Under the pieces are notes generated by a model. It saw nothing but the letters and a program-made list of their open reading frames with translations. It did not search any database and had not been told where the DNA came from. DNA of 63,836 bases, counting the filler, from Octopus bimaculoides (Eukaryota), in the NCBI RefSeq assembly GCF_001194135.2. It is 4 parts of 4 records of this genome, joined end to end, with 100 filler letters (N's around TTAATTAATTAA, not from the genome) between each part and the next. Parts side by side here need not be neighbours in the genome. Positions count along the whole stretch, not along the records: positions 1 to 21,273 come from NC_068986.1; 3 more parts are not named here. One strand, written 5' to 3'. A program made the position numbers and the translations under genes. Below, one piece after another: positions 1 to 63,836 of the stretch; within the stretch, counting starts at the first letter, position 1; each line of letters starts with the position of its first letter.

Positions 1-54
1 ATATATATGTGCATGTGTGAATGTACATATATAGATAGATAGATGGATGTACGT

Positions 55-98
<44 letters not shown>

Positions 99-637
99 GT
101 ACATACACACACACACACACACATATGGACACAGATGGCCAATTTACACAAAATTGACAAGAATATTTGGCTTGTGAAAAATTACTCTAAATCTGTTTCT
201 CTCTACCTCTCTATCTCTCTTTGTTTCTCCTTCTCTCTCTATCACTCATTCTCATACATACACAACCAAATACACCCACATACACACGCAGATGCACACA
301 CAGATACATACAAACACGCACATCTTTTCTCTCTATAACACTACCGCATGAACCACCCTTCCCAACGTGTTTTCCCTTGACCTTCGTGTCAGTATGAAGT
401 TAACAATTTTGGGGCGGGGAACCGTTTCATAAATATTTATGACATTTATATCAGCCATCTACAACACATTAAAGTTGCCTTATCACGTGACCTTATCCCC
501 CATATTATATGTGTGTAATGCCATCTTCCGGTTTTTTTCCAAGTTCCCAAGATTTTTTTCACGGAGTATGAGGGTGGGGTTCTAGGATAGCATTATTTAT
601 TTAATATTGATGTTGTTAGAATGGTGTTTTTTATCGC

Positions 638-1145
<508 letters not shown>

Positions 1146-1764
1146 CAGTAGTCCTATTTTTATTACGTGCTTTCACTGCATTACCGAGCGTAACTGTGTA
1201 CCTTGGGTATGTGGTCTGGTTTGCTGTGGTGTTCTTATTTTCGCCGTATTGAAAGTGCTTTACGTAGCATGTATGCGTTGCCTAGTAGTGATATTTTCTG
1301 TATATTATATACACTTATAAATCATGATGTTATGGATATGTATTTCTCTGAATTTTCTTCTTTTTTTTTTACTCATACCTAATACGCCTACTATGATAGG
1401 AACTGTTTCTGTTTTTAGATTCCAATTCGAGTTACCTCCAATTCTATATCTTTGTATTTTGAAAGTTCCTCCATTTCTTTTAGAAAAACTCTGTCATCTG
1501 TTGATATTGATACATCAATTTAAAGGTATCTTTTTTTCTTGGTGATCTCTGACAACTATATCCAGTCTATTAGCCTTGATTTCTCTATCTGTTTGTATTC
1601 GCGTATCCCAGAGCATGGTTGCTTTCTCATTTTTTGCGACCATTTCTGGACTGTACCTGTACCATCTTTTTCTGTTATTTTATAGTGTGTGAATATAGTT
1701 TTTCTTGATCAGGACTGAGCAGCTAGAGACAATATGATTTATTGCTTCTTCTCCATCACCACAT
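1146..1764 (-). mobile_element. R4/Dong-like non-LTR retrotransposon, decayed 3' fragment (CCHC knuckle end, restriction-like endonuclease, 3' UTR)
   Basis: Minus strand reads CGDGEEAINHIVSSC, then EKATMLWD..IQTDREIKANRLDIVVRD and ELSKYKDIE, with frameshifts. Homologous to 53868-54225. Flanked by (TTA)n. Confidence 0.85.
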
Positions 1765-1780
1765 ATTATTATTATTATTA

Positions 1781-1927
1781 TGTTGTTTATTTTTCTTCTT
1801 TCTTCAAATTTTCTTCTATTTCTCGCCGAGTGTTTTCCGTACACCTAGGGCAGAGAAACTCATTGTATGCATTCCCAGTTTACACACGCAAATTCACAGG
1901 TAAAATATGTATTTAAACAAAAAAAAT
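1781..1927. mobile_element. Unclassified 145-bp repeat module, copy 1
   Basis: 1791-1913 matches 55000-55122 with 3 transitions in 123 nt. Preceded by (TTA)n and ends in an A-run on the + strand. Confidence 0.8.
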
Positions 1928-1950
1928 TAATAAATAAATAAATTCTATTA

Positions 1951-1981
<31 letters not shown>

Positions 1982-2040
1982 CATTATTATTATTATTATT
2001 ATTATTATCATTATTATTATTATTATTATTATTATTACAC

Positions 2041-2185
2041 TCAGTTTAAATTCCACCAAAGTCGACTTTGCTTTTCATCCTTTCGGGGTCGATAAAATAA
2101 GTACCAGTTATGTACTGCGGTAGATATAGCCGGCTAGCACCTTCCCAAAAAATTTCAGGCCTTGTGCCTATAGCAGAAATGATTC
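2041..2185 (+). mobile_element. SINE family A, 3' part
   Basis: aaagtcgactttgcttttcatcctttcggggtcgataaaataagtaccag...caggccttgtgcc, shared with the other family A copies. Confidence 0.8.
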
Positions 2186-2187
2186 TT

Positions 2188-2410
2188 CTTTTTTTGTTTT
2201 CGCTACTTGTTTCAGTCACTTGACTGTGGCCATACTGGAGCACCGCCATTAGTCGGAAAAATCGACCCCAGGACTTATTCTTTGTAAGCCTAGTACTAAT
2301 TCTATCAGTCTCTTTTGCTGAACCGCTAGGTTACGGGGAGGTAAACCCACCAGCATCTGTTGTCAAGCGAAGGTGAAGTGACAAACACAGACACACATAT
2401 ACGCATATAT
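2188..2410 (-). mobile_element. SINE family B, 3' half
   Basis: Near-identical to 47818-48040 and to the reverse complement of 49480-49655 (gactgtggccatactggagcaccgcc...ggacttattctttgtaagcctagtact). Confidence 0.85.
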
Positions 2411-2654
2411 ATATATATATGCATATATATACATATACATTTATTTGCATATATATATATATATATACATATACATATGCATATATATATATACATATAC
2501 ATATGCATANNNNNNNNNNNNNNNNNNNNNNNNNNNNNNNNNNNNNNNNNNNNNNNNNNNNTTGATTAAGCACTGTTGAAAACTGGTGTCGATGTAATCC
2601 ACTTAACCCCTTCCAAAATTTGAAACCACTACCATCATCACTATCATGATCATG

Positions 2655-2720
<66 letters not shown>

Positions 2721-3006
2721 GATAGCAGCAACAACAATAGTGTCAGTATCATTTCATCGTTTACCGTCGCGAATCTTTAGTGTTTAGCAAAACAAAGTGT
2801 TTTAATATATTTGTTCACAGTCTTTGCATTCTGAGTTCAATTCCTGTTGAGGTCAGTTTGGCCTTTCGACTTTTCACTTGCGATAAAATAAACTTGCAGT
2901 CTAGCACTGAGTTTAGTGTATTGATTAATCATCTCATCTCAAATTTGCATGCCTTTTAATTTAATCAGATCTCATCAATTCAAATCCCCCCGATGTTAAT
3001 TTTGTA

Positions 3007-3041
<35 letters not shown>

Positions 3042-4025
3042 NNNNNNNNNNNNNNNNNNNNNNNNNNNNNNNNNNNNNNNNNNNNNNNNNNNNNNNNNNN
3101 NNNNNNNNNNNNNNNNNNNNNNNNNNNNNNNNNNNNNNNNNNNNNNNNNNNNNNNNNNNNNNNNNNNNNNNNNNNNNNNNNNNNNNNNNNNNNNNNNNNN
3201 NNNNNNNNNNNNNNNNNNNNNNNNNNNNNNNNNNNNNNNNNNNNNNNNNNNNNNNNNNNNNNNNNNNNNNNNNNNNNNNNNNNNNNNNNNNNNNNNNNNN
3301 NNNNNNNNNNNNNNNNNNNNNNNNNNNNNNNNNNNNNNNNNNNNNNNNNNNNNNNNNNNNNNNNNNNNNNNNNNNNNNNNNNNNNNNNNNNNNNNNNNNN
3401 NNNNNNNNNNNNNNNNNNNNNNNNNNNNNNNNNNNNNNNNNNNNNNNNNNNNNNNNNNNNNNNNNNNNNNNNNNNNNNNNNNNNNNNNNNNNNNNNNNNN
3501 NNNNNNNNNNNNNNNNNNNNNNNNNNNNNNNNNNNNNNNNNNNNNNNNNNNNNNNNNNNNNNNNNNNNNNGAGAGAGTTATTAATATTATATATATATAT
3601 ATTTATTGTGCGTGTGTTTGCCAGGACGAGTGTGTTTGAATGTGCACTTGTGGTTTTGCATGGATATATACCGTGTGTAAGAGGGAAATATAAAATAATT
3701 ACTGACACAATTCTAGTAAAAAAAAACAAACATATAGGATAGATGTAGAAAGTGAACGCGATGGAGGGATGTGAAGGCAATGTATGTGTGTGTGTCTACA
3801 TGTATGTATGTGTGTATGTGTGTGTATATTTAAAATGTTTGTGCACGTTTTGTTTTTTGTATGTGTGTATATATATGGGAGTGGATTGTGGGGTGACAAA
3901 GCCAAAAGTCATTATATTCAGATATTTTTTCTCATATGTTGGACACTAAAATGTCAATAGTAATATGTGAGTATACGTATATACTTTTTTGCACACACGG
4001 AGGCATGCCCACACACGCGCGCGCG

Positions 4026-4080
<55 letters not shown>

Positions 4081-4329
4081 CTGACTGCCTGTCTATCTGT
4101 TTATCTCTCTGTCTATCTATCAATTTATCTATATGCAGACATATAGATAGGTATATCATATATGTGTATAAATGGTGCACATAAATGTATACGTATGTAT
4201 ATAAATGCATATACGCACATGAATGTATTTACATACCTATACATGTGTATATGGGTATATTTCTATATACGTAGCGTATACAGAAGGTCCGTAATTCTTC
4301 ATCAGATATCGACCAATGATATATATATA

Positions 4330-4410
4330 TTTGCTCGACTAAAGGCGGCGTGACAGCATGGCCGAAGTCAAATGACTGCGACAAGTATAACAGCAAAAAA
4401 TAAATGAATA
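4330..4410 (+). mobile_element. SINE family B, 3' terminal fragment
   Basis: ttgctcgactaaaggcgg...cagcatggccgaagtcaaatgactg matches 49592-49640. Confidence 0.7.
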
Positions 4411-4745
4411 TATATATATATTTATATATGGAAAATATATCAACGTAACGTATACTAAATGTAAAAGCCCTTCACTGAACAAAACATTAAATGCCATTTT
4501 GTTTGTCGGACGTTCTTTGCTGTATAACGCCCCTGAATATTACTTTTGTCTTTTTGTTTTCTTTCCTGTTGAATAGATATTGATATCTGGATCATTACTA
4601 GCATCAACACTTCAACCGCCACCTACATTACCAATGCAAACATTGAAATCATTACCACTCAGTAAAATGACCAGCATTATATGAACTACCTGAGCCATTA
4701 CCTCTGCCAGAACTGCTATAGCACTAGCGCCTATGCTAACACTAG

Positions 4746-5064
4746 CACTCCGTCGGTTACGACGACGAGGGTCCCAGCTGATCCGATCAACGGAACAGCT
4801 TGCTCGTGAAATTAACGTGCAAGTGACTGAGCATTCCACAGACACGTGTACCCTTAACGTAGTTCTCAGGGAGATTCAGCGTGACACAGAGTGTGACAAG
4901 GTTGGCCCTTTGAAATACGGGTACTACTCATTTTTGCCAGCTGAGTGGACTGGAGCAACGTGAAATAAAGTTTCTTGCTCAAGGACACAACGCGTCGCCG
5001 GGAATCGAACTCACGACCTTACGATCATGAGCCGAATGCCCTAACCACTAAGCCACGCGCCTTC
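4746..5064 (-). mobile_element. Full-length tRNA-derived SINE (family C1) with 13-bp TSD
   Basis: A-box TGGCTTAGTGG and B-box GAGTTCGATTCCC at the right end on the minus strand, followed by CORE-like TTGTGTCCTTGAGCAAG. TSD ATGCTAACACTAG at 4733-4745 and 5065-5077. Confidence 0.93.
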
Positions 5065-5077
5065 ATGCTAACACTAG

Positions 5078-5890
5078 AATCACTAGCAAAACCAAAACTG
5101 CATCCGCCGTTACCAACATCATTATACCCACCATCTTAACAAAAATTGGAAGCTCTATAACTAGAACAACCATCATACCATTGTAACCACCATTGTAACA
5201 CTGTAATCACGACCACAAGGACGCATCACAATTCCCATCACCACAACAACTACCACCGTCACTACAAACAATACTACAACCACTATCAGCAACAGCAACA
5301 CTAAAGCAACCACTACAACTACATTCATCACAATCACTTAGAGGAAGAGGACATCCACTACAACCAACAGCACCATCACTACTGCCACTACTATTAACAC
5401 CACCGAGCACTACAATTAGTACACTTCGACCATACCACTACCTCTGAAAATACCACTATAACTACCGTCCATTACAGCTAACACTACAGCCTCTACAGCC
5501 ACAATGAAAACCACCTCACACTGCATCAGCACAACCACTACAGTCAACGCCCACAATATCACTATCACTGCTGTCGTTACAACTACCGCAACTGCTATCG
5601 TTATAACTACCACTAATAACATCATCTCTACAACTTCTGCAACCATCAACACCATCAGCATAACAACAACACCGCCAGCATAACAACGTCAACAACAGCA
5701 ACACTCCCGTTATCACCATCAACAAATCTCCACGGCTAATACCTACACTACTATCTCCTCAACAACCGCTAACACTACAACTGCAATGAAAGCCACAGCA
5801 GCCACCACTACTACAGCCACCAACACCACAACCACTACCAGTAATATGAGCAGTACCACCAGAGCCACCACCACCACCAGAATCACCACC

Positions 5891-5936
<46 letters not shown>

Positions 5937-6047
5937 TTACTACTACTACTACTACTTCTACTACTATAGCTACTACCACCACCACAACAATTACCAGTAT
6001 TACGAGTAGTACCACCACCACCACAACCACCACTATTACTACTACTG

Positions 6048-6098
<51 letters not shown>

Positions 6099-6276
6099 TT
6101 ATTATTACTACTACTACTACTACTACTACTATTACAATAGCCACCACCACCACCACCACAACCATTCCAATATTACGAGCAGTACCACAACAGTCAACAC
6201 CGCAACCACCACCTCCACAACTACCACTAATACAGCTGGTGCTACTACTACCACCACTACTACCACTACTACTACA

Positions 6277-6311
<35 letters not shown>

Positions 6312-6312
6312 A
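5078..6312. repeat. Degenerate (ACT/ACC/AAC)n low-complexity tract, also present at 4595-4745 on the other side of the SINE
   Basis: Triplet-periodic A/C-rich sequence ending in pure (ACT)n. Stops occur in the frames checked upstream of 5786. Confidence 0.85.
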
Positions 6313-6707
6313 AAAGTAAAGACGACGGTACCCCCTTGCAGATATGACAGATACAGTGAGCATCAAAAGATGAAAATCTTGGTAAAGATCAGATGATGAA
6401 AACCTACAAGTTTATGTCTGGAAGCCCAAACCTAGCAAATATTGTTAACTAAAGCGATGAAACTTACGATAACAGTATGGATGCATAGGCACACACACAC
6501 ACACTTTCTCACTCGCTCTCTCTTTCTCTCACACACAGACATACACTCATACACACACACCCTCGCACACACATGATATATATATATATATATATATATA
6601 TGCAAATATATGAGTGAGTGTGTGTATGAGTGTGTGTATACGTAGATATTTCCAAATATAAATGTTTGCATTTATATACATGTTTGTACGTATGCATGTA
6701 TGTCTGA

Positions 6708-6739
<32 letters not shown>

Positions 6740-6958
6740 GTGTGTGTGTGCATTTGTGCGTGTGTGCGTTTGCATGTATGAGTGAATGTACAGTTATACA
6801 TATACAGGTATTCATGTGTGTTCGTGGTGCCTATGTATATATTAATGCTGTATGTATGTATGTATGTATGTATTTATATACACAGAAACACAAATACGTT
6901 CTAAAGAAATTCATATATAAATATTCTACACAGGCATACTTTACATAAGCGTACGTAT

Positions 6959-6999
<41 letters not shown>

Positions 7000-7089
7000 C
7001 ATACATACATTCATACATACAAACATGTGTACAAATATATGTATACATGTACATGTGTATGTATGTATACACACACACACACACAAACA

Positions 7090-7154
<65 letters not shown>

Positions 7155-7735
7155 ACACAAACACATGCAAACGTTTAGTCTGTTTAAAAAAGCTTTTCTT
7201 TTTCGTCATTCTACATATGTTATTTGTATTTTTTTTTTCTTTTTTTGCTAAAATTTATGTTGAAACTCTTCATCGATTTATTGAGAATAGAAAAATAAAA
7301 GACAAAAAAAAGAACAGCAAAACAATACATATTGGTATTTAGCAGGTGAGCAACATTCTCTGTCTCGGAGGGGTGGGTGACATACAGACAAACAAACACG
7401 CAGATATTGAAATAAAACACTATGCAATACTGTAAACAAACATGTCATACAACAATAGAACACATCGCTTTCATCTATCTTTCATTTTAACCCAAACTCC
7501 TCCTATTCCTCTCCATTTTCTTTCTTACCCCTTATCTCCCTTACTTCTCTCCTTCTCCTACCACTCTCCCTCTTTTGCCTTTCTCTTTTCGTGCTCCTTC
7601 TCAGCCTCTTCTTTGCATCTCTCATTACCAGCCTCAAAGTTTAAATGAATTTATGATTAACTTACCGAGTTTACACTTCAATTCCAAAAGCCTTAACCAC
7701 ATGGTGACGATTGCGTCTCTAGGTGTTCGCTGGAT

Positions 7736-7757
7736 CTGCTAGAAATATCAGCTAAAC
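7736..7757 (+). repeat. Dispersed repeat motif CTGCTAGAAATAGCAGCCAAAT (further copies 28579-28600, 52495-52516, and 44617-44638 on the minus strand)
   Basis: Four 22-bp near-matches in the window, probably the conserved core of another interspersed repeat family. Confidence 0.55.
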
Positions 7758-8094
7758 TTTTCTCAGAGTGCACGGCTTGCCGTCTTATGAAAATGACACA
7801 TTGCATAATGTGTTACAGTGTTCCTTGCAGCTTGAGAAAAGATGAGATGATCACAGATGAAACTGTGAATTTGCTCATAGATCTGCTCTGTCAGGGCTGA
7901 CATGTTTAAATGATAAAAACAAGGATACGTACCAACGAGAGATTTGGAGCAATTATGGCCTTCTTCCACCGTGGTTCTTCTTCCACGTGCTAGAAATAGA
8001 AGGCAATTCCTATTCTCTTCAAATCACACTCTCACCGCTATAAACGGTGAAGGTGACTTTAGAGTATGTCTTCCTTAGATCTAATACATCAAGA

Positions 8095-9842
8095 CAAAAT
8101 TTTATGAACTGTCGCCTTCGTAAATTGAGTCAAATTTCTACTCGACTCAAATTGATCAACTGTCTGGCTGGCCAAAGTCCATCAATTGTTTGTTGCTTAT
8201 AAATGAATTAACTGTCCACTTAACTATGACCAACTGCTAACTTGGCTAAATTCGATCATCTGTCAACATAGTTAAATGAGAGCAATTGTTCAATCTTCCA
8301 AATTCGATCAAATGTACACGCGGCAAAAGTCGATCAACTTTTCAAAGGGCTTAACACGATCAACTCTCCATTTGGCAAAATTTGATCACTTGTAAACTCT
8401 ACCCAATTCGATCTGATGTCAGCTTTGCTAAATTCAGTCAGATTTTCATTTAGCTAAATTTGATCAACTTTCCATTTTCTCAAATTCGATCAACTGTCAT
8501 TCTTCCAAATTCAATCAACAATCCACATGAACAAATTTGAACAGTCTGCTTGTCCAAATTCGATCAACTGCTGAGTTTGCTAAACTCGTTCAACTTTCTA
8601 TTTGGTCCAATTCGATTATCTGCCCGCTTGAATAAATTCGATCAACTGTCCATTTCAGTAAAATTGATCAATAAGTACATATGCTGAAATTATACATTTC
8701 ACAAATTTCTATTTTCCATCAACTGTAATTTTTTTTAAAATTCGATAAACTGTCCACATGGATAAAATCGATTAACTGTCTATTCTGCAATGAATTCGAT
8801 CAACTATCTTTTTAGCTAATTTCGATCAATTATGCATCCTGCCAAATTCGATCAGCAATTCACTTCGCCCAATTAGAAAAAGTCTCCGTTTTGCTAAATT
8901 AGATCAATTGTTCATTTCTATAAATTCGATGAAATGTCCACTTCATAAAATTCTATCAATTGTTCATTCTTACGATCAACTATCCATTTACAAAATGGGC
9001 AGTTGATCAACTAAATCTGATCATCTGTCTGGTTTGCCAAATTTGATCAACTCTCCATTTGGTAAAATTCAACTAGCTTTCCATTCTTGCAAATTCAATC
9101 AAATGTTCCTTTAAAGAAATTCGATCAACTGTCCACTTGACTAAATTTGTTCACTTGGCATTTTGATTAAATTCAATCAAGAGTGCAGTGCATTTGGCTA
9201 AATCAATCAATTGTCCATTCATTCTTCCAAATTCGATGAAATGTTCACACGGCTAAATTGGATCAGCTGTACATTTGACTAATTTCTATCAAATGTCCAT
9301 TATGCCATATTTGATCAACTGTACACTCCACCTATTTCAATCAACTATCAGCTTTGTTAAATTCTATTAACTGTCCATTTTTGCTAAATTCGACCGATTG
9401 TCCGTTCTACTAATCCATTTGGCCAAATCCGATCTACTATCAACTTGAACATTTTCGATCATTTGTGCATTTGGTCAAATTCGTCCTTCTGTCTCGCTAG
9501 ACTAAATTCGATCTACTGTCCACTTGACCAAATTTGATCAACTGTCCTGTTATATAAATTCAATCAACTGTTTACGTGGCCAAATTCGATGAATTGTCGA
9601 CTTGAGCAAATTCTGCTAGCTGTTCGTTGCAATAACATTTGTCGCTATAACAGGAAAAGCTAAATTCCGTCGACTGTCCATTTGATCAAATTCGATGTCC
9701 TGCGGCTTGTTTTAGTTTGATCAACTGTCCTCCTGAACAAATTCGATTAAATGTCCACTTCTATTAAATTTGATCATTTGTTCACTAGGCTAAATTCATT
9801 TAACTGTTCACTTGACTACATTCGATCACCGGTCCACTAGGG
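8095..9842. repeat. Diverged 26-bp tandem array, about 67 units, consensus YAAATTCGATCAACTGTCCATTTGGC
   Basis: Nine consecutive units of exactly 26 bp at 8247-8480. The GATCAAC core recurs throughout. The period is not a multiple of 3 and there is no ORF. Confidence 0.92.
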
Positions 9843-10805
9843 ATAAAAATAAGCTCCAACATCAGCAGGATATAAAATGCAATTAAATGTCATACCGCTA
9901 AAAAGTCCTAATGAAAATCAGTTTTGTGTAAATTAAGGTATTTCAGATTTAGGGATATAATAATTTGTTTTTTTTATTTTGATCTGAAATCATGTTGAAA
10001 TCGATGGTTATATATTAGAACTATTTATTTAAACATATAAGTATATTCCATCGCTTTAAATGCTCAAATTTAAACTCACTGAGTGTTCATAGGGGAAGTC
10101 AGACGCAAATTTTTGTGAACATAACTGAAGACAAAAAGTAAAGGACAAGAAGTCCAGTATATTCATGGGATCTAATATGGTTCTCACAAAATATAACAAA
10201 GTTTCATCTTTTCCATACCTGAAAATTTATACATTCCGAAAACAGAAACGATAAACCCAATAAAAACTACTTAATCAATGACCATCACTACTTAAGATTT
10301 ATCACAAAATAAGAGGGGCATGTGGAAATATAAATATTGATAAGCAAAAAAGATGTTATTAGGATGTTGAAGAATCATACGCAAAACTAAGAAGCTTAGT
10401 ATCGCCAGCCGATAAAATACAACTTGGCAGCAGGTACCATGGCTTTGTAAGTTATTTTAGGTGCTTCTACTGCCGCGAGTCGACAGAAATATCAACTCGA
10501 ATGCTTCAATCTTAACCTAGGACGATTTCTAGGTTATGACAGTTCATTTCTTTTGCAGCTGACTAAATCGACCCAACGTGAAGTAAAGCACCACGGTCCT
10601 TCAGGAATTGAGTTCACGAATATTTTGATCATGAAGCGAACGCCCTTTCAATGAGTTCCTCAGTCTGCATGTCTCGTTCTTATTGGTTGCGCGTGGTATA
10701 AACACGAGGCAACTTTCGGTGTCGGCAGTGTTATTAATTAAGCATTTTTATCTCTACAGTACATAAATATGTACATGAGTATCTATGCTTGTATGTATGT
10801 GTGTA

Positions 10806-10845
<40 letters not shown>

Positions 10846-11125
10846 NNNNNNNNNNNNNNNNNNNNNNNNNNNNNNNNNNNNNNNNNNNNNNNNNNNNNNN
10901 NNNNNNNNNNNNNNNNNNNNNNNNNNNNNNNNNNNNNNNNNNNNNNNNNNNNNNNNNNNNNNNNNNNNNNNNNNNNNNNNNNNNNNNNNNNNNNNNNNNN
11001 NNNNNNNNNNNNNNNNNNNNNNNNNNNNNNNNNNNNNNNNNNNNNNNNNNNNNNNNNNNNNNNNNNNNNNNNNNNNNNNNNNNNNNNNNNNNNNNNNNNN
11101 NNNNNNNNNNNNNTAGATGGATAGT

Positions 11126-11187
<62 letters not shown>

Positions 11188-11203
11188 AATGGATGGATGA
11201 ATG

Positions 11204-11266
<63 letters not shown>

Positions 11267-11279
11267 GGTTGGATACATG

Positions 11280-11310
<31 letters not shown>

Positions 11311-11707
11311 TATTATATGTTTATCTGTGTGTATAATTATATATAAAAATCAAACATTTCACTAAAGGATTATCCAATATCTTTCAACAAAGTATCATAT
11401 ACATTATAATTATTCACGGAAAATGTGACTGTTACTTGTAAATTTCGGCTTAACAACCTTCTGATGAACGAGAGGCACTAGGCCACTGTACGTCGCAATA
11501 AGACTGAACATGAAGCGATACGGTTTTAAAGCGAAACGAAGATGCAACACGCAGCACTTGACAAATGTTTTGGTCATTAATGTAAAGGGATTAACCTATA
11601 CCTTGTTTGTCAATCGGGTCCTATTTTTGAATGTATACGCCTTAGATCCTAAATCTACTCTATCATATCTGGTTTGACATTAAACTACAACAACCTCTGA
11701 AATAATA

Positions 11708-11890
11708 TTCTCCTCTCATAAAGGTGCATGCAAGGCTTGAAATTTGGAGGAGCTGGTTAATCGATTAGATTGACTCCAGTACTTGACTAGAACTGTATTT
11801 TATCTTTCAAAGATGAAAGACAGTACTTAACTAGTACTGTATTTTATCTTTCAGAGATGAAAGATAAAGGTGAGTCCATGGGGATCAGAA
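11708..11890 (-). mobile_element. SINE family A, degenerate fragment with internal duplication of about 45 bp
   Basis: tcgattagattgactccagtacttgactagaactgtattttatc resembles the reverse complement of the family A 3' region. The segment cagtactt...agatgaaaga is duplicated. Confidence 0.5.
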
Positions 11891-12254
11891 AATGAAGATA
11901 TGTAGCTCTTCGAAGAACTTTATCCGACTCTTTAAAGATTCTGCCAAGTCACTACTTTTGTTTCAGCATAGACAGCGAACCATAAATTAGGTAAGGGTTC
12001 TCGCAACCCCAGGATTCTTTTTTTTTTTTGGTGGGGGGGCGATGGAATCGTAAAATCCAGTGTTCCACAACCTTCTTTCATTTGTGGTACACTTATATAC
12101 TTCTCAAAATTCGGCAGGACTCCTGAACTAAAGATATAACTAAAAGTATAGGGGAAAAATTTATATTCAGATTACAGTGCGGCACACGTAGCCTCGTCTC
12201 CTGGCACACCGATTGCAGAACGCTAGTAAAATCGAGAGAGCATGGATACAAGAG

Positions 12255-24816: not shown

Positions 24817-25655
24817 CAGTGGTTTCCAACCATTTCACAGTGGTTCCCAACAGTAGTTCTCAACCCTTTTAGTTAAATGAGTTTTCCACGGGCACCTTTT
24901 AATATACTTATCCTTATGTATATATATATATANNNNNNNNNNNNNNNNNNNNNNNNNNNNNNNNNNNNNNNNNNNNNNNNNNNNNNNNNNNNNNNNNNNN
25001 NNNNNNNNNNNNNNNNNNNNNNNNNNNNNNNNNNNNNNNNNNNNNNNNNNNNNNNNNNNNNNNNNNNNNNNNNNNNNNNNNNNNNNNNNNNNNNNNNNNN
25101 NNNNNNNNNNNNNNNNNNNNNNNNNNNNNNNNNNNNNNNNNNNNNNNNNNNNNNNNNNNNNNNNNNNNNNNNNNNNNNNNNNNNNNNNNNNNNNNNNNNN
25201 NNNNNNNNNNNNNNNNNNNNNNNNNNNNNNNNNNNNNNNNNNNNNNNNNNNNNNNNNNNNNNNNNNNNNNNNNNNNNNNNNNNNNNNNNNNNNNNNNNNN
25301 NNNNNNNNNNNNNNNNNNNNNNNNNNNNNNNNNNNNNNNNNNNNNNNNNNNNNNNNNNNNNNNNNNNNNNNNNNNNNNNNNNNNNNNNNNNNNNNNNNNN
25401 NNNNNNNNNNNNNNNNNNNNNNNNNNNNNNNNNNNNNNNNNNNNNNNNNNNNNNNNNNNNNNNNNNNNNNNNNNNNNNNNNNNNNNNNNNNNNTTAAATT
25501 CTTCAATATACTCAAATACCCAAAATTTCAAGGAGTTCCTGCCTTAAAAACAGGAGCTAACCACAGTTATTTTGTGTTCTTTGCTACATTGGTTTCTATT
25601 AACCCATTTATTCTATCAGAAGAATTTTTATTCATTAAGATAGAAGAAATACACA

Positions 25656-25694
<39 letters not shown>

Positions 25695-26089
25695 TCAAAA
25701 TAAGCAACTGCATATCAAGAAGTGATGCAGTACGACTGTTTCAAGCGATCCATCTGATTAGAATTCTATTTATTTGTGCAGCTGATGATAGTTCTGCATT
25801 TAAATTGATGCAATAATTGCATTGTTCAGTTAAATGGTGCCGTTTGAAACGGTCGTGCTGCATCACTCCTTGATATCCTGTTGCTTATTTTGATTTTAAC
25901 CACCTTACTTAGAACTCTGCAAGTAATACCGGACTGACTTGGTGCTTCAACTTAAGTACCTAATTCAACTGAATCTCAATTATTTCTATATCTAAATATA
26001 TATATATATATATGAAGTTAGTTTACGGAACCCCAGTCCTACCTTTGCAGAAACCCAGGGGTCCGCGGATCCCAGGTTGGGAACCACTG
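24817..26089. mobile_element. hAT/Charlie-like non-autonomous element (TIR CAGTGGTTCCCAAC), gap inside
   Basis: Left cagtggtttccaacc (24817), right ggttgggaaccactg (ends 26089). Flanking 8-mers ccctatac and ttttatac match at 5 of 8 positions. Confidence 0.6.
25693..25895. mobile_element. MITE-like element with inverted repeats of about 52 bp
   Basis: aatcaaaataagcaactgcatatcaagaagtgatgcagtacgactgtttcaa pairs with ttgaaacggtcgtgctgcatcactccttgatatcctgttgcttattttgatt. Confidence 0.8.
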
Positions 26090-28654
26090 TTTTATACTCA
26101 CCAAAGTTCTTTGTGTGCATAAAATACCATGTAAGTCCTGTATTAAAATTAGTGAACAGAAAGTCTGTAGGAATGTCGCCTGAATCTGTCTGACCATCTG
26201 AAATTTATCGGAACAGAAGAGTTACCAAACTTCCACATAATCGAAATGACTCGTATTCTTGTCTAACACTATTATTGATTTACCACCTGGTTCATGAAAG
26301 ATAACCATTTCTTCGACATCTGGGATTTCGGAAGCAACACTGAGAAATTCGTAGTGAATCAGATGTATTTATGTGGGTGTATGTATATGAATGTGCATGC
26401 ATACGTGTGCGCGTGCATGTGTATGTTTGTGTTTGTGAATCAGAGATACTTGGGTCCCAGTTTTAGCTAGTTGACTGCATTTCTCATCTAACTCCAGCAG
26501 TTCACAATTGTTGTGTAAAATCCGAAACCCAAGGAGGCCACTGACTGGATGTGTTGGTTACAGTTAGTCAATTTGAAATCTCATTGGAGAGATCTATGCG
26601 TTCCATTGGCTTGAGAAGAAAACGATCTGTTTCAAGTTTTGGCCTTCCTATGCAAATGAGAAATTAAAGAAAACTTGATGTTGTCGCTTGGACATATCAA
26701 AAATTAAGTAATGTATGTCAAGAATCAAGAAAAATATAACCATTTCTGCTAGTGAATAGAATCTTGTCACTATATTAAGGTTGCTTCCTTTATTAGTTCA
26801 ACAGGAATGTAATTGGTGCATTGAACTCAGAATTATATTGAAATGGCGCAGCAGGCTAACCAGGTTTTGCCAAATTACCTTTTCCTAGATACGAGTTATA
26901 AGACGGTATGTTCTTACATAATGTAACCTAAGGAATTGAACAACTTCGATTAACTGAGATTATATATGTAATTAATATAGAGAAATCCTCGGTGGGGTGG
27001 GGAGCTTCAAATCTAACAACAGCAAGCGAGCGAGTTAGCATCGATAAAAGGACTTCATTNNNNNNNNNNNNNNNNNNNNNNNNNNNNNNNNNNNNNNNNN
27101 NNNNNNNNNNNNNNNNNNNNNNNNNNNNNNNNNNNNNNNNNNNNNNNNNNNNNNNNNNNNNNNNNNNNNNNNNNNNNNNNNNNNNNNNNNNNNNNNNNNN
27201 NNNNNNNNNNNNNNNNNNNNNNNNNNNNNNNNNNNNNNNNNNNNNNNNNNNNNNNNNNNNNNNNNNNNNNNNNNNNNNNNNNNNNNNNNNNNGCGTGCGT
27301 GTGCTATGAATATCAACAATATGGCCGAGCGGAAAATATCTTAAGGGTGTGCTTTTATATTAAATACAAGACTGTATTTAACATACTACAGTAGGGTCTC
27401 ACGTGAGTTATCCCATAAGTTTGAAATACTTTGACTTTGATTATCCATGCAATTAGTAGAAACACCTCCTTCAAAAGTATTTTAAATGTTTAGGAAATAT
27501 AGAAAATGCAATGTGCAAGTGGATATCGTGTCCAGCCCAGTAACGAAGGCAACGTGTACGTTTCAGTCTTATTACATCTCTCCAGCGGAACATATTCTAT
27601 TCAGTAGGAAAGACTATGTGTAATTATTATACACAATAATGAAGAAAACGTTGGGAAGTGGATTATCTGTGGAATAATATGATTTGCTGTCTGTAGTGCG
27701 CTACAGTATTGACGTCAAAAAGACAAATTCGACCGTTTCCTTCATATCTCTGCCATAGGCCGTCAGCTGGTAGTGACGTCACATAGAGTGCTATTTGAGA
27801 CTAGCAAATTAGCATGTCTTTCTCCAACGAATGGAGGAAGATTAACTGTTAGTGGCGTCAAACACAGAGCTTGCAAACGAATCGGATTTATCAAAAATTG
27901 AGGAGTGAGGTTAAAATATTGCTTTCGTATTAATTGTCGCCAATGGGGATGTTCCTGGACAAAAGTTTTGCACCCTCTTTCCTTCTCTCCCTGTATCTGT
28001 CTCTGTCTGTAAGTTTGTGTCACGCCTCTGTCTGTCTCTTCATATCTGTCTGTCTGTCTGTCTCTCTCCCCCTTTCTCTCTCTCACTCTCTCTCACTCTC
28101 TCTCTCTGTATCAAACATATGCGTGCTAGCGCACAGATACATGCACACATACACATACACACACCCGCACGTACACATAAACATAAAATTAACTAAGTAT
28201 AAATGACATTTATGTATTTGTCTGTGTGTATGTGTGCGTGTATACAAACTCTCTGTATCTCTCACCCCCCTCTCTCTCTCTTTCAAACGCAAACATATTT
28301 AAAAAGGAGACATCTTTATTAAGATATGAAAGTAAAAGTAGAACGTTCCTAGCTAGTGCTCCCTTACTTATAGGTTTACTTTATCAAGGTTGATCCATTG
28401 CTAAACAACACTACCTCTAAGATCAACAACAAATATCCAATCACACATCTTATGATTCAATGATAGATTCTCGATATGCAAGAAATAGAAGTTAAATCCT
28501 TCTTAAACTATACCTTACTCCAACTCTACTAACAAGAAACCGGTATGTAACAAGGGCGTCTCAAAGTAGTCAGTCATTCTGCTAGAAATAGTAGTCAAAT
28601 ATCCTTGAAATTGATGTGTAAAATGGTTCACATTTCGGGGAAGGTGAGTCAAAC

Positions 28655-28800
28655 GCATTGACCACAAGTATTTGACTAGCACCTAATTATTTTTTGGTAC
28701 ACGGAAAGATGAAGAGAAAAGTTGACTTCGGCGCTATTCGAACTCAAACAATAAAGGGTGGAAGTACATAACACTTCATCCAACCCTGCCGCGAATCTAA
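28655..28800 (-). mobile_element. SINE family A, degenerate
   Basis: gaaagatgaagagaaaagttgacttcggcgctattcgaactc resembles the reverse complement of gagttcaaattccgccgaggtcgactttgcctttcatc. Confidence 0.55.
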
Positions 28801-29360
28801 CAATTCGAAATCATACTTCACCTACTAATTACACCCAATAGTCTTAAAGATTTAAGGTTCATTGCACATAAGAAAACGCCGGGATGGTCACCGCTGATTT
28901 GCCTCCTATCATAGATCTGTTCTATCAGCGCTGATCTCGACCTAAAACTCAAAACAAGTGCAACCATTAACAATATGTCTAGCAACGACACACATACAAT
29001 TTCTTTCTATTTCCATATGAGCAAACTCTTACGCTCCGACGCAATCAAGCATTCTCAACCACAAACATTGTAATTTAAAGGAGGATCTCNNNNNNNNNNN
29101 NNNNNNNNNNNNNNNNNNNNNNNNNNNNNNNNNNNNNNNNNNNNNNNNNNNNNNNNNNNNNNNNNNNNNNNNNNNNNNNNNNNNNNNNNNNNNNNNNNNN
29201 NNNNNNNNNNNNNNNNNNNNNNNNNNNNNNNNNNNNNNNNNNNNNNNNNNNNNNNNNNNNNNNNNNNNNNNNNNNNNNNNNNNNNNNNNNNNNNNNNNNN
29301 NNNNNNNNNNNNNNNNNNNNNNNNNNNNNNNNNNNNNNNNNNNNNNNNNNNNNNNNNNNN

Positions 29361-29394
<34 letters not shown>

Positions 29395-29904
29395 GCAAAA
29401 ATAGCTGGATGACATTATACAGGGGTTATTGGAGTAGATGTCGAAAGCAGCGCCATTATGAGCAACTTTCAAATGTTGATAAAGAGTAGGATTGCCCTTA
29501 GGGTCTTGTCATTGTGCAAGGGTACATATGGAATGGAGAAGTGCGTGGGTGCGCGTATTAGCATGGGTGTGTTTGTATGCATGCGCATGTGTGCGTTGGC
29601 GTATGTATGTATGTACGTATGTATGCATGTATGTATGTATGTATGTATGTTTGTGTGTGTGTCTGCGAGCGTGGGTGGGTCTATGTATATGTTTGTGTAT
29701 GCTTCCGCGTGTGTATGTGTGTGTGTGTGTGTGTGTGTATGTTCTTATGAGAATAACTATCAATTAAGGCGCATGAAGTTCGTACGTTACCATATCGTGT
29801 AATTGCCTGTAACTCTGTACACACATGCACACACACACCCACACCCATACACACACACACACACGTATGATTATGCGTGTGTGTATAAATATATATGTAT
29901 GCAT

Positions 29905-29928
29905 GTATGTATACCTACGTATGTATGT

Positions 29929-29966
<38 letters not shown>

Positions 29967-29983
29967 TTCTCTTTCTCCTTGTC

Positions 29984-30030
<47 letters not shown>

Positions 30031-30158
30031 CTCTCCCTCTCCGTTTATATACATATCTATCTACTTCTTTCCCTCTCTCCCTCCCTCCCTCTCTCTCTCT
30101 CTACCTCTAGTTATCTATTTATCCATCCATCTACCTACCTACCTACCTACCTACCTAC

Positions 30159-30227
<69 letters not shown>

Positions 30228-30260
30228 AGTCTCTCTCTCTCTCTGTCTCTCTGTCTAACG
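29905..30260. repeat. Compound tetranucleotide microsatellite (ATCA, TCTG, CTAC, CTAT)
   Basis: Consecutive pure tetramer runs. Confidence 0.9.
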
Positions 30261-31083
30261 AGGAATCTGTATGTGTAAACGATACAATACGTGTTTGTGT
30301 ATGTTTTTGTGCGCATGCGTGCGCTTGCGTGTTTGTATGTAGTTACTAACATATGCGTATGTATATGTGTTGATATAGTATGCATGTCTGTTCATCGTGT
30401 GATGTCTGTGTACGGGATACATTTATGTCTCCGTGTGTGTGCAATCAAGACTAGTGTCTGTGTTCGTTTGCTTCTGATTACGTGTGTGAGTTAATGTTCG
30501 TATTTATGCGAGTTTGAGAAAGTTTGTGATGTGTGCATGGGTGCATGTGCACTGGTTTCCTGGAAAGACGTAGAAGGAAAGATAGGCAAAAGAAAGGCAA
30601 AAGAAAGAAGAAGATAGACAGAAGTAGCGGGAGCGGTGGGAAATGTATAAAACAAAAAGGACAGCGATAAGGAGAAAGGGAGCAAGACAGAAATGAAGAG
30701 TGAAACTAAAATACTGTATAATATAAAGAAATGCCGAGAAATGAGAGGAGCAAAGATCTATATAAAGGGAGAGAATGAGAGAGAGAAAGAAGGAGGGGAG
30801 AGAGAGAAGGGAGGGAGAGGGGAGAGAGAGGAGAGAGAGAGAGAGAGGGAAGAGAGAGAGAGAGAGCGGTCAGGACTGCAAAATACAAAATGTGGAAGAG
30901 AAGGCAGTTTCAATGAAAATAATACACACACATGCATACATACATATATACATACATGCATACATACATGCACACATGCATGCATGCATACATACATATA
31001 CATATATGTATGTATATATATACACACACATATTTATACATATAATCATATGTATAAGTCAATCTATCTATCTATCTACCTAC

Positions 31084-31158
<75 letters not shown>

Positions 31159-32381
31159 GATTGATAGATAGATAGATAGAGAGATAGAATGCTCGATTTA
31201 TAAGACGATGCTGAGAAAATGCTATGAAAAATACACAAACAGATAGGGAGTGATGGTTGCTACTTCCTGGCCGTGGTTGGGAAGCTATGACAAACGTTTT
31301 CTATGGAAATGGCTTAGAGCTACAGTTATTTGGACAGCTTCTATTTAGAATCTATAATAGCAAGTCACTGGTTAATCACAGCGATCGCGGCTATCGCGTT
31401 CCACTAACTAAAGAAAGGACAGACTGATAAAGGAGTCTTTTAAAAAGAGAATAGGCGGTAAATTTACGACGATCTGCTTACAATATATATATATAACATA
31501 AAAAATAAAAGTGCTGGAAGGAAATAAATGAGCAATAGTGCCACCATTTTAAGTTGTATGGAAATACTGTTGCGAATGCTTTTATTCAGACACACATTCG
31601 CTCGTTCCTTTCCGCTCATATCGTCAAAAGTACAGTAATGTTGGCAATATATACAAGAGAGAGAGGGGAGGGGGGAAGAAGGGCAGTGGATGTAATATGG
31701 TCAAGAAAGATATAGAGGTAAAGGATTTTGCTTGACATTTGAGCAGCGGTAATGATGGTGGAGGTGGTAGTGACGATGGAGGTGGGGAAGAAAATGTTAA
31801 TATTCATTTTGTCTTCCCAGCATTCTTATGTAGCGAGAGTCGTTGAATAGCGAACGAATGGAACGTGGGGCGTCATACGAATAGATAGGATCTGCATTTA
31901 TTTTATTGAGCACTTAGTATCTGTTTTGAACACTACTTATGCTTGTGTGTGTCTGTGTCTGTGTGTGTATTTGGAAGGCCTGAGTAATTCGTAAGTATTT
32001 ATAATTATTTGGTGAGTACTCTCACGCAATAATACTTCACTAAAACAAATTGAAATCTTGTATAGATTGTTTCCACACAGATAACACTCCTATGTATTTG
32101 AGAATTTTGTTTTATCGGAATTTACTCTCTCGAAGATGATATTTGTCCGGTTGGCTGTAAATGCTATTACTTGGATACATCCCGATCACTTTTATATCTC
32201 AAGCCGTGTCACCGACTTCCCTAAGTTCGTCGGTGATAGAGTATAATGTCTTTCCAGTGTACCAACGAAGTACCATCGAATTTAAATCAAACTATTTTGA
32301 TCCATACATGTAACTTCCAATAAATATGTTGAATGTCCTTCCTCCGATTGTTCACTCATTCGTATACACACACACGCACAC

Positions 32382-32412
<31 letters not shown>

Positions 32413-33006
32413 TATATANNNNNNNNNNNNNNNNNNNNNNNNNNNNNNNNNNNNNNNNNNNNNNNNNNNNNNNNNNNNNNNNNNNNNNNNNNNNNNNNNN
32501 NNNNNNNNNNNNNNNNNNNNNNNNNNNNNNNNNNNNNNNNNNNNNNNNNNNNNNNNNNNNNNNNNNNNNNNNNNNNNNNNNNNNNNNNNNNNNNNNNNNN
32601 NNNNNNNNNNNNNNNNNNNNNNNNNNNNNNNNNNNNNNNNNNNNNNNNNNNNNNNNNNNNNNNNNNNNNNNNNNNNNNNNNNNNNNNNNNNNNNNNNNNN
32701 NNNNNNNNNNNNNNNNNNNNNNNNNNNNNNNNNNNNNNNNNNNNNNNNNNNNNNNNNNNNNNNNNNNNNNNNNNNNNNNNNNNNNNNNNNNNNNNNNNNN
32801 NNNNNNNNNNNNNNNNNNNNNNNNNNNNNNNNNNNNNNNNNNNNNNNNNNNNTTATGTATATTAATTACGTAATGATAGAAATGATTGATTTTACTCTAT
32901 TGAAACAGCTGTAGAGAAAAATTGAAATAGGAATCAGAGTGTGAAGTGTATCCTTCTGATTTTCTATGCTCTGTATCTGTTGCTTAAATAACCAACTCTG
33001 CATATA

Positions 33007-34273
33007 TTGGGTTGGCAACTAAGTTCCCGCTGTTTTTATAATTTGAAATTTTTTAAAAGCTTTGATAGAAAATAACAACTAATTAATTAATAATGCATTC
33101 ACCCTTGTTGTTTACAACTTCTTCCCAGCATTCAACAAGATTTTCAATACATCGCTGGTAGAAATCACCCGATTTCGACTCGAAAAATTGATCCAACCAA
33201 GTGCTCAATTCTGCATCAGTATTGAACGAAACTCCGCGCACAGCATTTGAAAGAGATCGAAAGAGGTGGAAATCCGTTGCTGCCACTTCCCAGCCATGCG
33301 TTTCAATGGCTTCCATGGTCATATTGGCGATGTGAGGGCGGGCGTCGTCGTGCAGCAGAACTCCATGCTGACGATTAGGTCTTTTCTCTTGAATAGCCGT
33401 GTTGAGTCGTTCCATCTTTTGAACGTAGAATTCCGCGTTGACCGTTTGGTTCCGTTCAAGCAATTCGTAATGGATAATCCCTTCCCAGTCCCACCATACG
33501 CACAACATCGTTTTACGTGGATGAAGATCTTGTTTCACGCGCGGTGTCGTTTGTTTACCGGGGCTAAGCCATTCCTTGCGTTTCTTCATATTGATGTACA
33601 GGCAACACTTTTCGTCGCCAGTAACGATTCGGTAAAGAAATCGTTGCTTGTGTCCATGAGTTGAGCGGTGACGAGCAAGGAAACCAGCGGAGATTGTGGC
33701 GCGTTGATTTTTGTTGTTGTCACTTAAACATGCTGAACCCATGCTCCATGCTTCTGAACCTTTCCCATCAAGTGAAGATGCTTTTCTATAGCAGTGTAGG
33801 ACCATTCCATTTTCTCTGCCAGTTCCCTTGTCGTTTGTCGAGAATTTTCGTGCAAAAGTTGGTTTAATCGCTCTTCATTGAACTCAACTGGACGGCCAGA
33901 ACGAGGTACGTCTTTGAGGTCAAAATTTCCATTTTTCAACTTGGCATACCAAACACGAGTGGTTCTTTCAGCTATGGCATCCTCTCCACACACAACAGAA
34001 ATGTCGCGAGCAGCTTTTGTGGCCTTAGAACTGTGATTAAAAGCAAAAAGAAGGAGGTATCGAAAATGCTCGTTTTTCTTAACTTGACATTCCATTTTAA
34101 TGATCTGAAAATAATAAAAATTAACTAAAATTAACTAGAAAAAAAAATACAAAACAAAATAGATTCCAAAATGATTCAAAAATAGAATTTTCGAAAAAAA
34201 TAGATTCCAAAATTCAAAAACACAGTAAATTCCAAAATTTAAAAGAACGGCGGGGACTTAGTTGCCAACCCAA
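33007..34273 (-). mobile_element. Near full-length (1267 bp) mariner, mellifera-like, inactivated transposase
   Basis: TIRs ttgggttggcaactaagttcccgc and gcggggacttagttgccaacccaa. ORFs 33724-34095 (HTH, RSGRP) and 33083-33805 (IVTGDEK, VWWD, HDDARPH, ATDFHLF). One frameshift and loss of the LPHPPYSPDL segment. Confidence 0.95.
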
Positions 34274-36780
34274 TGCAATCAAGTTTATTCCACCAATATT
34301 TATTGCATTGCAATAACGTCTCGGATTTTAATAATGTGTTATTGACTGAGCTGTAAAAAGTCATGGATATATTTTAGTATATCTGTACATTAGTTCAGGA
34401 TACATACTAACACTAGCACACACAGACACACGCGCACACATATCTGCACATAACAGAAGCACTAAACCGTGATGTGTATAAATAAAAACTTGTAACCAGT
34501 TCAAGTATGAGCCCGTATGAAAGCAATTCCCTGTATTTTGTCAAGAAGAAAATTTCATGTTGTAAACAAACAAATAAGTGTAAACGCATCAAATCAGTTC
34601 CATGCGTTCTGTAACCAGATTCATAGAGGCATGCATTTCAGAGCGGCATTGCATATTTCGTATTTACTGTTTGTAAGTAGTGTAGTCAAACTTAAAGTAA
34701 GATTTATAAGGACATAGTGTTGAAGCACCATAGTTAGAGATAGTGTGATTAATAACGACGCTAATAGTTGGTATCATCAATCTAATATCGATGATGGTGA
34801 TGATGAAAATGTTGATCATCATCATCAACAACCAGTACAATATTATTATCATCATCCGTATCAACGTCATCATCATTAATTTTATCAGTATCTTCCTTTC
34901 CTCCTACAACATCATCAAAAGCAAAGTTTTTTTTATTTTTATATACATTATTAGCACTAACAACATTTCATACCACAGTCAATATTATCAACATAATTAA
35001 CAGCAATAACAACAACATGAAACGCTACAATAATCACAGCAATCATTGGAAACACTCGCAATATAAACATATTTAGCAACGATTTGTAGTTTGTATACAT
35101 ATCGTTTAATGTTTATATACATTCGTACATAAATACATACACACACGTGTGCGCGCCTGAGAACATACACACATATAGAATGACTCAGAGAAACAGAGGG
35201 AATGATACAGAGGTAGATATACACATATCTATGCGTCGCATATCGATAGATATGGTTATGAATGAACGCACACAAACAGCCTTAACACATCTAGAGAAAC
35301 AAGCAATATACTCAAATACACACCACCACAAACAACTACGCATATATATATATATATATATATATNNNNNNNNNNNNNNNNNNNNNNNNNNNNNNNNNNN
35401 NNNNNNNNNNNNNNNNNNNNNNNNNNNNNNNNNNNNNNNNNNNNNNNNNNNNNNNNNNNNNNNNNNNNNNNNNNNNNNNNNNNNNNNNNNNNNNNNNNNN
35501 NNNNNNNNNNNNNNNNNNNNNNNNNNNNNNNNNNNNNNNNNNNNNNNNNNNNNNNNNNNNNNNNNNNNNNNNNNNNNNNNNNNNNNNNNNNNNNNNNNNN
35601 NNNNNNNNNNNNNNNNNNNNNNNNNNNNNNNNNNNNNNNNNNNNNNNNNNNNNNNNNNNNNNNNNNNNNNNNNNNNNNNNNNNNNNNNNNNNNNNNNNNN
35701 NNTATATATATATATGTATGTATGTATGTGTGTGTGTGTGTGTATTATGTATGCATGTGTGAGTGTGTTTGGTATCTGGAATTCCACTTCAAACGTATTT
35801 ATTATTTGTTTGTATCATACTTCATGTTTCCATTACTTATATACCTCTTTTTCTCTTTTTGAAAAATAGTTTCGTTTCCCCTCTCTCCTCCATCGTTCCT
35901 TCTTTTCTTCCTTCCTTTATTCTGCCTTTCCTTCTTTCCTTCACAGAAGACCACAGTAAGATTCATTAGGAAACAATGTTATTGCGAAACCGTTCTCGAA
36001 AGACATAGTTAGCATTTAACTCACACATCTCTTTGTCTTTCATGGTATCACCACGTATAGTTTGTTGCAGTGACTTCAGCCTGGCAAGATTGCAATTGCT
36101 GGCAACCTCTTTGTAATTAAAACCTGATTAATTAAGCGACTCCACCAATTAGTGGCCGCTCTATCCATAATTACCTGCTTGTCATCAGAATTTCATTGAT
36201 CCTCGTAACAAAACAAAACAAAGCAAAAAGCATAAATACATAAAAAACACAACTTCGTTTTAAGTGCCAATGTGTGAAAATGTAGTCTTTTAGTGTTTGA
36301 CATTGATTTCTTCGAGAAAGCCGTGATAGATCTGACCGGAAATTGCTATTAATTCTTTCTTTTCGTCTTTCCTTCTTTCTCTCATTTAATCTTTCTATCT
36401 TCCTTCCTTCTCTTCCTGTATTTTTTCGTCTCTTTCTCTGTTTCGTTTTTTTTTTCTTTCTGTCTTTTGCTCTTGTCTTTCTGTCCTCCTATTTGTCTTT
36501 CTTGGTTTGTTTCGTTTGATTTTTATTCCTCCATTTTATTTATTTATATTTTTTTTTACTACAATCTTCTTTATTTAACAAATTCATCCATTCATTCTTT
36601 CTCCCTTTATGCGATATGAGGTAAAGGTCGGATATGGATGACATTATCAGAATTTCATTCATGGAAAACTGTTTAATACTTTAGAAAACAACTTAAACGT
36701 ATTTATATGGTAAGTATTTCAATTCTCCATTTCAATTCTTTTTCTTCTCATGTCTACTATTCTGCGAATAGCTCTATTAT

Positions 36781-36876
<96 letters not shown>

Positions 36877-36881
36877 ACACA
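36781..36881. repeat. (CA)n microsatellite
   Basis: Near-pure CA run of about 50 units. Confidence 0.95.
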
Positions 36882-37110
36882 CAGAGGCAGACGCACGTAC
36901 GCAGGCATACACACTTCCATAAACGTATATAAGAATTCGCTAAATTCGAAACATCAATAGCTATGTAGGACAATGTAACCAGAAATAAACAAGCCATTCC
37001 GCATCTTTCTTTTTTAACGGCTAATGCATAGATATCCACACGCATTCATCGTTGTTGTTGTAAAGTTATATGAACGTTATGTATTTCACACCACCTGTAT
37101 AGGTTGTATA

Positions 37111-37363
37111 TAATAATATAAATACACCCTTTTAAAGCCTAGCCATGTTCATGGGCCCGGTTTCTCGGTTTCAATGTGTTCCCCGGCTGGACGGGACGCC
37201 AGTTCATCGCAGCGTTACTCATTTTTGCCAGCTGAGTGAACTGGAGCAACGTGAAATGAAGTGTTTTGCTCAAGAACGCAACGCATCGCCCGGTCTAGGA
37301 ATCGAAACCACAATCTTACGATCATGATGCTGACACCCTAACCACTAAACCACGCGCCTCCAC
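37111..37363 (-). mobile_element. Full-length tRNA-derived SINE (family C3) with 12-bp TSD
   Basis: TSD ATAGGTTGTATA at 37099-37110 and 37364-37375. Head and core are homologous to 4925-5064, but the tail differs (ctgcgatgaactggcgtcccgtccagcc, V-domain-like from memory). Confidence 0.9.
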
Positions 37364-37824
37364 ATAGGTTGTATAGTAGAGTCAATAGTTTGTACTTAAC
37401 AGTTGAACCTGTCTTTAGAACTGCAGGCAAGATGTGAGGATGGTGAATGGATTTCTCACGACGTTTTACTTCATACAACAATGAAAAATTGTGATAATCA
37501 GGCATTCGGCAAATTAAACTGGTCCACGAATTTCCCCTCTATCTACTGCAAACCCCGAATCTGGCTGCCTTCGTGTTCCACTGGTTCAGTCCAATGATGA
37601 AGAGATTCATGAGAAGATCTTATAAAACCTGCGAGTTTAAAGCGTCTATGAAGAAGTGTGTACAACAGAGAATGTTTGTATTTTTTCAAAGAGGATATAA
37701 TTGTTGGGTTCAACGATGGTTCAAATGCATCGCTTATGATTAAAAGCACGTTGAATATTAGAGTATGAGTTATTTTAACATGTGCAGTTTGAACGATATA
37801 TGTTAGTGAATAAAATTATAATCC

Positions 37825-37969
37825 AACTTTTGCATTGCTACCGTCATACATATTTTACAATTAAATTGTATTATGAATTTAAAAGGTAAAAATCTCTTTC
37901 GGACAAAATTGACATGAATTCATTTATATCCTACAGGATGGAGAGTTCCTTACAGACTGAAATAACAGC

Positions 37970-38012
<43 letters not shown>

Positions 38013-38520
38013 CATGTGTGTCTTTGGATTTCATTTTAAAAATAGCAGGAGGTTAAACTACAACCACAGTGGACAATAGCTAGTAGTAGTCCTGAAGAAC
38101 TAAATCATATTGCTATTCACCCTTAATGGAAATTAGGCTTCATTTTTTAAGAGGCTGGATACCACTCCTATCCCTTTTCAATTGCCAAAAGAACAAAAAT
38201 AACAAATGAAAAATATATATTATTAAATATCCAAATCAATATATTTAACTACTATTTATTTAAGATAATTTCAATTTTTATTACAGTTTAAAAAAAATAC
38301 TAAGCTGTATTTGTCTGATCTGTTGATAGTTTGGGTTATTATATATATTTAGTTAATGGTGAAAGTAAATTTCATTTTAAGATTTGTTTCTATGTTTACT
38401 TTGGTTTTATTATTCAAGGAGTGTTTATTCAAATATAATTTATTATTCAAAATTATATATANNNNNNNNNNNNNNNNNNNNNNNNNNNNNNNNNNNNNNN
38501 NNNNNNNNNNNNNNNNNNNN

Positions 38521-38566
<46 letters not shown>

Positions 38567-39347
38567 TTATTTATTTTCCTTATGAATATAACACGCTCTC
38601 TATCCCTCATTTATTTAATATAACTGTTAATTCATTTATTTAGATACATCAGCTCATTGTAAGGGTTCACTGTGTCTTCCTCTATTTGATTAATATTATT
38701 AGTTCTAGTTATTGATTTATTCACAAATGCCTATTTAATTATATTTATTTGGATTTACTAGACGTATATTTATTCACTATAGTGCCTATTTAATTTTATT
38801 TATTTGAATTCATTAAACGTATATTTAATGTTGTGTGAGCAACAAAATCTTCTTTCTCATTGTTGATTAATTTGCTCTTGGATGTCATGATGTGGAAAAT
38901 TTTCTCAACGCATAAGTCACACCTTTTTCTTCCAATGCTGTGATACATATTAAATCGTACCCCCATTAAATTATATAAACATTAGTTTACCTAAATATAT
39001 ATAATAACCCAGACTATCAGCAGATAAGACTAATACACCTAAATGAATAAAAAAACTAATAAAAATTGACATTCTCTCAATTAAATAAGTAGTAGTTAAA
39101 TATATATTGATTTGGATACTTATATATATATTTTTTATTTGCTATTTTTATTCTTTTGGCAAGTGAGAAGGGATAGGAGTGGCAGCCAGTCTCTAAACAA
39201 AGAATCCTAAATTCCAATAAGGGTGAATAGTAATATGAACTAGTCTTTCAGGACTACTATTGCCCACTGTAGTAGTAGGTTAATCTCTAGCTATTTTTTA
39301 GAATGAAATCCAAAGACACACATGCTCTCTCTCTCTCTCTCTTTCTC

Positions 39348-39384
<37 letters not shown>

Positions 39385-39455
39385 CACACACACATAAACA
39401 CACACACGCACGCACGCACACACANNNNNNNNNNNNNNNNNNNNNNNNNNNNNNN

Positions 39456-39512
<57 letters not shown>

Positions 39513-39665
39513 AACAAGCTGGTATTTCAATTTGTAAGGAACTTTCCATCCTTTAGGATGTAAAAGAATTTAAGCCAAATTTGCTCTGAAGAGATTTTTA
39601 CCTTTTAAATTCATAATACAATTTAAGTGTAAAATATGAATGAAGGTAGGAATTGAAATGTGCGT
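37825..39665. repeat. Large inverted repeat (arms about 37825-38355 and 38985-39665) around an AT-rich spacer of about 630 bp
   Basis: tattatgaatttaaaaggtaaaaatctct vs agagatttttaccttttaaattcataata; gcatgtgtgtctttggatttcatt vs aatgaaatccaaagacacacatgc; gatagtttgggttattatatatatttag vs ctaaatatatataataacccagactatc. Confidence 0.88.
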
Positions 39666-40080
39666 AGGCGACATGAAATTGACTACTATTATGTAACTAA
39701 ATTGATTTTCTGTGTTCACAGTCTCCATTTTCCTTATAGTATATTATTAGAATTCTGTTCTCTTAGATCGGATAGATGAAAACATCTATAATGACAACTG
39801 GAACTTTATAAGTGGTACATGTATGGTTCTCTATGCCTCTTCAGAGATTTACAAAGTTCATGGAGTTAATTTACAATATACAAATATAAACATATAAAAA
39901 ACATATAAAAATCATAAAAACTTACATGTATATGCATATGCATGCATACTTTGACATATATAGATATACATAAATGAATAAACATAAATACATGAATAAA
40001 TATATGTACACTTAAGTGTACATACATAAACGTCTATACATACACACCAATGAGTCAATTGTCATTGTTATTATACCAAA

Positions 40081-40227
40081 GGACACATATCTCTGAAGAG
40101 GCCAAGAGAATCATACATCTACCTCTATTTTCATCCATTTCGTCTATCAATTACTCCGTTTTACTGGAGTTGTATAGATAGAATAAGGCATGTCACACTA
40201 GGCTGAAACAGCTGTAAGACATTGTCC
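40081..40227 (+). ncRNA. Type I hammerhead ribozyme candidate with long loop 2 and palindromic loop 3
   Basis: Stem I ggaca-c-atatct with agacat-tgtcc; CTGAAGA 40093-99; stem II GGCC/GGCT; GAAA 40205-08; C-AGCT-G; cleavage triplet GTA 40214-16. Confidence 0.65.
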
Positions 40228-40454
40228 CTTCTTCGGTCACTAGACGTCCTTTTTAATTTTTATTACTGATATGACATAATATGTCATATGTATTTATATA
40301 TTGTTTTTATTGTCCTGTCCTCTTAGTTGAAAAATAAACAGTCAAATTGACATAATAAAATGTCTGCAAGTTGATGATACCACATATTCCCCTCCATTTT
40401 CTTATTGTTATATATATATTTATATATTTATATAAATATATATATATATATAGA

Positions 40455-40554
40455 NNNNNNNNNNNNNNNNNNNNNNNNNNNNNNNNNNNNNNNNNNNNTT
40501 AATTAATTAANNNNNNNNNNNNNNNNNNNNNNNNNNNNNNNNNNNNNNNNNNNN
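40455..40554. other. Synthetic scaffold spacer 44N-TTAATTAATTAA-44N
   Basis: Same 100-bp structure as 21274-21373. Confidence 0.92.
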
Positions 40555-40630
<76 letters not shown>

Positions 40631-41424
40631 TTTATAGATAAATTAATCCATTTCCAATAAAGACACAATACATTATCAAGAAATTCATATTAATACTGTT
40701 AAAAGCAAAATGTTTAGGAGCCCACCACTGTCCTAAAGGGTTTATATCGAAATGTGAAGGATACCTCAAAGGTATAACAGACAAATAGAAAATCAAGATG
40801 TTCAGTATGATACAAGAGAAGTCCCAGATGGTGAGGGAAACATGCGTTGACCAAGACAAGTTAGTGGGTTTGCAACACAGCTCTTTAAAAGGTAAGTTAC
40901 GTGGGTTGGCAACCAAGAGACATTACAGGTTTGTGAAGAGTTAGGTTTCGATTATACGGAGCATGAAAAGACTAACAAGCTCGTGAAGGTTATGGGCCAT
41001 TTTGAGATAATCAGTGTCTGGAGGAATTACACGATTAATTAGAGTTGTATGGAGAAATGAAGTGAACCAACGTATTCTTCAGCTTATAAGACACCGAAAG
41101 AAAAAATATCGGCGAATCATGAATATATATCGAATGCGGTGGGTTATGAACACAAGCTACTTACAACGCCCAATAAGACAAGAGTGCGCATTTTGCCTCC
41201 TCACCAGCTGCTGCTGGACGATTTTCGTCTGCTACCGATATATATTATGAATTTTAAACACAGTACGACCATAAGAGATATCTTTGAACGAATAGCACAT
41301 TAAATTTTCCTTTACCATATACGTTAAGTATGAAACACGGATAGCTATTTTAATCATCTTATACTCCCTCTCGGTTTAGTTGAAAAAATCGAAGCCCAAT
41401 ATTTATTCGTTTATATTTGCTACT

Positions 41425-41700
41425 TATTTTATTGGTTTTCTTGGAAAGCCGCTAAGTTACGCGGGCATAAACAAACTAACACCAGTTGTCAAGCGGTGTA
41501 TGGAGAAAAATATAAAGATACGTACGCACACACAGTCCACATATTCCACGGGCCTCCATGCTGTTTCCGCCTACTACATACTCTCCCATTGCATTGGTTG
41601 GTTTGTCCGGAGCTATTGGCAAAGACACTTGCCCAAGGTTCCGTGCGGTCGGCTTGAACCTGAAACCACTTGGTTTCCAAGCGAACTTCACCACACAGCA
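41425..41700 (-). mobile_element. SINE family B, diverged
   Basis: gccgctaagttacgcgggcataaac...gttgtcaagcg and aagacacttgcccaaggttccg...gaacctgaaaccac...accacacagc match 47960-48290. Confidence 0.75.
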
Positions 41701-43135
41701 CTATATGCGTCTTTCTTTTACTTTTCTCTTCACCTCACAGATTATCATCTTTGCTTACTTAAACACAACATCCATACTTTTTGGCTTACCTCCAGAAGTG
41801 GGAGTTTTGCGCTAACGTTGAGAAGTTGGAGTGGTTTTTCATCTCCGTTTTCTTTCATATCGCCAGTGTTCCCTATTTATCAATTATCTAAGTTTTTCAG
41901 TATTTGTTTTGAGCCGGACAATACGGTGTATTTCTGTTTACATGTATTCGCGTAATTATTTCGTGTATTTGATTAAAAATATTAACATATCTCAATGAAT
42001 AAATAAATAAATAAATCTAACGTATCCATCCTCACGTTTTTCCATGCAACACTGTTTAATTTATCCACCCTGTCTCGTAATACTTTTGTACCTGCCTATG
42101 TGTGTGTGTATTTGTGTGTGTGTGAGTATGTGTATGCGTGTAAGTATGGATGGATGTTTGCATGCATGTATGTANNNNNNNNNNNNNNNNNNNNNNNNNN
42201 NNNNNNNNNNNNNNNNNNNNNNNNNNNNNNNNNNNNNNNNNNNNNNNNNNNNNNNNNNNNNNNNNNNNNNNNNNNNNNNNNNNNNNNNNNNNNNNNNNNN
42301 NNNNNNNNNNNNNNNNNNNNNNNNNNNNNNNNNNNNNNNNNNNNNNNNNNNNNNNNNNNNNNNNNNNNNNNNNNNNNNNNNNNNNNNNNNNNNNNNNNNN
42401 NNNNNNNNNNNNNNNNNNNNNNNNNNNNNNNNNNNNNNNNNNNNNNNNNNNNNNNNNNNNNNNNNNNNNNNNNNNNNNNNNNNNNNNNNNNNNNNNNNNN
42501 NNNNNNNNNNNNNNNNNNNNNNNNNNNNNNNNNNNNNNNNNNNNNNNNNNNNNNNNNNNNNNNNNNNNNNNNNNNNNNNNNNNNNNNNNNNNNNNNNNNN
42601 NNNNNNNNNNNNNNNNNNNNNNNNNNNNNNNNNNNNNNNNNNNNNNNNNNNNNNNNNNNNNNNNNNNNNNNNNNNNNNNNNNNNNNNNNNNNNNNNNNNN
42701 NNNNNNNNNNNNNNNNNNNNNNNNNNNNNNNNNNNNNNNNNNNNNNNNNNNNNNNNNNNNNNNNNNNNNNNNNNNNNNNNNNNNNNNNNNNNNNNNNNNN
42801 NNNNNNNNNNNNNNNNNNNNNNNNNNNNNNNNNNNNNNNNNNNNNNNNNNNNNNNNNNNNNNNNNNNNNNNNNNNNNNNNNNNNNNNNNNNNNNNNNNNN
42901 NNNNNNNNNNNNNNNNNNNNNNNNNNNNNNNNNNNNNNNNNNNNNNNNNNNNNNNNNNNNNNNNNNNNNNNNNNNNNNNNNNNNNNNNNNNNNNNNNNNN
43001 NNNNNNNNNNNNNNNNNNNNNNNNNNNNNNNNNNNNNNNNNNNNNNNNNNNNNNNNNNNNNNNNNNNNNNNNNNNNNNNNNNNNNNNNNNNNNNNNNNNN
43101 NNNNNNNNNNNAAGAATGAGTGTGTCCTAGCGGAA

Positions 43136-43165
43136 TTATCATCATCATCATCAGAATTATTATTA

Positions 43166-43250
<85 letters not shown>

Positions 43251-43275
43251 CATTATTATTATTATTATTGATGAT
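43136..43275. repeat. (ATT)n microsatellite
   Basis: Near-pure ATT run after the gap. Confidence 0.93.
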
Positions 43276-44341
43276 GATGTTGTTGCTCTTAATTACTTGG
43301 CAAAAACTTTAGAGCACAGGACAAAATGCAATGCTTTATTTGTTCCAGCTCTTTTTGTTGCAAATCACATCCTGCCCAGGTCAATTTTGTCTTTCATCTC
43401 TGCAGAGCCGATTAAACAAAACACTATTCAAGAACTGAGTCGATAGCGTCGACTTATGCCCTGCACTCAAATTTGCTAGCCTTCTGCCAATATATTATAC
43501 AATTACCGTCCAATGCGAAGCTGACGTTGACCGCGAAATCGCGAGCGAACCGACGTCATTAATGTCACACGTGTTTCTGCAGCTCATTTCATTCACCGAG
43601 GTGTAATCATGGATCAAGCATAGACCAAATTTACGCATTTGATATCTAAAATGTTGCCAGATGCTCACAGTCCTATACCAGATGAACAAAGATGTCGACT
43701 GGAAAAACCGACTCTACCTTTGTAATGAGAGAGCGTTGTTTGAGATTATGTGTGAAAATAACCCTGGATTGGCTCAGGACATCGACGAGGACCGTCTGAG
43801 CGTTGTCGCCAAGAAAACGTTCAAGTTGGGGACTATGGAGAGTTTACAAAGAAGCCCTTGGCATGGCAACTGTACATTTCGGATATATATTTGTTCTAGA
43901 GGTATCTTGATCTCAGGCCATTTTTTAAAACAAGCAATTTTTCATGGAAGAAACTATTGAGTTATTTTATAAAAACCCAGAGAAACACGAAAACAATACT
44001 GTTAACTACTATTTCTATTTGTTTCTTGAGGTATAGTAATTTCTGTCTCACAACTGCAACCTGTTCACTAACATAGTTCCTGTTGTAGTTGAAGTGTGAC
44101 AACAGTGTTCTAACCAGATAATTAGCTGCGAGACGAAAGTTTTGACATTTCAAGAAATAATAGAAAAATGAATTTGAAACGTCCTTTGTGCTTTTAAATG
44201 GCGAGATCTGTTTTGTTGCAGCTGTTGGTTCTTAGTACCCGAAATACTCGGTCTTCCCGCTCAACTTATGAACAATAACACCTCATCTGTGACTATTTTG
44301 TATTCACACACAATATATCTCGAATTATATCATTCAATGTA

Positions 44342-44570
44342 TGGAAGGCGGTGAGCTGCCATAATCGTTATCACGTCAGGCAAAATGCTTAGCGGCATTT
44401 CGTCCGTCTTTACGTTCTGAGTTCAAATTCCGCCGAGGTCGTCATTGCTTTTCATGCCTTCGGGGTCGATATAATAAATACCAGTAGAACACTGGGGTCA
44501 ATGTAATCGACGTGTCCCATCCCTCAAAATTGCTGGCTTTGTAACAAAATTTGAAGTCAATATTATTCAA
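44342..44570 (+). mobile_element. SINE family A, near full-length
   Basis: aaggcggtgagctg...aaaatgcttagcggcatttcg...ctgagttcaaattccgccgaggtcg...ggggtcgat...aaaatttgaa. Confidence 0.85.
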
Positions 44571-45125
44571 TATATTATTTCATATCTAAAAATTGCAGTG
44601 TATGATTTTGGAGAAGATTTAGCTGCTATTTCAAGCAGTTCGATTACCATATAGGTGCTTGTCTCATTGGTTCAAATATATTTATTTGTCGCAATGGTGC
44701 AGTACTTTACTTTAATCTCACTCACTCTTTTCCTCTCCCTTCCCACCCCTCTCTCTTCGACCGCCAATTTACGCCAAACTTTTACTCCACTGCTCACCCC
44801 ATTTACATATTCTTTTCATCTGTACCACTCAGTCCATGCTTCTCAATTCTTACCCACCGTCACCATCACACTCGTTATTCTATAGAAAGAAGGAAAGAAA
44901 GAAAGAATGAATGAATTAAAGAAAGAAAGAGAGTAAGAGATAGAATAGAGAAAGAAAGAAAGGGAAAGAAAGAAGGAAGAGCATTCTATATTTAGAGAGA
45001 GTAAGGCACCGATAATACATCAATAGCGATAATCTGTTTAAACGAGTTAAATCCACATTTAACGTGTCGATCGAGCTTCTGCTGAAGGCCTGGAACATAC
45101 TTAGAAGTTAACGACGAATTTTGCA

Positions 45126-45191
<66 letters not shown>

Positions 45192-45995
45192 CCCCCACAC
45201 GCACACACATACACACACACACACACATACACATGCACACACACAACAAACATTCATATTATAGACATACGAACATGCATATATATATGAGTATACCTAT
45301 ATAGAAATCGTTGTTCACATACACTCACTCACGCACGCATGCACGCATATATATAGATGTAGGTACGTACACACACACACACACACACACACACATACGC
45401 ACGTATATACATACATAGATAGGAGATCGTTATCACATACACGCAAACATATTTTACTTACATACGCAGACGTTATTAGATAAAGCCATTAATACGCTGC
45501 GGTTCAGACTTTCTCAGCAAAGTATCTGGTTGAACATCCGCTAAAGGTTAATCATAACTCAACTCGGTGAAATAAATCCACATTGCACTATATAGCGCGC
45601 ACACATCATAACAACATACGTGAACACAGGTACACGCACATACATGCTTACATATAGACATGCGCGCACATACATGTTCGCACACGCGTACCCACTTACG
45701 CACATACGCACAGGTGTTCTTCATAAGCACGTATGTATACATGAATACACACAAAACGGTCAAATACAGACCCACAAAGAAACACGCACGCACACACACT
45801 CACGCACACACACATATACACACACACAGATGGCATCTAGGTAATCCGTGACGAAACCGATTTAACAATATCAGATTTACAATATATATACCATGTATGT
45901 ATGTATGTATGTATGTATGTATGTATGTTTGAATGTACCTATTAATCTATCTATATGCATGTACGTATGTATATACATGCATATATATGTGTGTA

Positions 45996-46048
<53 letters not shown>

Positions 46049-46164
46049 ACGTACGTGCGTGTGTGTGAATGTGTGTTTCTCTATATATGAATGCATAAAC
46101 ACATATACTAGCAAGCAGAAATGTGCTATGTATGTATATATACACATACATTTATGCACACATA

Positions 46165-46233
<69 letters not shown>

Positions 46234-46290
46234 GTATATACATCAAAACAGACAGATTCATAGAGTACACTATATATCTAGTGTGTGTGT

Positions 46291-46339
<49 letters not shown>

Positions 46340-47817
46340 TGTGTGTGTGCGTGTGTGCGTGTTTGAGCGTGTGTGTATGTGTCTGTATGTAATTAACATA
46401 TGTAACATATAAACAAGATGAAAGAAGAACACGCTGCAATGCGCAAACAGCTAGCCGCGGGTTTGTTTATCTCGTATTTCTCGCGGAGATGCTAGGCAGC
46501 AACTAATTGTGGATAGTTTAGAAAATGAATGAGAAAAAATTGGCAAGCAGAACCACTATCTAGTTTATATTAGAGATGACAGAGAAATAGACGAGATGAG
46601 TTTAATGGGGCTGGCGAAAAATGATGTACAAAGATTTATAAACAGACAATGTATGGCAAAAATTATAGATAAGACAGACTAAATGTATCACTAATGAATT
46701 TTATTTATTTTCCTCTTGTTTTGTTCCTTATGCTAGGCATAAGGCCAATTTTTTTTCTCTAAGGCCTATTGTTATCGTCGATTGACTTGACCCTAACTTA
46801 TTAATGAGTAAAAGAAAAAAAGAAGAAAAAAAACATGAAAAAAAATCAAAATTAATATATAAAAATGAAAATAACAAAATCATATTATTGTTCTTATTGT
46901 TTTTGTTGTTGACCCCGTTGGTTGTTCTCTCAAGCCCGCAGAGATAAAAGTCAGCTAGGCCCCAATGGGATTTAAACTTCACCAGAGTATTTCATTTCTC
47001 TCTGTTTGCCAATAGATTTTCCTCAGTCCTTTAAGTTCTCTCTTTCCCTGTCTCTGCTTTTCTTTCCCTGTCTCTGCTTTTCTTTCCCCGTTTTGCTCTC
47101 ATTCTTTTCCCTTTGTCTCGGTTATATAACAAGCGTCGAAATCTCTCGTTGTAACGTCTTCCAAGTCAACTATAAAAGTGCTTAGTTAAATTATGTAAAT
47201 ATTTGAACTCTTAGAAATTAAATCTGATGTAGATAAATCATTCAGATTTCAAAAGTAAGCACTGTGAAATAAATGCATCGTAAACTCTGCGCTTACGCGT
47301 GAGGGAGAGAGAGTGTGAGAGAAAAAGACAGGGAGAAATAAAGACAGATATATATATATATATAAAATAATATAAAAAAAAAAAAAATATATATATAAAA
47401 TAATATCAGAAGAGAGAGGCCGATATAAAATCTAAGTAATAAAATGATTGAATTCGATAGAAATACGGAACCTGCTAAAACTTATGATATCCTGCTTTGG
47501 CAGCTGTCTGAAGAGTTCAGTTGTTACAAGGAGCAAAGATTCTGACGTTTCGCTTTACTCCTGTTGATCAGATTTGATATCTAGCGTCAATTCAATTTAT
47601 CAAACTCTTCAAATAATTCAATTAGATTAGTGTATAGAACATAAAACCAATACTGATAATTAGTACACTCACTAGGTATAATAGTCATTAACTGAAACGA
47701 AAAGAAAACCCCATAAGCACTAAAGTAATGAGAAAGCGATAGCGTTCATATTAGCCTGCACTTAAAGTGTCTTTATGAAGAAGTATAAGCCACATGTGCT
47801 GTAGTATTAGCTTTCTA

Positions 47818-48054
47818 TTACTCTTTACTCTTTTACTCTTTTACTTGGTTCAGTCATTTGACTGTGGCCATGCTGGAGCACCGCCTTTAGTCGGAGACAT
47901 CGACCCCAGGACTTATTCTTTGTAAGCCTAGTACTTATTCTATCGGTCTCTTTTGCCGAACCGCTAGATTACGGGGACATAAACACACCACTATCGGTTG
48001 TCAAGCGATGGTGGGGGACAAACACAGGCACACAGACTTATACACACACATACA

Positions 48055-48118
<64 letters not shown>

Positions 48119-48290
48119 CATACATACATATATACGACGGGCTTCTTTCAGTTTCCGTCGACCAAATTCCCCCACAAGGCTTTGGTTGGCCCGATGCTAT
48201 AGAAACAGACACTTGCCCAAGGTGCCACGCAGTGGGACTGCACCCAGAACCATGTGGTTGGTAAGCAAGCTACTTAGCACACAGCCTATA
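47818..48290 (-). mobile_element. SINE family B, full-length, with internal (TACA)n/(TA)n microsatellite
   Basis: Minus strand: tRNA-like head, CORE-like GCACCTTGGGCAAGTGTCT, gacggaaactgaaagaagcccgtcgtata, microsatellite, conserved 3' body, (AAGAGTA)n tail. Confidence 0.9.
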
Positions 48291-48484
48291 AAACAATTTG
48301 GCAGCAATTGCTACTCATGTCATTTGATTTGAGATATATAATAGTTTGTTGGGACTAACACATCTACAACCTGGTAGAGTCATGAAAATACACCTACATT
48401 GTTATGGTTTTCTGCCGTTTGCTGTTCTTTCATTATATATATAGGCGCAAGCGTGGCTGTGTGATAACGTTGTCACTGGATAAA

Positions 48485-48525
<41 letters not shown>

Positions 48526-49364
48526 CTGTTTTATCCAACAGAAACAGTATTAGATGAAAATAACCATCTACGTATCATACTTAATGTAGGTATATTACAA
48601 AATTTATTGTGGTATTTGTCTAGAGATATCCTTACGGGCGTGCTGTGTTTAAAAAAAACCCCACTATTTCAGTAGCAGACGACAATTATCGAACAGCAGC
48701 ACGTGAGAATGCCGGACGCGCATTTCTGTATCGTGGGATTTGTCAGTAGCATTTATTTATTGTCAGCTGTATATATTAGCCATTTAAAAATATGCAAAAG
48801 TTGTTAATTTCCCATAATCATTTATTATTTCGTGTCATAATCCTCATCGCTCTTGGTCACTAAACTAATTGTCTCAGACACGAGATTACATTCATTGCGA
48901 CGAAAATTTTGACATGAAATAATAAACGTTTGAGTGAATTTATGTTTTTGTGTGTTTTTGAATGGCTAATATAAAACTTCTATGCTGTAATTGTTTTAGT
49001 TTCACCACACTGTCTCAGAACAAATCATTTGTCAGAGAAACACATCTTCGAAATATGAAAAAAACATGCACAAAAATAATTAACATCAGAACAGTGAATT
49101 CATGAGCGTTTGTCGCAAAAGCTGTTCCAGAGACACTAATATTGGCATACATAAATACATATTTACATATGCATCTGTATATGCATGTATGTGTACATGT
49201 GTGTGTGCGAAACCTAAATAAGTTTTACTCCTGTATAAACTAATAGTTAACATCTAAAGTTATACACACACACGTATATATACACACGCGCACGCACGCA
49301 CACAGACACACACACACACACACACTTATGTATTAATGCATTTATGTATGTATANNNNNNNNNN

Positions 49365-49655
49365 CTTGCGAGTGGATTTGGTAGACGGAAACTGAAAGAA
49401 GCCCGTCGTATATATGTATATATTTATATATATGTATGTATGTGTATATGTTTTTATGTGTATATGTTTGTCCCCCCAACATCGCTTGAGAACCGATGCT
49501 GGTGTGTTTATGTCCCCGTAACTTAGCGGTTCGGCAAAAGAGACCGATAGAATAAGTACTAGGCTTCCAAAGAATAAGTCCTGAGGTCGATTTGCTCGAC
49601 TAAAGGCGGTGCTCCAGCATGGCCGCAGTCAAATGACTGAAACAAGTAAAGAGTA
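49365..49655 (+). mobile_element. SINE family B, 5' end lost in the gap
   Basis: Colinear with the reverse complement of 47818-48170. Confidence 0.88.
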
Positions 49656-49663
49656 TATATCTA

Positions 49664-50361
49664 CGTAGTCTGATCAATAAGTATCCGGACTGTTGCCATA
49701 GTAACGAAGCTAAAGCACGCAAAGTGAAGCCGTTTGGCAAAGATTGAATTGGACCTCTGCTGTGTACGACCACTAAGTTTTAACGTTCTAGCTCACTTCC
49801 GCTGTTTACAAGAGTGCTTGGAAGGACGGTGTATAGCATGTGATCGTCGCATTGATCATGATAAGAAGTTGTCATGGCGATACCTGCTCAGAGGAGTGTA
49901 TGAGCCACACACAAGTGTATGAGTGGTTCAGACGTTTCAAAGACGGCGGAAAATGTGTTGATATTGACGAACAATCTGAGAGACCCGCAACCAGCATAAG
50001 AGAGAAAAAGGTCGCAGATGTGCGTGCATCTGTGAGAGGAAATCGTCCGTGAGTTATCAGAAGATATGCAGATTAGTTACGGTTCAGTTTCAGTCCATTA
50101 TCACTGAAGATTTGGGTATGAGACGCGTGTCTGCCAAGGTGGTGCCAAAACTGCATTCAGCTGATCAAAAAGACACTAGGGCGTCAGTTGCACAATATCT
50201 TGATTGTGTCGAGGAAGATGAACATTTTTGAAAACTTTGCGTAGGCCTCTGAGCAGGTATCGCCGAATTTTTGGCAAAATTTGATGCAGATTCTCAGCTC
50301 AACTTTATCTGTCATTGTCAATGCGACGATCACACGCTACACACTTTCTTTCAATCACTGT
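49664..50361 (+). mobile_element. Non-autonomous mariner derivative, two inverted 5' ends (family M2, copy 1)
   Basis: TA then TIR cgtagtctgatcaataagtatccggactg. + strand remnant GDTCSEECMSHTQVYEWFRRFKDG...DLGMRRVSAKVVPKL. The right arm on the minus strand reads MTDKVELRICIKFCQKFGDTCSEAYAK. Confidence 0.85.
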
Positions 50362-50368
50362 ATATATA

Positions 50369-50580
50369 CAGGGTGGCCCAAAAGTAGGTTTACAGTTATT
50401 CAACTATCTCTTTCGCATTCATATATTAGCAGCTTAGATCTTAATTACATAAAAATATAAGACCATTATTCTATGCTAATTTAGTTAATTGTAAGATAGA
50501 AATTTAAATGTAATAAAATGTTCTAAAAGAAATTTAAAGTGCTTACGTGATAACTGTAAACTGACTTTTGGGCTACCCTA
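50369..50580. mobile_element. 212-bp Tc1/mariner-type MITE with TA TSD
   Basis: TIRs cagggtggcccaaaagtaggtttacagtt and aactgtaaactgacttttgggctacccta, flanked by TA runs. Confidence 0.85.
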
Positions 50581-51499
50581 TATATATGTATATATATATA
50601 TATTATTAAAAAAATATTATTAAAAAAATGGCAAAAAATCATATATTAATTAATATCGATTAATTACCAGGAAGCTAGCACATTTAAAGAATCAAAGAGA
50701 TTCAGAAACAGTATCTGCAATCTCAGGGGATTAAAGTACATTTTTATATATGACGTTGACCACTAACGTGGACATTCAATGCGCTAGAAATATATATATA
50801 TATATTTATGTATTACANNNNNNNNNNNNNNNNNNNNNNNNNNNNNNNNNNNNNNNNNNNNNNNNNNNNNNNNNNNNNNNNNNNNNNNNNNNNNNNNNNN
50901 NNNNNNNNNNNNNNNNNNNNNNNNNNNNNNNNNNNNNNNNNNNNNNNNNNNNNNNNNNNNNNNNNNNNNNNNNNNNNNNNNNNNNNNNNNNNNNNNNNNN
51001 NNNNNNNNNNNNNNNNNNNNNNNNNNNNNNNNNNNNNNNNNNNNNNNNNNNNNNNNNNNNNNNNNNNNNNNNNNNNNNNNNNNNNNNNNNNNNNNNNNNN
51101 NNNNNNNNNNNNNNNNNNNNNNNNNNNNNNNNNNNNNNNNNNNNNNNNNNNNNNNNNNNNNNNNNNNNNNNNNNNNNNNNNNNNNNNNNNNNNNNNNNNN
51201 NNNNNNNNNNNNNNNNNNNNNNNNNNNNNNNNNNNNNNNNNNNNNNNNNNNNNNNNNNNNNNNNNNNNNNNNNNNNNNNNNNNNNNNNNNNNNNNNNNNN
51301 NNNNNNNNNNNNNNNNNNNNNNNNNNNNNNNNNNNNNNNNNNNNNNNNNNNNNNNNNNNNNNNNNNNNNNNNNNNNNNNNNNNNNNNNNNNNNNNNNNNN
51401 NNNNNNNNNNNNNNNNNNNNNNNNNNNNNNNNNNNNNNNNNNNNNNNNNNNNNNNNNNNNNNNNNNNNNNNNNNNNNNNNNNNNNNNNNNNNNNNNNNN

Positions 51500-51542
<43 letters not shown>

Positions 51543-51624
51543 CATACATACATACATACATACTTACATACATATATAAAATAAGGTGCCAGGCTGACAG
51601 AATCTTGACCACGCAAGATGAAAT

Positions 51625-51785
51625 GATTACCAATATTTCTTTAAGCTCAAAGTCCGACGAGGTCGACTTTATTCTTCATCCTTTCGGGGTCGATAAAAAT
51701 AAGTATTATTTGAGCCCTGGGGTTAATGTAATTGACTAGACCCACTCCCACCTCAAAATTTTTATGCTTTGTGTCCATGTATCAC
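51625..51785 (+). mobile_element. SINE family A, 3' part
   Basis: gaggtcgactttattcttcatcctttcggggtcgataaaaataagta. Confidence 0.75.
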
Positions 51786-52002
51786 AACTTCACTCATTCA
51801 TCTACGTCACTTTACATCCTGAATTCAAATCGCACAGGAGTAAACGCTTCCTCTCTTTCATGGTTTGTAGTTGTAGGGTTAGTTAAATCGACTAGAATAA
51901 GCCGCCATTTTTCTGTTTTTCACTTAGGTTTTGGGTCTATGCTGGAAATTGATTTTTACAAAATCAACTTAAGGTCCGTGGCAGACGGTAACTGATCGAA
52001 AC

Positions 52003-52062
<60 letters not shown>

Positions 52063-52584
52063 TATCTACAAAAATGTGATGCAAATATCTATAAAAAATG
52101 TGATGCAAATAGAGCAGCGATATTAGAGCAGCTCATTGTGCTGTAGGTTATAGCAGTATAGATGTTACAACTTTCTAAATAATTCAATTATTGTTTATAG
52201 TCAGACGTAAACCAGAACTCAGGAATTTCCTAGTTATTTCTGTCAGTTATCCGTCAGGTAATGTCAGTTATCTGAAATAGATCATTGAAAGTGTTACAAA
52301 TGGTTGAACTTGGAAAGTGGGCTTCGGCTATCCGATATTACCACACATTGGACACAGTCAAAAAATTACTATACTACATTTTGGAGATTAACACGCAAAC
52401 TTTTCAAGCGTCTCTATTGATTTTTTTTCTTCTCTAAACCGTTTCAGCTTGCATTTTGAGATAACTAGGAGCAGCCTCTAGGCTGAAATTCGACCTGCTA
52501 GAAATAGCAGCCAAATTTTATCACATTACACTTTACGGATTTAAAACAGAAGAAAATATTGAATAATGAAGCTCTCTGTCTGTT

Positions 52585-52617
<33 letters not shown>

Positions 52618-53029
52618 CCTTCTCTCCTCTCTTTCTCTCTCTCTCTGTTTGTATATATATATATAATAGAAAATTTAGACAATAGTGCAGTACCACATGT
52701 GCTATATAACTGATGTAGCGTGCCCCATTAACCCACGAATTGTCAATAAAGAAGGCGAGAAAAGAGACAAATACAATCCTCTAAAGTACGAAATAACTCG
52801 ACTAGGAAATCGGAATCGAGTGCGCAGTAGGGCTGTTACAAAAGCTTTGTCTCCTTGGTAGGGCCAGAATAATCAGGGAAGTATTAGATAGTTGAAAAGA
52901 ACAGATAGCATGGTGTCGTAGGCTGCAGGTAGCAAACCCGTTAAGCATACAAGACTCCAGGGGTTCCAACATAACCCGAGTTAAAAAGAACTACAACAAC
53001 AACAATAATCGATAGATAGCTAGATAGAC

Positions 53030-53090
<61 letters not shown>

Positions 53091-53329
53091 TTAAGAGATA
53101 GTGATAGATAAACATGATTGTCCACCCAAGTTTAGAATGCACGACAATAGAGCTGACACTATTATTTATTTTGTATCAGAATAGCCACAGGTAACTCAAA
53201 ATGAAAAGAAAAATTGCAGACGTAATAAAATTGCTGTAATTATTCACTAGAATTTTGGCAAGGAGAGCAGTTTAGTTTTGTATGCACTAAAAACAGCCAC
53301 AACCGTTTTGTAGAAATAGAAATGAAAGC

Positions 53330-53700
53330 CCTCGAAAACGATGAAGTGGAGTTGTAATGTTCAATACAAAACGAAGGAGAAAAGAATATAAGAAGCCGGA
53401 TATTGTAGATGTTAATAGGAATAAGAAAAGAAAAAAAAAATGATTATTCCGAGTGATATGTCATGCTCATTTGATTCGAGAATCGTGATTATGGAAAAAG
53501 AAAAACTAAAGTGTTATATCGACTAGAAGAAGTTCCCAAATGCTGCAACAAAGAAGTTAATAAAGTCATGACGAAGAATTTGAGAGTAAAGCTAGGAAGG
53601 CTAGATTTTAATCTTAGAGTGGATGCGAAGGGAAAAAAATCTGTTGACTTGCTTCATCAAGAATTATCCTGAAATTCCTCAATACAAAGAAAAAAGAGAC
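53330..53700 (+). pseudogene. Old RLE-type (R4-like) LINE endonuclease remnant
   Basis: Reads KPDIVD followed by DMSCSFDSRIVIMEKEKLKCYID, a PD..D..K restriction-like endonuclease pattern. Confidence 0.6.
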
Positions 53701-53867
53701 ACAAACAACATAAAAATACCTTTATAAAACATAACGATTACATCAATATCGTGCAACAGCAAAATGATTGTAACAATAATAGCAACAGCAGCAGCAGCAG
53801 CACTAGAAAGATTTCAGGCCTGTGCCTATTAGTAGAAAGGATTATTATTATCATTATTATTATTGTT

Positions 53868-54225
53868 CAGTAGTTTTATTTTTATAACGTGCTTTCACTT
53901 CACTACCGAGCGCAGCTCTGTGCGCCTTGGGTATGTTCTGTGGTTTGCTGTGGTGCTCTTATGTTTACTGTATTGAAAGTGTTTTGCGTAGAATGTGTGC
54001 AGTACCCAGTAATGCAATTTTCTGTATGTTATATATATTTGTAAGTCCTGGTATTTTTGTTATGTATTTGTCTGAATATTTTTTTATTATACCTAAGGCA
54101 CCTACTATGATAGGAATTGTTTCTGTTTTTAGATTCCACATTCGAGTTATCTCTATTTCCAGGTCTTTGTATTTTGAAAGTTTTTCCATTTCTTTTAGAG
54201 AAACGTTGTCATCTGCTGGTATTGA
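53868..54225 (-). mobile_element. R4/Dong-like LINE 3' end, intact C-terminal frame plus 3' UTR
   Basis: ORF 53965-54189 EKLSKYKDLEIEITRMWNLKTETIPIIVGALG...IQKIALLGTAHILRKTL is a typical R4-clade C-terminus. (AAT)n tail abuts a family A SINE tail at 53808-53867. Confidence 0.9.
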
Positions 54226-54916
54226 NNNNNNNNNNNNNNNNNNNNNNNNNNNNNNNNNNNNNNNNNNNNNNNNNNNNNNNNNNNNNNNNNNNNNNNNNNN
54301 NNNNNNNNNNNNNNNNNNNNNNNNNNNNNNNNNNNNNNNNNNNNNNNNNNNNNNNNNNNNNNNNNNNNNNNNNNNNNNNNNNNNNNNNNNNNNNNNNNNN
54401 NNNNNNNNNNNNNNNNNNNNNNNNNNNNNNNNNNNNNNNNNNNNNNNNNNNNNNNNNNNNNNNNNNNNNNNNNNNNNNNNNNNNNNNNNNNNNNNNNNNN
54501 NNNNNNNNNNNNNNNNNNNNNNNNNNNNNNNNNNNNNNNNNNNNNNNNNNNNNNNNNNNNNNNNNNNNNNNNNNNNNNNNNNNNNNNNNNNNNNNNNNNN
54601 NNNNNNNNNNNNNNNNNNNNNNNNNNNNNNNNNNNNNNNNNNNNNNNNNNNNNNNNNNNNNNNNNNNNNNNNNNNNNNNNNNNNNNNNNNNNNNNNNNNN
54701 NNNNNNNNNNNNNNNNNNNNNNNNNNNNNNNNNNNNNNNNNNNNNNNNNNNNNNNNNNNNNNNNNNNNNNNNNNNNNNNNNNNNNNNNNNNNNNNNNNNN
54801 NNNNNNNNNNNNNNNNNNNNNNNNNNNNNNNNNNNNNNNNNNNNNNNNNNNNNNNNNNNNNNNNNNNNNNNNNNNNNNNNNNNNNNNNNNNNNNNNNNNN
54901 NNNNNNNNNNNNNNNN

Positions 54917-54982
<66 letters not shown>

Positions 54983-54987
54983 CATTA

Positions 54988-55131
54988 TGTTGTTGTTTTT
55001 TTTCTTCTTTCTTCAAATTTTCTTCCATTTCTCGCCGAGTGTTTTCCGTACACCTAGGGCAGAGAAACTCATTGTATGCATTCCCAGTTTGCACACGCAA
55101 ATTTACAGGTAAAATATGTATTAAAAAAAAA
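54988..55131. mobile_element. Unclassified 145-bp repeat module, copy 2
   Basis: Matches 1791-1913 with 3 differences in 123 nt. Preceded by (TTA)n. Confidence 0.8.
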
Positions 55132-56134
55132 TGGAGACAACATGATCAATAATTTCATCTTGTTGTTTACATACACGACATGTTGGGCTACTGCCGTTCT
55201 TTAATATGTTGGCCTGGTAGCTCCTTGTAGGTAGGCATTGGTCTTGAGCTGCTATGATAAACCCTTCTGTTTCTGATTCTAAGCAAGAAGACACTAACCA
55301 TTGATGGATAAGGGCTTTGTCAACATCTGCATTATTAGCTCTCTTTGGGTATTTGCCATTGCGAGGGTTTTCTTGCCATTGCGAGGGTTTTCTTGCCATT
55401 TATCAGTAAGAATATCTAAGGCAGCAGTTTTAGCACGGGTTTTCATACGCTTAACTTTTTCTGTGCTTGTTTCCAGTACGTTTAATTCTGGGATTTGTTG
55501 TATTTGGAATTCGCTTAGATATTCCTTTGCCTGTTTTGTTACTGAGTATAATGGTTTGTTGTTTTTGTGCTTTAAGACAAACTCTAGCATCCAGTCATCA
55601 GAGTTTTTCAGGTAGGTGTTTAAGACAATTGTGTCAATCTTCATTATTAATTCTAGTTGTGAAAGTCCACGGCCACCCTCTTTTCTTGGCAGATAAAGTC
55701 GCTCTATATCTACCTTAGGGTGGTGTATTCTATGCATTGTCAACAAGTTTCGTATTTTTCTGTCAAGATTACATATTTCAGTAATTGACCAGTTAATGAT
55801 AATGAAACTGTAAGTCACGACTGGTATGGCTAAAGTACTGATCGCTTCAATCCTGTTTCTTGCATTCAGGTCTGACTCGAGTATTACCCTAACATTCTTT
55901 TCTCATCCTTTCCCTCATCATTGAATGTTTGATTCTATCACCTTCAACTACCCCTAGGTATTTGTAGATCTCCGCTGGTTCTAACCCCTTTATGGCATTC
56001 TGTTGGTCAAGATTAACGTTAGATGTTTCTATCATTTTTCCTTTGATAAAGGTAGCTTTTACACATTTATCGAGGCCAAATTGCAGCCTGATGTCATCAC
56101 TGATTTGTTTAGCAGTTGCTAGTAAGCCCTGTAG
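55132..56134 (-). mobile_element. R4/Dong-like LINE body fragment (RT C-terminal half to CCHC knuckle), decayed
   Basis: ISDDIRLQFGLDKC, YKYLGV, LYLPRKEGGRGL, ETEGFIIAAQDQ, CRVCKQQDEIIDHVVS across frameshifted ORFs. A 21-bp internal duplication at about 55355-55400. Confidence 0.92.
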
Positions 56135-56191
56135 TTGTTGGTTATTATTATTGTTTGTTGCTGTTGTCGTTGTTATTGTTGCTGTTGTTGT

Positions 56192-56409
56192 GTAAGGCGG
56201 CGAGCTGGCACCATGTAAGCGACTTAATCCTTTCCCCAGAATTGCTGTCACGCCGGGCGAAATGTTTAGCGGTATTTCGTTTGCCGCTATGTTCTGAGTT
56301 CAGATTCTCCCTTGACCGACTTTGCCTTTCATCATTTCGGGATCGATAAAATAAGTATCCGTTGAACACCGCGATCGATGTAATCGACTAGTTTCCTTTA
56401 TTGGAAAGG

Positions 56410-56450
<41 letters not shown>
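56192..56450 (+). mobile_element. SINE family A with (ATT)n tail
   Basis: aaggcggcgagctggca...cacgccgggcgaaatgtttagcgg...gactttgcctttcatc...gataaaataagta. Confidence 0.85.
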
Positions 56451-56454
<4 letters not shown>

Positions 56455-57777
56455 TTTGTTACTTCCTCTATTACTAACAGTACTACAACTACCACATCTT
56501 TTTATTTGCCAGCAGGGTGACAGATGAGGAAACACTAGACGGACAATAAACCAAACGTTGAGAGTCATGACAATATATATANNNNNNNNNNNNNNNNNNN
56601 NNNNNNNNNNNNNNNNNNNNTATATATATATATATATATCGTACAAAAAATGAAATAAAAGGAGAAAGAAAACAACCAGATATAGGAAAGAACGGTATAA
56701 AATACTACGTAACTACAATGGAAAATTAAAATATTCAACAAAATAAAAAAAGAAGATAGCATTTCAGCGTATCTTTCAGGTTCACCATTAAATCAGAAAC
56801 AAAACAGACACAAGTACGCACAAACAGAGATAAGCACACACTAACACTCGTATATATCTCACAAGAGAAACATATATTACATCTAGTCAAATATGGGGTA
56901 TTATGTGTTCTTGTAACGCAGTCACGTTCTATTGAAATTCTTTTATGTATTATCAATATATTAATATGCAAGAAACTCTCGACTGATGCAGCGTATGAGG
57001 ATAGCAGTTGTATTGAAGTTAGACGTTCCTTTGCAAGTTACATACTATAAATGCCGGTCGATACGTACATTCATACGTATATGCATACACAGATACCTAC
57101 AAACGTACATAATTACAGGCATACATATATACATATATACATACATACGTGTGTGTAATGTATATATATGCCTGTGTGTAAGTGTGTCTGTATAAATATA
57201 TATATATATATACATATATGTGTGTGTGCGCATATATATATATATATATACATATGTGTGTATATATATATATATTCATTTATATATATATACATATATA
57301 TATGTATGTANNNNNNNNNNTATATATATACATATATATATATAGATGAATATATGTGTGTATATATATGCATATTCATATACAAACACACACATACACA
57401 CGCACACGCACACACAGGGCTACACACACACATATGAGAGGCACTTAAAATTACCAAAATTGTTTTTACGCTGAATTTTCAATCAGAATATGATTTGAAT
57501 AAAGTGTATGAATGGATATTTTAAACTGCTCTATACTCCACAGAATATCAATTACGTCAATTAAACCCCCGTCTACTTATTCGTGCGTTTTTATATTTAT
57601 TACTCCAGCATTTCTTTCTACATATATATGTGTATGTGTCTTATTCACTGTCTCTCAATATACTTGTATGTGAAAATGTATCTATAAATATATATGCATT
57701 CATGTATGTAGGTAAGTATAAATAAATATATATATTTATATATACATACATATAGGCATACCCAAAACACATACTCT

Positions 57778-57854
<77 letters not shown>

Positions 57855-57884
57855 GTAAATGTATGTGCGTGAGTGTGTATAGGG

Positions 57885-58125
57885 ACCGTCCACTCCATCT
57901 AAATTCAGGACCAGATCCTGCAACAATTTGGGGTTCAAAGGCCCGCAGCTCTTCACTGCCCTGCCACAAAATTAAGATACCTACTGAATGTGTATGTTGA
58001 TGTCTTCAAATAGGAACTAGACATTCTTCTCTCCACAATACCGTTATGAACCGACGGTCCGGCATGAGGTGCAGACGAGGGCAGCGGAGTCAAACTCCCT
58101 AATAAACCGAATGGGCCAACAGCGG
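57885..58125 (+). pseudogene. CR1-like LINE 3' end fragment
   Basis: TPSKFRTRSCNNLGFKGPQLFTALP...VDVFK...EPTVRHEVQTRAAESNSL. The C-terminal RAAxSNSL signature is typical of invertebrate CR1 elements (from memory). Confidence 0.65.
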
Positions 58126-58235
58126 AGACAAAAGCTGGTATAGGAGTAGTAATAAAAACCTCATCACCCTCAGGAAATCAACTGAAGGAGAATCACAAGT
58201 AAGAATGCAAAATCATAACAAAGAAAACCCTCATA

Positions 58236-58897
58236 GCGATACCTGTTCAGAGGCCTATGCAAAGTTGCAGAACGTGTATGGAGAGGAGTGTATGACTCAC
58301 ACACAAGTGCACGAGTGGCTCAGATGTTTTGAATATGACCGAAAAAATGTCGATATTGACGAACGTTCTGGGAGACTCGCAAACAGTAGGACTGAGAAAA
58401 ACATCGCAAAGGTACGAGCAGCTATGAAGGGAAATCGTTGACTCACCATCCGTGAGTAATCAGAGGATGTGCAGATTAGTTACGGTTCAGTTCAGTCCAT
58501 TATCATTAAAGGCTCGAGTACGAGATGAGATGCGTGTCGGCCAAGTTTGTGCCAAACCTGGTTTCAGTAGCACAAGATCTTGATTAGGTTGATAACGTTG
58601 AAAACTTTTTGAAAACTTTGCTTAGGCCTCTGAGCAGGTACCGCCAAGTCTTTTGCAGAATTTGATGCAGATTCTCTGCTCAAATTGCGCTGTCATTATC
58701 AATGTGATGATCACACGCTACGCACCTTCCTTCCAAGCACTGCTGTACACATCGGAAATGAGCTAGAACGTTAAAACTTAGTGCGTAGGCACAGTAGAGT
58801 TCAAGGTCAATCTGTGCCTAGGGGTTTTACTCTTCGTGCTTTACCTTCGTTACAGTCCGGATACTTACATATGTAACAGTCCAGATACTTACATACG
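58236..58897 (+). mobile_element. Non-autonomous mariner derivative, two inverted 5' ends (family M2, copy 2)
   Basis: Forward DTCSEAYAKLQNVYGEECMTHTQVHEW. Same internal junction as copy 1 (tttttgaaaactttgc.taggcctctgagcagg). The right arm extends to the TIR cagtccggatactta (partly duplicated), then TA. Confidence 0.85.
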
Positions 58898-58906
58898 TAT
58901 ATACAC

Positions 58907-59100
58907 ATTAAGATACATATACACACACCATACGCATACGAATATATTAAAAACTGTCAGATGTATTCAATATTAAAATAAGAGAATGGTGCAATAAATT
59001 AATGTAATATTATTAAGTGTAATTTAATTTTGAAAACTATAAATTTAAGAAAATATAAATTTAAAATTTTGAATATGAATATATGAAAACATGAAAATTT
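58907..59100. repeat. Left arm of an inverted repeat of about 190 bp (partner 60765-60958)
   Basis: cgcatacgaatatattaaaaa...aatattaaaataagagaatggtgcaataaattaatgtaatattattaagtgtaattt is the reverse complement of 60835-60925. Confidence 0.85.
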
Positions 59101-60570
59101 AGATTCAGTTTTAAGCAAGTTAAATAGGGAATTAAATTTATGAATTTTGGGGAAATAGTAAGTCAGTTATAGATTGGTTCAAGGGAATTAGCCATAAACT
59201 CAACTGAAAATTTACGCAGTTTTATATTGTCGATTTTTACCCGTCAATATCCAGGCCTTTACTTCTTAAAGCATTAGACTTCGCCATAAAATACGTCACC
59301 ATCGACAGTTCGGATATAGATCTTATCCTGAATTCAAGGAAGCCCCCTCCTTTTTTATGATGGTTCAACCTGGGTCAAAAAGAGCGAGGATTCTTTATTC
59401 GATGTGCCGATGGGGGTATATGATGGGGCGGAATTACGTATGCTTATAGGAGCTTATATTTTGCATAACCTGCATCTGGAATTCCCTTTTATAGATGCAA
59501 GATTATACAGGGATGACGGCCTTTAATCTCCCGTGATTTAAACGGCCATTAGTTAGATCGATTTAGGAAGAATCTTATTACTTTCTTCCAAAGAATGGGC
59601 TTACGGATAACGATAGAAACTAATTTATATAATGAAGATTTGTTTCAGATATTAACTTAGATTTGCAAATTGATAAATTTAAACCTTACCGTAAGCCTAA
59701 TGAAAAGCTATTTTATATTAACAAAGAGTCAAATTATTCACCCGTAATACTTAAGAATCTTGTTAGTAATATAGGAAGGCGCATATCATTCATATCGTCA
59801 GACGAGACAGCGTTTCAAAATGTCGCACCGTATTATAATAATGCATTAAGGAACCGTGAAATCTCGGAAATCCAGTATAGTCAAACCATTACTAACAATA
59901 ATAGAAGACGTTGGTTCAATCCGGTATTTAATATTGCCGTAAAAACAAATATAGTTAGAGAATTCTTAAAACTAGTTGCTAAACACTTTCAAGTTAGCCA
60001 TAAGTTATAATAGGAGAAAGCTGAAGATTAGCTATTCTTGTGGCGAAAACTTTAATCAACCAACACAACACCTCTTTAATTAACCTCTTTAATTAACCAG
60101 CACAACACGAAATCCATTAGAAGCTACCACAGTGCCGAAATTAACCAGAAGAATTGCAATTGAAAAGATCAAAGTAGCTGTCCTTTAGGAGGAAATTGTC
60201 TTGAGAAAGGAGTAATCTATAGAGCTAAAGTACAAATAGATGGCTCTCAAGAATACAAAACATATACAGGGGGTTTGTAAAATTCCTTCAAGACTAGATT
60301 ATATTCTCACCGAATTCATTTCGATACCCACAAAATAGGACAGTAACAGGTCTTGCTTAACATGTCTGGCAACTGAATGAAAATAATGCTCATTCTTTCA
60401 AATTCAGCTAGGCAATTTTGTAGAAAGCAACATCATATAAGCATGGAACATATAGACGGCCAATGAGGTGCAATTTGTGCCTACTTGAAAAGGTGTTCTA
60501 GGAGAAATACGCACTGAACGAAAGACAGGAGCTTTTAAATTCCTTCAGACACGCTACGGGGTATAAAATA
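59101..60570 (+). mobile_element. Penelope-like element, Naiad-type RT plus GIY-YIG, 5'-truncated and decayed
   Basis: VIDWF, VDFYPSIS, FDVPMGVYDGAE, LYRDDGL, KPYRKPNE, WFNP, SYSC, CNUKDQSSCPLGGNCLEKGVIYRAKV, CNLCLLEK, LNERQEL..RH. Confidence 0.9.
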
Positions 60571-60764
60571 TCAAGTGAAACAATACCGTACAGACAAGTT
60601 TTGACTTTCACATTTGAATTTGGCCTTTACACCTAAATACAGACGTCATTTAGTATTACAATTCTGGTCAATATTTCCCCTTTACGTTGTACAGTTTACA
60701 TTTTTCGACTTTCACGAAAACCTTCGACTGTTTTGCAAATTTAAATTTAAAATTCGCCGAGGTC

Positions 60765-60958
60765 AAATTTTTACCCATTTTCATATTTGAATTTTAAATA
60801 CATATTTTTTTACAATTATATTTTTATCAAATTTAAATTACACTTAATTATATTGCATTAATTTATTGCACCATTTTCTTATTTTAATATTCAATACAGC
60901 AGACTTTTTAATATATTCGTATGCGTGTATACGTTATGGTATATATACGTATCTTAAT
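60765..60958. repeat. Right arm of an inverted repeat of about 190 bp (partner 58907-59100)
   Basis: See the left arm. Confidence 0.85.
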
Positions 60959-61779
60959 ATGTATATATATGTATGTANNNNNNNNNNNNNNNNNNNNNTA
61001 TATATACGTATATGTTTATTTGTATATTTGTATGCGTGTATACATATATGTTACTATTATATATATGCATGTATTTATGTAGATATGTGTGCGTTTTTAT
61101 GTGTGCATTGACGAGCTTGAACGCTATTTCTCAAATCATTGTCTCTCTCTCTCTCTCTCTCTTTCTATTTTCCCTTTCGCTTTCTTTTTTCTTTCTGCCA
61201 CCACTTTTTATATCTGATTCTCTTTCTTTTTCTTAGTTGTGCATTTAGAATATACGCACGGAGACGGATGATGTGGATATATATGTATGTAGAGACCTAT
61301 ACAAACATTAACATATACATTCATATTTATATTTTGCTTGTATATATATTTATATATATGTATGTACATATGTATCAACGTTTATATATTTAGTGTATAT
61401 ATGTATGTATTTGCTTTTTGTGTGTTTATGAATAAATTAATGTTTTGCATACGTTTGTACGGCTGTTTATTTCTGTAAGTGAATATTTTATTATAAACAG
61501 ACTTATATTTTTTAATTAAATTTATTTTACCATTTATTAATTTACTTTCAGTTTACATGTTTTTTCCTTCTATCTGAAGTAAATTTTAATTCAAGGCTTT
61601 CTTCGATTTCAGATAATATGATTTTTAAATCGTAATTTTAATTTTATGTATATCACCAGTTCTTAAAAAGACCGTTAGTTGAAAGGACCAACGAAACGAA
61701 ATAACCTTCAATTGTGCATCTGTCAATGTAAATTGTATATTTATATATATAACGTTAATTTTTTGTTCCATTCCCAACT

Positions 61780-61825
61780 AAAACTGTCCGACGAACGGGA
61801 ACATGAAACTCTAAGTAATAGTTTT
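61780..61825 (+). ncRNA. Minimal type I hammerhead ribozyme, probably mutated
   Basis: Stem I aaaactgt/atagtttt (8 bp); core CCGACGA (U4 to C); short stem II; GAAAC-tctaa-GTA. Confidence 0.55.
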
Positions 61826-61889
61826 CTGTGATGTTTTTGCAGCTTTGGTAATAAAGTATGCATGCATACATACATACATACGTACATAC

Positions 61890-61938
<49 letters not shown>

Positions 61939-62038
61939 NNNNNNNNNNNNNNNNNNNNNNNNNNNNNNNNNNNNNNNNNNNNTTAATTAATTAANNNNNN
62001 NNNNNNNNNNNNNNNNNNNNNNNNNNNNNNNNNNNNNN
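61939..62038. other. Synthetic scaffold spacer 44N-TTAATTAATTAA-44N
   Basis: Same 100-bp structure as the other two. Confidence 0.92.
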
Positions 62039-62122
62039 ATATATATATATATATATATATATATACGCATATGTATATATATATATATTTGTATATATAT
62101 ATATGTAGAAGAGTATCACATA

Positions 62123-63060
62123 TACAAACAGACGACAAGTTTCCCCATGAGATCCAGTCTCTCAGACCTACTGGAACATTGAGCACTCAACATCTGCCAT
62201 TCATGCACCTTCTTCACCAGGTATGTAGATGACATCCTCATATTCACATCCTCCCGTGAAGAGGCAGACAGAATATTCACGACATTCAACAACATGGACA
62301 TGAACATACAGTTCACAATAGAACATCTCGATAACACTGCATCACTATCGCTACTCGACTTCCAACTGAAAATAATGGAAGAAGGAGAGATCCACACCAA
62401 GTTCTATGGGAAAGTAGCCAGTGGAGATATGTTTGTTCAGTACAGTTCAGCCGTTCCACTAGGTACCAAAATAGGATATGCCAGAAATGAACTTGCACGC
62501 ATCCAGAGTAAGTGCGGCAGGACAGAGGACAAGGTGACCCATACTACACGCTTCCTAGAGATATTGAAAACAAACGGGTACCTTATATCCATTGTAAATC
62601 AGCTTAAGTATCCAATACAACAAACACGCCGAACACACAGAAAACCCAGCAACATATGCTTCCTTAAAATACCCCATTTTAATGAGAGGATAACTACAGC
62701 CATCCGAAAAGCCATAAGAAGGGAAGGACTAGACATACAACTAGCCCACTCTGGCCCCTCCTGAGAAGACACCTCGCAAAGAAACGAGCAAGAGATAGCA
62801 ATCAATGCACACTAACTAACTGCCCTATCCATGACACAGATTTATGTCAACTGGTAAATGTTGTGTATAGAATACAATGTAACAAATGCAACAAGTTCTA
62901 TGTGGGTAGCACAACAAGACCATTACACATTCGCATCAAAGAACATCTGAACATGAGAGTCTCTTCCTTCAGAAAACATCTAGACAGATGCTGGAACACT
63001 GACAAAGGCATAACAGTCACAATTGAGGTCAATGAAAGAAATTTGGGTTATCTAAGAATA
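62123..63060 (+). mobile_element. Penelope-like element (YVDD-type RT, Cys linker, GIY-YIG), relatively well preserved fragment
   Basis: YKQ...PM, FTRYVDDILIF, IQFTIE, LSLLDF, NGY, LKIPHF, CTLTNCPIHDTDLC, VVYRIQCNKCNKFYVGSTTRPLHIRIKEH. Confidence 0.9.
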
Positions 63061-63836
63061 ACCTCCTTAGAAAATGATATAATTCTATCTGCCCGGCTGA
63101 CCCTCATATCCTTTGATAATAAGCACTAACCTCAACAATAATAGAAGCAACTTCTTTGATATAACCTTGAGCGCATCCGACTCTGCTTAGGTCGCAACTC
63201 TAGTCGGATTGTACCTCCTTCATTAGCTCTGCACACAATCCCTCCATCAAAGGGGGTTTATACTGGGATGATGCATTGTTTATTACAACCGGCCTAACAA
63301 AATCTGCATTAGAAAACACTAGAAAACTCTTACATAAATTCTTCACCAACTTTAACCTATCTATCTCTTTCAAAAACACTTACAGGACAGCAAATTTTCT
63401 AGATGTTACTTTAGATTTAAACTCTTTACTACACTTCCCATATCATAAACCCAATCAATACCTTAAATACATCAACACAGAATCTAGCCACCATAAATCT
63501 ACTTTTGAGAGCATATCAAAGGCATATCCATCAGAATATCCAATCTATACACCAATGAAGAAATCTTCAATAACTACACCAACTACTATAACCAAGTTCT
63601 AGCTGCTAGTGGTTTCTCCCAGAAGATTAGATTTATACCCAACTCTAGACTTAAGGAACACCTCTTGAAATTTAGCTGTGGACAAACGTGCGCAAATATT
63701 GGAAATCCAATCCCTCCTACTATGATGAGTCAATCTCACCCATCTAGCACCAGCATGCACAACACTCGATCTACAAACACTAATACTAGACCTTCCAACT
63801 CTCCTCTAACATTCACTAGGAATTACACCTCCCCTA
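63061..63836 (+). mobile_element. Second Naiad-type PLE RT fragment, runs off the window
   Basis: DIILSARLTL, FFDITL..., LVGLYLL, GLYWDDAL, NFLDVTLDL, PYHKPN, YINTESSH. Confidence 0.82.

What the first reader, a model, noticed from the sequence alone, without database searches (positions are those of the whole stretch)
8095..9842. 26-bp array with rigid spacing, diverged sequence, two dyads per unit and a higher-order repeat
Seen: about 67 units. Nine successive units (8247-8480) are exactly 26 bp, although each differs from the consensus YAAATTCGATCAACTGTCCATTTGGC at many positions. Each unit has a TT(C/T)GATCAA dyad, and unit junctions form a second dyad (ATTTAGCTAAAT 8449, ATTTGGCCAAAT 9417, ATTTGATCAAAT 9680); the dyad centres alternate 16 and 10 bp apart. 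Units at 8299-8428 recur 929 bp later (9228-9357), including distinctive tails (actcYac, cagctttg). The array is non-coding because 26 is not divisible by 3. Inference: substitution tolerance with few indels suggests constraint on phasing (2.5 helical turns), as in a protein-binding or chromatin-organising array or the subterminal array of a large transposon. It is unlike the surrounding slippage microsatellites.
Basis: partly seen in the sequence, partly recalled or inferred. Interest (0 to 1): 0.7.

Follow-up and report, generated by a model that had tools for sequence, protein, structure and literature searches.

The report
Old decayed 26-bp minisatellite in octopus DNA
This is a real but old and decaying stretch of about 67 head-to-tail copies of a 26-base unit in non-coding octopus DNA; its regular spacing is what ordinary decay gives, and its only unusual feature is that 16 bases of each unit are better preserved than the other 10.

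Summary
The array is real. It spans 8097-9845 with about 67-68 units on the + strand, consensus AAATTCGATCAACTGTCCATTTGGCT. Units are 24% diverged from the consensus and stops occur in all six frames.

- **Spacing:** there are 0.09-0.15 indel events per substitution. Dispersed SINE-like copies in the same window give 0.095. A run of nine exact 26-bp intervals has P=0.39 given that 66% of intervals are exact.
- **Dyads:** TT(C/T)GATCAA occurs in only 13 of 68 units. Junction dyads are no commoner than column shuffles give.
- **Higher-order repeat:** the 929-bp recurrence is the best diagonal but only nominally significant (8 of 300 shuffles at one window size).

One signal survives. Columns 1-16 are clearly better conserved than columns 17-26. 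This holds after correcting for base type, in ungapped units, in both halves of the array, and against star-like and tree-like neutral simulations.

No terminal inverted repeats, long terminal repeats, transposase or other copies were found. A repeat elsewhere in the window matches Octopus bimaculoides proteins.

Best reading: an old, static minisatellite. Its conserved 16-bp box hints at sequence-specific constraint, past or present, which one locus cannot settle.

The parts
8097..9845 (+). Degenerate tandem array of about 67-68 units of 26 bp, consensus AAATTCGATCAACTGTCCATTTGGCT
   Evidence: Wraparound alignment: 1719 aligned columns, 420 substitutions (24.4%), 62 indel events. Core pattern: 27 matches against 0.01 expected. 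TRF finds period-26 fragments.
8248..8507 (+). Block of ten units in perfect register (nine exact 26-bp intervals)
   Evidence: Unit starts. A run of this length has P=0.39 given 66% exact intervals.
8288..8443 (+). First copy of a possible old intra-array duplication of about six units
   Evidence: 72.4% ungapped identity to 9217-9372 at lag 929, the best diagonal (D18, 20). Only nominally significant.
9217..9372 (+). Second copy of the possible intra-array duplication
   Evidence: Same as above.
8987..9010 (-). Single inverted unit. With the preceding unit it forms a hairpin-capable palindrome spanning 8974-9008.
   Evidence: Inverted-repeat pairs I4 and I7. DNA fold -10 kcal/mol, z=-4.7, 0 of 200 shuffles fold as well.
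9634..9661 (+). Example of a broken unit (28 bp, barely recognisable). Other broken stretches are at 8660-8737, 8971-9012 and 9409-9424. Most alignment gaps cluster in these units.
   Evidence: Alignment rows. 66% of intervals are exact, against 44% in the uniform-indel simulation, so indels are clustered.

Best explanation
This is an old, now static minisatellite in a non-coding, repeat-rich stretch of an Octopus genome.

**How it formed and decayed**
- Inferred: a 26-bp unit was amplified head to tail by replication slippage or unequal exchange.
- Shown: all units have since decayed independently and to the same degree. Substitutions are AT-biased, the frequency of small indels is ordinary, and there are a few larger accidents (one inverted unit, several broken units, perhaps one six-unit duplication).
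- Shown: nothing indicates a constraint on phasing, selection for dyad symmetry, or a periodic higher-order repeat.

**The one departure from neutral decay**
- Shown: a 16-bp box (AAATTCGATCAACTGT) has changed two to four times less than the 10-bp tail.
- Inferred: the box was under sequence-specific constraint at some stage, most simply as a protein recognition site while the array was being built or carried. At this locus it is now eroding.
For: **Uniform, independent decay**
- Mean pairwise unit identity is 0.625 and stays between 0.61 and 0.645 at every lag.
- There is no gradient from centre to edge, and no correlation between head and tail mismatches per unit.
- No discrete unit types exist, and linkage between columns is weak.

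**Ordinary mutation pattern**
- GC-to-AT changes run at 0.298 per site against 0.118 for AT-to-GC.
- The indel-to-substitution ratio is 0.09-0.15, against 0.095 in SINE-like copies of the same window.

**Erosion of the box**
- The 16-bp box is fully intact in only 3 of 68 units, and GATC in 30 of 68.

**Non-coding, and no sign of a mobile element**
- Stops occur in all six frames.
- No Rfam family, tRNA, Pfam domain, terminal inverted repeat or long terminal repeat was found in or around the array.

**Box against tail**
- Base-stratified contrast is 0.173, against 0.005 +/- 0.024 in simulation.
- It is 0.189 in the 39 ungapped units.
- A cyclic window scan picks column 17 as the start of the least conserved stretch, with depth 0.101 against a simulated maximum of 0.048.
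- Tree-like (Yule) growth models reach that depth in at most 1% of runs.
- The per-column profile is reproducible between the two halves, r=0.78.

**Host**
- A dispersed repeat in the window matches three Octopus bimaculoides proteins at 82-91% identity.
Against: - The box-against-tail contrast is not expected for a purely neutral array formed in place, so 'no function ever' is not shown.
- Four tail columns (20, 23, 24, 26) are each dominated by one alternative base. That looks more like old unit variants than relaxed constraint, yet linkage between them is weak.
- No second copy or orthologue could be examined. Whether the array formed here or arrived inside a mobile element is therefore open.
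- The local yardstick for the indel ratio rests on only 11 gaps.
Confidence: 0.6

Rival explanations
1. The array is the internal or subterminal repeat block of a mobile element, probably non-autonomous. The 16-bp box was a binding site for a transposase or Rep protein and was kept intact in the master copies. This inserted copy has only decayed since.
For: - It explains a conserved box with a free tail and locally regular spacing without requiring any function at this locus.
- Uniform divergence of all units fits one insertion date.
- From memory: mollusc genomes carry satellite-like arrays inside Helentron and MITE-type elements.
Against: - No terminal inverted repeats or long terminal repeats bracket the array at any scale in the window.
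- The flanks carry no transposase or other Pfam domain.
- The flanks are unique within the window.
- All but one of about 67 units point the same way, in one block, unlike the two-ended, mixed-orientation subterminal repeats of CACTA, hAT or Mutator elements.
- No other copy was found by the peptide search or the DNA pattern scans. These collections hold little animal DNA, so this is weak evidence.
Confidence: 0.2
2. The array is a host regulatory or architectural element. It would offer about 65 sites for a sequence-specific DNA-binding protein (box AAATTCGATCAACTGT), currently maintained by selection, acting as an insulator, a chromatin organiser or a protein sink.
For: The positional conservation bias is robust and reproducible in both halves of the array. 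The architecture of conserved core plus variable spacer resembles known binding-site arrays.
Against: - Only 3 of 68 boxes are intact, with a mean of 3 mismatches per 16-bp box.
- The indel ratio is ordinary and the register drifts.
- Dyads are not preserved beyond per-column conservation.
- Broken and inverted units are tolerated.
- The neighbourhood is SINE-like repeats and microsatellites, with no detectable gene.
Confidence: 0.12
3. The array is an artefact of assembly or of chance similarity, or it is a coding peptide repeat.
For: The scaffold has six N gaps, five of them preceded by a dinucleotide microsatellite.
Against: - The array lies in 7.3 kb of uninterrupted sequence between the gaps at 3570 and 10846.
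- Every unit is different, so a collapse or duplication artefact is excluded.
- The core pattern gives 27 matches against 0.01 expected.
- Stops in all six frames exclude coding.
Confidence: 0.02

Closest known systems
Minisatellites (tandem repeats with 10-100 bp units) and short-unit satellite DNAs that have conserved and variable monomer segments
   Same: - Unit of 26 bp, head-to-tail array of 1.75 kb, non-coding.
- Formation by slippage or unequal exchange is the standard model.
- From memory: uneven variability along the monomer ('conserved boxes') is widely reported for satellites, for example in Arabidopsis 180-bp repeats and in Tribolium and Palorus satellites.
   Different: This array shows no sign of ongoing homogenisation. 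Neighbouring units are no more alike than distant ones, so it behaves as a fossil rather than a turning-over array. Copy-number polymorphism is untested.
Binding-site arrays carried by mobile elements, such as the Su(Hw) site cluster of the Drosophila gypsy insulator (from memory)
   Same: A short conserved core is repeated at roughly 26-28 bp spacing with variable spacers.
   Different: - The gypsy array has about 12 sites inside a defined retrotransposon with a known binding protein.
- Here there are about 67 units, no element boundaries and no known protein.
- Most boxes carry several mismatches.
Subterminal repeat regions of CACTA, hAT, Mutator or P class DNA transposons
   Same: Many copies of a short motif that could serve as a transposase binding site.
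   Different: - Those motifs sit next to terminal inverted repeats at both ends, in both orientations and irregularly spaced.
- This array is one block in one orientation.
- No terminal inverted repeats were found.
Higher-order-repeat satellites (alpha-satellite type)
   Same: One multi-unit stretch recurs 929 bp (36 units) later at higher identity than background.
   Different: It is a single, short recurrence of about six units and only marginally significant. It is not a periodic higher-order structure. Identity by lag is flat.

Membership tests
Minisatellite / short-unit tandem array | Repeat unit of about 10-100 bp | tested here: met
   The unit is 26 bp. 43 of 64 start-to-start intervals are exactly 26.
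Minisatellite / short-unit tandem array | Many head-to-tail copies at one locus | tested here: met
   67-68 units lie on the + strand between 8097 and 9845, with one inverted unit.
Minisatellite / short-unit tandem array | Non-coding | tested here: met
   The consensus has stops in all six frames. The array has 28-51 stops per frame.
Minisatellite / short-unit tandem array | Copy-number variation between individuals (VNTR behaviour) | not testable with these tools
   Only one sequence of the locus is available.
Higher-order-repeat satellite | Multi-unit blocks repeat periodically and are more alike than neighbouring units | tested here: not met
   Unit identity is flat at all lags (0.61-0.645). 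There is one recurrence at lag 36 units, reached by 8 of 300 shuffles at 156 bp and not significant at 104, 208 or 260 bp.
DNA-transposon subterminal repeat array | Terminal inverted repeats bracketing the element | tested here: not met
   No inverted pair brackets the array in 7170-10845 or across the whole window. The only similarities between the left and right sides are the SINE-like copies and a microsatellite stretch.
DNA-transposon subterminal repeat array | Motif copies in both orientations near both ends | tested here: not met
   All 27 core matches are on the + strand in one block. There is one inverted unit.
DNA-transposon subterminal repeat array | Transposase coding sequence or remnants (autonomous copies) | tested here: not met
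   No Pfam match at or near a curated threshold in 20 open stretches from the flanks and the rest of the window. A non-autonomous copy would lack a transposase anyway.
DNA-transposon subterminal repeat array | Multiple dispersed genomic copies with shared flanks | not testable with these tools
   No octopus genome is searchable here. Metagenome hits were 20 single chance matches. Viral contigs gave none. The peptide search gave none.
Protein-binding-site array (insulator-like) | Conserved core with variable spacer | tested here: met
   The contrast between columns 1-16 and 17-26 is 0.173 after base stratification. It exceeds every star-like simulation and at least 99% of tree-like ones.
Protein-binding-site array (insulator-like) | Spacing kept by selection | tested here: not met
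   The indel-to-substitution ratio is 0.09-0.15, against a local yardstick of 0.095, a non-significant difference. The register drifts over the array.
Protein-binding-site array (insulator-like) | Demonstrated occupancy or a known binding protein; orthologous conservation | not testable with these tools
   This needs chromatin data, a pull-down and other octopus genomes.
CENP-B-box-bearing satellite | Motif nTTCGnnnnAnnCGGGn (recalled from memory) | tested here: not met
   The consensus reads TTCGATCAACTGTCC. The TTCG....A part fits, but CGGG is absent (read from the consensus).

The most novel reading that the evidence does not exclude
The 16-bp box AAATTCGATCAACTGT is the recognition site of a sequence-specific DNA-binding protein, either a host factor or a domesticated or active transposase. 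The array would then be a selected cluster of about 65 sites that organises local chromatin or titrates that protein in octopus cells.
Probability: 0.12. Interest if true: 0.55.

Novelty: new member of a known kind. Interest (0 to 1): 0.22.

Why it matters
If it is an ordinary fossil minisatellite, it matters little beyond repeat annotation of octopus genomes.

It does serve as a worked example. Locally perfect periodicity in a diverged array is expected from a normal indel-to-substitution ratio and should not be read as a phasing constraint.

The conserved box is the only lead. If the same box is conserved in orthologous or dispersed arrays, it would point to a DNA-binding protein with many clustered sites in cephalopod genomes, where repeat-driven genome organisation is of current interest.

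Tried and rejected
**Searches for other copies or a known family**
- **Metagenome contigs:** a scan for the 18-base core gave 20 loci, each with a single match and no array. These are chance hits.
- **Viral contigs:** none.
- **Protein search:** a consensus translation with the stop read as Q found nothing among 1592 candidates.
- **Exact look-ups:** four window ORFs are not on record.
- **Rfam and ARAGORN:** nothing in the window.
- **Literature:** no octopus or cephalopod satellite or minisatellite of this kind turned up. No usable empirical indel-per-substitution figure was retrieved either.

**Ideas tested and dropped**
- **CpG decay:** I expected the C/T alternation at column 6 to reflect CpG decay. 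Columns 6-7 are no more mutable than other C or G columns, and CpG observed/expected is 0.98.
- **Two or more discrete unit types explaining the variable tail:** no excess of near-identical tails appears, and linkage between columns is weak.
- **Unit derived from the neighbouring SINE-like repeat:** the alignment score equals that of shuffled consensus sequences, 170 of 300.
- **Alignment artefact causing the box/tail contrast:** the contrast persists in 39 ungapped units and is absent from simulated arrays run through the same aligner.
- **Helical-phase periodicity of AA/TT:** there is no power near 10.4 bp, and even the 26-bp line is lost over the whole array because the register drifts.
- **LINE reverse-transcriptase reading of ORF 19998-20216 (a guess from memory):** no Pfam support.

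Full report
**What is there**

The window is a gapped eukaryotic scaffold. It has six internal N runs, is about 33% G+C, and is dense in di- to tetranucleotide microsatellites.

Between 8097 and 9845 lies a single tandem array with a 26-bp unit. A wraparound alignment to a cyclic consensus converges on AAATTCGATCAACTGTCCATTTGGCT and cuts the region into 67-68 units. The 19-base core matches 27 times at 3 or fewer mismatches, always on the + strand and only inside the array. Shuffles predict 0.01 matches. TRF sees only five fragments of period 26, at 57-75% matches, because the units are so diverged.

Across 1719 aligned columns there are 420 substitutions, or 24.4%. That is about 0.30 substitutions per site after Jukes-Cantor correction. 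There are 62 indel events, and 43 of 64 start-to-start intervals are exactly 26 bp.

**Host**

A dispersed repeat occurs at 4743-4914 and 20619-20788 (91% identical). Its translation matches three Octopus bimaculoides UniRef proteins at 82-91% identity. The window therefore comes from that species or a close relative.

**Coding potential**

A 26-bp unit could encode a 26-residue repeat over 78 bp. What excludes coding is that the consensus has stops in all six frames. The actual array has 28-51 stops per frame.

**Spacing**

The nine successive exact intervals (8248 to 8482) are real. The indel count depends on the gap penalty and gives 0.09-0.15 events per substitution. Counting only net phase breaks (21 intervals that are not 26 bp) gives 0.05.

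As a local yardstick I used dispersed SINE-like copies within the same window. They show 11 gap openings per 116 mismatches, or 0.095. Neither count for the array differs significantly from this (Fisher p=0.12 and 0.28). From memory, neutral animal DNA spans roughly 0.04-0.16.

Given that 66% of intervals are exact, a run of nine or more has probability 0.39. Indels are clustered in a few broken units: 66% of intervals are exact, against 44% when the same number of indels is scattered uniformly. Those broken units reflect larger accidents:
- an inverted unit at 8987-9010, which makes a hairpin-capable palindrome;
- degenerate stretches at 8660-8737, 9409-9424 and 9634-9661.

Over the whole array the register drifts. 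The in-phase lags move from 0 to about 10-19 modulo 26, and a periodogram loses even the 26-bp line. The spacing is therefore regular only locally, and no more than ordinary decay allows.

**Dyads**
- TT(C/T)GATCAA is present in 13 of 68 units, not in each. GATC is intact in 30.
- The perfect 8-bp palindrome needs T at column 6. This is an ordinary C-to-T change, no commoner than at other C columns.
- The junction dyad reaches 5 of 6 complementary pairs in 8 of 67 junctions. Shuffling each column independently gives 5.9 +/- 2.1, and 114 of 500 shuffles reach 8.
- 10-15% of random shuffles of the consensus carry dyads as good.

The dyads are mild properties of the consensus. They are not a conserved feature.

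**Higher-order repeat**

The stretch 8288-8443 against 9217-9372 is the best diagonal in the array, at 72.4% ungapped identity against about 62% background. Shuffling the order of units reaches that value in 8 of 300 trials at 156 bp. At 104, 208 and 260 bp shuffles reach the best observed diagonal in 79, 50 and 168 of 300 trials (at 260 bp the best diagonal is no longer lag 929). A count of shared non-consensus bases gives 29 of 1000 at six units and is not significant at other lengths. Raw identity gives 622 of 2000.

A single old duplication of about six units is plausible. There is no periodic higher-order structure, because mean identity is flat (0.61-0.645) at all lags.

**Mode of decay**
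- Units are equally diverged along the array, with no centre-to-edge gradient.
- Head and tail mismatches per unit are uncorrelated, and per-unit counts have nearly the variance expected for independent columns.
- There are no discrete unit types, and column pairs show only weak association. The smallest p is 0.003 in 325 tests.
- G/C-to-A/T changes are 2.5 times as frequent per site as the reverse.
- The single CpG is not hypermutable.

This is the picture of one old amplification followed by independent decay without further homogenisation.

**The surviving signal**

Conservation differs strongly by column, and base type explains only part of it. After stratifying by consensus base, columns 1-16 are 0.173 more conserved than columns 17-26. 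Arrays simulated with the observed substitution spectrum and indel rate, and passed through the same aligner, give 0.005 +/- 0.024; none of 120 reach the observed value.

The contrast holds under every check I made:
- It is 0.189 in the 39 ungapped units.
- It remains 0.112 when the four most variable columns are dropped (0 of 200 simulations reach it).
- An unbiased cyclic window scan picks column 17 as the start of the least conserved stretch, with depth 0.101 against a simulated maximum of 0.048.
- Tree-like (Yule) growth models reach that depth in at most 1% of runs.
- The per-column profile agrees between the two halves of the array (r=0.78).

Columns 20, 23, 24 and 26 are each dominated by one alternative base (for example T29/C27 and G32/A23). 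That hints at old unit variants, but linkage among them is weak.

I cannot explain this bias by neutral decay alone. It points to sequence-specific constraint on AAATTCGATCAACTGT at some stage.

**Context**
- No terminal inverted repeats or long terminal repeats bracket the array, either nearby or across the window.
- The flanks are unique within the window.
- Twenty open stretches from the flanks and the rest of the window give no Pfam match near threshold.
- There are no Rfam families and no tRNAs.
- The unit is unrelated to the neighbouring SINE-like repeat.
- Searches for other copies found nothing meaningful. The collections available hold little animal DNA, so this is weak negative evidence.
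- No paper describing such an octopus repeat was found.

**Verdict**

The most likely reading (0.6) is a fossil minisatellite. It has ordinary indel behaviour and a conserved 16-bp box that records past constraint.

A transposon-borne origin (0.2) would explain the box neatly but lacks any structural support here. A currently selected host binding-site array (0.12) is not excluded, but several facts count against it: only 3 of 68 boxes are intact, the register drifts, and broken and inverted units are tolerated.

The finding is a new member of a known kind and of low to moderate interest. The test that would decide is comparison with other octopus genomes, which could not be run here.

Noticed in passing
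window 4743-4914 and 20619-20788; also 20830-21000: Two direct copies of a dispersed repeat, 91% identical (D19, 54). Translations of this repeat match three Octopus bimaculoides UniRef proteins at 82-91% identity, so the repeat is exonised or mis-annotated in gene models. By eye, the adjacent 20880-21000 looks like a tRNA-derived SINE head on the minus strand, but ARAGORN calls no tRNA.
   Followed up: partly
window 991-1048, 2040-2097, 2831-2888, 12285-12342; related pieces at 21151-21196 and 18993-19064: A 58-nt SINE-like segment (CTGAGTTCAAATTCCGCCGAGGTCGACTTTGCC...GGGGTCGATAAAA) occurs at least four times (D20). The first two copies sit directly after long (TTA)n/(TAT)n microsatellites, as if the microsatellite were the element's tail.
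   Followed up: partly
window 3042-3570, 10846-11113, 14409-14609, 16962-17507, 18303-18463: Each of these assembly gaps (N runs) begins right after a dinucleotide microsatellite, (TA)n, (AT)n or (AC)n. The scaffold breaks are therefore caused by simple repeats.
   Followed up: no
window 5000-6311: A 1.3-kb stretch with strong C-over-G skew (GC skew about -0.6). It consists of CAN/ACC-type short repeats and ends in about 139 copies of ACT. The long 'ORFs' on both strands are low-complexity artefacts.
   Followed up: no
window 11777-11864: Two tandem copies of a 44-bp unit at 93% identity, unrelated to the 26-bp array.
   Followed up: no
window 8974-9008: A head-to-head junction inside the array, created by one inverted unit, forms a 14-bp-stem hairpin (-10 kcal/mol, z=-4.7). 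It is the kind of scar left by a fold-back or template-switch event.
   Followed up: yes
window 7925-7935 (minus strand) and 10555-10570 (plus strand): By eye there is a GTACGT donor-like site on the minus strand just left of the array, and a tttcttttgcag acceptor-like site right of it. No coding evidence was found in the adjoining open stretches. Whether the array lies in an intron is unknown.
   Followed up: partly
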